From positions 96,001-160,000 of IMG/VR virus record IMGVR_UViG_3300020366_000001: a stretch of DNA of 64,000 nt. One strand, 5' to 3'. Shown piece by piece: positions 1-64,000 of the stretch (position 1 is its first letter; every line of letters begins with the position of its first letter). Made by a program: the position numbers and the translations under genes. This DNA is from a virus. Taxonomy: Duplodnaviria; Caudoviricetes. Below the pieces are notes generated by a model. The model saw only the letters and a list, made by a program, of their open reading frames with translations. It was not told the DNA's origin and did no database searches.

Positions 1-3000
1 CCAGTTAATTTTCTGTCCAGTAACATTCTCAACGAAAATTAAATTCTGCTGTCCAGGAGTCCAGGACTGCTTGTAGCATCTACCTCTAGAGAATGACTGA
101 ACATAAGGATATGCAACGCCATTAGCATCTGTAGAAACCCAAACATTTGCTCCTTCTACTGGCAGCACCACTTGCTGGTCAACAGTCAGTTTGAAGAACT
201 TACTAAACGTACCAGGAGGTTCAATATTATATCCAAGCAGAATACGCTGAGGATCTAAACCGAAGAAGTACAGAACGAAGCAGTTAGATCCTGCAGCAGG
301 TGCTTCATTGAAAACGATAATATTATCTTCGACACGATAAGCATTTTTGTTTTGCTGAATAACACCATTCAAGATAATGATGATATTTTGACTTCTTTCA
401 GCGTAGAATGGAACGCCATTACGCTCCAATTCAAAAATAGTTTGTGCATCATTAAACTGATCTTCAATACTATCCAGTTTATAGAACTTACCTTGCTTAA
501 ATCCAAAGAACTTCTGTTGAGTACCAGGGGCAATCACACTGGTGCTTTGAATAGTTGTAGTAGCAAGAGATGCTTCGCTCTGAATATCTTCACCGCTAAC
601 AAATTCTTTCTTAGTCATCTCAACCTGAATGCGGTTGGGATTGGGGAAATCTTCAGTAACTGATAGCAAATGATTCTCACCCTCAAATGCTGCCTTTCTA
701 ATAGTGTTTAGAACAATCTCAAACAGCACATTGACAGCAGATTCTACCTGTGCACAATATGGATTTGCACCATAATCGACAGTAATTGTAAGATCTCTGT
801 TGGCGGGAAGAGGACTATGAACAATAGGCCAGTATTCGGGAATAGTTCTGGTGTAAGTGGTCTCGAAAGTATCGGGGTTCTGAATAGCACCACCAACAAT
901 ATCCACCAGAGTATTAATTGTGGATTCTACAACTGCGCACTCATTCGTTTCAACAGTAATGCTGTTATCAACGATCTGAGTGATTCCGTGGGTACCAACA
1001 GGTGTGATAATGTTGTTGCGAATGATATCAGCAGCGAGAGTTTTGACATTGTTGAATACAGTGAGGGTTTCAGTTACTTTTTGGGTAATATGATTCAGGA
1101 AACCATCTCTATCGACATAGAGATCTGCCGCATCATAGACTTTGTTATTACCACCGTATTTTATGTTAAAGATGATAGCGTTCACCATATCCTTAACATC
1201 ATCGACACAATCGTCAGCACTTCCAGGAGAAGATGCACGAGGATATGATTTAATGCTGCCACTACCTTGAGCTACTCCAACGTTGATTGTGATAGTTGTA
1301 GCAGTTACAGCTGTGATTGCTTCAGCAACACCTGATGATGGGTCTGTTGCACGTGGATAACTGTGGTTCGTTGCGTGATTATCAGCATCACAAGTAAATG
1401 TAACACCGTTATCAGCAATAGTAACTGTATTTGAAGTTGTTAAACTATGGGATCCAATCTCAAGAACCATATCTCCAGTTAAAGGATCATATGTTGTTCC
1501 AGCTGCAGCTGTAAATGTTCCTGATGCTCCACCGCCAGCAGTAATTGCATTTCCAACACCACTTACGAAAATATGAGTTCCAGTTCCATAATTGCAGTTG
1601 AATGAGATACCATTTGCCAACAGTTTGACGCTAGTTCCCTCTGCAAGAGTGTGAGTGCCGATATCCAGCATCATCATTCCAGTCAGAGGATCATATGTAC
1701 CATTGGTAGGTGTGAAGGTTACTTCAGGAGAAGCACCAACGTTAACTGTGAAGGTATCGCCAGCAACAGCGGTGATTGCCAATGCCTGCCCAGAAGCAGG
1801 ATCAGTAGAACGAGGATAAGAATGCGGTGTAGCATTCTGATCCATCGTGCATCTAAAGGTAAATGCATTATCTGCGATAGTAATTGTATCGCTAGTTGTC
1901 AAAGTGTGACCAACAACCGTAATTACGAAGTCACCTGTTGTAGGATCGTAAGAAGCATTAGTTGGAGACAGAATAGGACCAGAAGTTACCTGAATAGAAT
2001 TTGTATCTGCCTCTTGGAATGTATGAGTATAATTGCCACCAGTAATAACAGCATTATTGAGTGCACTATCAAAAGTGTGAGTGGCAGGAGAATCAGATTT
2101 GCCAACATCCAAAGTAATGGTTGTGGCAGTAGCGCTGATAATAGGAAGAGCAGTATTGAATGCAGGGTCAGCAATCGTGCCACCTGCGTCAAGCATTCTT
2201 GCAACTGCTTCTTCTGCTATTAGCGCCACGTTAGAAGACAGAAGAGAAGCAGCGTCAATATAGGTATTCCCAACACTGTTCGTGGTGTGGAAAGGATCAT
2301 TATACTTACCAACACTATTAGCAGCAGCACTAACGAACGTGTGGTCGTACTGTTGTCCTGCAGGGCTTGCGCCAACGTTGACAGTAATGGTGTCACTAGT
2401 AACCGAAAGAATGTCGATGATCCTATTATAGTAAGGATCTGTCGTTCTGGGATAAGAATGCGGTGTAGCGTGGTTGTCTTGTGAGCAAGTGAAGACTAAA
2501 CTGTTAGCAGCAAATGCAATGTAGTCATTTGCAGTCAAACCGTGATCAGCAATGGTCAACGTCATATTGCCACTGGTGGATTCATAACTGATGTCAGTAG
2601 GTTGCATTGCAAACGTAACATCATTATATCTCTCAGTGTAAGTTAAATGATCGATGCCGAACTTATTGCGCAGCGAAAGGAATGTCATATCCCTAAGGTA
2701 ACGCATTGACCAGAGAGTTGCCTCAACCTCACCTTCAATATGTTTGATGGTGCCAGTAGACGCAGAAGGATCAATTAGATACTCAGATGCTGCGGCATAG
2801 GTGTTTGCGTTTCCACCAAGTCGTAAATCCTGTGCAATAGACTTAAGAACAGATTTGAGATCAGTAATACATTGGTTTCTGCCAAGTCCAGGATATGTAA
2901 ATCCGTTTTCGACACTAAATGCAGTGGTTGCATCCAGAATACCGACTGCTTCTTCTGCCAAAACAGCAGAGTTGTTATCAACAATGTCTCCAGCATCTAA

Positions 3001-6000
3001 GAATCGGTGATCTTGGAAATAACGCTTAGCAACAATCTCGCCACGTGCACCAGTTGTCTGTCCAACCACATAATCATTAACTAACCAATTGGTAGCATCC
3101 TGAATATCAAGTTCGACAATTTTACCAACCTGTCTAGGTGGTTCTGTAAATTTAACTTTACCAGCACCACCAGCAACTAACTCATATGCAACTCCAGGTT
3201 CTTGAATAACACCATCAAGGGAGATGTGAAGGTGATCTCCATCTAAAACAGGAATACCAAGATCGAATTCCGTAGTAGTACCATCAAAAAGACTGGTGAG
3301 GTTATTTGCTTCCAGCAAATATTGAGAATTCAAAGAGTCATCTTGGAACTTAATCGATTTGCCGTAGAATGTTACGCCAGGAACAAAGATTCCAGTCTTA
3401 GGATCAATATGAGGTCCAATAGGTGGAGTTGCAAATGTAATCGTGCTACCACTTACTGTATATGCAGTATTTGGATCTTGCAGCACACCATCCAAGGTTA
3501 CAATCAATTGATTGGCATTAAATGGAATGAGAACTTCGTTAATACCTTCTTTAAACAAAGTAAACTGGGTTGTGCCAGTTACCGTACCGTCTGTTTGGAA
3601 CGAACCATCAAATCCAGGAGATAGAGCAAGGTCAAATACCTCAATCTCAACATTATTCTGTTCGCTATAGTTAATACTACCCAGACCACGTTGTTTCTGG
3701 AATGAATCAACTCTAACGTGAGATTGTGTAATCTTTCTGGACTTATGTTGTGCAGTGCAACCAAGAACTCCAGGTTCGATGACACTCATAACAGCACCGA
3801 AACCATTATCCTTCGTACCAGACTGAGGTGTGTCAATAGTTTCAGGTTTTCTGGCATTGCCAAAAGATTCAATCAGAACTTCGCCAAACAGGTTGAATCC
3901 TGCAGGGTGAGTGAATTTTTTAACAAAATCTCTCCAATCGTTAATAGAAACGGTGGATTTGACCACATAAGAATAATCTTGATAATAAACTCCATCCTGA
4001 AGTTTCTGCGACACAGCGCTCAGTTTACTGCGGTCACTGCCGTAACTACCAACAGAAGTAGATGTGGAGTCAATTTTAGGAGTAATATTGGCAACGTAAA
4101 TCTTTTGAATGTTTGCCGTACTTAAAAGCGACTTACCAGTGATAGGTCTATCGCCAACAAACTTACCAGTGACACTTTTCAGTCTTAAGATGTTTTGACC
4201 GTCAACCCAATAATCAACACGACCCGTAGCAATCAATTGTTGATCACCGTCGCGTTGCTCAATTAATTCGCCATTTAAGAATGCCTTATCAGGCATATCT
4301 CTCAATGTCATCACAATAGGAGGATTGACCTGAGGAAGCAGCGTAGGATCATTATTGAAGTCTTTACCCGAAGAAATAATCTCCAGAGTTGCTAATCTAC
4401 CAATATCTTCGCCGTGAGCAAATAATTTGTTATCTGACTCGTAAAGACGCAATACAGTGTCTTCGCTGTAATTGGTTCCTTCATTAGTAGGAACAATACG
4501 AGAAACAGACCCATCTGCTCTCAATTCAACGTTGAATTGCGCATTGACACCAGATCCAGTGTTTTCCAACAAAACAATGGGTTTAGAGTAATTTAATCCA
4601 GTATCCTCAACAGTAACCGAAGTAATTCTTCCCTCTTGAATTAATGGTTTGAAAGAACCTCTAAAACGCTTGTTTAAGAAGACACCAGGCAGAATAGGAG
4701 GAATAGTATAGTTTTTACCGCCACTAATGACTTTTACGCTTCTAATCGAACCAATAGCGTATAAAGAATCGGTATAATACTGAACATTAGTAAATCCTTC
4801 TTGCTGAGGAGTATATGGCAGTCTGTAAGCAAATTCGTACTCATATCCATAGAATACAGGATGTTTGCCTGCAAATGGGTCTTCAATCAGAGTAAAGAAC
4901 TGATCTTCGGCATTAATTAGTCCAACTGACTCGCCATAGTAAATTTTTGGCGGAATATCGAGCACAGGTGCAGATTTCCAAGTATTTCCGTCAATTGGAA
5001 TTCCATAACCCAATTGGAAGGTAGTAAATGAATTATTAGTGCCTGGTTTCGCTAAAGACTGATATGCTTGATTTAAAGTCTGCGTACGATAAACATTATT
5101 GTAGAATGTAAGGTTTCTGCCAAGCAGAGACTGATCGCTAGTGTCAAAAATGTACTGATAGGTTCTTTGAACATCTAAAGCGATATTTTTCTTCCATTCA
5201 GAATCTCCATCTTTACGGAAACGGAATCTGAGATCAGAAGCGCTAACACTGGTAATTATTACCTGTTTTCCAGGAGTACTCTCATCAGTGAAGGTTGATG
5301 TGGAAGTAATTTCCGTATCATTCTCATTAATGTAATATACGGTTAAAATGTTGGTGGTTGGGTTGTAAGAGTCAACATATGCAACATTTCCAGAGAAATT
5401 AATCGCACTATCTTTATTAAACCTATAATCTCTAGTAATTAGAGTTACAGGGATATCATCGATGTGATCTACAACTTCAGTATCGTTATATCCGCGCTGA
5501 ACCTGTAACGTATTACCAGCAACCGCAGTAACAAGTAATTCTTCATCAGTAATACGAATTACATCTTGTTCGGATATCTTAAGGCTACTATCAACGATAA
5601 CTTGAGTATCGTCTCTGCCCATACCAGCTGCATCGACAAAGAATTTTGCTTCATTGGATCCAACATTACCGCCTAGGTTTCCAATAGCAGTAGTAAGAAT
5701 ATCGCCATACTTATAACCAGATCCCTTACTACCAACAACAATAGAGACAACTCTACCATCTGCATTGGTTGTGACATTACCAGTAGCAGAAGTACCGCTA
5801 CCAGTACTAGATGTTAAAGGAACGTTGTTAAATGTAGTGCTAGGAGTAAATCCAGAACCTGCATTAACAACATCTAAACGTGCAACGCCACTATCGTTAA
5901 TAGCAGTAGAAGCATCAATCTCAGTTACAGCAATATCTTGGTACTTCTTAGTTTGTACAAAATATTTTTGAGTGGAGATGGAAGAATTGGGTTCTACCGT

Positions 6001-9000
6001 AACAATGACATCATCACCAACAGCAAGACCGTGAACTTTGTCTTGAGTACGCAGAACTGCGATATTATCCTCAACGTCCAAAAGTTTAAATCCTTTAGAC
6101 AGAGAATTAACATCAACAATAGTTGCAGATGCTAAACCAAGAGCAACACCGTCACCTACACTAAAATATCCATATTGACTGTACTGATCTCTCGGAAGAG
6201 TAATAGTATTGCCATCAGTATCAGTGCTAGTTTGTTCTGTTGGGTTGGCAAATTTAAGTTCGACAATAACAGTGTTTTTATCGAATACGTTTCTAATAAC
6301 TTTACCGATTGCTTTTTCGTGAGCAACACCACCAGATTGTGCTGAGAAAACAACCTCATCTCCAATATCAGCAACAACCGTGCCATCAAACGTCAAATTA
6401 TAGATCTCAGTGTCAGAATCTACGGCATCAGTAAGATTAAACGTTCCGCTAACATTTTTGACAACAAATTTATCACCTTCCTCAATGACACCAATCACAG
6501 AAGCAGTTGCACCACTGTTTTGCTGTGTAATGGTTGCTTCGTGATTAATAAAGACAGGTTTATCTGTAATGAGGTAATTATTCTTAGGAGAATTGCAGGA
6601 AAGTGAAGCAACAGTGTGACCTTGAATTTCATTTACTGCAGCAAACAATCCATCACCAGTTTCAGTCGTTTTTGTATCGACATAGATGACATCTTCATTA
6701 GTATAGTTGCCTGAAGAACTGTGCACCTCAATATTAGTCACAGGACCATATTGAACACCACTAATACGAGAAGTAAGCAGTTCACCAGTGTCTACATTAG
6801 CAGCAACTCTGCGTCTGCGAACATCATCAGGCAAATAATTCTGCCTAGACTTAGGTTTCCAGTTTTCTTCAATTGGGAGGTTATAATATGCATCGCCAAT
6901 CGTATATGGATATGCAGGCGCGTCAAGACTGTCAGTAGTGCAGAAATATGCATAAGTTCCATTCGGGAACTCTGGTGTGGTGCAGAAACGTCCGTTATTG
7001 GCGTCCAGATCGCCTAGACGGGCGACATACTCATAGTCATTACAAAATGTACCTAATGAGTATTGCGTCTCGCTAGGAGCGTCTGTACCTCGTGTTGACT
7101 TAAGACGCCAGCTCGAAGACATCCGTGCAATAGAAGCATTTGAAGCGTAGACATCTTGATATGGATCTTGATAGCCAAAAGAACCATAGATCGGGTTACC
7201 ATCGTATGCCCATCCTAGAATTGGTGAGTGTGACTTATTAGTAAGGGGGTTACCCTGACTATCCACATTATCACTCCTAGAAATCTTAAGTGAAGTAGGA
7301 GGGATAATATGACCATATGCCAGACCATATCTGGCATCACTAGAATTAAAGACAACACCAGCAGAGTTGGAGTTATCAATGCTATTATAGAGATATGAAT
7401 TATACTTCCAACGCACTAATTCGCTAGTTCCCTCAGCAGTGCGCATCGTAGGCGCTAAGACAACCGTTGTAGTTTCTAATTGGTAATCAAATCCACCAGA
7501 GAGTTTGGTGAATCCCGTAATCTGACCAGTAGCGGTGTCAATCTGGCAAGTAAACAGTGCACCTCTACCTTTTCCGCTAGCATCGGAAATAACCACCATA
7601 GGTGGTTCTGTATAGTTCTGACCAGGATCGATAACGGTTGCAGTTTGATCAATATCAAGGTAAATGTTCTCAATTTGTCCTTGAGAAATCGTGTGAGTAA
7701 TCTGACCACCAGAACCAGAAGTAAAAGTGACATTTGGAGCGGTAGAGTATCCAGAACCAGGATCTGTGATGGTTACAGTGTCAACTTGACCAGAACCGTT
7801 AATTGTGCAAGTTGCAGTTGCATTACCCTCAATAATAACCTTAGGAGGTGCTGTATATCGCGCACCAGTGTTAGTAATATTGATTTTAGTAAGTGCACCA
7901 AAATCAATGCCATCTACAGACTTGTGGTTAATGATAGGAACACCATTAACGTACAATCCAATATCTTCACTGTCGGTATATTGAATAGTAGATGCTTCCA
8001 GAGGTTTTCTCGGGAAAATCTTCAAATGTTGCTGATCTTGAGGAATTGCAATGTTGTCAAAAGGTCCAATGGCGTATTCTGGGAAACCAGAAGACGCAAT
8101 GAAGTAATTTTCTCTATCTCTGTAGATCGCTTGGACATTTGACAACACAGTATTCTTAATACTGTTAGAACCCAAGTTAGTTGGGTCAAATCCAGTTAGT
8201 TTAGTGGCACTTTCGTTAATAATCCACTCATTAGTTAAAGGAGTGGAATCATAAAACCCAGAAGTCGAAAATTCGACCATATTGTCGAAAGTGACATAAG
8301 GAATGCCACCTGCATCCACATCAAAGTAATTTTGTGCGGTAGGATCGTATTCCAGACCAGCAGACAACTCACCTTCGATGCCAGTAGATGCTAATGACGC
8401 AATCAAACCGTAAATTCGTAAATTTACAGTCTGTTCAATATTATTTTCGTCTAAGTAAACGCCAGCAAGATTATTTTTCGTAAAACAGCGAACTCCCTTC
8501 TTATGAGCAAACTGTCTTTTGTTTTCAACGCCTGCATCACGCTCGTGAATGACAAATTGGGTTGCAGTCTTGCTGCTATACGTAATTTGCTCTTCTCCAA
8601 TCAAGACTCGTCCGTCTTGCTCTGGGAATCCAACTGTAGAGAACACATCGATTCGATCTCCACGACCAGCATTGGGAGAAAGGTCGGTCATTAAGAATGA
8701 ACGACGTGCAATAGCAAATTGACCCTCTTTACTGCCAGGAGAGATGGTCAGTGTGTACTGTAGACTGCCTTGATATGGTTCACCGACAATATTGTCGATA
8801 ATTGCGCTGGCAGGAGTAAGTTCTGGGTTATATGGGTCGGGAGTTTGTCTAATTTCGTTACCAACGATCTTTCTGATGTCACCATCGATAACTTCGACCA
8901 CCAAAAGTTCTTTACTGTTCCATCCAGACTCCGAACTTTTGAAAACACTCTCTTTAGGGTAGAAAATGTCAGGTTTGACACTAAACAGCATCTGGAAAAT

Positions 9001-9618
9001 AAATTCCAGTGACTGGGGAGTACCTTTTACGTTATAGAAGTCACGAATCTTCTTAACGAGTAAGTTTTTGTTGGTTTCGTCTCTAAGGTACTGATATGGG
9101 AAACCAGAAGTATATTGCTCTTCGTAATTCTTGATTAAACCAGCAAGCAACAGGTTGCTCAGATTATTAATCTCCGCAAATTGCTTATGGACTTGTGGGT
9201 TAGTCTCTTCGTAAGTTAAATCGTTATATAAATCGCCAAGTTTTGTCTTTGCGCTATATCCACGGATAGCATTTTTAAAAACATTACCTTCTACACGTTC
9301 ATACAAGAAAATTTCCTGGTCAATCATAATAAGACCATTCCTTCTAGGGAATCCATCGGTCTTATTCGCCAGGATGTCAATTTTTGTTGTTCCGAGTGGA
9401 ATTTCCTGTTGCAGGATGCAAGTCTTAACTAAGACTTCGGGTGCAAATGTGTCAACATCGAGAAATCTCTCGAAATTATTGATAATATCCTGCGGACCCT
9501 CACTGATAGTGAGTGCTTCGTAATATTTGGACAGGAAATTCGTTACTAGAGGATATTCCTCTACGATAAAGTCAGGTAACTGACTTTCGATCAGCGTGGA
9601 GAGATTCGGTCCTGCCAT
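1..9618 (-). CDS. gp7: Baseplate wedge initiator gp7-like giant protein (>3206 aa, runs off the left edge of the window)
   Basis: ATG at 9618 just after the gp6 stop reads MAGPNLSTLIESQLPDFIVEEYPLVTNFLSKYYEAL, the typical cyanophage gp7 N-terminus. The frame is open wherever I checked, including position 1. Contains a YHYH-like segment (HSPILGWAYDGNPIYG...NGRFCTTPEFPNGTYAYF, ~6890-7240) and HSYPRxTDP repeats (~1250-2600). Missing from the track because there is no stop in the window. Confidence 0.85.
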   Translation of the reverse strand, partial: MAGPNLSTLIESQLPDFIVEEYPLVTNFLSKYYEALTISEGPQDIINNFERFLDVDTFAPEVLVKTCILQQEIPLGTTKIDILANKTDGFPRRNGLIMIDQEIFLYERVEGNVFKNAIRGYSAKTKLGDLYNDLTYEETNPQVHKQFAEINNLSNLLLAGLIKNYEEQYTSGFPYQYLRDETNKNLLVKKIRDFYNVKGTPQSLEFIFQMLFSVKPDIFYPKESVFKSSESGWNSKELLVVEVIDGDIRKIVGNEIRQTPDPYNPELTPASAIIDNIVGEPYQGSLQYTLTISPGSKEGQFAIARRSFLMTDLSPNAGRGDRIDVFSTVGFPEQDGRVLIGEEQITYSSKTATQFVIHERDAGVENKRQFAHKKGVRCFTKNNLAGVYLDENNIEQTVNLRIYGLIASLASTGIEGELSAGLEYDPTAQNYFDVDAGGIPYVTFDNMVEFSTSGFYDSTPLTNEWIINESATKLTGFDPTNLGSNSIKNTVLSNVQAIYRDRENYFIASSGFPEYAIGPFDNIAIPQDQQHLKIFPRKPLEASTIQYTDSEDIGLYVNGVPIINHKSVDGIDFGALTKINITNTGARYTAPPKVIIEGNATATCTINGSGQVDTVTITDPGSGYSTAPNVTFTSGSGGQITHTISQGQIENIYLDIDQTATVIDPGQNYTEPPMVVISDASGKGRGALFTCQIDTATGQITGFTKLSGGFDYQLETTTVVLAPTMRTAEGTSELVRWKYNSYLYNSIDNSNSAGVVFNSSDARYGLAYGHIIPPTSLKISRSDNVDSQGNPLTNKSHSPILGWAYDGNPIYGSFGYQDPYQDVYASNASIARMSSSWRLKSTRGTDAPSETQYSLGTFCNDYEYVARLGDLDANNGRFCTTPEFPNGTYAYFCTTDSLDAPAYPYTIGDAYYNLPIEENWKPKSRQNYLPDDVRRRRVAANVDTGELLTSRISGVQYGPVTNIEVHSSSGNYTNEDVIYVDTKTTETGDGLFAAVNEIQGHTVASLSCNSPKNNYLITDKPVFINHEATITQQNSGATASVIGVIEEGDKFVVKNVSGTFNLTDAVDSDTEIYNLTFDGTVVADIGDEVVFSAQSGGVAHEKAIGKVIRNVFDKNTVIVELKFANPTEQTSTDTDGNTITLPRDQYSQYGYFSVGDGVALGLASATIVDVNSLSKGFKLLDVEDNIAVLRTQDKVHGLAVGDDVIVTVEPNSSISTQKYFVQTKKYQDIAVTEIDASTAINDSGVARLDVVNAGSGFTPSTTFNNVPLTSSTGSGTSATGNVTTNADGRVVSIVVGSKGSGYKYGDILTTAIGNLGGNVGSNEAKFFVDAAGMGRDDTQVIVDSSLKISEQDVIRITDEELLVTAVAGNTLQVQRGYNDTEVVDHIDDIPVTLITRDYRFNKDSAINFSGNVAYVDSYNPTTNILTVYYINENDTEITSTSTFTDESTPGKQVIITSVSASDLRFRFRKDGDSEWKKNIALDVQRTYQYIFDTSDQSLLGRNLTFYNNVYRTQTLNQAYQSLAKPGTNNSFTTFQLGYGIPIDGNTWKSAPVLDIPPKIYYGESVGLINAEDQFFTLIEDPFAGKHPVFYGYEYEFAYRLPYTPQQEGFTNVQYYTDSLYAIGSIRSVKVISGGKNYTIPPILPGVFLNKRFRGSFKPLIQEGRITSVTVEDTGLNYSKPIVLLENTGSGVNAQFNVELRADGSVSRIVPTNEGTNYSEDTVLRLYESDNKLFAHGEDIGRLATLEIISSGKDFNNDPTLLPQVNPPIVMTLRDMPDKAFLNGELIEQRDGDQQLIATGRVDYWVDGQNILRLKSVTGKFVGDRPITGKSLLSTANIQKIYVANITPKIDSTSTSVGSYGSDRSKLSAVSQKLQDGVYYQDYSYVVKSTVSINDWRDFVKKFTHPAGFNLFGEVLIESFGNARKPETIDTPQSGTKDNGFGAVMSVIEPGVLGCTAQHKSRKITQSHVRVDSFQKQRGLGSINYSEQNNVEIEVFDLALSPGFDGSFQTDGTVTGTTQFTLFKEGINEVLIPFNANQLIVTLDGVLQDPNTAYTVSGSTITFATPPIGPHIDPKTGIFVPGVTFYGKSIKFQDDSLNSQYLLEANNLTSLFDGTTTEFDLGIPVLDGDHLHISLDGVIQEPGVAYELVAGGAGKVKFTEPPRQVGKIVELDIQDATNWLVNDYVVGQTTGARGEIVAKRYFQDHRFLDAGDIVDNNSAVLAEEAVGILDATTAFSVENGFTYPGLGRNQCITDLKSVLKSIAQDLRLGGNANTYAAASEYLIDPSASTGTIKHIEGEVEATLWSMRYLRDMTFLSLRNKFGIDHLTYTERYNDVTFAMQPTDISYESTSGNMTLTIADHGLTANDYIAFAANSLVFTCSQDNHATPHSYPRTTDPYYNRIIDILSVTSDTITVNVGASPAGQQYDHTFVSAAANSVGKYNDPFHTTNSVGNTYIDAASLLSSNVALIAEEAVARMLDAGGTIADPAFNTALPIISATATTITLDVGKSDSPATHTFDSALNNAVITGGNYTHTFQEADTNSIQVTSGPILSPTNASYDPTTGDFVITVVGHTLTTSDTITIADNAFTFRCTMDQNATPHSYPRSTDPASGQALAITAVAGDTFTVNVGASPEVTFTPTNGTYDPLTGMMMLDIGTHTLAEGTSVKLLANGISFNCNYGTGTHIFVSGVGNAITAGGGASGTFTAAAGTTYDPLTGDMVLEIGSHSLTTSNTVTIADNGVTFTCDADNHATNHSYPRATDPSSGVAEAITAVTATTITINVGVAQGSGSIKSYPRASSPGSADDCVDDVKDMVNAIIFNIKYGGNNKVYDAADLYVDRDGFLNHITQKVTETLTVFNNVKTLAADIIRNNIITPVGTHGITQIVDNSITVETNECAVVESTINTLVDIVGGAIQNPDTFETTYTRTIPEYWPIVHSPLPANRDLTITVDYGANPYCAQVESAVNVLFEIVLNTIRKAAFEGENHLLSVTEDFPNPNRIQVEMTKKEFVSGEDIQSEASLATTTIQSTSVIAPGTQQKFFGFKQGKFYKLDSIEDQFNDAQTIFELERNGVPFYAERSQNIIIILNGVIQQNKNAYRVEDNIIVFNEAPAAGSNCFVLYFFGLDPQRILLGYNIEPPGTFSKFFKLTVDQQVVLPVEGANVWVSTDANGVAYPYVQSFSRGRCYKQSWTPGQQNLIFVENVTGQKINW

Positions 9619-9621
9619 TTA

Positions 9622-11436
9622 TCAGATGAGTGCTTCTTGTTGAACGAGGAAAACGCTACTAGAGAGATCAAGACTTAAATATGCCTCACGCAAAGCATAA
9701 ATGTCTTTGTTCACGGGTAGAACACGTAGTTCTATCCTGTTGTCGTCGTAGGTACCTTTGATTATATTTAACCGATTCAGCATTACCTCTCCTTTGAGGT
9801 AATCTATGGTACCTTGCTGTTCGTTGAGGACAAATCTGTCCTGGGTGGTAGGATCGATCTTATAAAGGTAGACATTACCTTTTTGATCGTCTGCCAGATA
9901 GACAATATCCGTAGGAAAGTCAGAAACAACAAACCCAGTAGATTGAACAGAAGGATTAGAACAACCTGATTTAACTGTGTTCTGATAGCAGATTTCATAT
10001 TGTGTAACAGTATTCAGAATGGGGTAAAAATCCTTCCTTAATTTAATATCAGTTTCGTTAGATGTAATAGATGTCTCTGTAGAATCAATAATTCCGACGA
10101 TACGAGAATATTTGAATCTACCATTGAACTTTTCAAGATCTGATGTACTCCTATAAGAAGTCAGGGACTGATTAACCTTAGATTTGATCTCTGCTTCGGT
10201 TAAGTCAGTCTTTGATTTGTTATAATAGATCTTTGAATTTAGTTCAACGTAAGTAATGGACGGATCAATAATTTCTGGGGTAACAGAAACAACCGAATAT
10301 TTTTTAAGTTGCGTTACAATAAGATTCTTCGTATATTGAGAAAGTTTTGTAGAGAACTTAGGTTTAATTACGATTTTGACTTTACCGTACTCTGGTGGAT
10401 CAGCGTCTTCTCCACCGAAAGATACAATGTCAGCAATCGAAGGGTAAATATTACGGATAATGGATTCGTAGTCGTCTGCCGTAACTGCACGACTTTGGGT
10501 ATTGAAAAATTTCGGAGCATTTCGTTTAATCGAATCAATCGATTCAAGTTCTTCACCTCCTGTGGCTGCACTTACTGTGGTAAGATTAATCGTAGGTCCA
10601 TAATTAGAGTTGCCAAGGCTATCTTCTAATAAAGCACCGAACGTAAACACTCTAGCGTTATTAGCTACATTACCGTTGGTGGTAATATAGGTGATCTCGA
10701 TATAATTGTTGGTTTTTAGTTTCTTACCTAAGATACCATCACCAAAAATAATCTGATAACGCTCATCTTCTCCCTCTTGGAGGAAGAAAACATTTGAAGT
10801 TCCATCAAAACCGATAATATTATCTGCCAGACGGAACTCAGTAAAAGTAGTATCGCTTATCGTGTCTCTAACAATAATTTTAATCGTGCTTGTGTCAATA
10901 TTGGAGTTCTTCAGTCTAAAACGCTGAGGAATTGCAGCGTTGTAAGTATATGTCTCTGACACATAATTTCCTTCCTTGATTTCAACGTTATTAAACGTAG
11001 CGAGAGAGTTGGAATCAAGATTGGAGGTATAATCTTTATCAGTAATGAAGGAGTATGTTACTCCATTAATACGAGTGAGAAACTGTGACCCTCTTGGGAG
11101 TCTCACCGTAGTGGGAACGTTATTCTCTGCAGCGTAACTTGCCTCGAAGTTGATAACTGCAGTTGGTGCGGTAGAAGACTTGGGTAAGTAACCGATTTGC
11201 TTCGCCAGAGACACCACATTGTCCCTGAGAGTCGCTGATTCAAGGAATGCCTCATTGACTACCATATTGGCGTTAAACGCCGTGTAGTACGTATTATAGG
11301 CAAGTACATCCAACAGGACCGAAAGAGTCGATCCTTCAAAGTCATAATCAGTAAAATCGCTATTTGAGCGAAGGTACTCTTTTAAAGATTGCTTGACTTG
11401 ATCAAAGTCTAAGTTTGCAACTTGGATGTAGGACAT
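9622..11436 (-). CDS. gp6: Baseplate wedge subunit gp6
   Basis: LDFDQVKQSLKEYL...FTDYDFEGS.LSVLLDVLAYNTYY and RAVTADDY motifs; lies between gp25 and gp7. Confidence 0.95.
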   Translation of the reverse strand: MSYIQVANLDFDQVKQSLKEYLRSNSDFTDYDFEGSTLSVLLDVLAYNTYYTAFNANMVVNEAFLESATLRDNVVSLAKQIGYLPKSSTAPTAVINFEASYAAENNVPTTVRLPRGSQFLTRINGVTYSFITDKDYTSNLDSNSLATFNNVEIKEGNYVSETYTYNAAIPQRFRLKNSNIDTSTIKIIVRDTISDTTFTEFRLADNIIGFDGTSNVFFLQEGEDERYQIIFGDGILGKKLKTNNYIEITYITTNGNVANNARVFTFGALLEDSLGNSNYGPTINLTTVSAATGGEELESIDSIKRNAPKFFNTQSRAVTADDYESIIRNIYPSIADIVSFGGEDADPPEYGKVKIVIKPKFSTKLSQYTKNLIVTQLKKYSVVSVTPEIIDPSITYVELNSKIYYNKSKTDLTEAEIKSKVNQSLTSYRSTSDLEKFNGRFKYSRIVGIIDSTETSITSNETDIKLRKDFYPILNTVTQYEICYQNTVKSGCSNPSVQSTGFVVSDFPTDIVYLADDQKGNVYLYKIDPTTQDRFVLNEQQGTIDYLKGEVMLNRLNIIKGTYDDNRIELRVLPVNKDIYALREAYLSLDLSSSVFLVQQEALI

Positions 11437-11834
11437 TATCGGGTTCTTTCTAGGAAGAATTCTAAATCACGAACTTGTGCGTCAGATTCGATGCCTACAA
11501 TCTCAAACGAAATTGCTACATCAAAACCATTGTTGTCATAATTTGCATCGACAGTCAAATCAATAAGGTTTACTCTAGGTTCATACTTGACAATAAGATA
11601 TTCCAGCTCATCTTGTAATAACGAAGCAGTAACTGAATCTAAAGGTTCAAATAACAGGGCAGCAACATTGCTACCCAGATCGGGTTTGAAAAACCTTTCA
11701 CCCTTACGGGTCATTATTAAATTGTACAATGCTCTTTTTACCGCAGATTCATCTGTGGTAACTAAAACGTCATTTGTAATAGGATTAATGCCTAATGAAA
11801 TAGACACATCCTTAAATTTGACCGATTTAGGCAT
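11436..11834 (-). CDS. gp25: Baseplate wedge/sheath initiator gp25
   Basis: AVKRALYNLIMTRKGERFFKPDLGS...YEPRV motif; 132 aa; synteny. Confidence 0.95.
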   Translation of the reverse strand: MPKSVKFKDVSISLGINPITNDVLVTTDESAVKRALYNLIMTRKGERFFKPDLGSNVAALLFEPLDSVTASLLQDELEYLIVKYEPRVNLIDLTVDANYDNNGFDVAISFEIVGIESDAQVRDLEFFLERTR

Positions 11835-11979
11835 TGTCAGTCGGTTTCTTTTCTATGTATGCGACTTTCTTGGTAGCTTGGCGCAGATATCTATCAGAGG
11901 CAGGATCTGTGATTAACAGCATCCCACTTTTCATAAAATCTTTACCATAATCGACTGGTGTTTTGCGAGGGATTGCCAT
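11827..11979 (-). CDS. Small conserved cyanophage hypothetical protein (50 aa)
   Basis: MAIPRKTPVDYGKDFMKSGMLLITDPASDRYL; start re-called to avoid overlap with the upstream gene. Confidence 0.65.
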   Translation of the reverse strand: MAIPRKTPVDYGKDFMKSGMLLITDPASDRYLRQATKKVAYIEKKPTDNA

Positions 11980-12001
11980 AGCATCTCCACGATCTGACGA
12001 T

Positions 12002-12658
12002 TTATTTAGTTTGTCGTTCATCTGCGTTTTTCCAGTAATAATCATCGGTGTCACCTAGTCTACCCCATCCAGTTCCGTTCTCAACTTGATAATATCTCGT
12101 CGATACCTTGAAATCTGGTGTTAGAGGTTCATCTGGTGTTAGTGAAAGGTCATAAACTCGCATCCTATTGTTAGGATATAGTGCATATTGACCATTTTCA
12201 AGCAAAATGCAATTGTGAGACTTGTGTTCTTCGGGTTGCTCGCTCACATTGGTGTCTGTAATGTCGATATCAGCGTGAAAATTGTCTAAAGTGAACAAAT
12301 ATTCACCTTTCATCAGTCCGTGAGTGCGTGTTAACACCTCAAAATCCATTGAAGCGATAAATTGCTTGGTGATACACCGCACACCATAGTCCATACAGTT
12401 CCAAAATTGCAAATTTTGCAAATTTAAGCACGGATCGGGTAGTTCTGGCGCGGATACAAACGCCGAAATAGGCAATTTGTCGTATAATGCGCCATATTCG
12501 GGCAAAAATGTCTCAAAATAAAAAGCGCGTCCAGGTATCGACTTAACAGATACCCAAACGCCCTCAACAAATTCGCCAAATCCGTCTTGAAAGTCTCTTA
12601 AATACTCTCTTCGCACCCAAACTTTAGTATTTGGGAGATTGACGACTAACTGACTCAT
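12002..12658 (-). CDS. Conserved cyanophage hypothetical protein (218 aa)
   Basis: Long clean ORF within the operon, NLP..VWVRREYL...GEF motif. Confidence 0.8.
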   Translation of the reverse strand: MSQLVVNLPNTKVWVRREYLRDFQDGFGEFVEGVWVSVKSIPGRAFYFETFLPEYGALYDKLPISAFVSAPELPDPCLNLQNLQFWNCMDYGVRCITKQFIASMDFEVLTRTHGLMKGEYLFTLDNFHADIDITDTNVSEQPEEHKSHNCILLENGQYALYPNNRMRVYDLSLTPDEPLTPDFKVSTRYYQVENGTGWGRLGDTDDYYWKNADERQTK

Positions 12659-12795
12659 CGCTTGCCTTGTCCACGGTAACGTTTTTTCTTGCCATTACGG
12701 GAAGAAGCGGCAAGTTTAGTATTTACACTACATCCTTGACGAGTTTTTTTCGGAGCAGCAGGTTGAAAAGTGATGCCAGTTTTGTAAAGTGCCAT
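12655..12795 (-). CDS. Small basic conserved protein (46 aa)
   Basis: Hand-translated MALYKTGITFQPAAPKKTRQGCSVNTKLAASSRNGKKKRYRGQGKR; translationally coupled at both ends; below the track cutoff. Confidence 0.8.
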   Translation of the reverse strand: MALYKTGITFQPAAPKKTRQGCSVNTKLAASSRNGKKKRYRGQGKR

Positions 12796-13352
12796 TAATC
12801 GCAATCAGTAATAGAGTTGTCACCTGGGGCTTGTGAAGATCTGCTTCCTTGTCCGCCTATGGTTGGGAAACCAATGGCAAAAATACCAGCAGCAAGAGCT
12901 CCAGCAATGCCTGCAGCAGCGGCGGCAGCAGCAAGACCTGCCACTGCGCTACCACCACTGCATTGTAACACGTTAGGTGCCCCCACTGCAACCGCAGAAC
13001 CGCAGGTAATAGAGTCTCCTATCCTTGCAAGGGGTACACGTGCCGCACAGACCTTAGGACCGATAGCAGTGAGGATAGCATCTGTCTCAACATCACCCGT
13101 TTTCATAGTTTTCATAGGCACTGCAGGTGCTCCACTACCTCCCATTACTGTTGAACAAGTTGCTTTAACAGTTCCAGGGTGACAAGCAGGGTTTTTTCCG
13201 CAGGGTTTGCAGTGTATAACTCTTACAGTGCCTGTATGAATAGGAACAATCTTCGTAACCTGAACGTTGGTGATCAGATTTGTACTATAATTCGCTGGTG
13301 GCCAACAACCGTGACCTGTACATACACCTGTAAATAGTCCTACTGCTGCCAT
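12795..13352 (-). CDS. PAAR-domain spike tip protein (gp5.4-like) with C-terminal extension
   Basis: CTGHGCWPP, HCKPC..CH and LARIGDSITCGSAVAVG motifs. Confidence 0.8.
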   Translation of the reverse strand: MAAVGLFTGVCTGHGCWPPANYSTNLITNVQVTKIVPIHTGTVRVIHCKPCGKNPACHPGTVKATCSTVMGGSGAPAVPMKTMKTGDVETDAILTAIGPKVCAARVPLARIGDSITCGSAVAVGAPNVLQCSGGSAVAGLAAAAAAAGIAGALAAGIFAIGFPTIGGQGSRSSQAPGDNSITDCD

Positions 13353-13353
13353 T

Positions 13354-16053
13354 TTACACGTAAATATGGGAGAAAGTGTGATCGTTCCGCAAATGTTGCT
13401 CTGCTGTGGTCTGTTTGCGCTCCCTAAGAACGTTCAAAAGTTTAATAGACCCGTCACTGCGGACCCTTTTTCCGTCGTAGTGCGCAATCTCACGGGATCC
13501 CTCATATTTATACACGTTTGCATCGGATGCTCCCAGCGATAAACGGGTGGTTGCGGTAGCATTTGTCAATTGAGGCGCAGTAAGTTCGATAGTTGCACCT
13601 GATAAAGTGACAGTTGCGGGAGAAATTAACTGTATTGCGGGTGCTGTACTCAAAGAATATGTACCTGCAGCGACTGGTGCGGTCACAGTAACCTCATCTA
13701 GGTTCAAACTTACGCTTTGAACAGTCAATGTTTGGTCATCAGTACCGATAACTAACATACCAACCTGAATATCGTCTAGGTCAAACCCTTCTTCGCCCAC
13801 TTGCACGCTACTAATACTCAAAACTTGAGTGCCATCTGCAACTGCATCGAAGGAAACACCAGGAATTGAACGTAAAACCTGCGCATCATTCATACTAGTA
13901 GTGGCAACATTGACACCAAGACCCAAAAATATCTTCTCGGGTTCGGATGTAACGACGTTTAGAATGTATCTGTTGCCAATTTCTACATCACCAGTTATAG
14001 AAATCGACGGATCTGGCGCATCAATAGTGACAAGAGGGGGTTGAACGTACCCAGTACCACTATCTGTGATGTTATATCCAATAACTCTACCGAAAGATAT
14101 CTTTGCTTCTGCAGTTGCTTGCCTTCCATTCTCCAAATCAGGTTCCCCAATCGTCACATTTGGGGTATTCATATACCCTAGACCAGGATTGAGTTGCTGA
14201 ACGATCTCAATTCCTTGTCCTTTGAGTGAATAGTTGTTCAATTCAACGTATCCAAAGTCAGGGAAGTCCTTAGCATCATAGTCAAAGATGATTAAATCAT
14301 CCTCACTGGTGTTCATAAACTCTTTAATTTGCGCAACTTTAATATCTCCATCAGGATTTCCCTGATATTCGATAGTTTCTTTCAGTTTATCGCGGTATGT
14401 TGACCAGTTAGAATCGATTGTAAGCATAGCATCGTAGGTATGAACCTCAGATGCACCGTATCCAGGGTTTGCACTGGTTGTGCTGCCACCAGGACTAGAC
14501 TCATCGATGTCTGGAGTGCTTGGATCATCTGGAGTTGGTTCGATTATTGTCGTAATTGTTGCCTGGTTACAATACCAACTAACTTCAATAGCATAATCTA
14601 GAACTTTTGTGCCAATCTTATGAGGTTCATACTCAAAGACACTCCACTTAATCTTCTCACCAGCAGGAGGAACAGTTCTGAAACTATGTGTACACCACTT
14701 TTGTACTAGTTCATAATACCAATTGTCTGGTACAACTGTACTAAAGTTATTCATAATATCGTCAGTGTACTCATTCGCAGCAATTGCTGTATCAATAGTT
14801 GGCAAAACATTACAGAAATATGTTCTTGTTTCACGGAACATCTCTGCTGTATTGTTATACAACTTACCTTCTAACGCTTTATTTGTAATAACTTCTTCTT
14901 CTTCTGTTTCTCCGACAATATCCTTATAGTTGTCAGTAATGCTAGCGGGAGAAGTTAATGAATCTACACTGTTTGCAAAACTTTCTTGATCCTCAAAACT
15001 TGGGATCAATGTACCAGTACACTTTAACTTACCCCAGAACTTATCAGCAGCATCTACTAACTTCTTCTCTAAGCGTCTATTTCTCTTATTCTTAAACGGA
15101 ATAGGTTCGTCTTTCTCGTCAAACCCTAAAATAGGTACCTTGGCATAAACACCAGTATCTACAGAGATAGGCCAAGTAGATTCACGAGATGCAGCATAGT
15201 CAACACCCTTTGACTTTTGCTCTGCATCCATAATCTCCTGACCTAAGTCATATAACCCACAAACAGACTTATCTAGATTGTAGGCAATTTTTGCATTCTT
15301 TTTCTTCCTTCTTTTCTTTTTCCCATCGGTAGGATCCTCATAATCCTCAAAGAAGTCAGGGTTATATTCACCAAATAATTCCTCATACGATTTTGTTGCA
15401 TCAGGAACTTCGGCAACGGGTCCTACAACGTCCACTAACGTGTCGCATTTGGGTTGGAGGTACTTCGTATAGCAAACCTTCTTTGGATGGGAATAGAACC
15501 CGCTTATGGACGCTCTCAGAGGTTCTACATTAATAGTAAACAATCCAATGGTTGATACAGTAGGAGTATCATAGTAACCAGCGACGACATCGGCGGTCGC
15601 GCCGCTTTCAGCACCAGTTATAACTTGATCTGGAAAATTACCAGATGGATTATCTAACTCAATAATATTCAGAGCATTACTCTCACGATATCTGTGCCAC
15701 TCGGCAACGGTCCCTGTAGCGCCATTCGGACAACTTACAGTCTCGCCTACCTTGAAATTACCAGACGGATTCCTGACACTAACTCTCGGTGTCACCGAAT
15801 CGCATATCCACAAATAAAAATACTGCTGCTCTCCTGTTATGCGAATTTGGTATGGAATTAATTGATTGCAAGCAGTACTCTCATCCCCTGAAATATTAGA
15901 AGCACTAAAAAGATACTCAAAATAATCCTCATCATCCATAGGACCCATCTGTACGTCCTGAGACCCCAAAGGTCCCCGCCCACCTTGCGAATCGCTTTGG
16001 TAAAACGGGAATGTACTAGTGACTATTAGAGCATCTTCAAAGTTATACGTCAA
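13354..16053 (-). CDS. Probable virion structural protein (899 aa)
   Basis: NPGLGY..PNVTI / DSGTGY..PPLVTI beta repeats shared with gp7 and other cyanophage virion proteins; in the late operon. Confidence 0.7.
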   Translation of the reverse strand: MTYNFEDALIVTSTFPFYQSDSQGGRGPLGSQDVQMGPMDDEDYFEYLFSASNISGDESTACNQLIPYQIRITGEQQYFYLWICDSVTPRVSVRNPSGNFKVGETVSCPNGATGTVAEWHRYRESNALNIIELDNPSGNFPDQVITGAESGATADVVAGYYDTPTVSTIGLFTINVEPLRASISGFYSHPKKVCYTKYLQPKCDTLVDVVGPVAEVPDATKSYEELFGEYNPDFFEDYEDPTDGKKKRRKKKNAKIAYNLDKSVCGLYDLGQEIMDAEQKSKGVDYAASRESTWPISVDTGVYAKVPILGFDEKDEPIPFKNKRNRRLEKKLVDAADKFWGKLKCTGTLIPSFEDQESFANSVDSLTSPASITDNYKDIVGETEEEEVITNKALEGKLYNNTAEMFRETRTYFCNVLPTIDTAIAANEYTDDIMNNFSTVVPDNWYYELVQKWCTHSFRTVPPAGEKIKWSVFEYEPHKIGTKVLDYAIEVSWYCNQATITTIIEPTPDDPSTPDIDESSPGGSTTSANPGYGASEVHTYDAMLTIDSNWSTYRDKLKETIEYQGNPDGDIKVAQIKEFMNTSEDDLIIFDYDAKDFPDFGYVELNNYSLKGQGIEIVQQLNPGLGYMNTPNVTIGEPDLENGRQATAEAKISFGRVIGYNITDSGTGYVQPPLVTIDAPDPSISITGDVEIGNRYILNVVTSEPEKIFLGLGVNVATTSMNDAQVLRSIPGVSFDAVADGTQVLSISSVQVGEEGFDLDDIQVGMLVIGTDDQTLTVQSVSLNLDEVTVTAPVAAGTYSLSTAPAIQLISPATVTLSGATIELTAPQLTNATATTRLSLGASDANVYKYEGSREIAHYDGKRVRSDGSIKLLNVLRERKQTTAEQHLRNDHTFSHIYV

Positions 16054-16333
16054 GTTCTTGCCTCATCTCGATTGTGGTTAACCTAGTCTCTACACTATTC
16101 AGATAATCGACAATACTCTCGTGCTGGGTACTTCCAGGACGACGGTACATAATTGTCATATTGCTGATTGAGTCCTGCACCGCTTTGATACTTTCGCGGA
16201 TCTCTTTGATCTCTTCCTTCATCTGAAGCTTGTAATCTCTCAAGTCGTAATCCATAGCAAGTTCGTTAATTAAACTATCATACCACAAAGTGTTCTCATC
16301 GGGCGTTCGGGTTGATTTTGAGAACTCTGGCAT
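16043..16333 (-). CDS. Conserved hypothetical coiled-coil protein
   Basis: MYRRPGS..HE...DYL motif; overlapping operon arrangement. Confidence 0.7.
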   Translation of the reverse strand: MPEFSKSTRTPDENTLWYDSLINELAMDYDLRDYKLQMKEEIKEIRESIKAVQDSISNMTIMYRRPGSTQHESIVDYLNSVETRLTTIEMRQELDV

Positions 16334-16511
16334 CTGACCTCATTTCTAGAATGTCTGGAAGTCCCTTAACGGCAGTTTCTTCCTTCCTAAATTTATGCGC
16401 CGAGTCACTGTCAGTACTCCACATACTGTCCCGAATCCAATAAACCATACCCGTGTGCAATGATCCTGCAAAAGGGGCAGCAATTGTCCAATACTCTTTG
16501 CGTTGTGCCAT
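16296..16511 (-). CDS. Hypothetical protein (71 aa), first gene of the late operon
   Basis: ORF immediately downstream of a late-promoter motif. Confidence 0.65.
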   Translation of the reverse strand: MAQRKEYWTIAAPFAGSLHTGMVYWIRDSMWSTDSDSAHKFRKEETAVKGLPDILEMRSDARVLKINPNAR

Positions 16512-16567
16512 TGTAAAAAATTCTAAGGGCGAAAATTAATTCCGAAAATTTTTCAGAACCAAAAAAA

Positions 16568-16574
16568 TATTTAT
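16568..16574 (-). promoter_or_regulatory. T4-type late (gp55) promoter ATAAATA
   Basis: Core of the TATAAATA consensus about 57 nt upstream of the baseplate operon. Confidence 0.65.
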
Positions 16575-16618
16575 CTCGCTCTCTGGGTTCGTTGTAGGTT
16601 AGACTTGGCGAATTCTCT

Positions 16619-16661
16619 ATAAAAACGCCCCCCATCGAATAACAGTCAAATAGGGGGCGTT
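16619..16661 (-). terminator. Intrinsic terminator closing the early region
   Basis: AACGCCCCC/GGGGGCGTT inverted repeat (~20-nt loop) followed by a T-run on the minus strand. Confidence 0.6.
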
Positions 16662-16689
16662 CGGTTTGTGTTACTTAGTGCCGCTACGG

Positions 16690-16851
16690 TTAGCGATACT
16701 TAGTGCAGGCGTCGTCGTAGGATGACCCCACGGGCACCGCCTCGCAGAAGCGGGTCATCTTAGCGTCTTGCATCTCAGAGACTGAGGTGATGGCGTTGGT
16801 GCCGATCAGGGTGCCGAAGAAGACGACGACGGCGAGGAGAGCGATTCGCAT
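16690..16851 (-). CDS. Small protein with N-terminal signal/TM helix (53 aa)
   Basis: Hand-translated MRIALLAVVVFFGTLIGTNAITSVSEMQDAKMTRFCEAVPVGSSYDDACTKYR; TATAAT at 16873-16878 upstream. Confidence 0.7.
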   Translation of the reverse strand: MRIALLAVVVFFGTLIGTNAITSVSEMQDAKMTRFCEAVPVGSSYDDACTKYR

Positions 16852-16883
16852 TGGTTGGTTGCTGTTGGTGAAATTATAGCAGA

Positions 16884-17069
16884 TCAGTGGCGATCTGAGA
16901 TGTTCCAGGTTCCCCAGTCTGCGGACTCCAGACCCTGGCGGATCCGATCGCGACGCTGAGTCTCAGCACGCATCCGACGGATCTCGTCTTCCATCACCTG
17001 CTGAATCAGAGGAGAGGGGTTGGCGTTGGTCAGGAACAGACCGCCGTGCTGAGGAGTGAGGTTGGTCAT
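16884..17069 (-). CDS. Early hypothetical protein (61 aa)
   Basis: MTNLTPQHGGLFL...; start re-called downstream of the promoter. Confidence 0.65.
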   Translation of the reverse strand: MTNLTPQHGGLFLTNANPSPLIQQVMEDEIRRMRAETQRRDRIRQGLESADWGTWNISDRH

Positions 17070-17093
17070 CGGTTGCTTTGCTTTGTTGTTCAT

Positions 17094-17152
17094 AGTATGG
17101 CAGTGATGGGGGAGAAAGTCAACAGGCAGTGGACAGGCATCCCTTTGGCACA
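17094..17152 (-). promoter_or_regulatory. Early promoter element: dyad + TTGACT-17-CATACT
   Basis: GTGCCA-N10-TGTCCAC, 29 nt, CATACT. Confidence 0.75.
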
Positions 17153-17832
17153 CACCCTGTCAGGCGACGCCAGGTGAGGGCGAACTGAATGCTCTTCTCT
17201 GTCATCCCACCCTGGCGGCGATGACCTTTGACCTGCCACCCGTCTGGGGTATAGTAGAAGGTGATGGCGCACCTGCTCACGGTGTGACCGATGAAGTGCT
17301 CATCAGTATGGGCGAGGTGCCAGTCCTTCACGTCCGTCACGCAGTGGCGGCAGAACTTACCCGACCGAAGCAAGCGGACTAGGTTGGCAATCTCCTGGCG
17401 GGTCAAAATGAACCACTCGGTTCCACCCTTGCCGTTGTATAGGTGGCGGTACTCCTCAGGCAGATTCTCAGACCAGGGACCTGGCACGGTGCTGCACTTC
17501 TTACTGTTGCGCAGTCGCTCGTGGACGATCGCCTCGGTTGCCTTAACGCGATTGCTCAGCACTAGGGCAATGAATTCTGTATCACCGTCGTTGCTGGTCT
17601 GGTGTCCCTCTAGCATTGCCATCGTCGCTTTCTCACCACCAGAGGCAAGACCGATTTTCACCGCGACGTAATCTGACTCGTCAGCGGTGACGACGTTGGA
17701 ATGGGACACCATAAAGTAGAGGACGCCAGCACCACCCGCACCTGATCCAGAGGTGCGCTTATGGGCGGTTGCCTTGTCTACCGTGATGGTGGCAGAGTCG
17801 AAGACGGGACGATCAGCGTAGAGAGTCGTCAT
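17119..17832 (-). CDS. T5orf172/GIY-YIG-like domain protein
   Basis: LYFM...VKIGLA...EAIVHERL...GGTEWF pattern. Confidence 0.65.
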   Translation of the reverse strand: MTTLYADRPVFDSATITVDKATAHKRTSGSGAGGAGVLYFMVSHSNVVTADESDYVAVKIGLASGGEKATMAMLEGHQTSNDGDTEFIALVLSNRVKATEAIVHERLRNSKKCSTVPGPWSENLPEEYRHLYNGKGGTEWFILTRQEIANLVRLLRSGKFCRHCVTDVKDWHLAHTDEHFIGHTVSRCAITFYYTPDGWQVKGHRRQGGMTEKSIQFALTWRRLTGCVPKGCLSTAC

Positions 17833-17858
17833 TTCGTAGAGTTCGTTTCGATGCCATT

Positions 17859-17917
17859 AATATACCCCCACCCTGGGGAGGATGGGGGCGATTGTGGACA
17901 GTTCAGAGTTCGTCCAC
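17859..17917 (-). promoter_or_regulatory. Early promoter element (dyad + -10)
   Basis: GTGGACG-N10-TGTCCAC, 29 nt (GC hairpin), TATATT. Confidence 0.75.
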
Positions 17918-18148
17918 CATTTCGTCTAGTTCTGCCTCGTCTAGGTTAGGATCGTCGTAGGCAACGCCATCGCCTGTGTGAGTGATGCCGAGGTCGCTAA
18001 GAGTGCGAACCACGTGCTGCCAATCGTAACAGCGACGGGCGAGGTGGTAAAGACCCTCATCGTTGCCGATCCAGAGGGCAGCGTTCCAGGTCTCATAGTT
18101 TGCCCATCCGTTGAAGGTCGAATCCTGTGCCATTGGTGTTGCGGTCAT
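17903..18148 (-). CDS. Conserved phage early protein (NGWxNYETWN family)
   Basis: FNGWANYETWNAALWIGNDEGLY motif; start re-called. Confidence 0.8.
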   Translation of the reverse strand: MTATPMAQDSTFNGWANYETWNAALWIGNDEGLYHLARRCYDWQHVVRTLSDLGITHTGDGVAYDDPNLDEAELDEMVDEL

Positions 18149-18278
18149 CGGGTCGTACGATTGCAGAGGTTTCATTGAGTAGGTTAGCAGCGCCAACCCG
18201 TGCACCGTTGCGAACGTCATCATTCGCAACAAGGACGCCAGCGCCGAAGGCAGCAGCGTAGGAGAGGATCCGAATCAA
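18093..18278 (-). CDS. Small membrane-anchored hypothetical protein
   Basis: TTG start overlapping the upstream stop; hydrophobic N-terminus. Confidence 0.5.
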   Translation of the reverse strand: MIRILSYAAAFGAGVLVANDDVRNGARVGAANLLNETSAIVRPDDRNTNGTGFDLQRMGKL

Positions 18279-18415
18279 AGGTTGTCAGCGATGAGGTTCA
18301 GGATAGCAGAGGCGTCGTCCATTTCGGCATTCACCTCTTCACGGTCGAAGAGCGCGTCTTGAATGAGAGCGTCAAGAGCGTCATCCTCGAAAGGGCAGAG
18401 ATCAGTGTTGAGCAT
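18275..18415 (-). CDS. Small acidic protein (46 aa)
   Basis: Hand-translated MLNTDLCPFEDDALDALIQDALFDREEVNAEMDDASAILNLIADNL, directly behind a promoter. Confidence 0.7.
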   Translation of the reverse strand: MLNTDLCPFEDDALDALIQDALFDREEVNAEMDDASAILNLIADNL

Positions 18416-18438
18416 CTGTGTTGGTTGTGAACGTTTTG

Positions 18439-18497
18439 ATTATAGGATGCCGAGGCGACTCAGCAACCAGTTGTAGACCAGTTCGGTGAGTGTCACA
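18439..18497 (-). promoter_or_regulatory. Early promoter element (dyad + -10)
   Basis: TGTGACA-N10-TGGTCTA, 29 nt, TATAAT. Confidence 0.7.
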
Positions 18498-18729
18498 GGG
18501 CAGCGACCCCGTACAGTTCGTTCTCACGCTTTGCCCAATTGCAGAACCTGCCAAAGGACACGCTAGGGCGAGCGGTGATCTCACACCATAGCAGACGGAG
18601 TTGGTCGCGGCGTCGTACCTGATAGGCGGCGACACTGCCAGAGATCCAAGCGACTTGAACCCGACGCGAGGTGAGTGGGAGGATGATCCCATCAACAGCG
18701 CTCGAACGGTCTTCAGTGTTCAGGAACAT
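18493..18729 (-). CDS. KTSC-like small protein
   Basis: SSAV..I.....V.VAW.SG...AY...SFGRFCN pattern. Confidence 0.55.
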   Translation of the reverse strand: MFLNTEDRSSAVDGIILPLTSRRVQVAWISGSVAAYQVRRRDQLRLLWCEITARPSVSFGRFCNWAKRENELYGVAAL

Positions 18730-18752
18730 AGGTGCCTTGCTTTGACTCTTCT

Positions 18753-18810
18753 AATATACAGGAGAGGGAGGGGAATGGGGTGATTGGTGGACACCCCGTC
18801 GATTGTCACA
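18753..18810 (-). promoter_or_regulatory. Early promoter element (dyad + -10)
   Basis: TGTGACA-N10-TGTCCAC, 28 nt, TATATT. Confidence 0.8.
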
Positions 18811-18985
18811 GGAACTGAGACGGATCGCCGTAATCTCCAATATGGTTGCCGAAGGGGTCACGCACCTCAGCGTAACCGAATTCATCAGCGAGACTGAGGC
18901 AGATGTCCCACGCCTGATCCTCGCTGAGGCAGGACTCAGACTCCTGGGGTTGGTGTGGGACTAAGACGCTGTAACGGTTTGCCAT
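18806..18985 (-). CDS. Small acidic early protein (59 aa)
   Basis: Hand-translated MANRYSVLVPHQPQESESCLSEDQAWDICLSLADEFGYAEVRDPFGNHIGDYGDPSQFL; fills the gap between two promoter elements. Confidence 0.75.
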   Translation of the reverse strand: MANRYSVLVPHQPQESESCLSEDQAWDICLSLADEFGYAEVRDPFGNHIGDYGDPSQFL

Positions 18986-19008
18986 TGAACTTTGATTGAA
19001 CTGAGGTC

Positions 19009-19066
19009 AGTATAGGGCACCAGCGTGGCAATGGTGAAAATGATGGACAGTCCCATAACTGTCACG
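19009..19066 (-). promoter_or_regulatory. Early promoter element (dyad + -10)
   Basis: GTGACA-N10-TGTCCAT, 28 nt, TATACT. Confidence 0.8.
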
Positions 19067-19292
19067 CTCCAACGTATTTCACTTTAATTTCGGTGTAGGA
19101 TTCCAACAGTTCAGGATAATAGTCCTCAACCTCAGTTATCAACTCATCAACAGAATAGTCCTCTAAAGTATGATTGAGGGAGTCGTAGACAAATTGATAC
19201 ATTGTCTTGTGATCCATCCCGTCAATGATACTTTCAATGTACGCCTCCTGAAGTTGATCACGATCAATGATGTTGTCGGTTGATTGTGTCAC
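19062..19292 (-). CDS. Conserved acidic early protein
   Basis: LQEAYIESIIDGMD...ELITEVEDYYPELL. Confidence 0.75.
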   Translation of the reverse strand: MTQSTDNIIDRDQLQEAYIESIIDGMDHKTMYQFVYDSLNHTLEDYSVDELITEVEDYYPELLESYTEIKVKYVGA

Positions 19293-19320
19293 TGATGGTC
19301 TCCGTTGTTTGGATGTGTTT

Positions 19321-19378
19321 ATTATACAGGATCAGGATTGATACTGATTGGGTTAGTGGACACTTCAGAAAGTGTCAC
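19321..19378 (-). promoter_or_regulatory. Early promoter element (dyad + -10)
   Basis: GTGACA-CTTTCTGAAG-TGTCCAC, 29 nt, extended TGTATAAT. Confidence 0.85.
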
Positions 19379-19555
19379 TGGTTCACTTGCAAAGGTGTTG
19401 TATTGAATTATAATACTATCGATGTCTTTCTGTTCTAATTCTGTATACAATCTCTCCAGTTCTTTCATATAATTGTATTCATCGATTGTATCCATTAACT
19501 CTTGCATTCTATGGGATACAATCTGTTTTATTAAATCTCTTTTAGTAACTGTCAT
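19322..19555 (-). CDS. Hypothetical protein (77 aa)
   Basis: ORF track; coupled to the upstream ORF. Confidence 0.65.
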   Translation of the reverse strand: MTVTKRDLIKQIVSHRMQELMDTIDEYNYMKELERLYTELEQKDIDSIIIQYNTFASEPVTLSEVSTNPISINPDPV

Positions 19556-19725
19556 TCTATCTCTTCTATATCAACAACGGTTAACTCTTCATCGTCCCCT
19601 ATCTCCAACATATCTTTAAAATCCCAACTATGTGGATTCCAAGGGGTTTCAATCTCTAGCGTTATTTGATATTTTGTAATTTCCAAGTTTTGATTTAATG
19701 CAGGAATGTGAGAAAGCAAAGGCAT
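19552..19725 (-). CDS. Hypothetical protein (57 aa)
   Basis: Hand-translated MPLLSHIPALNQNLEITKYQITLEIETPWNPHSWDFKDMLEIGDDEELTVVDIEEIE; ATGA overlap with the next gene. Confidence 0.65.
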   Translation of the reverse strand: MPLLSHIPALNQNLEITKYQITLEIETPWNPHSWDFKDMLEIGDDEELTVVDIEEIE

Positions 19726-19762
19726 TGGAAAAAATCAAAAAACGCTAGAGTTAATTATAACA

Positions 19763-20086
19763 CTAAACGGTGATTTGTGCAGACCACCAGTCACCAGTAT
19801 ACTCAACTTCACCTTCGGGAGTGTTAATGAACCAATCGAACTTACGTTGGAACACGTTGTAACCACAGAACTCGAAAAGCAACACATTAAGAATTTGCTT
19901 AGTTGTTGCTGTCCAATAACCGCAGTTATTGATGCTGATGCTGTTGTTCGAGATTGCACCAATCAAGTGACCGTGAAAGGTGATAGATGCCGAACCATTA
20001 TCGTGCCACGTCACGCAACGGTTACCCTTAGAGAAGGGACGAAAGTTGCGGATGGCGGTGATCATTTCCTGGTCAACTTTGCGCAT
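19763..20086 (-). CDS. Conserved phage early protein (107 aa)
   Basis: MRKVDQEMITAI...FHGHLI...GYWTATTK..LN...VFQRKFDWF pattern. Confidence 0.8.
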   Translation of the reverse strand: MRKVDQEMITAIRNFRPFSKGNRCVTWHDNGSASITFHGHLIGAISNNSISINNCGYWTATTKQILNVLLFEFCGYNVFQRKFDWFINTPEGEVEYTGDWWSAQITV

Positions 20087-20131
20087 AATGAAGAGAGAGT
20101 GAGTGTGTACGTAAGGTGGACAGGTGAGAGA

Positions 20132-20299
20132 TCAGATCTTGAGTTCACCCATCATAGAACCTTCAAGGGTGCCACACAGGGCGCTGAGGTCGTTGTAGAG
20201 TTCGTCATCGGGACCGATACGATTGAGGATGCTGTCGAGAGCATCGATCGCACGCTGAGTCTCGGTGGCGGTCATCGAAGTTTGAATGATGGTGGGCAT
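20132..20299 (-). CDS. Small acidic hypothetical protein
   Basis: Hand-translated MPTIIQTSMTATETQRAIDALDSILNRIGPDDELYNDLSALCGTLEGSMMGELKI; alternative start at 20275. Confidence 0.65.
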   Translation of the reverse strand: MPTIIQTSMTATETQRAIDALDSILNRIGPDDELYNDLSALCGTLEGSMMGELKI

Positions 20300-20320
20300 T
20301 GGTTGCTTGCGAATGACTGT

Positions 20321-20378
20321 ATTATAGCGGAGTGGGAGACAGATGGGAGATGCCTAGGACACTTCGTCAACTGTCTAC
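20321..20378 (-). promoter_or_regulatory. Early promoter element (dyad + -10)
   Basis: GTAGACA-N10-TGTCCTA, 28 nt, TATAAT. Confidence 0.75.
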
Positions 20379-20420
20379 CACTCCTGTGATAGTTGTGTCG
20401 GGTCTCCCCTCCACTCACCT

Positions 20421-20479
20421 AATATACACGATCACGGAGGTCACACAACCTAGGGTGTGCCACTTTCCTCACCGACCAC
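20421..20479 (-). promoter_or_regulatory. Early promoter element (dyad + -10), tandem with the previous one
   Basis: GTGGTCG-N10-TGGCACA, 29 nt, TATATT. Confidence 0.65.
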
Positions 20480-20866
20480 GATGGCATCAGGGGGGAGTGT
20501 GCTACCTTGGAAAGCGTCCCATCCATCATCCAATTTATCAGGAGTCTGTGTAATCATATGGTCCAGGGTAAGGTTACCCATTTGGATACGTTCATTAATA
20601 AACTTACCAATGCTGAAATCCTCTCTGTCGATGGTGTCTTCCACATCCTCGACTAGATTGTCATTGTCATCTCTATCTTGCTCACCTTCAAGTAGACCAC
20701 AAAGTTGCATAAAAGCAGACTGAAATTCGTCTAAGTCTTTGCATTTATATGCATATTGTTTGTTTTTATTACTCTTATAGATGATTTTTACATTACTTAG
20801 ATCATAGTCTAACTCCAAGTAGTCAATAGCACCACTAGGGAGTTCTTCGTAAACCTTGTTAGTCAT
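20450..20866 (-). CDS. KTSC-like acidic protein (138 aa)
   Basis: SGAI..L..DY....V.I.YKSN...Y.Y...SIGKFIN. Confidence 0.6.
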   Translation of the reverse strand: MTNKVYEELPSGAIDYLELDYDLSNVKIIYKSNKNKQYAYKCKDLDEFQSAFMQLCGLLEGEQDRDDNDNLVEDVEDTIDREDFSIGKFINERIQMGNLTLDHMITQTPDKLDDGWDAFQGSTLPPDAIVVGEESGTP

Positions 20867-20940
20867 CTTAATGTCTTTCTATAGTATACAGTATAGCACG
20901 TGGGTGGGAAAATGAAAACCCTTAAAGGTTAAGAAAGTAA

Positions 20941-21007
20941 GTTTTTGACTTTTTTAACTTTTTCATTATTTCGGTTTTCTGACTTTCTTGACTTTTTCAG
21001 TTTCTTG
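20941..21007. repeat. Non-coding T-rich degenerate ~9-nt repeat tract (TTTTGACT-like)
   Basis: tttttgact ttttaact...ttctgact ttcttgact ttttcag; GACT/AACT at 20947, 20956, 20981, 20990. Confidence 0.7.
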
Positions 21008-21076
21008 TGTTAGACTGCAGGCTAAGACCCCCAGTTATCTCAGTATTGTAAGAGATATAGAACACATAAACTATAT

Positions 21077-21129
21077 TTTTCCACATATTTAATAAGTTTT
21101 CCACAGATATGTGGATAACCTGTGGAAAA
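21077..21129. promoter_or_regulatory. Cluster of four DnaA-box 9-mers (origin-like)
   Basis: TTTTCCACA at 21077 and 21097 (+); TTATCCACA at 21110-21118 and TTTTCCACA at 21121-21129 (-); intergenic. Confidence 0.7.
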
Positions 21130-21138
21130 GCATTGGTA

Positions 21139-21264
21139 TCACTGGGAGCGGAGGGTCCGCACATAGGTATTAAAACTGTCTGACATAGTGTAGTAACCAG
21201 ATGCTACTATTAGTTGACCACTAAAGACAATTGCTGTACATATACCCCAGAATATGTAATACAT
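21139..21264 (-). CDS. Small membrane protein (41 aa)
   Basis: MYYIFWGICTAIVFSGQLIVASGY...; start re-called. Confidence 0.6.
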   Translation of the reverse strand: MYYIFWGICTAIVFSGQLIVASGYYTMSDSFNTYVRTLRSQ

Positions 21265-21271
21265 TTGGGAC

Positions 21272-21436
21272 TTAACTTGGTGGTTCATACTTAGGTACTG
21301 GGTAGGAGATGATGATTCTTTGGGTGTTGTTACCTTGGGAGTCAAGCATAGACTGGCGATGGAGTGTTGCATCAGGGATAGCATTAAGGATATTGGATAG
21401 GGAGTTATTCAATACCATTTGTTGTTTAGGTGTCAT
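21272..21436 (-). CDS. Small hypothetical protein (54 aa)
   Basis: MTPKQQ...LDSQGNNTQRIIISY; coupled to the upstream stop. Confidence 0.6.
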   Translation of the reverse strand: MTPKQQMVLNNSLSNILNAIPDATLHRQSMLDSQGNNTQRIIISYPVPKYEPPS

Positions 21437-21576
21437 TGTAAGTGTGATAACCAAAGGGACCAAGTTATGTTTGTCTTCTTAATACCAAGCAATATGATTG
21501 ATGAAGCAAAAAGAAGAGATAGTAAGAATGGATACAATCCTTGTGGAAAACGTTCGTTTTTTGGTGGATCCAACAT
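21433..21576 (-). CDS. Small membrane protein (47 aa)
   Basis: Hand-translated MLDPPKNERFPQGLYPFLLSLLFASSIILLGIKKTNITWSLWLSHLQ. Confidence 0.55.
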   Translation of the reverse strand: MLDPPKNERFPQGLYPFLLSLLFASSIILLGIKKTNITWSLWLSHLQ

Positions 21577-21659
21577 AAAATAGTATGTGTTAACGGACAA
21601 GACTATGAACTGAAACCCATCACACTTTCGTTATACGTTTTGAATTGAGGTTACAAACA

Positions 21660-21821
21660 ATGCACAACTTAATGTCACACAATCAGTTGGAGGGATGGAG
21701 AGAATCTATCAAAGATGCAGTTGATAAGCAAGATGATTACTTTGACTGTTTAATCGAGTGTACGACAGAGGGGCGTCATACACGTGAATGCAGAAGAGTC
21801 TGTCGGGAAATGCTTATGTGA
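21660..21821 (+). CDS. Small Cys-rich conserved cyanophage/cyanobacterial protein (53 aa)
   Basis: GAGG RBS; MHNLMSHNQLEGW...DYFDCLIEC...ECRRVCREMLM; below the track cutoff. Confidence 0.75.
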   Translation: MHNLMSHNQLEGWRESIKDAVDKQDDYFDCLIECTTEGRHTRECRRVCREMLM

Positions 21822-21881
21822 TGTGACAATCGTAGTAGTGGTATACACCCCCTTGACCTAAGGTTGAGGGGGTTTTATGCT
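21822..21881 (+). promoter_or_regulatory. Plus-strand copy of the dyad element with internal hairpin and TTGACC-17-TATGCT
   Basis: TGTGACA-N10-TGGTATA; hairpin ACCCCCTTGACC-TAA-GGTTGAGGGGGT followed by TTT. Confidence 0.6.
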
Positions 21882-22061
21882 GTCTGGAGTCATTTTAATA
21901 GTTTGCGTGAGCGTTTCTTGTTGTTTCATATACAATTTAATGAAACTTTTAGCAAGGTCTCTTAGAATGACAACATCATCAATTGCGTCGATTTCTCTAC
22001 GTACCTTGTCATATTCAAAGTTTTTGCTCATCGTCGAGAGCAGTATGTCGTCGGGATTCAT
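21858..22061 (-). CDS. Small helical protein, possibly NblA-like
   Basis: 67 aa; LS...F......ID..D....LR......KLY.KQQE; two-helix pattern resembling NblA. Confidence 0.6.
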   Translation of the reverse strand: MNPDDILLSTMSKNFEYDKVRREIDAIDDVVILRDLAKSFIKLYMKQQETLTQTIKMTPDSIKPPQP

Positions 22062-22233
22062 AAGCTTTAGTTTCTAATTCATTAATGAGACTGTGCACAC
22101 CTTCGTGTGTGATAGGATGGGGTAGAGCTTGCAATGCGCAACGCAATACGGATGCTTGTAAATGTTCCAATCGATAATCTTCATCTGAAGACTCTAGTCC
22201 AAAATAGAATTGAAATCGATCGAGTGAAGACAT
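22015..22233 (-). CDS. Hypothetical protein (72 aa)
   Basis: ORF track; divergent from 22263. Confidence 0.55.
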   Translation of the reverse strand: MSSLDRFQFYFGLESSDEDYRLEHLQASVLRCALQALPHPITHEGVHSLINELETKAYESRRHTALDDEQKL

Positions 22234-22262
22234 TACTAATTACCTAAAACACATTACTAATT

Positions 22263-22451
22263 ATGGCGTGTAAAAATTGCGGTGGCAATATGTCACTGGA
22301 TGAACTAGAAAACCAAATGTTTGCTCATCTCTGGACAAAGACTGATGATGGGTGGACAGTTAAGTGTGAAGATGGTACACTAGTTACATTCGCTTCAGTT
22401 AGTGAAGCAAAAGAATTTATACTAAGTGGTGAGCACCGCGACAATGGATAG
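22263..22451 (+). CDS. Hypothetical protein with N-terminal CxxC (62 aa)
   Basis: MACKNCGG...; coupled to the downstream oxygenase. Confidence 0.65.
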   Translation: MACKNCGGNMSLDELENQMFAHLWTKTDDGWTVKCEDGTLVTFASVSEAKEFILSGEHRDNG

Positions 22452-23130
22452 ACAAGGAAAGAAAGTCATCAAACACACTGTTGAGTGTGACACAATGATT
22501 AGAGAGTATCCTAATCACGTACCACCTGAGTTCTGTGATATGTTGATTAAGTATACTGAAGATCTATACAATGGACACATCAATAATGAACCAACAGGGA
22601 CAAATACAGAGGCGTCAAAGTTTGAACGTTCAGATTACTTTTATTGGTTGACTGAAGGTACATCACCTAGTGTACGTAATACACTATTGAGTGGATGGGG
22701 TAAGTTGGCGCAACGTCAATACCTTGAAGAGTTTAGTCAATTAGCATTGAATGATTTCTGGATGAGTGCTGCTAAAGTGCATCGTACTGAACCAGGACAA
22801 GCATTTCATAGTTGGCATTACGATAATGCTGGTTTCTTTGTTGCTGATCGTGAGTTTGTCTTTATCACCTATCTAAATGATGATTTTGAAGGTGGTGAGA
22901 CTGAATTCTTGTATCAAGGTGTTAGAGTGAAACCTGAAAAGGGAAAGACTGTTATCTTCCCCGCAGGTTATACTCATATGCACCGTGGTAATCCTCCCAT
23001 CAAAGGTAACAAATACATTGCAACAACGTGGGCATCAAAATTACCAAGAATGGATCGTGAAACTGGTGACGCTGGTGAAATGAAGTTCATTGGTCCTAGT
23101 GAACAAATGATCAGTTACTATAAAGGTTGA
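22444..23130 (+). CDS. 2OG-Fe(II) oxygenase (prolyl-4-hydroxylase-like)
   Basis: WHYD...YLND.FEGGETEF...FPA.YTH.HRG..P..G.KY. Confidence 0.9.
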   Translation: MDRQGKKVIKHTVECDTMIREYPNHVPPEFCDMLIKYTEDLYNGHINNEPTGTNTEASKFERSDYFYWLTEGTSPSVRNTLLSGWGKLAQRQYLEEFSQLALNDFWMSAAKVHRTEPGQAFHSWHYDNAGFFVADREFVFITYLNDDFEGGETEFLYQGVRVKPEKGKTVIFPAGYTHMHRGNPPIKGNKYIATTWASKLPRMDRETGDAGEMKFIGPSEQMISYYKG

Positions 23131-23313
23131 TCACATTTGATTCAACTTCCCATACAAGTGAACTAGAACCTCATCACGAACTTCCATTAGTTCGTGATAA
23201 CATTTTTGGTTGTGTGCACAAGACCGTAGTTTATCATCTGGTTTATACACAGATTCGATGAATAGACCTAGTGCACGTTTAAGTTTTTCAGTTTTGTTCT
23301 CGGGATCGTACAT
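23131..23313 (-). CDS. Conserved cyanophage hypothetical protein (60 aa)
   Basis: LFIESVYKPD..LR.CAHNQ.CY.ELM motif; start re-called. Confidence 0.7.
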   Translation of the reverse strand: MYDPENKTEKLKRALGLFIESVYKPDDKLRSCAHNQKCYHELMEVRDEVLVHLYGKLNQM

Positions 23314-23464
23314 TGAGTTGGATTGCAGTTGCGTCAGGATACGACTTCTGGACGTGTCGCAATATTGTGGTGGGGTAAACGACATCTTCTGTCCAGGTTC
23401 GCCATTGTAATTTATCATCGATCTCTGACAATACTGCTACTTCCCAACATTTTTTAGTCTGCAT
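23288..23464 (-). CDS. Hypothetical protein (58 aa)
   Basis: MQTKKCWEVAV...; start re-called. Confidence 0.55.
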   Translation of the reverse strand: MQTKKCWEVAVLSEIDDKLQWRTWTEDVVYPTTILRHVQKSYPDATAIQLNVRSREQN

Positions 23465-23912
23465 TTCCATCTTCATTGTTCCAGAAGTCTTCCCAGTCTG
23501 ACGGTGAGTCAGTAACGTCTTTGACATACGATACATTCTTGCGAGTGTGGAGATGCGGCGTGTTCTTGCCACTGAGGTAAGATATGATAGCATTGACTTT
23601 GTTGAGTTGACCTTGGAAATAATCTTGCAAACTAAAGAGTTCGTGACGTACGTCTGAGACAAAATCATATGCTGATGTATCCTCTTGTGATACGTACTCT
23701 AGAAGCAAATCAGCAATGAGTTGTCGTTGATGATCACGATAGGTTTTCTTGTTGTTCTTGCTCAAATAGTTCTGAATCTGCTCTTCCACGTTCTGCTGCG
23801 GCAGTGAGGATGTCGTAGCAGTCTCCAAGTCTGGCGTGATTATTAGATTCGCAGACTGATTGTTGTTGTCGGGAGAGGACTTGGCAGGCATTTCGGAGGA
23901 CCTCAATTTCAT
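23454..23912 (-). CDS. Hypothetical protein (true start probably near 23770)
   Basis: The 3' part looks like coding sequence; the 5' part overlaps the next ORF. Confidence 0.55.
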   Translation of the reverse strand: MKLRSSEMPAKSSPDNNNQSANLIITPDLETATTSSLPQQNVEEQIQNYLSKNNKKTYRDHQRQLIADLLLEYVSQEDTSAYDFVSDVRHELFSLQDYFQGQLNKVNAIISYLSGKNTPHLHTRKNVSYVKDVTDSPSDWEDFWNNEDGNAD

Positions 23913-23940
23913 CGGTATTTAAGAAGAGTTTTACAAGCAT
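23734..23940 (-). CDS. Hypothetical protein (68 aa)
   Basis: TAATG coupling to the upstream gene. Confidence 0.6.
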   Translation of the reverse strand: MLVKLFLNTDEIEVLRNACQVLSRQQQSVCESNNHARLGDCYDILTAAAERGRADSELFEQEQQENLS

Positions 23941-24146
23941 TATTCAGTTTCCTCGATGATTGTAGCTGAAATTTGGTTAAGAACCTTGGCAGTTTTGTTG
24001 ATACTAGTGCCTATCTTAGCACCTATATCATTCTCAACCCAGGCACGATAGATGAACTGGGCAGTGGCAACAATGACTGCTGCGATAGTTACCAACCAAT
24101 ACAAGACTTGACGAAGAAACTTGTTATCGGGGATAGATTTGATCAT
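23940..24146 (-). CDS. Small membrane protein
   Basis: TM helix VLYWLVTIAAVIVATAQFIY; TAATG coupling. Confidence 0.65.
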   Translation of the reverse strand: MIKSIPDNKFLRQVLYWLVTIAAVIVATAQFIYRAWVENDIGAKIGTSINKTAKVLNQISATIIEETE

Positions 24147-24388
24147 TAGCAATAAACAGGGGAATAGTCATCACCAGTATATGGAGTGAGATTGAAATCA
24201 GTAACCTCAGCACCATTAGCGACGTACTGGTTAACGTCGTACACCATATCAGACTTGGTGCGAGTCGAAAACGAGACACAACCTTGGTACTCATTCTCAG
24301 TGGGGTGCCAGATGACACGCTTTACGTAGCGCTTGCCAGTGCCAACTGGAAAATAATCGATTTGTGTTGCGGGAGTGAGAAGTTGCAT
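24146..24388 (-). CDS. Conserved phage early protein (80 aa)
   Basis: MQLLTPATQIDYFP...YVANGAEV; directly behind a promoter element. Confidence 0.75.
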   Translation of the reverse strand: MQLLTPATQIDYFPVGTGKRYVKRVIWHPTENEYQGCVSFSTRTKSDMVYDVNQYVANGAEVTDFNLTPYTGDDYSPVYC

Positions 24389-24412
24389 CGGTTGTGCCGC
24401 GTTGATGAACAT

Positions 24413-24471
24413 ATTATAGAATGGACAGGGGACAAAAGAGACTGGTAGTGGACAGTTTGTGAACTGTCCTA
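24413..24471 (-). promoter_or_regulatory. Early promoter element (dyad + -10)
   Basis: TAGGACA-GTTCACAAAC-TGTCCAC, 29 nt, TATAAT. Confidence 0.85.
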
Positions 24472-24621
24472 GTATGTCTCGCCGTCCCGTGCCTTGGGTG
24501 CAGAATGGATCAGGTCAACTATCGTCTGCACTGTCTCAGCTTGAGCGTCTGATGGCATTACACAGACATAGATGAGACCGATGCTGACCAGTGCTGTTGC
24601 CAGGGTCCAGGTACTACGCAT
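24469..24621 (-). CDS. Small protein with signal/TM helix (50 aa)
   Basis: Hand-translated MRSTWTLATALVSIGLIYVCVMPSDAQAETVQ...; TGATG coupling. Confidence 0.6.
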   Translation of the reverse strand: MRSTWTLATALVSIGLIYVCVMPSDAQAETVQTIVDLIHSAPKARDGETY

Positions 24622-24872
24622 CAGGCGCTACGCACCTCCCCCTTGACTACAACGTCAGCAGGGACACGTGAGATGGTGTAGCGACGGATCTGCTGAGAGA
24701 ACGGACGCCAGGCATCGACAGTCTCGTTCACGATACGGTTGTGCTGACGGTCAGCACCCTTAGCAGTGGTGCACTTGCCACACTTGCGGAAGTACACGAT
24801 AGGGTGCTGAGGAGCATCAACGGTGTCGATCTCAACTTTGTAGAAGCAGTGCTTCACAACTTGAGTGGTCAT
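24621..24872 (-). CDS. Conserved phage early protein (83 aa)
   Basis: GAGGGAG RBS; directly behind a promoter element. Confidence 0.75.
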   Translation of the reverse strand: MTTQVVKHCFYKVEIDTVDAPQHPIVYFRKCGKCTTAKGADRQHNRIVNETVDAWRPFSQQIRRYTISRVPADVVVKGEVRSA

Positions 24873-24899
24873 CGAGTCTCCCTCGTTTGGTATGTACCT

Positions 24900-24957
24900 A
24901 TTATAATGCCCCCTGATCGCGAAACCAGGGGGCGTGTGCCAGTTTAGACAGTGGTTG
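24900..24957 (-). promoter_or_regulatory. Early promoter element with internal hairpin
   Basis: CAACCA-N10-TGGCACA, 29 nt containing GCCCCCTG...CAGGGGGC, TATAAT. Confidence 0.7.
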
Positions 24958-25441
24958 TGACTGTCAGTTTGTTGAGGTAGTCAGCAGTATAGTTCCACCT
25001 ATGTCCTGTCACTCCCCACCTAATCCACGAGAATGATGCATCCTTGTATGATTGTAGGGGTAACCCAGGTGTGGTGAATACATTCTTCACTAGTTGGAAA
25101 TCATATTCATTCACCAAGTATCTCATCTGTCCACTGATAGTGTTAGGGTTACACATATTGGTAGTACAGAATGTACCGAGACCCTTGATTCTACCTTCAG
25201 ATGTCCACTGAATCAATCCAAATCCACCACGTGTGTTCACATAACAATCTTGGTAGTCTCTAGCAACACGTGGTGTGTATTCTTCACACGCTAACGGTTT
25301 GAAGTTGGATTCTTGTTTAATGTTACCAAGAATAACAGCAACTGCATTCTTATCTTTGATGCCATAATCCGATAGGACATTGATGACTTCCTTTTCAGCA
25401 GGTGTACATAAGGTGCACAATAGTGCGGCGGCAATGATCAT
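24944..25441 (-). CDS. Phage tail-tip-type lysozyme (Phage_lysozyme2-like)
   Basis: AVILGNIKQESNF and GGFGLIQWT motifs; hydrophobic N-terminus MIIAAALLCTLC. Confidence 0.8.
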   Translation of the reverse strand: MIIAAALLCTLCTPAEKEVINVLSDYGIKDKNAVAVILGNIKQESNFKPLACEEYTPRVARDYQDCYVNTRGGFGLIQWTSEGRIKGLGTFCTTNMCNPNTISGQMRYLVNEYDFQLVKNVFTTPGLPLQSYKDASFSWIRWGVTGHRWNYTADYLNKLTVTTTV

Positions 25442-25959
25442 TTTAGTTTCTCTCCATACTTTTTGATTGCAGACATACAAATACTATCACCTAGTCGCGG
25501 ATCTGCAGGTAGTTTCTCCGCAGTCTTCAACTTGTCGTATTTAACCTTGAGACGTGGTTTGAGGTAATTATACACATCCTCACCACTCATACGCCAAATT
25601 TCCGCGATTTCCGCACCATCATACCGTACAAAGTAATGGTTCTTGTATTTCAACAACTTCTCTTCGCGCAGATACTTATCTTGTGCTCTCCACGATCCTT
25701 TCACACTGATGCCATTGTACGTGGCATTGATAGTTTTACCAATAGTAGACTTATATTCCGCTTCTCCAATATCATCCTCTGCATCACTACCAGAGTAGTG
25801 TTGTGCAATCTTATGCTTAAGTTCAATGGCAGTATGGATCTCACGCAGACGATTATATGAACAGGGGTCACCCCATCCTTGGTCTTCACACACATCGTGG
25901 AGACCCATAAACAGGAGTCTGAAGCGCTCTTCTGCTGTTGCTTTGGTGTACTTAGGCAT
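25438..25959 (-). CDS. PD-(D/E)xK endonuclease, PvuII-like
   Basis: GSDAEDDIGEAEYKS resembles the PvuII active site GNDAVDNAGQEYELKS; similarity continues along the whole length. Confidence 0.6.
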   Translation of the reverse strand: MPKYTKATAEERFRLLFMGLHDVCEDQGWGDPCSYNRLREIHTAIELKHKIAQHYSGSDAEDDIGEAEYKSTIGKTINATYNGISVKGSWRAQDKYLREEKLLKYKNHYFVRYDGAEIAEIWRMSGEDVYNYLKPRLKVKYDKLKTAEKLPADPRLGDSICMSAIKKYGEKLK

Positions 25960-25986
25960 AGATGATGTTACAGAGGGGTTACAGGG

Positions 25987-26193
25987 TCATTCAGAGGGGT
26001 CTGAGGTGTTCTCAAAATCCTCAATCATATTCACAGGGACAATATGTTCACCAGCAATCAAATAATGATGCTGAAACTCATCAGTGTCACCTACTCTACG
26101 ATATCCAAGGTATGCTAGTTCATCATCAGGGAATTCATTCTCCCTCAATGCTGCTTGCAGTTTGTAGTGTAGAAGATCAGAGGTACTTACCAT
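25987..26193 (-). CDS. Conserved cyanophage hypothetical protein
   Basis: LLHYKLQAALRE...YLG...HHYLIAG; start re-called. Confidence 0.7.
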   Translation of the reverse strand: MVSTSDLLHYKLQAALRENEFPDDELAYLGYRRVGDTDEFQHHYLIAGEHIVPVNMIEDFENTSDPSE

Positions 26194-26428
26194 AGTCCTG
26201 TGCGCGAACGGTGTCTTTAGCATAACAAGTCTTGCCTGTCAACCAGCGTGGATACTGATCATCTTCGATAGCAAGGAGGAATTGATCTTGATTGTCGAAA
26301 TAGTATACATCAGACCAGCGCTTGGTATACTCATTCTGCTCTTGCAGACGATAGTCTGGGTTGCCATTCTCTAGGACACCAGACTCAACAAAGCGGAAAC
26401 CACCGCGTTCTAGAATAGTTTTGGTCAT
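26177..26428 (-). CDS. Conserved cyanophage hypothetical protein
   Basis: ILERGGFRFVE.G..ENG.PDYRLQ...W..YYFDN. Confidence 0.75.
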   Translation of the reverse strand: MTKTILERGGFRFVESGVLENGNPDYRLQEQNEYTKRWSDVYYFDNQDQFLLAIEDDQYPRWLTGKTCYAKDTVRAQDYGKYL

Positions 26429-26460
26429 TGTGTTGTGTAGTATAAGGACAGTATAGCAGA

Positions 26461-26862
26461 TCACCTCTTGTAGAGGTAACCACCTGCCCAGTCAGCGTGC
26501 TCCAGCAACCACTCACGGTGCTCAATCAAGCGCAGATCATAACGAACGTGCTTAGCAGGTGATTTGAATGATGCTGGTTTGTAGACTTCACCAGTCTTCT
26601 TGTCCACAAATGCGTGGACACTCTCAGAGGGAAGACGACCTTCGTTAGGAACAACCATAACGATCTTGAGATACTTGCGACCCTCTTCAATCACGAACTT
26701 ATAGGAAGGAGCATCGTGACGACCAACCGTACCACGGTTGCGAGACTTGAAGTTGTCCTCCAGAGCATCACACAGCATCAGCGTCCACTTGCGGACGTTG
26801 AGTTGGATCTCGTTACGAGCGTCCTGGGTAGCACAGAAGTCAGAAAACGATTGAGTGGTCAT
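26461..26862 (-). CDS. Conserved phage early protein (133 aa)
   Basis: GRKYLKI...SVHAFVDKKTGEVYKPASFKSPAKHVRY. Confidence 0.85.
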   Translation of the reverse strand: MTTQSFSDFCATQDARNEIQLNVRKWTLMLCDALEDNFKSRNRGTVGRHDAPSYKFVIEEGRKYLKIVMVVPNEGRLPSESVHAFVDKKTGEVYKPASFKSPAKHVRYDLRLIEHREWLLEHADWAGGYLYKR

Positions 26863-26886
26863 TGCCTGTCCCTTGATTACCTTAGT

Positions 26887-26944
26887 ATTATACAGCCGTC
26901 AGTGCGGCGCACCATTGTTCTTGTGCCAGTTCTCAAACCGCACA
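26887..26944 (-). promoter_or_regulatory. Early promoter element (dyad + -10)
   Basis: TGTGCG-N10-TGGCACA, 29 nt, TGTATAAT. Confidence 0.75.
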
Positions 26945-27528
26945 GTGGGGTCAGCATAGACGGTGCGAGGCATCATATTAAATGATAGAGTGTGTCTTGT
27001 CGAGTCCTCTGTATTGGTATTGACGAAATGCGCAAGTGTAGATGGGAAGATGAGCATCTTACCCAATGATAGTTTATGTGCGTGCTCGTGCTTATGTGCG
27101 TGAGACATATTCATTCTACCATTTGTATCATCATATGGATTCTCACGTACAAATGTAGTATCTCCACTCTCTCCAGTGAGGTAAACGATGCCACTAATTA
27201 CTGACCACGGGTGCTTATGTAAATGTGTGTACTCACCACGTTTTGTCTGTGTGATCCACATCGATGTCACTGCCATACTATGTGCGTATGGTTTATTGTA
27301 TATGTCTAAGTATATCTCTTCTACTGATTCTTCTGCCCAATTGGCAAGTGCTAGTGCTGCTGGTGCAGCAGAGCAGTCAGCATAGTTTCTCACATCACCA
27401 TCATTCTCCCAATTATATGGGATTTGATGGCATAATGCTACCAATGGTGCAAATATATCTTGGGGTACCTCGAACTCATACAGAGTTGTCGGTAGGATTG
27501 GTATCTTTTTTACCGAAGATTGTGTCAT
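26899..27528 (-). CDS. 2OG-Fe(II) oxygenase superfamily protein (HxH-type)
   Basis: HKHPWSVISGIVY...LIFPSTLAHFV...RHTLSFN; start re-called. Confidence 0.85.
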   Translation of the reverse strand: MTQSSVKKIPILPTTLYEFEVPQDIFAPLVALCHQIPYNWENDGDVRNYADCSAAPAALALANWAEESVEEIYLDIYNKPYAHSMAVTSMWITQTKRGEYTHLHKHPWSVISGIVYLTGESGDTTFVRENPYDDTNGRMNMSHAHKHEHAHKLSLGKMLIFPSTLAHFVNTNTEDSTRHTLSFNMMPRTVYADPTVRFENWHKNNGAPH

Positions 27529-27736
27529 AGTCGTAGTTTGTTCCATACTCGCGGTTACATCCATCACAAATTTGTTTAAGGGTAGGATCTTCCTTGGGTT
27601 TGGGTACAGCACCACGCTCACGCAGTTGACGCCAGGTATATACTGGACCGTGGTCACGTTGTGCACGATAGAATGGTTCTAGTGCAGCAGCGTCCTTCAC
27701 TGACAGTGTGTGACGTGGTGGGAGTGTTCCTTGCAA
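27476..27736 (-). CDS. Hypothetical protein (86 aa)
   Basis: Directly behind a promoter element; TTG start. Confidence 0.6.
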   Translation of the reverse strand: MQGTLPPRHTLSVKDAAALEPFYRAQRDHGPVYTWRQLRERGAVPKPKEDPTLKQICDGCNREYGTNYDYDTIFGKKDTNPTDNSV

Positions 27737-27757
27737 TACTAGGTTGCGAATGACATT

Positions 27758-27814
27758 ATTATACCATTAAAAAGAGGGGTAGAACCCCTCGTGTGCCACT
27801 TTTTCAATTGGCTT
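27758..27814 (-). promoter_or_regulatory. Early promoter element with an embedded intrinsic terminator
   Basis: AAGCCA-N10-TGGCACA, then GAGGGG-TTCTA-CCCCTC-TTTTT, then TATAAT (28 nt spacing). Confidence 0.75.
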
Positions 27815-28049
27815 TTCGGATCTTTTCTAGTAGTGAATCCGCAATTTGTTGTTGTCGCTGTCGATATTGGTGTCGTTTGGTGTTATCTGTACTCTGATTG
27901 AACTTCAGTTGTGTCATCTGTTCAGCAAACATATGCTTGTAAGTGAGAATCATCTCTTTAAGATAACCTCTCTCTTCCAGAGTGGTATTGATATCCCTAA
28001 AGACATTACAATCAACGGTGTGTTTTGAAGGTAGAGAGTGAGCGCCCAT
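27804..28049 (-). CDS. Hypothetical protein (81 aa)
   Basis: Last ORF before the terminator of the fibre operon. Confidence 0.6.
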   Translation of the reverse strand: MGAHSLPSKHTVDCNVFRDINTTLEERGYLKEMILTYKHMFAEQMTQLKFNQSTDNTKRHQYRQRQQQIADSLLEKIRKAN

Positions 28050-28076
28050 AATAATGTTCAGGATGTTAGTAGTATA

Positions 28077-31000
28077 TCACGATTGAGTGAACGTTTGCAA
28101 CTCCTGCGTTACAGCATTGAAGGTACCAAGGTTAGTAATATCGTTGACCTTAACACTTCCTGCAGGAACATTAAGCATTGTAGTAGCATTTACTGCTCCA
28201 TAGAAGAACCTAGTGCCATCTCTATACGGATCGTTACTTGATCCTGGTTCTGCTTGGTTAATCTCAAGAGCATACATCGACTGACCAGTGATGTTAATTG
28301 ATGTATCTCTTTCATCCCAAACAACAGACAGAGGACCAACTGTATGATATGCTGCCTGCTTCTTAGACAGATCCATTGGTAACTTAGCAGTCAACAGATG
28401 TCTATCATTAGGTGTACCAGAGTTAGCAGCATTCATTGAGAACATCAGCGTGCCATACTGGTGACCCAGCACTGCAACACCTGCAGGTTCAGTGATACCA
28501 CTGGTGCTCAACTTACCAATCCTGGTGATATTACAACCAGTCACACTCTTATTGTGTGCAGCACTCACGTTACCGTGAACACTCTGCGCAATTACACCAG
28601 CAGTGGTGATTTCACAGATGTAGGTGTCAAGTTGGTTGAACTGGTTGGTGATAGATGCGACAGCGTAGAGTTTGTCCTGAGATACCTCGTGGGGATTAAA
28701 TCTATGGTGTGCATAGGTAGACTGAGATATGCCACCTTGACCAAAACCAGTATCATTGAAATAATAATGCTCAAATTCAGTATTTAATGCAAAATCCTGA
28801 ATTCCAGGAACTTCATTATGTCCCCAAACTATGTCTTTGATGGTATCTGCACCACTACTATTATTGATAGTGAAACTAGAGAAGGAGTGTGGACGGTTAC
28901 TAACAGTGTTGGTGAATGAAGGGAATGCATTAGTTGCATCCCACGTATCATTAGCAACGATGATAATACCGTTAGTATCACCTGCTTGAGTTTCAGATCC
29001 AGAGACAGCGTAGGTGCAACCACCTTCCGCAGCATTATTTCCTGAACCTCTCATCACATTGCCAATACCCTTACGCCACTTAAACTTATTAAGTTGCAAG
29101 TCGTCACCAATAATATATCCACGACCATAACCACCAGCGCTACTACCCATTACGTTGGCACTTGTATCAACTGAGAAGAATCCGTACATACCACGGGTAG
29201 TATTACCAGTGGAATCGTAGGTTTTACCAGCGTAACCAACCTTGATAGAGTTAGTACCACCACCGCCAGGACTACGTTCTTCGAGAGCAGTATCAATACC
29301 AAAGATACCATCAACAGCATTACCTGCTTGTGAACCACCAAGAGCAAACTGAACATTATTAAGTGTGGTGGCAAGCGGTGTAGCAAGACCAGTATCTGTA
29401 CCAGCAACTTGTAGTCTGATACCCACAACCTCTGCCATTTGTGTTGATTGCCCACCACTTTCTTGGGTGAAGTGACCACCAACAAACAAGACACCTGCAC
29501 TAGGTGAGTTCAACTCAACAGAAACACAGTGTGCTTGGAAGTTAGCAGGTGCGCTGCCAATATAAGTGGAGTTACTTTCAGTAATCTCGTAATCCCATTG
29601 ATAATTCAGATCTTTGTCATAACATACAATATAACCTAAACCATAGTTATTACCACCTGTAGTGTTGGCAGTCCAACCCACACAATAGATGTTACCATAT
29701 GGATCAACATCAATACCTTTAGGATATGTGTTGTATCCAGTGTGATATGCACGTGCTTCAATACCACCAGTAGGACCGTGCCTGGTGAGAACTTGTGTTC
29801 TCAGTCCAGTGTTACCATCCCAATACTGTGATAATGTGAGCAAACCATTAGGCACCTCTTGCTTATCAATTCGTGCAGCATTAGGTTGTCCCGCAACACC
29901 GTGAAGTTGGTGATTACTAGGGTTAGCATTACTATAATCTAATTGTGCATTGTCAGTTGCAACTGACTGATCCACATACAAATGACACGGGCAAGATGCA
30001 ATTGCTTCAATTCTTGTATCAAATTCGTTCTCAGTCTGCTCAGCATATGACTGTAAGAACATACTTGATGTAGTTCTACGATCAGCACGATCCCATTGTC
30101 TATTCTGTGTGCTATCTAACTGCACATTTTGTGTTGGTGCAGACCACAAATACCTATTCTGATAGGTACCAGTGTCAAGTGTGACCAATCTAGAAGGACT
30201 GATAGATGTAGTTGCTTGATAGTTATTGATTGTAGTAGGTGCAGCAGTCGAAGAAGGATCAGTCGCAGAGCTGATGTCTGTGTTCCACAGAGTACAAGTG
30301 CGGAGAAGTTTATACTTCTCAAGACCACTATTATCATTGTTAGTTGCGTTCAGATCATACACAACTTCATCCCAACAACGTACGATGGTTGCAGGAGTGT
30401 AGTCAAAGTTGATATCAATGTATGTTCCTGATGCATCAGTGACTTCAATAGGACCAACTAAATCACCATTATGAGGCAGTTTAAAGATTGTATTTCTAAC
30501 AAAGTGACCCGAAGATCCAACGTTGTTAGAACTCACATAACGTGCAGTAACAATCATATTGTTAAATGCGTCAAAATTGATGCTGTCTAACAGGACACCA
30601 CCATCTTGCTCCATTGCATAATAATATCCAGGAGTATTAGGCACTGGATTGAATGCATCTCCAGGTTTTCTACCAGGAGTTCCAGCTCTAATCTCTCTAA
30701 TATAATCTACAGTGCCATCAAACTCAATCTTAGCAATGAAACCAATGTAATTTGCCTTTGACTCATAGTTATTGCCACTAGTATTGTCATAACCATCAGC
30801 ATTACGTGCACCAATAACATTACCAATGACGTAAATGCCATTGCTAAACACTTTACTATCAGTGACTTGAATGTCATTACCAGCGAAGTTTACACCTTCG
30901 CGATAGTACATATCACTACCAATACCAGTCTCACTGGTGTCATAACCACAGTTATTACCATCCCTAACATACATCTTAGGAATAGTAAAGAATGATCTCA

Positions 31001-32465
31001 CCCAATCGAGAGCATTAGTGGCAATATTCTTTTTCTGTACCTGTACAAAGTTAGTATGTCTACCAATCTTCCAGTGGTGGTTGTCTGCAGTTCTCGAAGA
31101 AATAACATTTCCAAGATTAACAGTAGGACCAGGAGTTAGACCAGCAGTTGTCACATACTCATAGGTAGTGCCAGGTGCAGGTTCTTTCTCTACCTTACAC
31201 ACCTTAACAGGTGCTTGATTAATTAAATCATAATATGTGAAATCATAATCAGTAGTATTCCAATCATATCTGATGTATGAAGCAGTGCAATCAGTCTGTG
31301 TGTTGCCTGGGTCTCCAGTGTCAAAGAACTGATAGTATACAGGGTTACCTTGAATAGTAGAGACTGACTGATCCCTCATATTGCGAGCTTTGTTGGTCAT
31401 AGACCAAGGAATCACCAGTTTGCCATTGACATCAATTGCCATTCTGACATTCTGATCCCATCCACCAGGATAAACTAGTTCTCTTGATTGAATAGCAACT
31501 CCATCAAACGGAATTCGTAGAAGATGGAATGTAGATCTAGTGTTAGAGAGATCCGTACCACTGGCATTAGCAGCAACCCCAATATAAAATTGTGAATTGC
31601 TCTGATCAATAACAATATTACTAGTACATTGCGGACGACCACCAAAATGAGGACCATCAGTTGCTAATGCTTCGTGTACACCAAGAGCTCCAGACTTGTT
31701 CACACCAAGAGTCTTAACATTATCACTCTCCGCCAATTCAACAGAGCGGTGTCCACTACCATTTAAGTCTACTGCTACGTGAGCAAGAACTGATGCGTCA
31801 GTAAGGCTATTAACACTCGTGAAAGCTGCCAATCTAGGAGCGCTACGAACCATCTTAAGATCACTAGCACCCGTCAGTGATCTCATTTCATATGCTTGGT
31901 TTGCTCTGTTCTCAAAAATATTTGAGAACGTAGCACCACTAGAACTCATCGTGTTAATAGAGCTACGATAAGATGCCGTGTTTGTCGTAGTGTATTGATT
32001 CTCCCAGATTCGTGTTCCAGATGAACTAAACTTGATAAAGCGATAAACAGCGTCAGTTGTAGTGTCGTTGTAGGCGGAGTTGGAATCATTATTACGTTTA
32101 TTATTATATGCTGTTCCGTTCGCAAGGTTCGTGGTCTCTACCACACAAATAAAAATGCTATTATCTGACGTGTTACACGCCAACGCACAAGGGAAAACGT
32201 TCTTCGCTGTGGAAATAGTATACTGCCACGAGATAGCACCGATTGCACCAAACTTTGCAACGATGACATTATACATCCCCGTCAGATTATTCATCTGACC
32301 ATTGAGTGTATACACATCACCAGAGGATGACGTAGCAACATCAAACATACCAGATGGTTTTCTATAACTGGTATCGTTTTTAGTTGCTTGACTGTTTTCT
32401 AATAGGGTATAGAAATTGCCGCCGCCACCCGACGACATCATCCCTTTCGCTGCAAATAATGGCAT
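28077..32465 (-). CDS. Large beta-rich (propeller-like) putative adhesin/receptor-binding protein (1462 aa)
   Basis: Repeated D.YGNIY.VG / K....G...W blades; N-terminal MPLFAAKGMMSSGGGG; follows a fibre gene. Confidence 0.7.
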   Translation of the reverse strand: MPLFAAKGMMSSGGGGNFYTLLENSQATKNDTSYRKPSGMFDVATSSSGDVYTLNGQMNNLTGMYNVIVAKFGAIGAISWQYTISTAKNVFPCALACNTSDNSIFICVVETTNLANGTAYNNKRNNDSNSAYNDTTTDAVYRFIKFSSSGTRIWENQYTTTNTASYRSSINTMSSSGATFSNIFENRANQAYEMRSLTGASDLKMVRSAPRLAAFTSVNSLTDASVLAHVAVDLNGSGHRSVELAESDNVKTLGVNKSGALGVHEALATDGPHFGGRPQCTSNIVIDQSNSQFYIGVAANASGTDLSNTRSTFHLLRIPFDGVAIQSRELVYPGGWDQNVRMAIDVNGKLVIPWSMTNKARNMRDQSVSTIQGNPVYYQFFDTGDPGNTQTDCTASYIRYDWNTTDYDFTYYDLINQAPVKVCKVEKEPAPGTTYEYVTTAGLTPGPTVNLGNVISSRTADNHHWKIGRHTNFVQVQKKNIATNALDWVRSFFTIPKMYVRDGNNCGYDTSETGIGSDMYYREGVNFAGNDIQVTDSKVFSNGIYVIGNVIGARNADGYDNTSGNNYESKANYIGFIAKIEFDGTVDYIREIRAGTPGRKPGDAFNPVPNTPGYYYAMEQDGGVLLDSINFDAFNNMIVTARYVSSNNVGSSGHFVRNTIFKLPHNGDLVGPIEVTDASGTYIDINFDYTPATIVRCWDEVVYDLNATNNDNSGLEKYKLLRTCTLWNTDISSATDPSSTAAPTTINNYQATTSISPSRLVTLDTGTYQNRYLWSAPTQNVQLDSTQNRQWDRADRRTTSSMFLQSYAEQTENEFDTRIEAIASCPCHLYVDQSVATDNAQLDYSNANPSNHQLHGVAGQPNAARIDKQEVPNGLLTLSQYWDGNTGLRTQVLTRHGPTGGIEARAYHTGYNTYPKGIDVDPYGNIYCVGWTANTTGGNNYGLGYIVCYDKDLNYQWDYEITESNSTYIGSAPANFQAHCVSVELNSPSAGVLFVGGHFTQESGGQSTQMAEVVGIRLQVAGTDTGLATPLATTLNNVQFALGGSQAGNAVDGIFGIDTALEERSPGGGGTNSIKVGYAGKTYDSTGNTTRGMYGFFSVDTSANVMGSSAGGYGRGYIIGDDLQLNKFKWRKGIGNVMRGSGNNAAEGGCTYAVSGSETQAGDTNGIIIVANDTWDATNAFPSFTNTVSNRPHSFSSFTINNSSGADTIKDIVWGHNEVPGIQDFALNTEFEHYYFNDTGFGQGGISQSTYAHHRFNPHEVSQDKLYAVASITNQFNQLDTYICEITTAGVIAQSVHGNVSAAHNKSVTGCNITRIGKLSTSGITEPAGVAVLGHQYGTLMFSMNAANSGTPNDRHLLTAKLPMDLSKKQAAYHTVGPLSVVWDERDTSINITGQSMYALEINQAEPGSSNDPYRDGTRFFYGAVNATTMLNVPAGSVKVNDITNLGTFNAVTQELQTFTQS

Positions 32466-32468
32466 TTA

Positions 32469-33386
32469 TCAGAACTCCTGACCAGAAGTGAACCCGTAGT
32501 AAATAGTACCGCCGTTAAATGTGGTGAACAAGAAAATATCAGTTGCGTTAGGGTTAGTAGATACTGTAGGTACCACACTACCTGCCCACTTAACAGTACG
32601 ACCCACAAAGTTACTTAGGTCAACAGTTCTACCGCCAACTCCATCTTGTGTCAACACCAGAATAAAACTAGTTGATGCTGCTGCTTGCTCACCAGTGAGT
32701 GTAAAACCAGTGATGTTTTCAGACAATGTAATAGTGAAGATTGTTGCTCCTCTTACATCGAGACTAACAACTCCACTACTAATGCTCTCTGCCATCACTT
32801 CCTCAGAATATGCTGGGACGTGCAGTCTAGCAGGACCACTACCTTCTAAGAATTTGAATACATCTGCTTGCTCATCATAGAGCATCTTAGTATTGAGTGC
32901 AGTACCACGCTCAATCTCAATACCAGCAGATGCATCAGAGTGCTGAATGCCAGCACCAGTTTCACCACTGTTCAACACAATCGTGTTGTCAGAGATAGTG
33001 GTGTTCGTAGTGTTTACAGTCGTCGTCGTCCCTGAGACCGTAAGATCGCCAGTGATAGTAGCGTTTGGAGCAGTAAGAGTGTTACTAGAAGCGTCATAAC
33101 TAAATCCTGACTCGCCTCCAAATCCAGTGCCTGTTTTATATTGAATTTGTCCGTCTGCATCTCCACCAGAGGCAGACTCAGTTCCTCGTGCTAAGTATTC
33201 CCAACTGCTGTGAAGAACATTGTTAGTTGACGGGGCGTTTCCCGTAGTATTGGCAATACAAATATAAGCAGAGGTAGTAGCACCATCATAATGACTAACG
33301 GCGTCATCTACTTCATAGGCAGTACCAGCATTGTACGTGCCTCTCCACTTGATTTTAATCTTGCCTACATCGATTGTAAGAGCCAT
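32469..33386 (-). CDS. Tail fibre/adaptor protein, paralogue B (305 aa)
   Basis: IDVGKIK..W.G...Y..DD.V N-terminus; WAG..PT...D...TFNGG C-terminus. Confidence 0.8.
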   Translation of the reverse strand: MALTIDVGKIKIKWRGTYNAGTAYEVDDAVSHYDGATTSAYICIANTTGNAPSTNNVLHSSWEYLARGTESASGGDADGQIQYKTGTGFGGESGFSYDASSNTLTAPNATITGDLTVSGTTTTVNTTNTTISDNTIVLNSGETGAGIQHSDASAGIEIERGTALNTKMLYDEQADVFKFLEGSGPARLHVPAYSEEVMAESISSGVVSLDVRGATIFTITLSENITGFTLTGEQAAASTSFILVLTQDGVGGRTVDLSNFVGRTVKWAGSVVPTVSTNPNATDIFLFTTFNGGTIYYGFTSGQEF

Positions 33387-33420
33387 TTAACTCAATTGGG
33401 TACTTGTTCTCTTTTGTTAT

Positions 33421-34368
33421 TTAGGGTCTGACAAATGCTATTAGCCCGCCACCACCGCGACCACCATTGGATCCACCACGTCCGACGTTAGATCTCCAAT
33501 AGGTGTTACCAGTCTGTGGAGCATTGCCTCCATTGCCACCTCTAACCGTGGTGCCATTGTCAACACTTCCAATATATCCAGATCCTCCGCCACCGCCGCC
33601 AGGTCCAGAGTTGCTACCACCGCCACCGCCGTAGTAACCTCCTCCACCACCAGCGCCTGATCCAGTGCCATTGCCACCATTGAATGCAGAACCAGTACCA
33701 GCACCGCCAGGAGCAGCACCACCACCAGATTGACTACCGCCAGATCCACCACGACCAGTAGCATTACTAGCACTGCCGCCTGAATCACCGCCACCGCCAC
33801 CACCAGTTGCAGTGTCACCTGATCCACCACCGCCGCCACCAGCAACGATGATAGCAGCACTAGTGTTTGTACTACTGCCTTCATAAATTGCAGTCAAACC
33901 ACCGCCACCTGCGCCATCAAATTGACTGCTAGTTGTGCCACCAGCGTGACCACCACCAGTATTCTTCGCATTATATCCAGTGTTGTTGCCAGGACTTTGA
34001 CTACCGCCCTCACCAGCACCACCAACATAAATCTGATACGAGACACCTGCTTGGAAAATGTATGTTCCAGTGGAGTATCCACCTCCACCACCAGTCTGTC
34101 CACCAGATCTCTTGGTGCCACCACCACCTGCACCCCACATATGAATTTGGAGCGCAATGTCACGATCAACAGTGAAAGTTATGTTATGCCACCCAGTACC
34201 ACCATTACCATTCTCTGCATCGAGAATATAATTTAAACCAGGACTGATATTGTATGATGCATTATGCTGACCGCTAAACGAAAGTTGAGCAGACGTAGAA
34301 ATAGGTGCACCTCCTCCACCAGAGGAAGATGAAGCAATAATACCCTTGGACCAACCAATAGGACTCAT
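33421..34368 (-). CDS. Glycine-rich adhesin-like protein (315 aa)
   Basis: WGAGGGG, GGGGGY and VAGGGGG polyglycine motifs; ATGA overlap fixes the start MSPIGWSKGII. Confidence 0.8.
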   Translation of the reverse strand: MSPIGWSKGIIASSSSGGGGAPISTSAQLSFSGQHNASYNISPGLNYILDAENGNGGTGWHNITFTVDRDIALQIHMWGAGGGGTKRSGGQTGGGGGYSTGTYIFQAGVSYQIYVGGAGEGGSQSPGNNTGYNAKNTGGGHAGGTTSSQFDGAGGGGLTAIYEGSSTNTSAAIIVAGGGGGGSGDTATGGGGGGDSGGSASNATGRGGSGGSQSGGGAAPGGAGTGSAFNGGNGTGSGAGGGGGYYGGGGGSNSGPGGGGGGSGYIGSVDNGTTVRGGNGGNAPQTGNTYWRSNVGRGGSNGGRGGGGLIAFVRP

Positions 34369-35618
34369 TGAAAGTCTGTGCCTCCTACGAAACCAAGCCA
34401 ATTACTGCCACCATTGAAGGTTGACAGTGTAATAACATCTATTCTACCAGCAGTTGATGTCATTGTGGGAGATGTACCACCTGCCCACGCAGTGTTAGCA
34501 GGCCACGCAACGTTGTATGAACCATTTGATGTCATCACAAATGTCAATGACACAGCACGTGCACCTGCTGGCAAAGTAATGTTAAACGCAGTAATAATAT
34601 CATTACGAGTAACACTAAACACAGATCCTGTCGTAGCATCAATGTTTAGATTGCCGCTGCCATCGATAGCAGCACTAACATTTGCTTCATCAAAACAACC
34701 ATTGATTCTAAATGGTGTATTGATGGTGGTCATACTTTCAGTGATCTGGAGTTTATTTGCTCCAATAAGATCAAAATCAATACTAGGTGCAGAAGTATGT
34801 TTATTGTCAAACGTAACTGCACCACCGTCATTCTCCATAGTGAATGGATCAGTACGGAGAGAATTCTTATGTAAATGAATACCAGACTTCTGTGCAGCAG
34901 AAGTGTTGGGCATCACTTCAATATATGTACCATTCGCAGTGGAATGATCAGATCTAAATCGTGCAACAATGTCATCATTGCCTGCACTAGAAGTTGATCT
35001 AACATCTAAACGAGTAGCAGGAACTGAAGTACCAATACCTACACGATCAGTTGTGTTATCAAAGACTAAACCATTTGTCTTAACTGCAAGACTAGTGCTA
35101 GCAGCAAGATCAGTAACAGAAATTGTTGCTGGCAGTCTAGCATTACTAACAGTACCACTAGTAACTTGCTCAGCAGCAATATTAAAAGTTAGTTGATTAG
35201 CACCCTCAAAGAATGCAGTTGCACGAACACTACCAGTGACATCAACATCATATGTGGTAGAAGTACCAGTAACAGCAATAGATGGGACAGTCATCAAATC
35301 CGTAGAAGGATCATATGTAAATGCTGTCTCACCACCTAGTGACAATCCATTCTTATACTGAATTTGATTGGATGCTGTGCCCCCAGGTTGCAAACCACCA
35401 GCAAGACCACCAGCAGCAAATAGATTCCAATAATTTGTATCTACTGTGCCAGTAACTGAAGGTGGTTGATTGGTGTGTCCCGCGACACAAATGTACGAAC
35501 TAACAGTGGACCCATCGTCATACCATACTAGGTCATCCACCACATAATCGGTGGAACTTGACCAGTTACCTGTCCAGGTAAGCTTGATCTTACCTACATC
35601 GATGAAAAATTGTGACAT
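34365..35618 (-). CDS. Tail fibre/adaptor protein, paralogue A (417 aa)
   Basis: Same N- and C-terminal domains as 32469-33386; RVGIGT..P fibre motif. Confidence 0.8.
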   Translation of the reverse strand: MSQFFIDVGKIKLTWTGNWSSSTDYVVDDLVWYDDGSTVSSYICVAGHTNQPPSVTGTVDTNYWNLFAAGGLAGGLQPGGTASNQIQYKNGLSLGGETAFTYDPSTDLMTVPSIAVTGTSTTYDVDVTGSVRATAFFEGANQLTFNIAAEQVTSGTVSNARLPATISVTDLAASTSLAVKTNGLVFDNTTDRVGIGTSVPATRLDVRSTSSAGNDDIVARFRSDHSTANGTYIEVMPNTSAAQKSGIHLHKNSLRTDPFTMENDGGAVTFDNKHTSAPSIDFDLIGANKLQITESMTTINTPFRINGCFDEANVSAAIDGSGNLNIDATTGSVFSVTRNDIITAFNITLPAGARAVSLTFVMTSNGSYNVAWPANTAWAGGTSPTMTSTAGRIDVITLSTFNGGSNWLGFVGGTDFQ

Positions 35619-35622
35619 TGCT

Positions 35623-37569
35623 TTATCTTACTGTGACGATGAGATGCCCACTACTATCTATAGCAAAAGTCAGACCCGCTGGTGCGAAGAACTGATGAGT
35701 GTTAAGATTCGATGAGTAGTCATTGTATGAAATATTTGTCTGTCTACCAGCATAGACAACAGTCAAATTACTAGATCCTGGTTGAGGTTTACGAATGATG
35801 TAGTAGTCACCAGCATCACCTGCTTCTTTCCAGTTAGTGCCATTCCAAGTCTTAAATGTATCTTGACTGGTGTTGTAGAAGATCTGACCATTAGCAGGGG
35901 TTACAGGATCAGTAGCACCAGTAATGTCAATCTTCTCAGAAGTTGCGGCACCATCAGCTAACTTAGCAGTAGTGATATTATTATTTCTAACAACATCAGT
36001 GGTGACTGCCTCACTGCCAGCAAGACTACTGAGTTTTGGTGAAGTCACAGAGTCATTAGCCAGGTTACCTTCGATAATACCTCCTACCGCAATTTTACTT
36101 GCGGAGACGGCATTGTCAGCCAGTTTTGGTGTGGTCACACTCAAGTTAATGATCTTGTTTGTGGACACCGACAGGTCATCTAGCGTGTCCGTCTGGACTC
36201 GCGTGAAATCTTGCAGGGTACCAGTTGCGGTTGCGGGCGACGTGAAGACGTAGCCTGTAGAATAAGCACTGTAAATGCTGCCGTTATAATAGCGTACTCT
36301 AACATAATAGTTTGTTGAGGGGCGAATAGAATCAGTAGGAATCGGGAACGTAGTTTTGTTCGTAGTGTCATCAGTTGCAACAATCACTTTGTTAGTGAAT
36401 CCTGCATCTGTAGCGACTTCCCAATCACTACTAACGTGTGCTTGTGCTGCAGTAGGAGTAGCAACAAACGTTGAGGACACAACATCCATTCTGTCATAGA
36501 TGTTGGACTCAGTAATAGAAGTAACTTCAGGACATTGCAACTCAGCAGGTACTGCTGTTGTTGCAAAGTAAATTGGTTCCGACCATTCAGAATACCAGTT
36601 TGTGTTCTGTAAGTCAACATACTGATAACGAACCCTAACATAGTAAGTGTTCGCTTCTTCTAAGATGCCAGCACCAATAGTGATAAAAGTTTTGTTGTTA
36701 ATATCATTAGCAGACTCAAATACCAATCCACTTGTATTAGTAATTTGAGGAGATGCGCTATATGATGTGCCAGGTGCTTGTCCACCGCTACTACCGAATG
36801 TGCTACTAGTAGAGATCTGCCACGTAGAAGATACGTGAGTTGCACCATTATATCCAATAAAACCAGATGCTGTAATTGTAGGTGTCAGGGTTGATCCCGT
36901 GGCACTATTGACAGGTGCAAGTATATTGGGTCGGTTGATCTTTGGATTGACATTCGTCTGAGTATCAGTATAGAAGGAGGTAGGATCACTCCATTCAGAC
37001 GCTTGTAAAAGATTATCCTTATATCTTACTCTTACATAATAAAGAGTATCATAGGATAGAGTTTGTGGTGTATATTGTGTCAGACTAGTAGGAGAATCAA
37101 CTAACTCCTCATAGATTGACGTGAAGTTTAGATCAGTAGAGATCTGCCAATGAGATCTCGTATGAGTATTGACACCCACATACGCAGAAGATGTGATGAT
37201 AGGAATCAAACCAGTTGGAGAATTAACACTAACAGTTGGAGTGTTAATCGTCAGACCAGTGTTGAAAGTAGCAACTTTCGACCAGTTAGAAATATTACCA
37301 AGGTCATCACGATGTCTGACACGAGCGTAATATGTGACGTTAGACGATAACGTAGAACCAGGCAGAGTTACAGACAATAAGTTGACTGTATCATTCTGGT
37401 TGTAAGCGTATGTTCCCGTGGTAAAGGTTGCCGTCGTAGAAATTTGCCAATCGGTTGACTGGTGACTACCAACCCCAGTCTCACCACTAAAAGTAGAGGT
37501 GAGAAGCGTGGGAGTTAATGATGCTGGCGACGGAATACTCCCCATTGCGGGTGGGTAGATGAGTGCCAT
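35623..37569 (-). CDS. Virion protein with four FN3-like repeats and VTTxKLADxAV repeats (648 aa)
   Basis: H..S.WQ.ST...F...YYVRVRY repeated four times. Confidence 0.75.
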   Translation of the reverse strand: MALIYPPAMGSIPSPASLTPTLLTSTFSGETGVGSHQSTDWQISTTATFTTGTYAYNQNDTVNLLSVTLPGSTLSSNVTYYARVRHRDDLGNISNWSKVATFNTGLTINTPTVSVNSPTGLIPIITSSAYVGVNTHTRSHWQISTDLNFTSIYEELVDSPTSLTQYTPQTLSYDTLYYVRVRYKDNLLQASEWSDPTSFYTDTQTNVNPKINRPNILAPVNSATGSTLTPTITASGFIGYNGATHVSSTWQISTSSTFGSSGGQAPGTSYSASPQITNTSGLVFESANDINNKTFITIGAGILEEANTYYVRVRYQYVDLQNTNWYSEWSEPIYFATTAVPAELQCPEVTSITESNIYDRMDVVSSTFVATPTAAQAHVSSDWEVATDAGFTNKVIVATDDTTNKTTFPIPTDSIRPSTNYYVRVRYYNGSIYSAYSTGYVFTSPATATGTLQDFTRVQTDTLDDLSVSTNKIINLSVTTPKLADNAVSASKIAVGGIIEGNLANDSVTSPKLSSLAGSEAVTTDVVRNNNITTAKLADGAATSEKIDITGATDPVTPANGQIFYNTSQDTFKTWNGTNWKEAGDAGDYYIIRKPQPGSSNLTVVYAGRQTNISYNDYSSNLNTHQFFAPAGLTFAIDSSGHLIVTVR

Positions 37570-37593
37570 TTTACTTTTATCCTATACAGTAAT

Positions 37594-40500
37594 TTATGCG
37601 CAAGTGGGGTTACAATCTCCCAAGTAAGAGAAGATAACAGGCCACGGAGCAGGAATCTGGAAGTCCAGTGCTCTAGGCGTGATACCGTCAGTCACTTTAA
37701 TCTGTGCCACGCCATCCATACCGATGATCGGTTGCTCAGCGTGGTTGCGATCACGCAGAGGTTTGATAAAGTTACAGAAGTAATCATTAGACGGAGTAAT
37801 GCAAGCACCGTTAGAGGTGTATGCAAAGTCATAGGTGTGATCCTGACAAGGATCAGCAACAGCGACAAGGTTGATCAAATCGACCAGATCAAACGGAGAT
37901 TCAACCAGTTCCACCCACAGTGTGTAGACCTTTTGGGTACCACGTGCAGGGAAGACAGCAGGTGAAGTATCATTCTTCACTGAGAAGTCGATAGGCATAT
38001 TGATGCTGGTGTCGCCACGGAATGGGCATTCGCGAAGCAAACCAGTTGCGGTAGCCAACTGACCAGTGAAAGTGTCGAAGTCACCAGTGTTGACAACAGT
38101 AGGACCATTAGCGTGTGTTGCATTATTAAGGGTGTAGATTGTTCTTGCTCCATTATTAATTGTCTCCATATAAGGGAACTCATTGATCAAGCGCAATCTC
38201 CAGGTAAACTGACCAGCATCGATAGTGTACGAGCAAGTCACATCCTGAGTGCCATTGTTAGTAACAGTCAGGTTTTGCGCACCCTTATAGTAGTCTTGAA
38301 TCTTCAGGTTATTGATGTCAATGTAAGGCAGAGCGCTCAGTGGTGCAGAACCCACGTCAATAACGAAGGAACGAACCATAACGTTGCCGAAGTAATCACC
38401 ACAGGTAAGGGAGTTGTCAACAAATCCCTGATCGTGACGAAGATAACCATTAGAAACAGTACCAGTCCAACCATTTGCATACTGATACCACCACATACCC
38501 AGTTCGGGAGGGTTAGGAATCAGCGTGATTTCGTTAGAAATACTGGACTGAGTAGGACCATTATCGATCACCACCTGATAAGAGTAAGGTGAATTCACAC
38601 CAGAGGGAATACCATTACAAGGTAGGTCGGTGTCGCGGATAACGTTACCAGAATTATCCAGAGGGGGTTGCAGTTGGGAGGGAGATTCGATAGGAACTTC
38701 GATCAAGTTACCACCCCAGTTAACACGGAGGGGGAACTCTTCATCGAAACTGATGTAGTTATTTTCATAAACACTCACACCATCCAGACTACAGGAAGAA
38801 ATATAATTGGTTGGATTAGTACCAAAATCTCTTCTAGATCTGAAGTGAGGAGAGTTCAGAGGGATATAAGAACCGTAAGTGTTCTCGTAAGTATCCCAGT
38901 TGTAACTCTTAGTACCAGTGCTAGTGTCATAAGTGTACACTTTCTTGTACCAGAGATAGTCGATATTCTGGTCGGTACAAAGCAGTTGCACAGGATAACG
39001 ACCCGCCTTAGGAGATCTGTTGGAAGACTGATAAGGGAGGGTGTTAGGATAGTGAGTTAATGCACCATACTCAGTGCTAACCGAGAAGGAAGATGCAGTG
39101 ATAGCAGTTGCACCACTGTTCATCGTCAGGTTAGGTTGAGTAGGAACTGCAGGCAAGTTAGTAGCAGTCAGTTGAACTGTGCTAGTGGTAAGTGCAGTGT
39201 AGGTAGAGGTGAAATCTAAGTGCTGAGTAGAGAACGAAGTACCACCTTCCTGACCAAAGTAGATAGAACTACCAGAGAAGTTCTCAGGAATTCTAATGTC
39301 AACCCAAGCACCAGCACTACCAGGGGTACCATATCTGGTGATATTTGCAGTCAGGGTACCACTGGTAGCGGCAGATCTGATCTCTAAGTTCTTACCTGCC
39401 CATCCAGCATTGCTAACATCAAAGCGATAGGTAGCACCTTTCGCAACTTCAAACACAGTAGAACCACTGTTGTTCACAACCACAGCATAATCATTGCCAG
39501 AAGGAACAAGATCAAAAGTAAGTCTCCAACGAACCTTCAAACGGAAGTAGTAGTTGGCGAATGACCAGAAATCCTTAACGATCAATGTAGTCATAGAGAC
39601 TTCACGATCAGATACATCCTCAAATTTCTCTTGATATGAATAGTACTTGTTACGTGCACTCACGTTGTACTCATACAGATCCAATTCTTCACCGTTACAG
39701 GAAGTGCCAGGTCCGAGACTATACTCATTCAGGTTCACCCACTGACTAGTGCCATCTCTAGTAATCCAAACCTGCCAGTAAGGTAAGAATTCAAACTTCT
39801 CATTCTCATATGCACTCTGTCTCAGAACTGCTTGGAAAGAACGATTAGCGAATGGACGTGCATACCACTCATTTTCTGCCCATACATCATCATCCTGAGG
39901 TTGACCATACTTCTTACCAACAGCAGCATAATCAACCAATCTGTTACCACTTTGAGCAACAATTTCAACGTCTTGAGTAGTTGTGGTGACGTTAGTCAGT
40001 TGAATCGTATAGGTCTGAGTTTGCCCAGAAATATTTTCTTCAACTGTAAGTGTCAGGTCAAGCGTTGTGCCATTAGTAAGAACACCAGTAAGAGTACCAA
40101 GTTCAGTATCAAATGTCAGACCAGTATTAGCGATAGTATCACCAGTCAAGGTGTAATCTCTATCAATAATAGTCTCGTTAGCAAAGGTTCTTAAGAATGA
40201 AACACCCAGTTGCAGGTTGACAGTATCACCAATGTTGTAAGTACCCAAAGAACCTGCAGGTGTATACCACGTGGTCAGCAAGTTAATGTAAGGAGTAACA
40301 ACACCGCGAACAACACCGCTACCAGCACCATCAACACCCTTGTCAACAGGGAGGTAATCAATTGCAGTACCTTCACCTTGTCCTGCATCTTCCTGTGCTT
40401 CAGTCTGGAAGTACAGTTTATTGCCAACAGGGTTCTCATCAATCCAGCGCTGAACACCATCAGATTCTTGACGTGTACCCTTGAGGTTAGCAACCTTGAT

Positions 40501-43500
40501 TAGGTTACCACCAACTTCCGCAACATTTGCGGTGAAGGATGCAGCTGCTGGTTCGATTTGGAATCTGCTATTGACAGAATCAACATCAGTAATGGTATGC
40601 CATTGTTTCTGCAGCACGTTGAACTGAATGCCACCGATGTCATAAACATATGAATCAGCAGTGGTAGCAGTTTCACCAGGGAACACAGGGTTTGCTCTGA
40701 ACTTCTCACCCATAATGTATGGGAATGCAGGTTGAGAGTTTTGATCCTCTGTGATGAAGTAAGCATAGGTTCCATTCGGATAATCAGGTGTCACACAGTA
40801 ACGACCATTATCCTTATCCAAGTCACCAACAATGATACGCTCACCCATATTAGAGTGGTTGTAGCAGAAGTAGAATAATGCCTGAGGTGCGTTGCTAACA
40901 GGAGTAATCTCAATAGATCTCAGAGTGGCAGTATCAAAACCAGCAACATAATCAGCGTAACTAACAACAGCATTTTCCAGTTTGTAAACAACACCATCGT
41001 TATAAACAGCGTTAGCATCACCAGTTTGTTGTCCAGAAACGTGCCAACCTTGTGCTTGTGCATCTCCATAAGTGGAGAACAACATAGCGTGACTGGTTAA
41101 TGAACCATCACTCAAGTTAAAGATATACTTTCTACCCTTACGGAAGTTGAATGCAGGTTTCTCTTCGTTACCTGTCAGTCCACCGCCAGAGATATAGTAA
41201 CGACCACCAGAACCAGTGGTAGTAGCAGCAGATGCCTGAACAATAAAGGTTTGTTCCAACATATCGTTGGTATTGCCTTGATATTCATAATCCTGAATGA
41301 ATGATCCATAAGGATAAGTTGCAAGCACAGGACGGTTTGCAAACATATCAGGAATTCTATTCTCCAGTTTCAGCATATATGCTGTCTTCATACGGATGAC
41401 AGAACTGCTGCTATCCATCTCACTAGAGTATCCATATGGACCATAGATCGGATATCCATCGAAGGACATACCCAGAATCTTAGAGTGACCATTAGGATGA
41501 CGCTTGTAGTCACCTTGGACATTGCTGTTCACGGAGACGGAGTTACCCATCTTCTCGTGGTTGGTGCACACATAGTAGAACGTGTTGGGTGCATCCAGAG
41601 GAACAACGAAAGTAACAGTGCGTTGAGATGCATTATTGAATCCATTTGCATAAGACACGGAGTCAACAGCAGCACCATCTAGACGATAAGTAACACCTGT
41701 TTCATAGCGAACACCACCGCCGTGAATACCATCTTCAGTGGTTGAGAAATACAGAGCGTGACCATCATTAGAAGCATCATCTTGATTAAAGATGTAGGTA
41801 TTACCTCTAGTAAACTCAAGTGCAGGTGCTTCAGTAGGAGTTGAATAAGTGCCACCCTGCAGGATATAACCGTTTGCACTACCTTGGTTGAAGTATACGT
41901 GAGCATTGGTCTTACCACCAACGGTCAAAGTATAGTTAATAGTTTGATATCCAAGATCGAAGTAAGTTCCACTCAGATAGTTAGAACCAGTCAGAGTGCC
42001 AGAGGTATATGCTGACAGTAACTTGGAGCTGTTATAACCATATACATTGCTAGAGTTGGGGAAACCACCGTAGGCATCTTCACCCACGAGGTTGCCATTA
42101 GTTACAGTATTATATGTCCAACCAGGGGTCGGTCCCTCTTCCTTACTGTAGTGATAGAGATAAACACCAGTAGTAGTAATACCAAAGGCATTAGCAGAAC
42201 GTAAGGGAATATCTACAGGGGTAACTTCCTTGTAGTTTGTGCCACCACGCCAGTTAAAGTTCTGGTTGAATGCGTGGTCATCGATGCTGTTCGGGTTACC
42301 AGCAGTAATTGCAATGGTTGCAACAGCAGTTGCTTGAATACCACCACCAACGTTAGGAGCAGCGATATTAACAGTAGGTGCAACACTATATCCAGAACCA
42401 GGGTTATCAATAGTCAAACTAGAGACGAAACCATCCAGAACCGAAAGGTTAGAAGTTGCCGCTGCGCCAGTACCACCGCCACCGCTGAACGTAACGTTAG
42501 CGTAGGTATAACCAACACCACCACTATCAACCGTGACAGTATCAACCACACCAATTTGTGTACCAATCGTACATCCAGCAGCTGCGGGTTGTTCAAACAC
42601 AGGGTTGGCAGGTGCAGTATCTGCTTCAGTAACTGCATCTCCATAATATTCATCACCAAGAATATATGGGAACTCAGGTTGATTGCTGGCATCCATCGTC
42701 ATAAAGTAGGCATATGTACCTCCAGGGAACTCAGGAGTGATACAGAATCTACCGTTACGACGGTCAAGATGTCCATCATCAACGAATACATAATCTTCCA
42801 CGAAAGATCCTAATGGATATGCAGTCGTAGAAGGAGCAAAACCAACAGGTTCAGACAGTGTAATCGTACCTGTCATCGCTGCGTGATTTTCGCAGACATA
42901 GTAATAAGTACCTGCAGCTGCAGTAGTAGTATTCCACAGAATCGTAGCATTGTGGTTACCGTTGTTAGTAACCTGAGCAACTACTTGAGTTGGGTTGTAA
43001 GGTGCAGGAACTTTCTGGATCCAGAAAGGATGGGTAACAGTAGTTGCGCCACCACCACCAGAGGAGTTAACCGTAATGGTTCCAACCATACCACCGTGGA
43101 ACTCACACTGATAGTAGTAAGTACCAGCAGATCCATTGCCAGGTGTCCAGGAAACCGTACCAGATTGCGTACCATTATTAGTAACACCAGCAATCTGGTT
43201 GCCAGTACCAGTACCAGCAGCAGTCTTAAGATGGAATGGGTGACCCGATGCAGACACCGTGAAATTCAAAGTGTCGCCTTCATTAATCTCAATGGCAGGA
43301 TCAGAACCAGAAATGTTACCTGTTCTATCAGAACCAGAGATGGTGTAATCACTGAAACTAGATGCAGTAACAACCAAGTTATAAGTTTGAGGTGTGCTAC
43401 CGCCACCACCACCAGTGGTGTAAGAAGCATTGACATTAAACACGAGGTTGTCGCCAATGTTTGCTGCAATGGCAACATCAGTACCAGTAGATTCACCAGT

Positions 43501-46500
43501 AAAATCGAAATCTAAGTTGTCATCCGCAGTAACACCCCAGGTGTAAGTAGAACCTTGATACTGAGTACCAGTACGTTGAGTGCGGACGTTCCAACTAGAC
43601 TGCATTCTCGCCAACGTAGTTGGAGATGCAGGGTCATTGTAACCAATAGGACCATAGATGGGGTAACCATCATAGGCAAAACCAATAATAGGAGAGTGGT
43701 TAGTGGCATTAGTAACATCACTCGTAGTATGAGAAGGCAGAGCAGTGCTGCTTGCCGAAGTAGTTACAGATGCACCAGAACCATATCCAGTGTAAAGTGA
43801 ACAGAAGTAGAAAAGGTTGGGGCTATCTGGTTGCAGTTGCAAGTAAGTACCAGTGCCAGTAATACCATCGCCAGGAGTACCCTGATAGCGGATACCAATC
43901 GTGTACTCACTACCACCTTGAGTGTGCACACCATCTTGTGCTTCTGAAATTTGTAACGGATATCCAGTGTTACTGGAATCACTTTGATCGAAGAAGTAGG
44001 TGTTACCTTCGGTCAGAATGATGTTAGGAGTTTCGGTACCGTTAAGGAAATACTTATTGCCGTTAGCGGTATTCTGTACAGTGATAGTGTAAGTGGTAGA
44101 AGATCCTTTCCAAGAATTAAGCAGGAAAGAAGAGTTAGTATAGTAATAAGTACCACTACTATCGACGATGCCACTACCATTGTCAGCACCAAATGTAGTT
44201 GAGTTGTAAACCTTATTGAAAGTATATCCATCAGGGCAACCAGTGCCATCAGGAAGGTCTACATTCAGTCCGTGAGAGTAGTGACGTAATTGGATACCGT
44301 TGATTGCAATTCCAATAGAATCTTGCGCGGTCGTAGTATCTGCCGTGCCATCCTTGTGGATGTTTCTTCCACCACGGTAGATAAAGGTATGGTTGTAGGT
44401 TTGACCGCTGATGGAATAGCTATTATTAGCATTAGGAAAACTACCATACAGCGCAGGTTGAGGAAGGTTGTCAGTAACAACAGTCAACGCTTGAGTCGTC
44501 TGATTTAATGATGCAGACGTGGTAGAACCACCACCCGAGACAAACTCACCGTCGGGAGCCAGAGGAGTAGAACCTTGGTTAGGAGGTGCAGGAGTAGCTA
44601 CAGTAACTGTAGGTGCAGCACTATATCCAGAACCAGGATTATCGATTGTAATGCTGGTAATAATACCATCCTGAACCACTGCGGTTGCACTAGCACCAGA
44701 TCCACCACCACCAGAGAAGGCGATAATAGGAAGGTTCAGAGGATTATAACCAGAACCACCGTTAGTAACAGTGATTGTTTCAATACCACCACCAGTCAAC
44801 GCAATCGTGGCAGTAGCAGTTGCTCCAGTACCATCACCATCGATGTTGACCGTAGGAGCAGTAGCGTATCCAGAACCAGGCTGATCAATAGTGATGCTAG
44901 TCACAGCACCACCAGTCAGAGTAATGTTCGCAGTTGCTGCTGCACCAGAACCACCACCTCCAGAGAAGGAAACTGTAGGAACTAAGGTGTAACCAGAACC
45001 TTGATTCTGGATCTGTAAGTTAGAAACATAACCAGCAGTACCACCAGAGGGGAAGACACCGAAGGAACCAGGAGCAGGATGGTTATCGCTAACAACATTC
45101 AGCAAACCACCTGCAATATAATATGCGGCAGTAGGAGATTCACTGCTACTTACCCAAACGTCAGTGATAACATCGGTTGCAGGAATAGAAACAGGAGTAC
45201 GGAACTGTACTCTGTCGCCAACACTAGGATTGAAACGAGCAAACTCGCTACCAAGAGTAACGTTAATAATGTTTGATTGAGGAGAAGTACTAATGTTGGT
45301 ATTAACACCATCGAGAGTAATCTCATCGATATCATTAGTAGGATAGGTAGTAACAGAAGGACCGCCATACTCCTGTCCAACAGGAGCAGTTACTGCTCCA
45401 CTGTATGATCTCTCATAATCCCAATCAATCTCTCTACGAATCCACTCTTTAGCGAGTCTAGGTAGAGTTTTGCCTTCATAAACTGCTTTGTTCTGATACC
45501 CTTTCTTACCCATCCACTGAGCAATGATGCCAGCAGTCAAAGGAGTGGAGAAAGAGGTACCTTGAATGCAAGTATAATAGGAACTACCAATAGAGTTGTA
45601 GGGACTATTGCTGTTCCAGAAATATTGAGGAATGTAGATAGATTCGCCAGGTGCACTGGTGGTTACACCAGAACCATAGTTACTGAATGTCGAGAAAGTA
45701 TTAATATATCCAGTAGCACCGACAGAAATCTTGTCGCTGATGCCTTCCATATTATACTGATAGTCTTGTGGACCAGCAGTACGAGGACCAGGGCAGAACT
45801 TTGCTTGGAATCCACCATACTTGGTGTTATATCCAAAACCGTTACCTGCAGAGCGAACAAGAGTAATACCTTGTTCAACTACGTAACCTTCATAGTCATC
45901 CATTGCAGTGTCTGCCTCATAGGCACCACTGTCAAATCCAGGTTCGTTCTGCGGAACATAACGATAAACCTCAGAAGGAATACCAACACCAACAGATGCG
46001 TTGATAATTGCAGGACGACCATTGCCCTTGTAATTGGGGTGGTTGGGATCGTTATGGTTAACAACCGCTAACAATGCATTAACATATGCAGATAAGGTAC
46101 CAGAGTTACCAGCACCAAAAATCTTCAGAGCATAGAATCTTGCTTTGTGTGCGAGACCGTGCTGCAAACCACCAACACAAATGGCACACTGGGTGCCGTG
46201 CCCGTTGTTATCTTCGTTAGAGTTTGTTTCGCCATTAACAGTATACCCAGAATTAAATCCAGGAACCTCATAAACACGATAGTTTGCCTGTTCAGTAGCA
46301 CCGTTCAGATCAGAAACGTGATCAGGGTGATACAGTTCAGGGTGAAGATTGGCACCAGTTGCACTAGTAGGTCTGGAAGCACCACGAATACCAGTATCTA
46401 AAACATATACATCAACACCATCACCATCTTCAGTATAAGAATACAGACCATAATCAAGAGCATTAGTCTGCTGAGTTAGTCTTCCAAGATACCACTTGGA

Positions 46501-47283
46501 AAACATAGTGATACGACCACAAACGGTAGAGTTAGGAAACTCATCATCTTGTGTACCAACGTTTGAGGTCTCACCAGCGTAAATAAACAACTGCTTCGGA
46601 GTTGTTTGCGTAATATCAATCTCAACTTTTGCACCAGAAGTACCAGGAGAACCAGTGCGGGTAACACCAGTAGTATACTCAGTACCACCATTGTGGGTAC
46701 CATCAGGAGTTGTACTAAATCTAGGGGTATAACCGAAAGTAGTAGAGGAGGATACATCCAAAACCACTTTGTGACCTGGCATCACATAAGTAATTTGCGG
46801 GTTTTGGTAGATCCCATTGTAGTAAAACTTAGGACCGTTGGCAGTATTGGTTACAGTGACTGTAAGACTGTAAAGGGTACCAGCACCAACGCTGAAGGGA
46901 ATAACGTTACCGTAATCAGAGGGTTTGATCTGCTGTTGCAGAAGATTATTGTCATCGCCAGCAACAGATACTGCAGATGCAGCATCAGCACGAGAGGTCT
47001 CTAAAAGAGTAGTAGCTCCAACATCTTCAATACCAAGTTCTTCGGCAGTTGGATCTTCACCTTTCAGTTCTCTGTCCCAAATGGCAGAGGTTACCTCAGG
47101 AAACTCATCACTTTTTAATACGGTAATGAAGTTATCGTCTTTAGAGGCGAAATCAAGAAAAATAGTCTTGAATGGTGTTAGTTCCGAGGTCGTATCTAAC
47201 GTCGTAAAGCGTTGTTTCGCTCTTTCGATAACAGCGCTGATCTGAGTTGCGTTAGATACCCTCGCAATAATTCTATTGCTCAT
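37594..47283 (-). CDS. Giant multidomain protein: S8 subtilisin protease + YHYH-like + cupredoxin-like domains (3229 aa)
   Basis: Triad VYVLDTG / NGHGTQCA / GTSFSTP; two HSxIxG.xDGYPIYGP...NGR.C.TP..P.GTYAYF units; several CxxHxxM motifs. Confidence 0.85.
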   Translation of the reverse strand: MSNRIIARVSNATQISAVIERAKQRFTTLDTTSELTPFKTIFLDFASKDDNFITVLKSDEFPEVTSAIWDRELKGEDPTAEELGIEDVGATTLLETSRADAASAVSVAGDDNNLLQQQIKPSDYGNVIPFSVGAGTLYSLTVTVTNTANGPKFYYNGIYQNPQITYVMPGHKVVLDVSSSTTFGYTPRFSTTPDGTHNGGTEYTTGVTRTGSPGTSGAKVEIDITQTTPKQLFIYAGETSNVGTQDDEFPNSTVCGRITMFSKWYLGRLTQQTNALDYGLYSYTEDGDGVDVYVLDTGIRGASRPTSATGANLHPELYHPDHVSDLNGATEQANYRVYEVPGFNSGYTVNGETNSNEDNNGHGTQCAICVGGLQHGLAHKARFYALKIFGAGNSGTLSAYVNALLAVVNHNDPNHPNYKGNGRPAIINASVGVGIPSEVYRYVPQNEPGFDSGAYEADTAMDDYEGYVVEQGITLVRSAGNGFGYNTKYGGFQAKFCPGPRTAGPQDYQYNMEGISDKISVGATGYINTFSTFSNYGSGVTTSAPGESIYIPQYFWNSNSPYNSIGSSYYTCIQGTSFSTPLTAGIIAQWMGKKGYQNKAVYEGKTLPRLAKEWIRREIDWDYERSYSGAVTAPVGQEYGGPSVTTYPTNDIDEITLDGVNTNISTSPQSNIINVTLGSEFARFNPSVGDRVQFRTPVSIPATDVITDVWVSSSESPTAAYYIAGGLLNVVSDNHPAPGSFGVFPSGGTAGYVSNLQIQNQGSGYTLVPTVSFSGGGGSGAAATANITLTGGAVTSITIDQPGSGYATAPTVNIDGDGTGATATATIALTGGGIETITVTNGGSGYNPLNLPIIAFSGGGGSGASATAVVQDGIITSITIDNPGSGYSAAPTVTVATPAPPNQGSTPLAPDGEFVSGGGSTTSASLNQTTQALTVVTDNLPQPALYGSFPNANNSYSISGQTYNHTFIYRGGRNIHKDGTADTTTAQDSIGIAINGIQLRHYSHGLNVDLPDGTGCPDGYTFNKVYNSTTFGADNGSGIVDSSGTYYYTNSSFLLNSWKGSSTTYTITVQNTANGNKYFLNGTETPNIILTEGNTYFFDQSDSSNTGYPLQISEAQDGVHTQGGSEYTIGIRYQGTPGDGITGTGTYLQLQPDSPNLFYFCSLYTGYGSGASVTTSASSTALPSHTTSDVTNATNHSPIIGFAYDGYPIYGPIGYNDPASPTTLARMQSSWNVRTQRTGTQYQGSTYTWGVTADDNLDFDFTGESTGTDVAIAANIGDNLVFNVNASYTTGGGGGSTPQTYNLVVTASSFSDYTISGSDRTGNISGSDPAIEINEGDTLNFTVSASGHPFHLKTAAGTGTGNQIAGVTNNGTQSGTVSWTPGNGSAGTYYYQCEFHGGMVGTITVNSSGGGGATTVTHPFWIQKVPAPYNPTQVVAQVTNNGNHNATILWNTTTAAAGTYYYVCENHAAMTGTITLSEPVGFAPSTTAYPLGSFVEDYVFVDDGHLDRRNGRFCITPEFPGGTYAYFMTMDASNQPEFPYILGDEYYGDAVTEADTAPANPVFEQPAAAGCTIGTQIGVVDTVTVDSGGVGYTYANVTFSGGGGTGAAATSNLSVLDGFVSSLTIDNPGSGYSVAPTVNIAAPNVGGGIQATAVATIAITAGNPNSIDDHAFNQNFNWRGGTNYKEVTPVDIPLRSANAFGITTTGVYLYHYSKEEGPTPGWTYNTVTNGNLVGEDAYGGFPNSSNVYGYNSSKLLSAYTSGTLTGSNYLSGTYFDLGYQTINYTLTVGGKTNAHVYFNQGSANGYILQGGTYSTPTEAPALEFTRGNTYIFNQDDASNDGHALYFSTTEDGIHGGGVRYETGVTYRLDGAAVDSVSYANGFNNASQRTVTFVVPLDAPNTFYYVCTNHEKMGNSVSVNSNVQGDYKRHPNGHSKILGMSFDGYPIYGPYGYSSEMDSSSSVIRMKTAYMLKLENRIPDMFANRPVLATYPYGSFIQDYEYQGNTNDMLEQTFIVQASAATTTGSGGRYYISGGGLTGNEEKPAFNFRKGRKYIFNLSDGSLTSHAMLFSTYGDAQAQGWHVSGQQTGDANAVYNDGVVYKLENAVVSYADYVAGFDTATLRSIEITPVSNAPQALFYFCYNHSNMGERIIVGDLDKDNGRYCVTPDYPNGTYAYFITEDQNSQPAFPYIMGEKFRANPVFPGETATTADSYVYDIGGIQFNVLQKQWHTITDVDSVNSRFQIEPAAASFTANVAEVGGNLIKVANLKGTRQESDGVQRWIDENPVGNKLYFQTEAQEDAGQGEGTAIDYLPVDKGVDGAGSGVVRGVVTPYINLLTTWYTPAGSLGTYNIGDTVNLQLGVSFLRTFANETIIDRDYTLTGDTIANTGLTFDTELGTLTGVLTNGTTLDLTLTVEENISGQTQTYTIQLTNVTTTTQDVEIVAQSGNRLVDYAAVGKKYGQPQDDDVWAENEWYARPFANRSFQAVLRQSAYENEKFEFLPYWQVWITRDGTSQWVNLNEYSLGPGTSCNGEELDLYEYNVSARNKYYSYQEKFEDVSDREVSMTTLIVKDFWSFANYYFRLKVRWRLTFDLVPSGNDYAVVVNNSGSTVFEVAKGATYRFDVSNAGWAGKNLEIRSAATSGTLTANITRYGTPGSAGAWVDIRIPENFSGSSIYFGQEGGTSFSTQHLDFTSTYTALTTSTVQLTATNLPAVPTQPNLTMNSGATAITASSFSVSTEYGALTHYPNTLPYQSSNRSPKAGRYPVQLLCTDQNIDYLWYKKVYTYDTSTGTKSYNWDTYENTYGSYIPLNSPHFRSRRDFGTNPTNYISSCSLDGVSVYENNYISFDEEFPLRVNWGGNLIEVPIESPSQLQPPLDNSGNVIRDTDLPCNGIPSGVNSPYSYQVVIDNGPTQSSISNEITLIPNPPELGMWWYQYANGWTGTVSNGYLRHDQGFVDNSLTCGDYFGNVMVRSFVIDVGSAPLSALPYIDINNLKIQDYYKGAQNLTVTNNGTQDVTCSYTIDAGQFTWRLRLINEFPYMETINNGARTIYTLNNATHANGPTVVNTGDFDTFTGQLATATGLLRECPFRGDTSINMPIDFSVKNDTSPAVFPARGTQKVYTLWVELVESPFDLVDLINLVAVADPCQDHTYDFAYTSNGACITPSNDYFCNFIKPLRDRNHAEQPIIGMDGVAQIKVTDGITPRALDFQIPAPWPVIFSYLGDCNPTCA

Positions 47284-47315
47284 TACCCGAATGAATACAG
47301 TACTTTCCCTGACCT

Positions 47316-47322
47316 TATTTAT
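47316..47322 (-). promoter_or_regulatory. T4-type late promoter ATAAATA
   Basis: 33 nt upstream of the giant gene, overlapping the upstream stop. Confidence 0.65.
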
Positions 47323-47996
47323 GACATCTCTGATCTATGTCGCATCAAATCCATACCTTGTTCATTGAGAGGTGAGTATAAACAATGATATTCATCCTCA
47401 TACTCCGTGCAATTAGGATGCTTCTCAATTAGTGCCTCTTTCGCTCGGCAATTTTGATACCAAAGATTCCGATCTATTTGGTCGCGAAACCAAGATTGAG
47501 ACCACCAAATACATACTTTTCTGCATCCTGAGGTAATTTTATTAACACGATGTCTCGTTCCTGTTGGATAGGAAATTGCCCATCCTTTGGGTAACTTATA
47601 TTCTAGGGTTTCTGTCCCCATCATCAAACAGAGTTCCCCTCCTTCGTATTCGTCAGGATCGTTTAAAAAGAGGGTTGTACTATAGTCACTACGAATACCA
47701 TTCATATATGCACTGTCAACGTGTTCCGCATAGTGCATTCCTTCTTCGTACTTAGTAAATAGCGGAGGAGACATATGCCTAACAGACATATAAGATACTA
47801 CCTCCTTCTTTTCACCTAAACAATCAAAAATTAACTTCCAAGCATCATCTGCAGTATCATCTGTTATCTGCTCATTATCTTTTTGTTTTTTATTTGAAGA
47901 TCCAGTATGTTTACCATCAATCCAAATACCTGTGTTCAAAATGTCGAGCAGATTTTTGCAGCGAACACCATTCACCAGTTCATAACGAAAAAACAT
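47319..47996 (-). CDS. PKHD-type 2OG-Fe(II) hydroxylase (PiuC/YbiX-like)
   Basis: PPLF.KY..G..Y..HVD...RSD.S.TLFL.DP.EY.GGEL...HRV..ITSG.R...W.QS. Confidence 0.85.
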   Translation of the reverse strand: MFFRYELVNGVRCKNLLDILNTGIWIDGKHTGSSNKKQKDNEQITDDTADDAWKLIFDCLGEKKEVVSYMSVRHMSPPLFTKYEEGMHYAEHVDSAYMNGIRSDYSTTLFLNDPDEYEGGELCLMMGTETLEYKLPKGWAISYPTGTRHRVNKITSGCRKVCIWWSQSWFRDQIDRNLWYQNCRAKEALIEKHPNCTEYEDEYHCLYSPLNEQGMDLMRHRSEMS

Positions 47997-47998
47997 AT

Positions 47999-48643
47999 TT
48001 AGGCAACAAAATTAGGGTCGTCGGGACTTACAGGAAAACCTGGCCACGTATCGGGATTGTATGGATCATCTAATAAACTAGGGAAGTCACGTAGTTGTTG
48101 TCTATACGATCTCCACTTAGCTTTGTCTTCATCAGACAGTTGACAATCAGGAAGTTGTGTCCAGTCGCATCTTTTAAGTTTTAGTTTACGCTCACTTCTA
48201 ACTTCAGCAATCGACATCGGAACACCAGCATATTTAAGAGAAAATGCCTCTAAGTCAGCTGTTTCCTGTGCAATTTGTTTTGCGACTGCTTCATCTTCGT
48301 CTTCCTTAGCTTTCTGATATTTGTCAACCAGATCACGTGCTACTTTCGCTACCTTCTTCGCTTCAGATAAACTTTCGGGTTTCGATTCGTTGTAATGACG
48401 AGGAAGTACACCCGTATAGTCTGTCTTTTCTACAGCGTAAGAATCAGGATTTTCCCAGAAATATAATCGGTTAAGTTGATCTACATCAGGAATATGCCAC
48501 GAACCTGTGATGGCAGGCATAATAACGCTATTCCATTCCGATTCTTCAATATCGTGCGTGATCACACCATCAGCGTGTCCACGGGCAATTCTTTTCAGAT
48601 CAACCCACAGGATGACATATGCGTCATTAAAATCTCTTGCCAT
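47999..48643 (-). CDS. Tail fibre assembly chaperone
   Basis: VR.ER..L..CDWTQLPD......W..YRQ.LRD.P. Confidence 0.85.
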   Translation of the reverse strand: MARDFNDAYVILWVDLKRIARGHADGVITHDIEESEWNSVIMPAITGSWHIPDVDQLNRLYFWENPDSYAVEKTDYTGVLPRHYNESKPESLSEAKKVAKVARDLVDKYQKAKEDEDEAVAKQIAQETADLEAFSLKYAGVPMSIAEVRSERKLKLKRCDWTQLPDCQLSDEDKAKWRSYRQQLRDFPSLLDDPYNPDTWPGFPVSPDDPNFVA

Positions 48644-48647
48644 TGTC

Positions 48648-49304
48648 TTAAGCGTTTAAGTGATACCAACCTGTCAAAATATATTTATCTCCCTTGAAAA
48701 GCAAGTTTCCTCGATGAGTATGTGTAAAACTTGCTGGCCAAATAGTTACAGTTCCTTTTGTAGGATTAATCCTACGTTTTTGATAAAAGAACTCAGTCTC
48801 GCCACCATCTTCAGGAGGAATATCATTCAGATAAATTGCCCACACAAGCATTCTATGGCAATGTTGTAAACCACCTGCCTCATAGTGCCATACGTGATAA
48901 CCACCACCAGCTGGAGTATGCTGAAATTTAACAGCATTGGACATCAAAGACTCGTGAGAAATTTGCCCATACTCGTGCAAATAATGACCCAAACAAGATT
49001 GAATGTGTTGGTTACAATGAGATGTCAGATCATTATCATTATGATTTACAAGAATTTGTGTATCTTGACGCCCTGACGAACCGTTAGGAAACTGGTGACG
49101 ACCATCTCCTAAGTTAGTATATGATGCTGAACTTGGATCTCTCTGACGATTATACCACTCAATGTACTTATCACAAACAGATGCTGACATAAAGTTTGGC
49201 CAGACACCAATCCAATCAGAAAAAGATGCCTTGGTGACATTTTCATCCAACATTAATTCCAAAGGTCGGAATGGAATACATTCCGTTTCACTAGTCATTT
49301 GCAT
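48648..49304 (-). CDS. 2OG-Fe(II) oxygenase (prolyl-4-hydroxylase-like)
   Basis: GGYHVWHYE...YLND...GGETEF...WPA.FTHTHRGN...KYI.TGW. Confidence 0.9.
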   Translation of the reverse strand: MQMTSETECIPFRPLELMLDENVTKASFSDWIGVWPNFMSASVCDKYIEWYNRQRDPSSASYTNLGDGRHQFPNGSSGRQDTQILVNHNDNDLTSHCNQHIQSCLGHYLHEYGQISHESLMSNAVKFQHTPAGGGYHVWHYEAGGLQHCHRMLVWAIYLNDIPPEDGGETEFFYQKRRINPTKGTVTIWPASFTHTHRGNLLFKGDKYILTGWYHLNA

Positions 49305-49310
49305 TAGTTA

Positions 49311-52259
49311 TCAGGGATATATTGAAGTTCCACACTCATCAAAAGTTCCAATTAAACCACCCTTAGCAGCAAATACTGCCAAGGCATTACTAGAATTAAA
49401 TCCAATACCATTTGCATCATTGGAGATTGCAGTATTCAGATCAGAAAGACTAGTCATAGTTGCGGTATTGATGAACGCATTTACCCATCCATCAAAAGCG
49501 GTGTCGTGTGGCAATGTCGATAGTATATTAGCATAAGATGTATGCACTTGTCCAAACACTTGTCCATATGTGATGGAACCCTTAGCAATTTGCGAAGTAT
49601 AAGCAGTGCTGTAATTACTGGAATCCTCAACAAAATTAAGGGTTTCTTGATCGCCATTTGCAAATGATTGATACCCAGCCTTAGTAGTAGCATAACCATT
49701 AGCAGTCGTACCAGTTCCAGGAACACAAACAACAGTCACATTAGCACTAGCGTCATCCTCACCAGCAGCATTTTCAACCGTAATTGTATAATTTGTAGTG
49801 GTGGTAGGAGATACTGTTGTACTACCAGAAGTTGTTGTTGCTCCAAAATTAGAACTTTTGACACCAGTTGCTCCAGTAGAACTCCAAGTCAAGGTAGAGG
49901 AAGTAACCTGAGGACTTGAACCGCCACCAATATTCAATGTCGTGGGACTAGCAGTCAAAGTAACTGCTGGAGGTTGAAGTACACTAACTGTTACACTATT
50001 CGTAGCCGTCACGCCAGAAGCATTAGTTGCAGTTATAGTATAAACTGTAGTGGCAGTAGGGTATACAACAGTAGTACCAGACAGATCTGTCAAGGCATTC
50101 CAAGTAGCATCAGTAGGTGCGGAACTGAATGCAACAGTGGAAGCATTAGAAGTAGCCCAAGTAATTGCTGAGTTTGGTGCATCTTCACCCGTTTCACCTG
50201 TATTATTGATTGCTGAAGGATCTGCAGAGATAGAAACAGTCGCTGCAGGAGGATCCTGAACAGTTACGGTTACATCTGCAGTGTTTGGTCCCTGAGCATT
50301 TGACAACGTAATAGTGTATGTCTTTGTTTCAGTTCCCGTTTGCGTAATATAACCGCTGACAGCATTTCCTGAAGTAGCAATACTATTACCATCATCATCG
50401 ACAATGGAAACAAATGTGCTGGCATTTTCAGAATACCACGACAATAAGAAACTACCATTATACTCTACGGTAGACGGATTAGCACTAAAATCAATTACAG
50501 GTATGGTTGGCGTATTAACCGTAACTGTTTCAGTTGCAGTATTATCACCGTGACTATTTTGTACTGTAATACTATAATTTGTAGTGGTGGTAGGGGTGAC
50601 GCTGGTGGATCCACTTGCTGATAAAGATCCAGGACTACTAGACCAACTAGCATCAGTAACTGTATAAGATCCACCAACAGGTCCAGTCCAAGTTAATGTA
50701 GAAGATTCCCCACTATCAATTTCATCGGGGGATGCTGATAAAGTAATACCAGGAACAACAGCATACTCCACATTAATATTCACAGTGATTCTAAGAACAC
50801 CATTCCTCCTAACCTCACACTTATACTTAACTACATCGCCTCCAACTGTACCACCCTGTAGAGACATCGAAACGATATCATTAACTCTATATCCAGACTT
50901 AGCAGTGGTACCTGTTCCACCAACGTTGATCGGATCAGAAGAAGCAACCGTTGCACCATCAACTCTAGTAACTTCCACATCGAATTGATATCCATTATCG
51001 CATTCATCAAGTTCAAACTGTGCTGTTGCAAATGCATCAGATGACGTGGTAGTAACCGTCATCGATGTAATAGTCGTACCTCCTGGTATCGATTTCGCTA
51101 CTGGGAGATCATCTCCCGCCTGAACATATTGAATAGGAGAAGTAAGTGCTTCCACTGCAGTACCGCAGTAGATCATAAACTTGCAAGATTGATACTCAGG
51201 ACTAATATCAGGATCAGTATCTAATCCAATATTCGCAGATACTTTAGGGGTAATTTGGGTACCATCAAATGCTGCCGCGGCCATATTGGCAGAACACTTG
51301 GAGGAAGTTGGTTGAATAGTACATCTGCCATTATTAATCTCAATATTGCCTTCATTAACATTATTGGCATTCACGCAATAGGCACTATACCATTGTTCGG
51401 CACCAGGAAGAATTGATGCATCTTGGTGAGCATTCTGCGCTCTGTTACCAATAGAATCTCCCCATCCTCTATGATAAGAAGTTGTGTTGACAATACCACC
51501 CTTAAAAGAAATCCAATGTGAATGCGGATAAGGAGTGTCAAAACCAGTATCACCCTGTAAAGTGTATTCGGTAGTGAAATTAGAGGATCCCTTAACTCTA
51601 CCGTGCTGACCACCAGGAGAACATCTATCAAGTTGATTGACAGTAGGACCAAGAGTTGTAGTATAAGGTTTATCACCGTGCCTACCTTGCAAGATACCTG
51701 TATTCTTTACATTATGTGAGTGAGGAGGATATGATGGGGTACTGTATTCCGATAAATGACCAGACTGTAAAGTTAAACTACCTGAAGATTGAGAAAAACT
51801 AAAACTAGCATTACCCGTTCTAGTAGTGTTGTAGGTAATTTGAGTTGTACCTGCGGTGACACTGATAATCGTTCTTAAATCATCTACCTTAACAGTATTC
51901 TTACCACCTGTACTTCCAATTTGCAAAATACTTCCATCACTATCAAATTGCTCAAGTGACGGCGCAGTAGAAGTTCCAGGTCTTAAAGATCCCGATCCAA
52001 CAACTCTTCTATCTCTTAAGTCTGGAAGATTAAAATTGCCACTTAGACTCGGATAATCACCAGTTGTGGTACCACCATACGTATTTCCAATAATTTGATA
52101 TAAAGCAAAGTATTGATTTGGATCTAAACTATCTCCTTCACATTGCCTCCATCCAGTAGGAGCATAATAATCTCCACTACTATCCTTCGGCATCACACAA
52201 ATAGTGCCGATCTGTACGCCAGACCAAGAAGGAGAAGTTTCGGAATAATACTTTGCCAT
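49311..52259 (-). CDS. Tail collar-domain fibre protein with C-terminal Ig/PKD-like repeats (982 aa)
   Basis: IGTI...PTGW..C.G.....Y..LY.IIG.TYG...FNLPDLR; four SA.P..I...STLTW repeats. Confidence 0.85.
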   Translation of the reverse strand: MAKYYSETSPSWSGVQIGTICVMPKDSSGDYYAPTGWRQCEGDSLDPNQYFALYQIIGNTYGGTTTGDYPSLSGNFNLPDLRDRRVVGSGSLRPGTSTAPSLEQFDSDGSILQIGSTGGKNTVKVDDLRTIISVTAGTTQITYNTTRTGNASFSFSQSSGSLTLQSGHLSEYSTPSYPPHSHNVKNTGILQGRHGDKPYTTTLGPTVNQLDRCSPGGQHGRVKGSSNFTTEYTLQGDTGFDTPYPHSHWISFKGGIVNTTSYHRGWGDSIGNRAQNAHQDASILPGAEQWYSAYCVNANNVNEGNIEINNGRCTIQPTSSKCSANMAAAAFDGTQITPKVSANIGLDTDPDISPEYQSCKFMIYCGTAVEALTSPIQYVQAGDDLPVAKSIPGGTTITSMTVTTTSSDAFATAQFELDECDNGYQFDVEVTRVDGATVASSDPINVGGTGTTAKSGYRVNDIVSMSLQGGTVGGDVVKYKCEVRRNGVLRITVNINVEYAVVPGITLSASPDEIDSGESSTLTWTGPVGGSYTVTDASWSSSPGSLSASGSTSVTPTTTTNYSITVQNSHGDNTATETVTVNTPTIPVIDFSANPSTVEYNGSFLLSWYSENASTFVSIVDDDGNSIATSGNAVSGYITQTGTETKTYTITLSNAQGPNTADVTVTVQDPPAATVSISADPSAINNTGETGEDAPNSAITWATSNASTVAFSSAPTDATWNALTDLSGTTVVYPTATTVYTITATNASGVTATNSVTVSVLQPPAVTLTASPTTLNIGGGSSPQVTSSTLTWSSTGATGVKSSNFGATTTSGSTTVSPTTTTNYTITVENAAGEDDASANVTVVCVPGTGTTANGYATTKAGYQSFANGDQETLNFVEDSSNYSTAYTSQIAKGSITYGQVFGQVHTSYANILSTLPHDTAFDGWVNAFINTATMTSLSDLNTAISNDANGIGFNSSNALAVFAAKGGLIGTFDECGTSIYP

Positions 52260-52260
52260 T

Positions 52261-54486
52261 TTAGTACTTGATGATATACTCCATCACGATGAATGGAGAA
52301 GATAATTCGTTAATAGACGCTGCTTCATTATCAGTAATGCTACAGGTTACTCCTGTTCCTGTCATATCAATATCGAAAGAAGACATATTGAAGTTCAGTG
52401 ATGCAGACACAGAATAAGAAGACAAACTATGGTTGTGAGTAATATTACCCTGTGGGGCGATACCAACAACATTAACTTCACACGGTTGCGTAACAACTTC
52501 ACCGACCGAGGTTACCACACCATCCCCTTGAATAGAGGAGTCGAATTGCATCGTCTTAGTGTTTGTAACCCTGAATTCAAGTCCGTGATCGTGCTCAGCA
52601 GTACCACCAATATCAATAGTTTCCGTAGAAACTACAACCCCGCTACCAGAAGATTGAACAGTATTAACTATTTCTTTCTCTAAGACTATTTTATATATTC
52701 CGTAAACATCACCTGAGTTTGGGTGCGCCGCCTTAAAGGCACTTATATAATTAGGATCCTCATATCCACCATCATCAGATGCAATAGTCATAGGATTTTT
52801 AATCCTAATTGCGCCATCACCAGTGCTCTTGATATTGTAAGGAGATGGAAATGTTACCTTATCATTATTACCATACCCTTGACCACCGTACACAACCTCT
52901 TTAACGTTAATACGAGTGTTTTTGTTTGGGTTTCCACCAGAACCAGGAAGAGGAGTTATTTTTGCTTTAATTCGCAGACCAGATCCATTTCCAGTTACAT
53001 TCACCATATCAAATGTCTGGTAACTACTAACTGGCGATGTGCCATCATCCCAATCAGGTGGGGTGTTACCACCAGCAGTATTATCAAAATTTTCACCTGG
53101 CTGACATCTAGACCAGTTCGTGGTAGCTCCATTGCCCTCAGATGCACGACCGTTGGCATATGGTAAACTAACCCCAGCATTTTGATATACGGAATCATCC
53201 ATATAAAGATCCGCATTCACTTCAATCCAGTTTGAATTGCCATCTCTTTGGAAGTCTCTACGCACAACACCAGCGACAGATTGACCAGGCGCACCGATAT
53301 TCATCGCATTGAGGTAACTTCTGTTGACTTCGACTACATCACCTCTAGATTTAAATCTAATCTTCTTATTATTTTTACGTTGGTCAGGAGGAACATCAAA
53401 AGAAAATGCATCCCATAGTCCGTGGTCTTGATTATATTTCTGTCTATCTGGGTGTTGTGGGTGATTTCCGAAAGCAGGTATACAAGTAACCCAATCTCCG
53501 CCACCAACTCTAATTTGCAAATCTTCGTTGGTATCATTCGGTCTTTCACCACCGTTCATATCTGTGCCCGCCATTGCATACACAGTTACTCTCAAAACAT
53601 CTCTTAAATCAACATCGACTTCTGCAGATCGTTCATTAACAAGAGAACCCTGCAAAGTACCTAAAGACAAGTATTGCAAATTAGGATGATCCGTTGGAAC
53701 AGTAAATCCAGACATCTCATCAATTGAGGTATCCCCCCTTGCAGCTCCGTAACTGTCAGGGTCTGGTTGAAATCCATCGTGACTATTTCTATACGACCAA
53801 CCCTGACCGCCTGTATAGGAGGAAGAATTTTTACCATTACGAATTGCAGCACCATTCATAGAAGAAACGGTAGAATTCGTCATATAAATTGTTTGACCAC
53901 TAGTAGATACGCTTTCTGTATCACCCGCATCACCCGCTGATGCACCAGTAACGGTGACTTTGGGATTTCCTCTCATAGTGCCATTAGACACCGCAGGAAC
54001 TTTAGCGCTTCCGTTAAGACTAGCGGTGGCAGTAGTCTGAATTGTATGTTGATATCCAACACCAGCTCTCTCAACTACAGATCCACTAACCAGATCCCCC
54101 ATAAACTGCTGACCAGCAGTTTGTCCTGGTTTTAGAGTTTTAGATCCTAAATTAGGAACACAAAACGTTCCACCAGTAAAATTGCCCGCTGCATCAAATG
54201 TCGGATCTAATAAACTCGCTCCAGCATTTGCTGGAGAAAATCTACATCCAGGTACGTTAGTAGTTACTCCATCAACAGTAACGCTTCCTCCGTTAGGTCC
54301 AACACCAATAATTCTTGCTAGCGCAGGATAGAGATTTGCTTGCAGAATTGTACCGTCACAACGAATATATCCTGCTGGTACTTTATTTCTTTTATCAGTA
54401 TCATTCTGAACTGCCGAACTAAACGGCATAATCATACCAGGAGCAACACCCTGAGCACCTTTAATTGCTGAATATGACTTTGCCAT
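52261..54486 (-). CDS. Tail collar-domain fibre protein (741 aa)
   Basis: PGMIMPF...PAGYIRCDG...YPALARIIG...F.VPNL; C-terminal PFIVMEYIIKY. Confidence 0.85.
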   Translation of the reverse strand: MAKSYSAIKGAQGVAPGMIMPFSSAVQNDTDKRNKVPAGYIRCDGTILQANLYPALARIIGVGPNGGSVTVDGVTTNVPGCRFSPANAGASLLDPTFDAAGNFTGGTFCVPNLGSKTLKPGQTAGQQFMGDLVSGSVVERAGVGYQHTIQTTATASLNGSAKVPAVSNGTMRGNPKVTVTGASAGDAGDTESVSTSGQTIYMTNSTVSSMNGAAIRNGKNSSSYTGGQGWSYRNSHDGFQPDPDSYGAARGDTSIDEMSGFTVPTDHPNLQYLSLGTLQGSLVNERSAEVDVDLRDVLRVTVYAMAGTDMNGGERPNDTNEDLQIRVGGGDWVTCIPAFGNHPQHPDRQKYNQDHGLWDAFSFDVPPDQRKNNKKIRFKSRGDVVEVNRSYLNAMNIGAPGQSVAGVVRRDFQRDGNSNWIEVNADLYMDDSVYQNAGVSLPYANGRASEGNGATTNWSRCQPGENFDNTAGGNTPPDWDDGTSPVSSYQTFDMVNVTGNGSGLRIKAKITPLPGSGGNPNKNTRINVKEVVYGGQGYGNNDKVTFPSPYNIKSTGDGAIRIKNPMTIASDDGGYEDPNYISAFKAAHPNSGDVYGIYKIVLEKEIVNTVQSSGSGVVVSTETIDIGGTAEHDHGLEFRVTNTKTMQFDSSIQGDGVVTSVGEVVTQPCEVNVVGIAPQGNITHNHSLSSYSVSASLNFNMSSFDIDMTGTGVTCSITDNEAASINELSSPFIVMEYIIKY

Positions 54487-55310
54487 TAGAATGCCTTGAT
54501 GATATAAACTGCAGTCTGATATGGAACCGTGGTAGTAAACGCAGCGTTACCAAGGTTTGGATTATTATTTATCGTCACATTACTAGTACTTGGCGAGAAT
54601 TCTAAAGTTTGAGATCCCGATTTCAAATTGTGAGGCATAACCTGATACGTAATAGCGTCGTGTTTATGCGATCCAGGTTCTCTCTGCATTCTATTAGATT
54701 CATCAGAGTTTGAAGTGCCCGCAAGGTTTACACGTGAAGTTCCAGATAGTCCTTGAGAGATTCTAAGAGTAGGACCAGGACCGCCTTGTTCAGCGTCATC
54801 ATTACCATTATATGCAATACTATTAGCGTTTTGAACTTTCCACCGAGCGCCTTGGAATAAGTGGTTATGCTTAGGCAAGTTTTCAAAGGACATCACACGA
54901 GGTTGAACCTTTGCTTGCTTTTGGTAAATAGATCCACCTGCTGCAGAACCTGATACAGCTGATGAAGCAACCGTAACAGTTCTGTTGGGATACGAAACAA
55001 TATTCCAATCTGCATTAACAATAGTGGTAACTGAAGTTCCTCCACCAGTAGCAGAGGAATATGCACTACCCTTACCATAAAGAACTTTGCCAGTATTATT
55101 AAGATTGGGTAGTTGAAACGTTCCACTAGCCTCAGATCCACCATAAGTGTATCCAATAGCTTCTTTCAATGCAGGATAATCGTCTTCATCCTGCGTGGAT
55201 CCATCACACGCTAACCATCCTATAGGACATTCATTGGCAGCACCAGTCCACGCCATAATTGTGCCGATAGCGGCATTTTTGAATCCACGAATTTCGTGTA
55301 GTGTTTTCAT
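54486..55310 (-). CDS. Tail collar-domain protein (274 aa)
   Basis: IGTIMAW...PIGWLACDG...YPAL..AIG.TYGG...FQLPNL; C-terminal PYQTAVYIIKA. Confidence 0.9.
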   Translation of the reverse strand: MKTLHEIRGFKNAAIGTIMAWTGAANECPIGWLACDGSTQDEDDYPALKEAIGYTYGGSEASGTFQLPNLNNTGKVLYGKGSAYSSATGGGTSVTTIVNADWNIVSYPNRTVTVASSAVSGSAAGGSIYQKQAKVQPRVMSFENLPKHNHLFQGARWKVQNANSIAYNGNDDAEQGGPGPTLRISQGLSGTSRVNLAGTSNSDESNRMQREPGSHKHDAITYQVMPHNLKSGSQTLEFSPSTSNVTINNNPNLGNAAFTTTVPYQTAVYIIKAF

Positions 55311-58300
55311 CAGAGTTCAATTAAACGCCAACCCATTGCCGAGTTAATAAACACAAGTCCTAATCCTGCGCCAGGAGTTTGAATAACCATCTTACCTTCA
55401 TCGTCACCTTGAATAGGAACGATATCAGCAGCACTTTGATTAGTTTGAATTAGAACCGCTTTATTATATGTCAAGGTATCTGTAGTATCTATAATTCTAA
55501 TCTGATCTCCTTTTTGAGCAGATGGTAAAGTTAACGCAAGTTGCGCACCACTGAATGAAGTCACATAATAATTAGTGTTCGCAGCCAAAGTAGTTGCAGT
55601 ACTCACTTCTTCCCACTTAGCGCCACCAGTTGCGGTAAAGTATCCAGTAATAGGTCCAACATCAATAGATCCAGCACTATTAACCTTAAATCTGTTAGTG
55701 CCACCATCATTAACATCTAAGGTACCGCCTTCAAATTCGGCGTTACCATCCATCACAATGTTACCAGTGCCGTAGATGTTACCACTAATACCAGCACCAC
55801 CATCAACAATCAAAGCACCAGTAGTAGCGCTAGAAGCATTAGTAGTACTGTGAACTCTCAGAGTGCCAGTATTGTCAGTATTATTACCAACAACAGTATT
55901 GCCATTAGAAGAATCAATGCTGAAGACGGTATCATCATTGATGTGAGTCTTCTTAACGCTAAAGTTATTGCCAAGTGTAGTTTCTCCATCAGATGCAATT
56001 CTGATGCGAGGATTAGTATCACTACCATCTAAGATGAAGGAAGTTTCACCAGTACCAATGATCTTGATTCTCTCAGTAGTCTGATTAGTAATTCTAAATT
56101 GTTGAGACGCAGAAATCTCAACTCTAGTAGATCCATTAACAGAGAGGGCATATCCAGTTTCAGGAGTTGCCAGACCAATAGAAGTATTACCGCTAGCATC
56201 TTGCTGTAAACCGCCACTAGAGTTACCAAGACGGAAAGATCCATCAGATTTAACAACTAACTTTGCGGTAGAAGTATCTGAGAAGTGATCATTAGAGTAG
56301 TTTGCATCACCAACAACAAAGTTTTGACCTTGATAGGTAACATAGTTGGCTGATGCAGCATCATCATTCTGACTAATGTCAGCACGAAGGTTGCCAGAAC
56401 CAGTACCATCATCTTTCTGGAACATCTTAATGTTACCACCACGGACGTACAGATCCTTAGTAACAGTTAAATCACCAACCAGTTCGTGAGAACCATTGCT
56501 CAAAGCAGTCAGAGTGCCGTCAATAGTCAGGTCACCGCTAGATTGACCACCACCAACAGATTCAACAGGAGCACTACCAATAGTACCGCCTCTAACAACA
56601 ACGTCGCCACCAACCCAAAGACCATTAGTGTTCTGAACTGCAGTGACATCACCTGTGTTGATAGAAACTCTACCCAGACCATCACCATCATCGTCATAAA
56701 CACGGAATGTGTGCTGACCAGCAGGGTTAGTATTGTCACCACCAACCCACAGAGACTTATGGAAAATACCAGAACCCTCAACGTCCAGAGTCTGCTGAGG
56801 AATTACACTAGCGTTAGTAGTACGGGTATTCTTCAGGTTAATACCCAGACGCATATCAGATCCACCAGTAGAGTTGGAAGATCCAGTACCAGTAGTGTAG
56901 GTGGTCAGTGCATCAGCACCAATTACACCCCATTCTCTCCATCCATAATCTGGAGTTTCACCTGATTGGAATCCACCAATCTGACACCAGATCCAACCAA
57001 CAGCAGTGTTGTAGTTGATGCTAGAAATTCTATGTGCTTCACCAACAGTCTCAGTACCACGCAGAGTAATAGTACCCTCACGCTTAAATGTTTCACTACT
57101 AGGAACATTCTTGCCCTTAGTAGACTTAATCTCATAAGTAAGACCACTAGTGCTTCTAGGATTAACCTCCCAAACAGCAAACTGAATAGTGTTTGGTTTC
57201 AGCGGGGGGTGAATATTGATATCAGTGTCAACTAGACCCGAATCAACGCTAGAACTAGTAACGTTACCAACTGACTTGATTGTAATAGATGCGGGATCAT
57301 TCAGATCATTTGAATATTCATCATCCACCTCAACCGTAATAGGGGTGGAGAAGAATGTACCGTCAGGAGCAGAAACTTCAAAACTGGTATTCAGATCAAA
57401 TTTGACTTTGTTCTGTACAGTCAGAGTATCGATTGTGAGGTCAGTGGTATTTTCCTCTTCATCAACGTTCTCACCAGCAACACGCAGGATAGAATCATCG
57501 ATCTTAGTCTCTTCACCAGAGATAGCGTTGATACGCTGGTTACCCACGAACAGGTCACCGTTAGCGTTCAGACCAGAGTAGAAGACCACACCGCCGTCTT
57601 GACGCTTCGCCTGAGAGAACAGGACTTCATCGTCAGAGAGCACATACTCCTGTCTAGAGGGGAATGCGGTGGAGTAGTTACCAGGACCGAAACCAGTGTA
57701 TTCAAAGGTGTGGTTACCAGATCGTGCCTGAGAAGGACGACGAAGTTCCACATAAAGTCTGCGGTCAGCAACAGCATTACTGCTACCTTCAACGCCAATC
57801 AAACGATCTTCACGTGAAGCAACTGCCTTACCATCCATTGCTGCCAGAGTAACAGTAGAATCTCTGCCAACATTTGACATAAGATTTTCAACTGCTTCTC
57901 TAGTAACGCTATTCTTATTGTCATTGGTCTCCACAAGACCGTGGACATAGTTGTCAGCAACAGAGATAGTTGCAGGAGCATCTAGAATTGTACTGCCATC
58001 TCCATCAGGGTCAAACCACAGAGGATCATCAGCAAACAGTTCAGGATACAGTTTTTCAGTTGGGTGACCAAACTTAAAGGTGTTGAATTCAGTAACCGAT
58101 GGAGAGAAGTCACCACGCAAGCAAGTCAGATAGTAGATACCATCCTGCTGGTTATAGATTCTACGACGCAAAGTCTTAGATCTATACACATAATAGGTAT
58201 TATCAATCTCCTCAACATCCTCAACACTAACAATCTTATAGTCTTTCTGGTTGCCATCTGCCTCATCACGGACAAAATCACCAGGAGTTAGGGTGTAGAC

Positions 58301-61300
58301 AGGAGCATTACGAATGACATACTGTTTACCCAAATCTTGCGCATAGTCTTTAAAGTTGTCACGACCACCGTTAGGTTCCTCGTCAAGAATACCAGTAGAA
58401 CCACCGCTAGCAAGAATAGTTTGATTATTAGCATCATACTTCAAATACTGCAGCAGAGAGAAATCACCCTTAAGAATCAAACGAGTAATACCACCCTCAA
58501 CATATGCCTTATGTACAACAGGCAGACTAGAACTAATAGCAGTGCTCTCAGAATGACCAGACCAAGCAACAGTCAGACCCTCTTGGAATGCACCACCAGT
58601 GACACTATTCAGTTTAACTTCTGTCAGAATAGTACCAGAGGGAATTGCAGTACCAGAAGCAATATCAGTATTAATTGTATGGTTAAAGCAAGTTAACTCA
58701 ACACGGTTGATAGCATTTACTTGCTTCTCTCTAGCAGACTCAATGGTAAATCTAATACCAGAATCAGTAACCAGAGATTTAAGGTTGCCAGTAATATATG
58801 GATCATAATTGAAATCATTCTGGATCTCAAGTTTATTGCTATTCTGATCAACAGTAGCACTTGAACCATAGAAGACAGGCATATCAGTAGTGCCGTCTAC
58901 TGCCTCAAGAATGATCTTCTGAGGTCTTAGTCTTCTATTCTCGTCAGTACGCTGCTTAATGACATAACCGAGCAGCGGCTCTCTGACGTTGTTAATTTCC
59001 TTTGGAATGACGTATCTGAGACGATAGATACGATCATCTTCCCTACGTCTATCGTTGATTCGCTTGAGGTAGGTGTTTGCTGTTGTGATTGTTTCTTCAT
59101 TGACATAAACATCCAGGTTAGAAACGCGATCATAGATCTGGTTTGGTTTTTGAGTGGTGTTGATAACATTCAAGTACCACAGACCATTACGACCAGGAGA
59201 TGTAGTCATCTCAGGATCATATCTCAGCGGGTGTCTGGTATTACAGGAATACACATAAACTTCATCTTGTCCTGCTTGTCCAACAGTACCAGAAGAAGTA
59301 ATACTATGAGGAACACCACCGCCAGAAGTTGCTAATGCAGCAGTTGTTGCAACTTTGAATTTGTTGATATTGCCACCTGTATTGTCATAGATGACATAAT
59401 ACATTTTATTGGCGTCTAAACCGCCAGGAATCGCAGAACCTGTTTTGGCACGGAAGAAAACAGCGGTTGCAGTTTTAGTAGCAAAACCTTTGTCAAAACC
59501 GTGAGGTGCTTCCAGAGTAAACTCATTGGTAGCAGGATCTGCAGCAGTAATCTTATACTTAAATGGTGTCGGATTAACATCGAAGATGTACTGAACCATC
59601 TCGATCTCAACACCACTATTAAGTGCTTCTGGCACGTAAATAGCGTTACCAGCAGCGGCATCATCGACGGATGCTGCTAACAGGAACGTAGACAGATCTT
59701 CAGTTGCAAAAGTAACTGAAGGAGGAACTGGTGCAGTATGACGACCAGGAGCAATAATATAATAAACTGTATTCGGACTTAAACCCTTAGGCAGACGAAT
59801 CAATTCATTAGAGACAGCACTATTTGTCTTCTTCGGAACCAATCGAACTGGGGTTCCTGTATAGAGACCGTGTGCCTCATTACAGGTAAAGATTGTAGAA
59901 CGATAAGTAATTGTCTCATTCTGAGCATTTTGCACAGACTGAGTTGCAGGAGTGATTGTAGTAACTCGGAAAGTATCAAAACCTGAAGGGAAAAGACTTG
60001 CACTCTGCTCTTGAGGACCAGATTCACCTGCTTGGAGATTAGCTTCCAATTTGGCGAAGATTTTATCTTCACGCTTACCACCGACCTTATAGTCTTGAAT
60101 AATATAAGTCGGAGTGTTGTCAGGATCGGAAACCTCTTCAGGTTCGCCAGCAAGATAGATTTTATTTTGACCAGAAGGTTCTTTAGTTGCAAGAACGTCA
60201 ATACCGTAATACGGAGGTTGAGTATTATCTTCTAAATCAATTTTCTGAGGAGGAATAATGTCGGTGACATATCCTTGCTTATCTTGGAAGAAAGCAAATC
60301 CCTTAAATCCGATAGCATCCAGAGCGGTGTTACCGAAGTTGGAGTTAGAGTTGGTGATAGAGATGTCAGCACCAGACTCAATCAGGAAGTGATCTGCGAA
60401 ACCCACAGCGAAGATCGACACCGCCTGAATGAATGCATCATTCGACAGACGGACGTGAGCATTACGCCAGGTGTTCTTAAAGTATGCTCTACCATCAGTG
60501 TGGTAGGGAGTAGTTGCAAACGAACCAGATGCCAGTTCTTCTGGATCAGTAACAGTGTTACCATCCCACGCAGAGTCAAACTGAGCAGTCTCTTCGTTGA
60601 ATTTAGTAAATGCACGGTCATCCTTCTGCAGTGACACACCCGTATACTGGGCGCACACCATAGATTTAAAACCAGTAACCTTAGATCCATCAGCGTGCAT
60701 ACCGCTGAGACCCCACACAGAGCGGATCGACAGGTTAAACATATACGGTGACGCAGAGTCAACCGTATCAATTTCTGCCTGAACAACAGCGTTTTCGTTC
60801 AGTCTGTTTGGTGGCAGAGATGCAGTAGTATAAGTAGTACCCGAGATTAATGAAGTGATATTCTCGTTTACTCTATAGAAGAATAATGTATTATCTGCAG
60901 GGTCAAGACGTGTAATCAAGAACGAACCGTGCAGATCACTGGTTAAACCAGTCTCGTCAATAGTGACGAATTGCCCCACAAAGTAACCGTGAGGTGCTTT
61001 AGTCTTAACACGAATCTCAGTAGCGTTTCCACCCAGTGTCTGAGGTGTGATAGACTCAATAATCTTTTTATCCGACAGAGGACCCACAATCCTGTTTTCC
61101 AGGTCAGTCTCTGTAATTGCACCGTCTACGTTGATGTCGGTAACAACGTTTTCGTATGCATCACCGATCTTGTCGTAATAGAGCTCAAGATCTTCAGCAT
61201 CAGCGAACTCAAAGTTCGTGATTTTGTGGTGAGAGAAAGTGGGATTCGCTTTATTACCAGTGCTGTCAAAATATACTTTCTGCTTACCATCAAACAGAGA

Positions 61301-61804
61301 GAATTGCCAGAAATAGCAACCACCAGTAACGTTAAAGATAGAAGTGGTAGGAACACTGCTATCAGTAGGGTTAGGCACATACAAAGGACGAACTTTCGTC
61401 TTTCTGAGGTCCATACCCACCAAGGAGGTACCTCTAGGGACGATAACACCACCAGTTGTAGAGTTAAACTTGTAAAGATCGTTCTGAGAGTTACCCAGAT
61501 CGAAGTTTACATTAGTGCTGAAGTCAGTAATCTCACCGACAGTAGCAACACCAGGACGGTTATCCACATAGTGATCACCAGGAGACAGAACCACCGTGAA
61601 TTCATCAAAGCGGTCATTGTCAGGACCAGACTTATAAGAGAATCGCGAAACTTCCAAGAAAGCACGCTGAATCGTCTTAAAAGGTCTAGTTGGGGAGTTA
61701 CCCCTATTGTTTACATCATCTGATGCATTAAAATCATCAGGAGAAACATAGACAAAACGTCCAGTTTTACTGGAAATTAAATTCTCTAGTCTAGTGAGTG
61801 CCAT
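55310..61804 (-). CDS. Large cyanophage structural/tail fibre protein (2164 aa)
   Basis: MALTRLEN...YVSP.DF.A.D...RPFKTIQRA N-terminus; SGNHTFEY.GFGPGNYSTA.P; LTLP...GD.I.IID C-terminus. Confidence 0.85.
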   Translation of the reverse strand: MALTRLENLISSKTGRFVYVSPDDFNASDDVNNRGNSPTRPFKTIQRAFLEVSRFSYKSGPDNDRFDEFTVVLSPGDHYVDNRPGVATVGEITDFSTNVNFDLGNSQNDLYKFNSTTGGVIVPRGTSLVGMDLRKTKVRPLYVPNPTDSSVPTTSIFNVTGGCYFWQFSLFDGKQKVYFDSTGNKANPTFSHHKITNFEFADAEDLELYYDKIGDAYENVVTDINVDGAITETDLENRIVGPLSDKKIIESITPQTLGGNATEIRVKTKAPHGYFVGQFVTIDETGLTSDLHGSFLITRLDPADNTLFFYRVNENITSLISGTTYTTASLPPNRLNENAVVQAEIDTVDSASPYMFNLSIRSVWGLSGMHADGSKVTGFKSMVCAQYTGVSLQKDDRAFTKFNEETAQFDSAWDGNTVTDPEELASGSFATTPYHTDGRAYFKNTWRNAHVRLSNDAFIQAVSIFAVGFADHFLIESGADISITNSNSNFGNTALDAIGFKGFAFFQDKQGYVTDIIPPQKIDLEDNTQPPYYGIDVLATKEPSGQNKIYLAGEPEEVSDPDNTPTYIIQDYKVGGKREDKIFAKLEANLQAGESGPQEQSASLFPSGFDTFRVTTITPATQSVQNAQNETITYRSTIFTCNEAHGLYTGTPVRLVPKKTNSAVSNELIRLPKGLSPNTVYYIIAPGRHTAPVPPSVTFATEDLSTFLLAASVDDAAAGNAIYVPEALNSGVEIEMVQYIFDVNPTPFKYKITAADPATNEFTLEAPHGFDKGFATKTATAVFFRAKTGSAIPGGLDANKMYYVIYDNTGGNINKFKVATTAALATSGGGVPHSITSSGTVGQAGQDEVYVYSCNTRHPLRYDPEMTTSPGRNGLWYLNVINTTQKPNQIYDRVSNLDVYVNEETITTANTYLKRINDRRREDDRIYRLRYVIPKEINNVREPLLGYVIKQRTDENRRLRPQKIILEAVDGTTDMPVFYGSSATVDQNSNKLEIQNDFNYDPYITGNLKSLVTDSGIRFTIESAREKQVNAINRVELTCFNHTINTDIASGTAIPSGTILTEVKLNSVTGGAFQEGLTVAWSGHSESTAISSSLPVVHKAYVEGGITRLILKGDFSLLQYLKYDANNQTILASGGSTGILDEEPNGGRDNFKDYAQDLGKQYVIRNAPVYTLTPGDFVRDEADGNQKDYKIVSVEDVEEIDNTYYVYRSKTLRRRIYNQQDGIYYLTCLRGDFSPSVTEFNTFKFGHPTEKLYPELFADDPLWFDPDGDGSTILDAPATISVADNYVHGLVETNDNKNSVTREAVENLMSNVGRDSTVTLAAMDGKAVASREDRLIGVEGSSNAVADRRLYVELRRPSQARSGNHTFEYTGFGPGNYSTAFPSRQEYVLSDDEVLFSQAKRQDGGVVFYSGLNANGDLFVGNQRINAISGEETKIDDSILRVAGENVDEEENTTDLTIDTLTVQNKVKFDLNTSFEVSAPDGTFFSTPITVEVDDEYSNDLNDPASITIKSVGNVTSSSVDSGLVDTDINIHPPLKPNTIQFAVWEVNPRSTSGLTYEIKSTKGKNVPSSETFKREGTITLRGTETVGEAHRISSINYNTAVGWIWCQIGGFQSGETPDYGWREWGVIGADALTTYTTGTGSSNSTGGSDMRLGINLKNTRTTNASVIPQQTLDVEGSGIFHKSLWVGGDNTNPAGQHTFRVYDDDGDGLGRVSINTGDVTAVQNTNGLWVGGDVVVRGGTIGSAPVESVGGGQSSGDLTIDGTLTALSNGSHELVGDLTVTKDLYVRGGNIKMFQKDDGTGSGNLRADISQNDDAASANYVTYQGQNFVVGDANYSNDHFSDTSTAKLVVKSDGSFRLGNSSGGLQQDASGNTSIGLATPETGYALSVNGSTRVEISASQQFRITNQTTERIKIIGTGETSFILDGSDTNPRIRIASDGETTLGNNFSVKKTHINDDTVFSIDSSNGNTVVGNNTDNTGTLRVHSTTNASSATTGALIVDGGAGISGNIYGTGNIVMDGNAEFEGGTLDVNDGGTNRFKVNSAGSIDVGPITGYFTATGGAKWEEVSTATTLAANTNYYVTSFSGAQLALTLPSAQKGDQIRIIDTTDTLTYNKAVLIQTNQSAADIVPIQGDDEGKMVIQTPGAGLGLVFINSAMGWRLIEL

Positions 61805-61838
61805 TACTCAAATATTATGTGGTGGATATCCCTTTCGG

Positions 61839-61845
61839 TATTTAT
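61839..61845 (-). promoter_or_regulatory. T4-type late promoter ATAAATA
   Basis: 35 nt upstream of the 61804 start. Confidence 0.65.
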
Positions 61846-61982
61846 GCTATATCATTTGCCTGGTGGTCAAACTCAATCACGATTTTCCTGTGTTGAGATT
61901 TTTTGTCGCAACAGGTGATATATTGTACTTCAGCATCTAACAACTCACCAACCTTCTCTAGGAGATTTTTGGCGATATTCAT
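61842..61982 (-). CDS. Small hypothetical protein (46 aa)
   Basis: MNIAKNLLEKVGELLDAEVQY...KIVIEF; start re-called. Confidence 0.65.
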   Translation of the reverse strand: MNIAKNLLEKVGELLDAEVQYITCCDKKSQHRKIVIEFDHQANDIA

Positions 61983-61983
61983 A

Positions 61984-62298
61984 TTAGTCACGCTGACGCC
62001 AGTCGTCGGGTTTGTCTCGTCCGAACCATTCGTTGATGTCATCTGCTCCGTCAAATCCTGTTTTATAATTAGATGGATCAGGATCACCTAATCCCATTTT
62101 ATTCAAAAAATCGTCAGTACTGCCCTCTTGAATATCTTGTGCAGCAGCACGACGTGCTTTATTTAACCAATCACGGGCGGTAGTATGTCTCTTAGCGAGT
62201 TTCTCTGCCCAAATCATATCCTCCAAGGGGACTTCTTCTTTTTGCGCAATACAGGCACAAATTGATTCTAATCGGAGTCGATAAGCAGTAGAGAGCAT
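61984..62298 (-). CDS. Conserved cyanophage/cyanobacterial hypothetical protein
   Basis: MLSTAYRLRLE...DMIWAEKLAK...DDFLN.MGLGDPDP...DWRQRD. Confidence 0.85.
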   Translation of the reverse strand: MLSTAYRLRLESICACIAQKEEVPLEDMIWAEKLAKRHTTARDWLNKARRAAAQDIQEGSTDDFLNKMGLGDPDPSNYKTGFDGADDINEWFGRDKPDDWRQRD

Positions 62299-62299
62299 A

Positions 62300-62491
62300 C
62301 TAGTCTCGGAGTTTTTCTTGTAGTTCGGTAACTCTGGTATATTCTGCTAAAGCACTTTCAGATCGATTTTGCAAAATACTGTCAATATCGTCTAAAATGA
62401 CTTCAGGGGCAACGTAGTCATCTAGGTATTTATCGATTGCTTCTTTAAGATACCTGTATCTATGCCACTCTTGCGAATATGGTTTGTACAT
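62300..62491 (-). CDS. Conserved hypothetical protein (63 aa)
   Basis: MYKPYSQEWHR.RYLKEAI..Y.DD. Confidence 0.75.
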   Translation of the reverse strand: MYKPYSQEWHRYRYLKEAIDKYLDDYVAPEVILDDIDSILQNRSESALAEYTRVTELQEKLRD

Positions 62492-62518
62492 TACAAAGTA
62501 GTCATTGTCGTAATTATA

Positions 62519-62710
62519 TCACTTTAGCAGATTTATGTCAATTCCCATAAATGGCGGAATAAGACCTATAGCACGGAAAAATCCGTCCATAAAAAGTGCT
62601 AAAAAGACGATGCCGAGCGCCATACTGATCATAGAGGCATTTCTGTTATGACGTGCCATCGCCTGGGCGATCGAATAATCGATCATTTCTTGAATTTCGT
62701 CCTTGGACAT
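62519..62710 (-). CDS. Conserved small membrane protein
   Basis: HNRNAS.IS...G...LA.F.DG..R..G.IPPF.GID; start re-called to MSKDE. Confidence 0.75.
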   Translation of the reverse strand: MSKDEIQEMIDYSIAQAMARHNRNASMISMALGIVFLALFMDGFFRAIGLIPPFMGIDINLLK

Positions 62711-62711
62711 C

Positions 62712-62876
62712 TCAGTAGCGGTATTCTTGTAAAATGTCAAGAATTTTGTTAAGCGCGTGATGAGCGCCTTCGTGCCAGTCTCCATTTTGCTCTTGGTGAG
62801 TGCCGTCGTAGAGTTCAGTTTTTAACTTCAAAACTCGGCATTTAATCTCATCGTGATTAACCATATTCCGAGGCAT
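62712..62876 (-). CDS. Conserved small protein (54 aa)
   Basis: Hand-translated MPRNMVNHDEIKCRVLKLKTELYDGTHQEQNGDWHEGAHHALNKILDILQEYRY. Confidence 0.75.
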   Translation of the reverse strand: MPRNMVNHDEIKCRVLKLKTELYDGTHQEQNGDWHEGAHHALNKILDILQEYRY

Positions 62877-62944
62877 AAGACATTACTTGTTCAATTATGT
62901 ATCATACTCAGTGATTTGTCATCCCTTTATTGCGAGATGAAAAC

Positions 62945-62971
62945 AAAAAAAGAGGGGAAAACCCCCTCTTT
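62945..62971 (-). terminator. Intrinsic terminator
   Basis: AGAGGGGG-TTTT-CCCCTCT followed by TTTTTT, right after the 62980 stop. Confidence 0.85.
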
Positions 62972-62979
62972 GGTATAAA

Positions 62980-63843
62980 TTAGAACCAATCCGAAGACCA
63001 CTCGTCCTGAGCGGAAGGACCGCCTTGTCCTTCGGGAGGACCACCAGGAGCACCACCATTGTTGATCGCCATATTGGGGTTGCCAGGAGCAGCACCAGGA
63101 CCAGGACCAGCAGTAGTGTCACCCAATTTCTCTTGTGCTTCTCGCTCACTAACAAGTTCAACGTTAAAAGAGAACGACAAACGCAGTTTACCTTCAGTAT
63201 TGACGGTAATATTAGGTTGTCTCTGAACCATATGTTCCATCTGAGAAGGGAAGATCAGAACATCGCCTTCTTCAGCGGTAAGAGTCATTTCTTCCTTATA
63301 GCACCCATAACCACACATATCAGGGTCATAGTAGTGCTTGTTAAAACGAGGAGATTCACAATAAGCCTTAAGAGGATTCATAAAGGTAGTTCCCTTATGA
63401 ACTGCAGGATCATACTGCAGATAATAAATGCCCGAAAGCGTTGAAGGCACGTGATTGTGAGGTTCTTGGTTTTGACCAGGACCGTATGCGTTAAACCATT
63501 GCTGCGCAATCAAGAAAGCGTGTGGATAAAATTCTGCTTGCTTAATAGCTTCTTGGATATTTTGAGACAAATCAGCGAGAAGTGCCTGAATATCAATTTC
63601 AGTCTCCTTCGTATGATCGAGCATAGACTCTTCAAAGAAGGTAGTAAAACAATCACAGTTCCAGCAAGCAGGACCATCCTCTACATTGCTGTTAGAACCG
63701 CTCTCAGCTCGATAACGCTCTTCGAGAATTGGTGCAAGAGTGGACTTCCACTTTTCGTGTGTTTGAAGTCTTCCACGATACACAAAAGTGGGGAAAACAG
63801 AAAATAGTCCGTATTGATCTTGCTTATTGGTTGGTTGTGCCAT
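62980..63843 (-). CDS. 2OG-Fe(II) oxygenase superfamily protein (HxH-type) with Gly/Pro-rich tail
   Basis: QEPHNH.PS.LSGIYY...LIFPSQMEHMV...RLSFSFN. Confidence 0.85.
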   Translation of the reverse strand: MAQPTNKQDQYGLFSVFPTFVYRGRLQTHEKWKSTLAPILEERYRAESGSNSNVEDGPACWNCDCFTTFFEESMLDHTKETEIDIQALLADLSQNIQEAIKQAEFYPHAFLIAQQWFNAYGPGQNQEPHNHVPSTLSGIYYLQYDPAVHKGTTFMNPLKAYCESPRFNKHYYDPDMCGYGCYKEEMTLTAEEGDVLIFPSQMEHMVQRQPNITVNTEGKLRLSFSFNVELVSEREAQEKLGDTTAGPGPGAAPGNPNMAINNGGAPGGPPEGQGGPSAQDEWSSDWF

Positions 63844-63867
63844 AACGACGTGTATAACGAAGCGTAG

Positions 63868-63874
63868 TATTTAT
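63868..63874 (-). promoter_or_regulatory. T4-type late promoter ATAAATA
   Basis: 25 nt upstream of the 63843 start. Confidence 0.55.
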
Positions 63875-63908
63875 TATAACAGTATATGGCGGTTTTTACA
63901 ACTGCCAA

Positions 63909-63993
63909 TAGGAGTGGGGGGACTTGAACCCCCACGACCTTAACGGTCAACAGATTTTAAGTCTGGTGTGTCTACCGATTCCACCACACTCCC
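63909..63993 (-). tRNA. trnL-UAA: tRNA-Leu (UAA)
   Basis: GGGAGTG/CACTCCT acceptor stem, D-loop GGAATCGGTAGAC, anticodon arm CAGA-CTTAAAA-TCTG, long variable arm, GGTTCAAGTCC T-loop; no encoded CCA. Confidence 0.95.
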
Positions 63994-64000
63994 GTGTCGC

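Follow-up and report, generated by a model that had tools for sequence, protein, structure and literature searches.

Source phage and gene neighbourhood

The window, the whole stretch of 64,000 nt that was analysed, is part of a phage genome of 187,435 bp in full. The major capsid protein of the phage matches Gp23 (E 5e-144), with at most 69% identity to cultured isolates, and photosystem II reaction-centre genes (Pfam Photo_RC, psbA/psbD family) are present, one of which has its top matches in Cyanobium and marine Synechococcus. Judged by these genes, the source phage is a divergent T4-like cyanomyovirus, in agreement with the preliminary description of this DNA, which had called it T4-like.

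The region of interest is a non-coding gap of 272 bp (20867-21138) flanked by two minus-strand genes, whose matches are limited to families of unknown function. It had been singled out as the longest non-coding gap of the early region; it is indeed the longest in its neighbourhood and, on a crude ORF map, the fourth longest genome-wide. The features of the gap and its borders are the following:

20450-20866, minus strand: gene for a 138-aa acidic protein of phrog_4357, function unknown; first gene after the module
20890-20918, minus strand: promoter-like element P_R, TTTTCA-17-TATACT (consensus scan), serving the downstream gene
20941-21008, plus strand: T-rich repeat tract, four 24-nt units with three TTGACT/CTGACT copies
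20988-21016, plus strand: promoter-like element P_L, TTGACT (20988-20993)-17-TAGACT (21011-21016), with TG before the -10 (consensus scan)
21011-21029, minus strand: block C, GGTCTTAGCCTGCAGTCTA; consensus GTCTTAGCACGC..CCTA with invariant columns; single copy in the genome
21035-21095, no strand: AT-rich least stable segment, candidate unwinding element (nearest-neighbour stability)
21057-21067, minus strand: block B, ATGTGTTCTAT; family consensus GTGTGTTYTAT (alignments); single copy in the genome
21077-21129, both strands: DnaA-box array, four perfect 9-mers (exact TTWTCCACA matches)
21077-21085, plus strand: box 1, TTTTCCACA (exact match)
21097-21105, plus strand: box 2, TTTTCCACA (exact match)
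21110-21118, minus strand: box 3, TTATCCACA (exact match)
21121-21129, minus strand: box 4, TTTTCCACA (exact match)
21139-21384, minus strand: gene for a small protein of phrog_2000, 'T4-LIKE GC 158' family; gene before the module

The stop codon of the phrog_2000 gene lies 10 nt from the outermost DnaA box. This gene was considered as a synteny anchor and rejected, since it occupies many different locations in other phages. About 500 bp from the module, the minus-strand early region is broken by a plus-strand gene island (21385-23130), inside which lies a 2OG-Fe(II) oxygenase gene (22426-23130). The divergent region 21385-21644 contains a fifth DnaA box (21542, minus strand), which is not conserved in relatives. 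For a 237-aa early-region protein (17119-17832, minus strand) the T5orf172 domain was matched right at the Pfam cut-off (E 9e-4), a borderline result, and a tRNA-Leu gene (anticodon TAA; 63909-63993, minus strand) is located at the end of the window. When 19500-23000 was scanned against Rfam, the gap gave no hit, and those elsewhere were sub-threshold and due to chance.

A tight cluster of perfect DnaA boxes

The four 9-mers occupy 53 bp exactly as first described, two forward boxes facing two reverse ones, with start-to-start spacings of 20, 13 and 11 bp. Their identification as DnaA boxes is also borne out, the TTWTCCACA 9-mers being the experimentally supported cyanobacterial DnaA-box consensus (PMC4674748). 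The sole substitution among the window boxes, T to A at position 3, is permitted by the general consensus TTWTNCACA.

TTWTCCACA has seven matches in the window against 1.79 expected, a number reached in none of 100 shuffles. Genome-wide there are 10 copies, of which four fall within these 53 bp (approximate scan probability ~2e-8), and no comparable second cluster was found anywhere in the genome, even with one mismatch permitted. The genome-wide count and shuffle comparison proposed in the preliminary description thus place the clustering far beyond chance. The DNA-binding domain IV of DnaA (PF08299) was not found in the phage at E values up to 1; dnaA is present in the host lineage. We infer that the four 9-mers are docking sites for host DnaA and form the outer element of a control module.

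Tandem DnaA boxes 2-3 bp apart were also observed in a diverse set of at least 119 viral contigs (loci L021-L100), and host-initiator sites may be widespread in phage genomes beyond cyanophages.

Conservation and layout of the module in related phages

A search with the 138-aa protein yielded 12 uncultured viral loci (63-78% protein identity), and its homologues served as anchors of these 12 syntenic loci. In all 12, two to four exact boxes lie upstream of the 138-aa gene, at a distance of about 250-300 bp. Alignment of these relatives shows no variation in the box columns, in contrast to the spacers, the box number and the box orientation, all of which differ. With the window's own gap (as DNA) and the 138-aa gene (as protein) as queries, no match was found in cultured phages; the link to these was obtained through whole-record motif scans and the module of Syn19. 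One tight box cluster is present in eight of 11 cultured cyanomyoviruses (Syn19, S-SSM5, P-TIM68, P-SSM7, S-ShM2, Syn9, S-PM2 and S-CAM1), and none was detected by the same whole-record scans in the three Prochlorococcus phages P-SSM2, P-SSM4 and P-HM2. The syntenic conservation that had been put forward as a check therefore extends to all of the uncultured relatives and to most of the cultured cyanomyoviruses, and fails in three of the latter. No cluster is present in any of five T4-like phages of other hosts (T4, RB43, KVP40, Aeh1 and the SAR11 phage HTVC008M), whose box counts do not exceed those of a reversed-motif control.

The Syn19 module, used as a query, found 207 places in 205 cultured cyanophage records; together with its one copy in the source genome, this makes the module a single-copy element. 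The equivalent fragment is at about 19.2 kb in S-PM2 and at 52.55-52.76 kb in Syn9. In the direction of the genes it is ordered as boxes, block B, about 30 nt of variable sequence, block C, GTCAAC, an early promoter (canonical CTTGACA-17-TATAAT in the module family) and the next gene. Read along the plus strand of the window, the order is T-rich tract, P_L, blocks C and B within about 50 nt of AT-rich DNA, and boxes. Block B is about 20 nt from the nearest box in the window, and the distance from the array to block B is constant across modules, at -20/-21 or -29/-30. The reverse complement of block C corresponds, in most clades, to the TGn-TAAGnn -10-like element of a backward-facing promoter. 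Coding potential over block C was considered and rejected: the ORFs annotated there use different frames in different cultured phages and the window has a stop at this place, so block C is taken to be non-coding.

In one uncultured locus (L244, IMGVR_UViG_3300007539_000207) three direct repeats of about 33 nt take the place of the boxes, and block B (TTGTGTTTTATG...) is contained in each, which suggests that block B may itself be a protein-binding iteron. The window itself showed no iterons other than the T-rich repeats.

A sample independent of the boxes was obtained by scanning viral contigs with blocks B and C alone, which gave about 26 true modules. At least one exact box lies within 160 bp in 22 of them and at least two in 20, against a background density of 0.066 exact boxes per kb in the same loci. 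The remaining four have degenerate box remnants and no exact box. Given its conservation in the uncultured relatives and in most of the cultured cyanomyoviruses, and its absence from T4-like phages of other hosts, we regard the box array as being under selection. The absence of a cluster in three of 11 cultured cyanomyoviruses and of exact boxes in four of about 26 modules indicates, at the same time, that the boxes are a frequent and strongly enriched, but accessory, part of the module and not its indispensable core; from P-SSM2, P-SSM4, P-HM2 and the four boxless modules it follows that DnaA would not be essential to the core function.

The 33 module sequences compared contain 92 sites with at most one mismatch, of which 61 are exact TTTTCCACA. 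The variant sites are mostly altered at positions 1-3, TTATCCACA being among the tolerated variants, and both orientations are used. A start-to-start spacing of 11-13 bp, approximately one helical turn, recurs in S-PM2 and in two uncultured clades, one of them that of the window. The use of both orientations and the helical spacing fit a protein that binds double-stranded DNA and oligomerises.

The sites could nevertheless belong to another phage or host protein, or to a hairpin or cruciform, the resemblance to DnaA boxes being coincidental. The convergent boxes of the window can fold into a strong nested hairpin (about -13 kcal/mol, z -5.4), the adjoining blocks B and C are invariant and have no assigned binding protein, and a divergent phage DNA-binding protein could escape a Pfam search. 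Three relatives (L009-L011), however, have three boxes in the same orientation, which form no hairpin (z +0.93). The hairpin or cruciform was consequently rejected as a conserved feature, and it is the 9-mer, not the dyad, that is conserved. The predominance of the exact 9-mer among the array sites, with TTATCCACA as a tolerated variant, and the confinement of the cluster to cyanobacterial phages among those compared likewise argue against a coincidence, which we consider quite improbable.

Additional or displaced boxes were noticed in three cultured phages. P-SSM7 (L150:3103-3132) and S-ShM2 (L149:2569-2593) have a second tandem TTTTCCACA pair, with boxes 16-21 bp apart, about 250-630 bp beyond the main module and immediately in front of the start codon of a further small early gene; these extra pairs look more like gene regulation. 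In P-TIM68 the non-coding region is unusually long, at about 645 bp (L282:52-696, corresponding to 57651-58295), and has diverged blocks B and C; its convergent box pair, with a 5-nt spacer, is shifted in position to just before a TTGACA promoter-like site.

Comparison with the host origin and with Synechococcus genomes

The array had been described as host-type and oriC-like. Like cyanobacterial oriC (PMC4674748, PMC8287927), it consists of TTTTCCACA in both orientations, spaced by approximately one helical turn and adjacent to AT-rich DNA; unlike the cyanobacterial oriC next to dnaN, it has neither DnaA-trios nor dnaN/dnaA synteny. A script applying the criteria of PMC8287927 (three or more repeats, the central base being A on the bound strand, no further than 16 bp 3' of the box) found no DnaA-trios for any of the four boxes. 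The boxes nearest to the AT-rich segment point away from it, and those pointing towards it are separated from it by other boxes. In bacterial origins, according to our reading of PMC8287927, the order runs from the box to the unwinding element, opposite to that of the nearest boxes of the module.

Three complete marine Synechococcus genomes (2.2-3.3 Mb) contain exact TTTTCCACA 8-23 times, which is not above control, and no stretch of 150 bp in them has more than two perfect boxes. The boxes upstream of dnaN have one mismatch each in all three. The lack of DnaA-trios and of a comparable array at dnaN in these three genomes means that the phage array is not a copy of the host oriC, and in this respect the earlier description does not hold. 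The phage array is denser in perfect sites than any place in the three Synechococcus genomes. Close pairs of perfect boxes in these genomes were observed only in intergenic regions far from dnaN and dnaA (L237:2044-2073, L238:2011-2052, L239:2002-2054); one adjoins a CbiX gene and another a DUF1818 gene, and one pair is convergent like the phage arrays. These pairs have the same flanking base as the phage boxes, giving TTTTCCACAG.

This density of sites has a bearing on the suggestion that the array is a sink comparable to datA, which would soak up or inactivate host DnaA and thereby stall host initiation or change the expression of DnaA-regulated genes. More perfect boxes are gathered in the array than anywhere in the three host-lineage genomes, with their 8-23 boxes in 2.2-3.3 Mb, and replicating phage DNA would soon outnumber the host sites. 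Like E. coli datA, the array is a cluster of high-affinity DnaA boxes outside the chromosomal origin. E. coli datA is about 1 kb long and requires an IHF site. Its size sets it apart from the module, in which the boxes lie within 53 bp and at a fixed place in a promoter module. Moreover, a sink of two to four sites per genome would be small, and its position would not have to be fixed, whereas the array keeps a constant distance to block B (-20/-21, -29/-30). Three cultured cyanomyoviruses, besides, manage without the array. We therefore regard a sink as very improbable.

Promoter-like elements and meltable DNA

P_L, a sigma-70-like element of the extended -10 type, is on the strand opposite to the genes. 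Transcription from its predicted start near 21023 would read through the AT-rich segment into the boxes, which lie 53-105 nt downstream of that start. An equivalent element, TTGAC[AT]-17-TA[AG][AG]NN, whose TTGAC(A/T) corresponds to the reverse complement of GTCAAC, is found in 31 of the 33 modules, usually preceded by TG and with a spacer of 17 nt throughout (18 in one case), and the boxes begin 43-88 nt past its -10 across modules. The -10 in most clades is TAAGAC and lacks the usual T at the final position, which counts against the reading of P_L as a promoter. At the site of P_R, the relatives have TTGACA-17-TATACT or TATAAT.

The T-rich repeat tract reported about 70 bp from the array is real: it comprises four copies of a 24-nt unit, has T-runs every 8-9 bp and ends 69 bp before the first box. 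Its equivalent in relatives, in the form of A-rich repeats, is conserved in the window's clade only. The tract is not the least stable DNA, which is at 21035-21095; it is probably better read as a spacer, and shared upstream region, of the divergent P_L and P_R than as the unwinding element. The segment 21035-21095 has P_L on one side and, on the other, reaches into the first box. Its 40-mer 21055-21095, which contains block B, is the fourth least stable site of the genome (fraction 5e-5) and the least stable among the 42 non-coding gaps. The equivalent segment of Syn9 ranks in the top 0.5% of instability of the Syn9 genome.

The leader that P_L would produce, from about 21023 to the boxes, has no Rfam match, and RNAalifold gave no consensus RNA structure over 30 modules. 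With no conserved structure, this leader offers no competing interpretation as a functional RNA.

The position of the boxes downstream of a conserved promoter-like element raises the possibility of transcription control and nothing else, the DnaA array acting as an operator or roadblock for P_L or for early genes and taking no part in initiation. The P_L transcript would then be antisense to the upstream gene and the array would be a sensor of the replication state of the host. Several observations are in keeping with this: the extra tandem boxes of P-SSM7 and S-ShM2 stand immediately before the start codon of another early gene, the boxes are dispensable in some lineages, as expected of a modulatory input, and the isolated perfect pairs of Synechococcus, far from dnaN and dnaA, suggest a regulatory use of DnaA in the host. 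The boxes are, however, 160-240 bp away from P_R, too great a distance for them to control the downstream gene in a simple way, and transcription control leaves unexplained both the single copy of the module and its coincidence with the least stable intergenic DNA. We consider it unlikely that transcription control, in either of these forms, is the whole function of the array.

Comparison with the origins of T4 and lambda

Replication of T4 is initiated from R-loops and by recombination, and DnaA is not mentioned in a review of T4 replication (PMC3016281); the statement in the preliminary description that T4-like phages normally initiate without DnaA agrees with this review. At T4 oriF and oriG, a promoter is followed by a downstream unwinding element and the transcript forms the priming R-loop (PMC3016281). 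Similarly to oriF (uvsY) and oriG, the module is a non-coding unit of about 100 bp in the early region, in which a promoter-like element precedes an A+T-rich segment (PMC3016281). The segment 21035-21095 lies directly downstream of P_L, and it is this segment that is the least stable of the 42 gaps. The combination of an early-type promoter and short repeats is also reminiscent of T4 oriE (PMC3016281). Unlike the module, however, the T4 origins have no DnaA boxes and DnaA takes no part in their initiation. The promoters of T4 oriF and oriG are middle promoters that depend on MotA; that of the module is a promoter-like element of sigma-70-like type. Finally, T4 has several origins and the module is present in a single copy, with an R-loop that we only infer.

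A precedent for the boxes is provided by phage lambda, in which a DnaA footprint is located downstream of pO and the transcriptional activation of ori-lambda depends on DnaA (PMC3985674). As at lambda pO/pR, DnaA-box sites are found in the module downstream of a small backward-facing promoter-like element, in a control region of the lytic cycle (PMC3985674); the window boxes all follow the predicted P_L start. The lambda initiator O, however, binds iterons, and neither such a gene nor such iterons were found in the window. The DnaA sites of lambda are few and imperfect, whereas the module has up to four perfect, helically phased boxes. P1 and several plasmids also use host DnaA boxes.

The layout of the module thus resembles a T4 R-loop origin to which an input from host DnaA would have been added, as at lambda pO/pR.

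Discussion

The data presented above make the module the best candidate for the place where these phages start replication or control its timing. Our preferred interpretation, held tentatively and at somewhat less than even confidence, is that the module serves as an origin coupled to transcription or as an early control element, with DnaA as an accessory modulator. Transcription from P_L would open the AT-rich segment, or the transcript would hybridise to it, as at T4 oriF/oriG. DnaA bound at the distal edge could modulate this opening by stalling RNA polymerase, by stabilising the open DNA, or both. This would couple the early replication of the phage to the host initiator and its state, comparably to the action of host DnaA on lambda pO/pR beside ori-lambda. 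The array might also set the 3' end of the P_L transcript inside the meltable block, DnaA acting as a roadblock. According to Schaefer and Messer, the complex of DnaA with a DnaA box can reportedly block a transcribing RNA polymerase.

A more specific version of this interpretation, which we find rather doubtful, is that the module is the single early-replication origin, composed of a host-type backward promoter, an AT-rich block and phased DnaA boxes, and that it gates the first round of replication. If this were true, the gating would depend on the amount or nucleotide state of host DnaA, and hence on the readiness of the host to replicate, which varies with light and the cell cycle. Cumulative GC skew is uninformative on the presence of an origin, because in both the source genome and Syn9 it is monotonic and follows the gene strand, with no extremum at the module.

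T4-like cyanophages are among the most abundant viruses of the ocean and, to our knowledge, their replication origins have never been mapped. A single theta origin was once predicted for Syn9, according to a review (PMC2984593). Our literature search found no paper linking DnaA boxes with cyanophages. Lambda is a known case of a phage that uses host DnaA boxes; their use by a T4-like phage would be new. The host initiator has no role in the T4 paradigm; if our interpretation is true, the module described here would connect DnaA with a T4-like phage for the first time.

The module offers a precise place to look for the replication origin of T4-like cyanophages and, if the proposed role of DnaA is true, a mechanism by which a phage could sense the competence of its host to replicate. 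Even if the array turns out to be only regulatory, or only a sink, a lytic phage keeps perfect host-initiator sites at a density greater than that found in three genomes of the host lineage.
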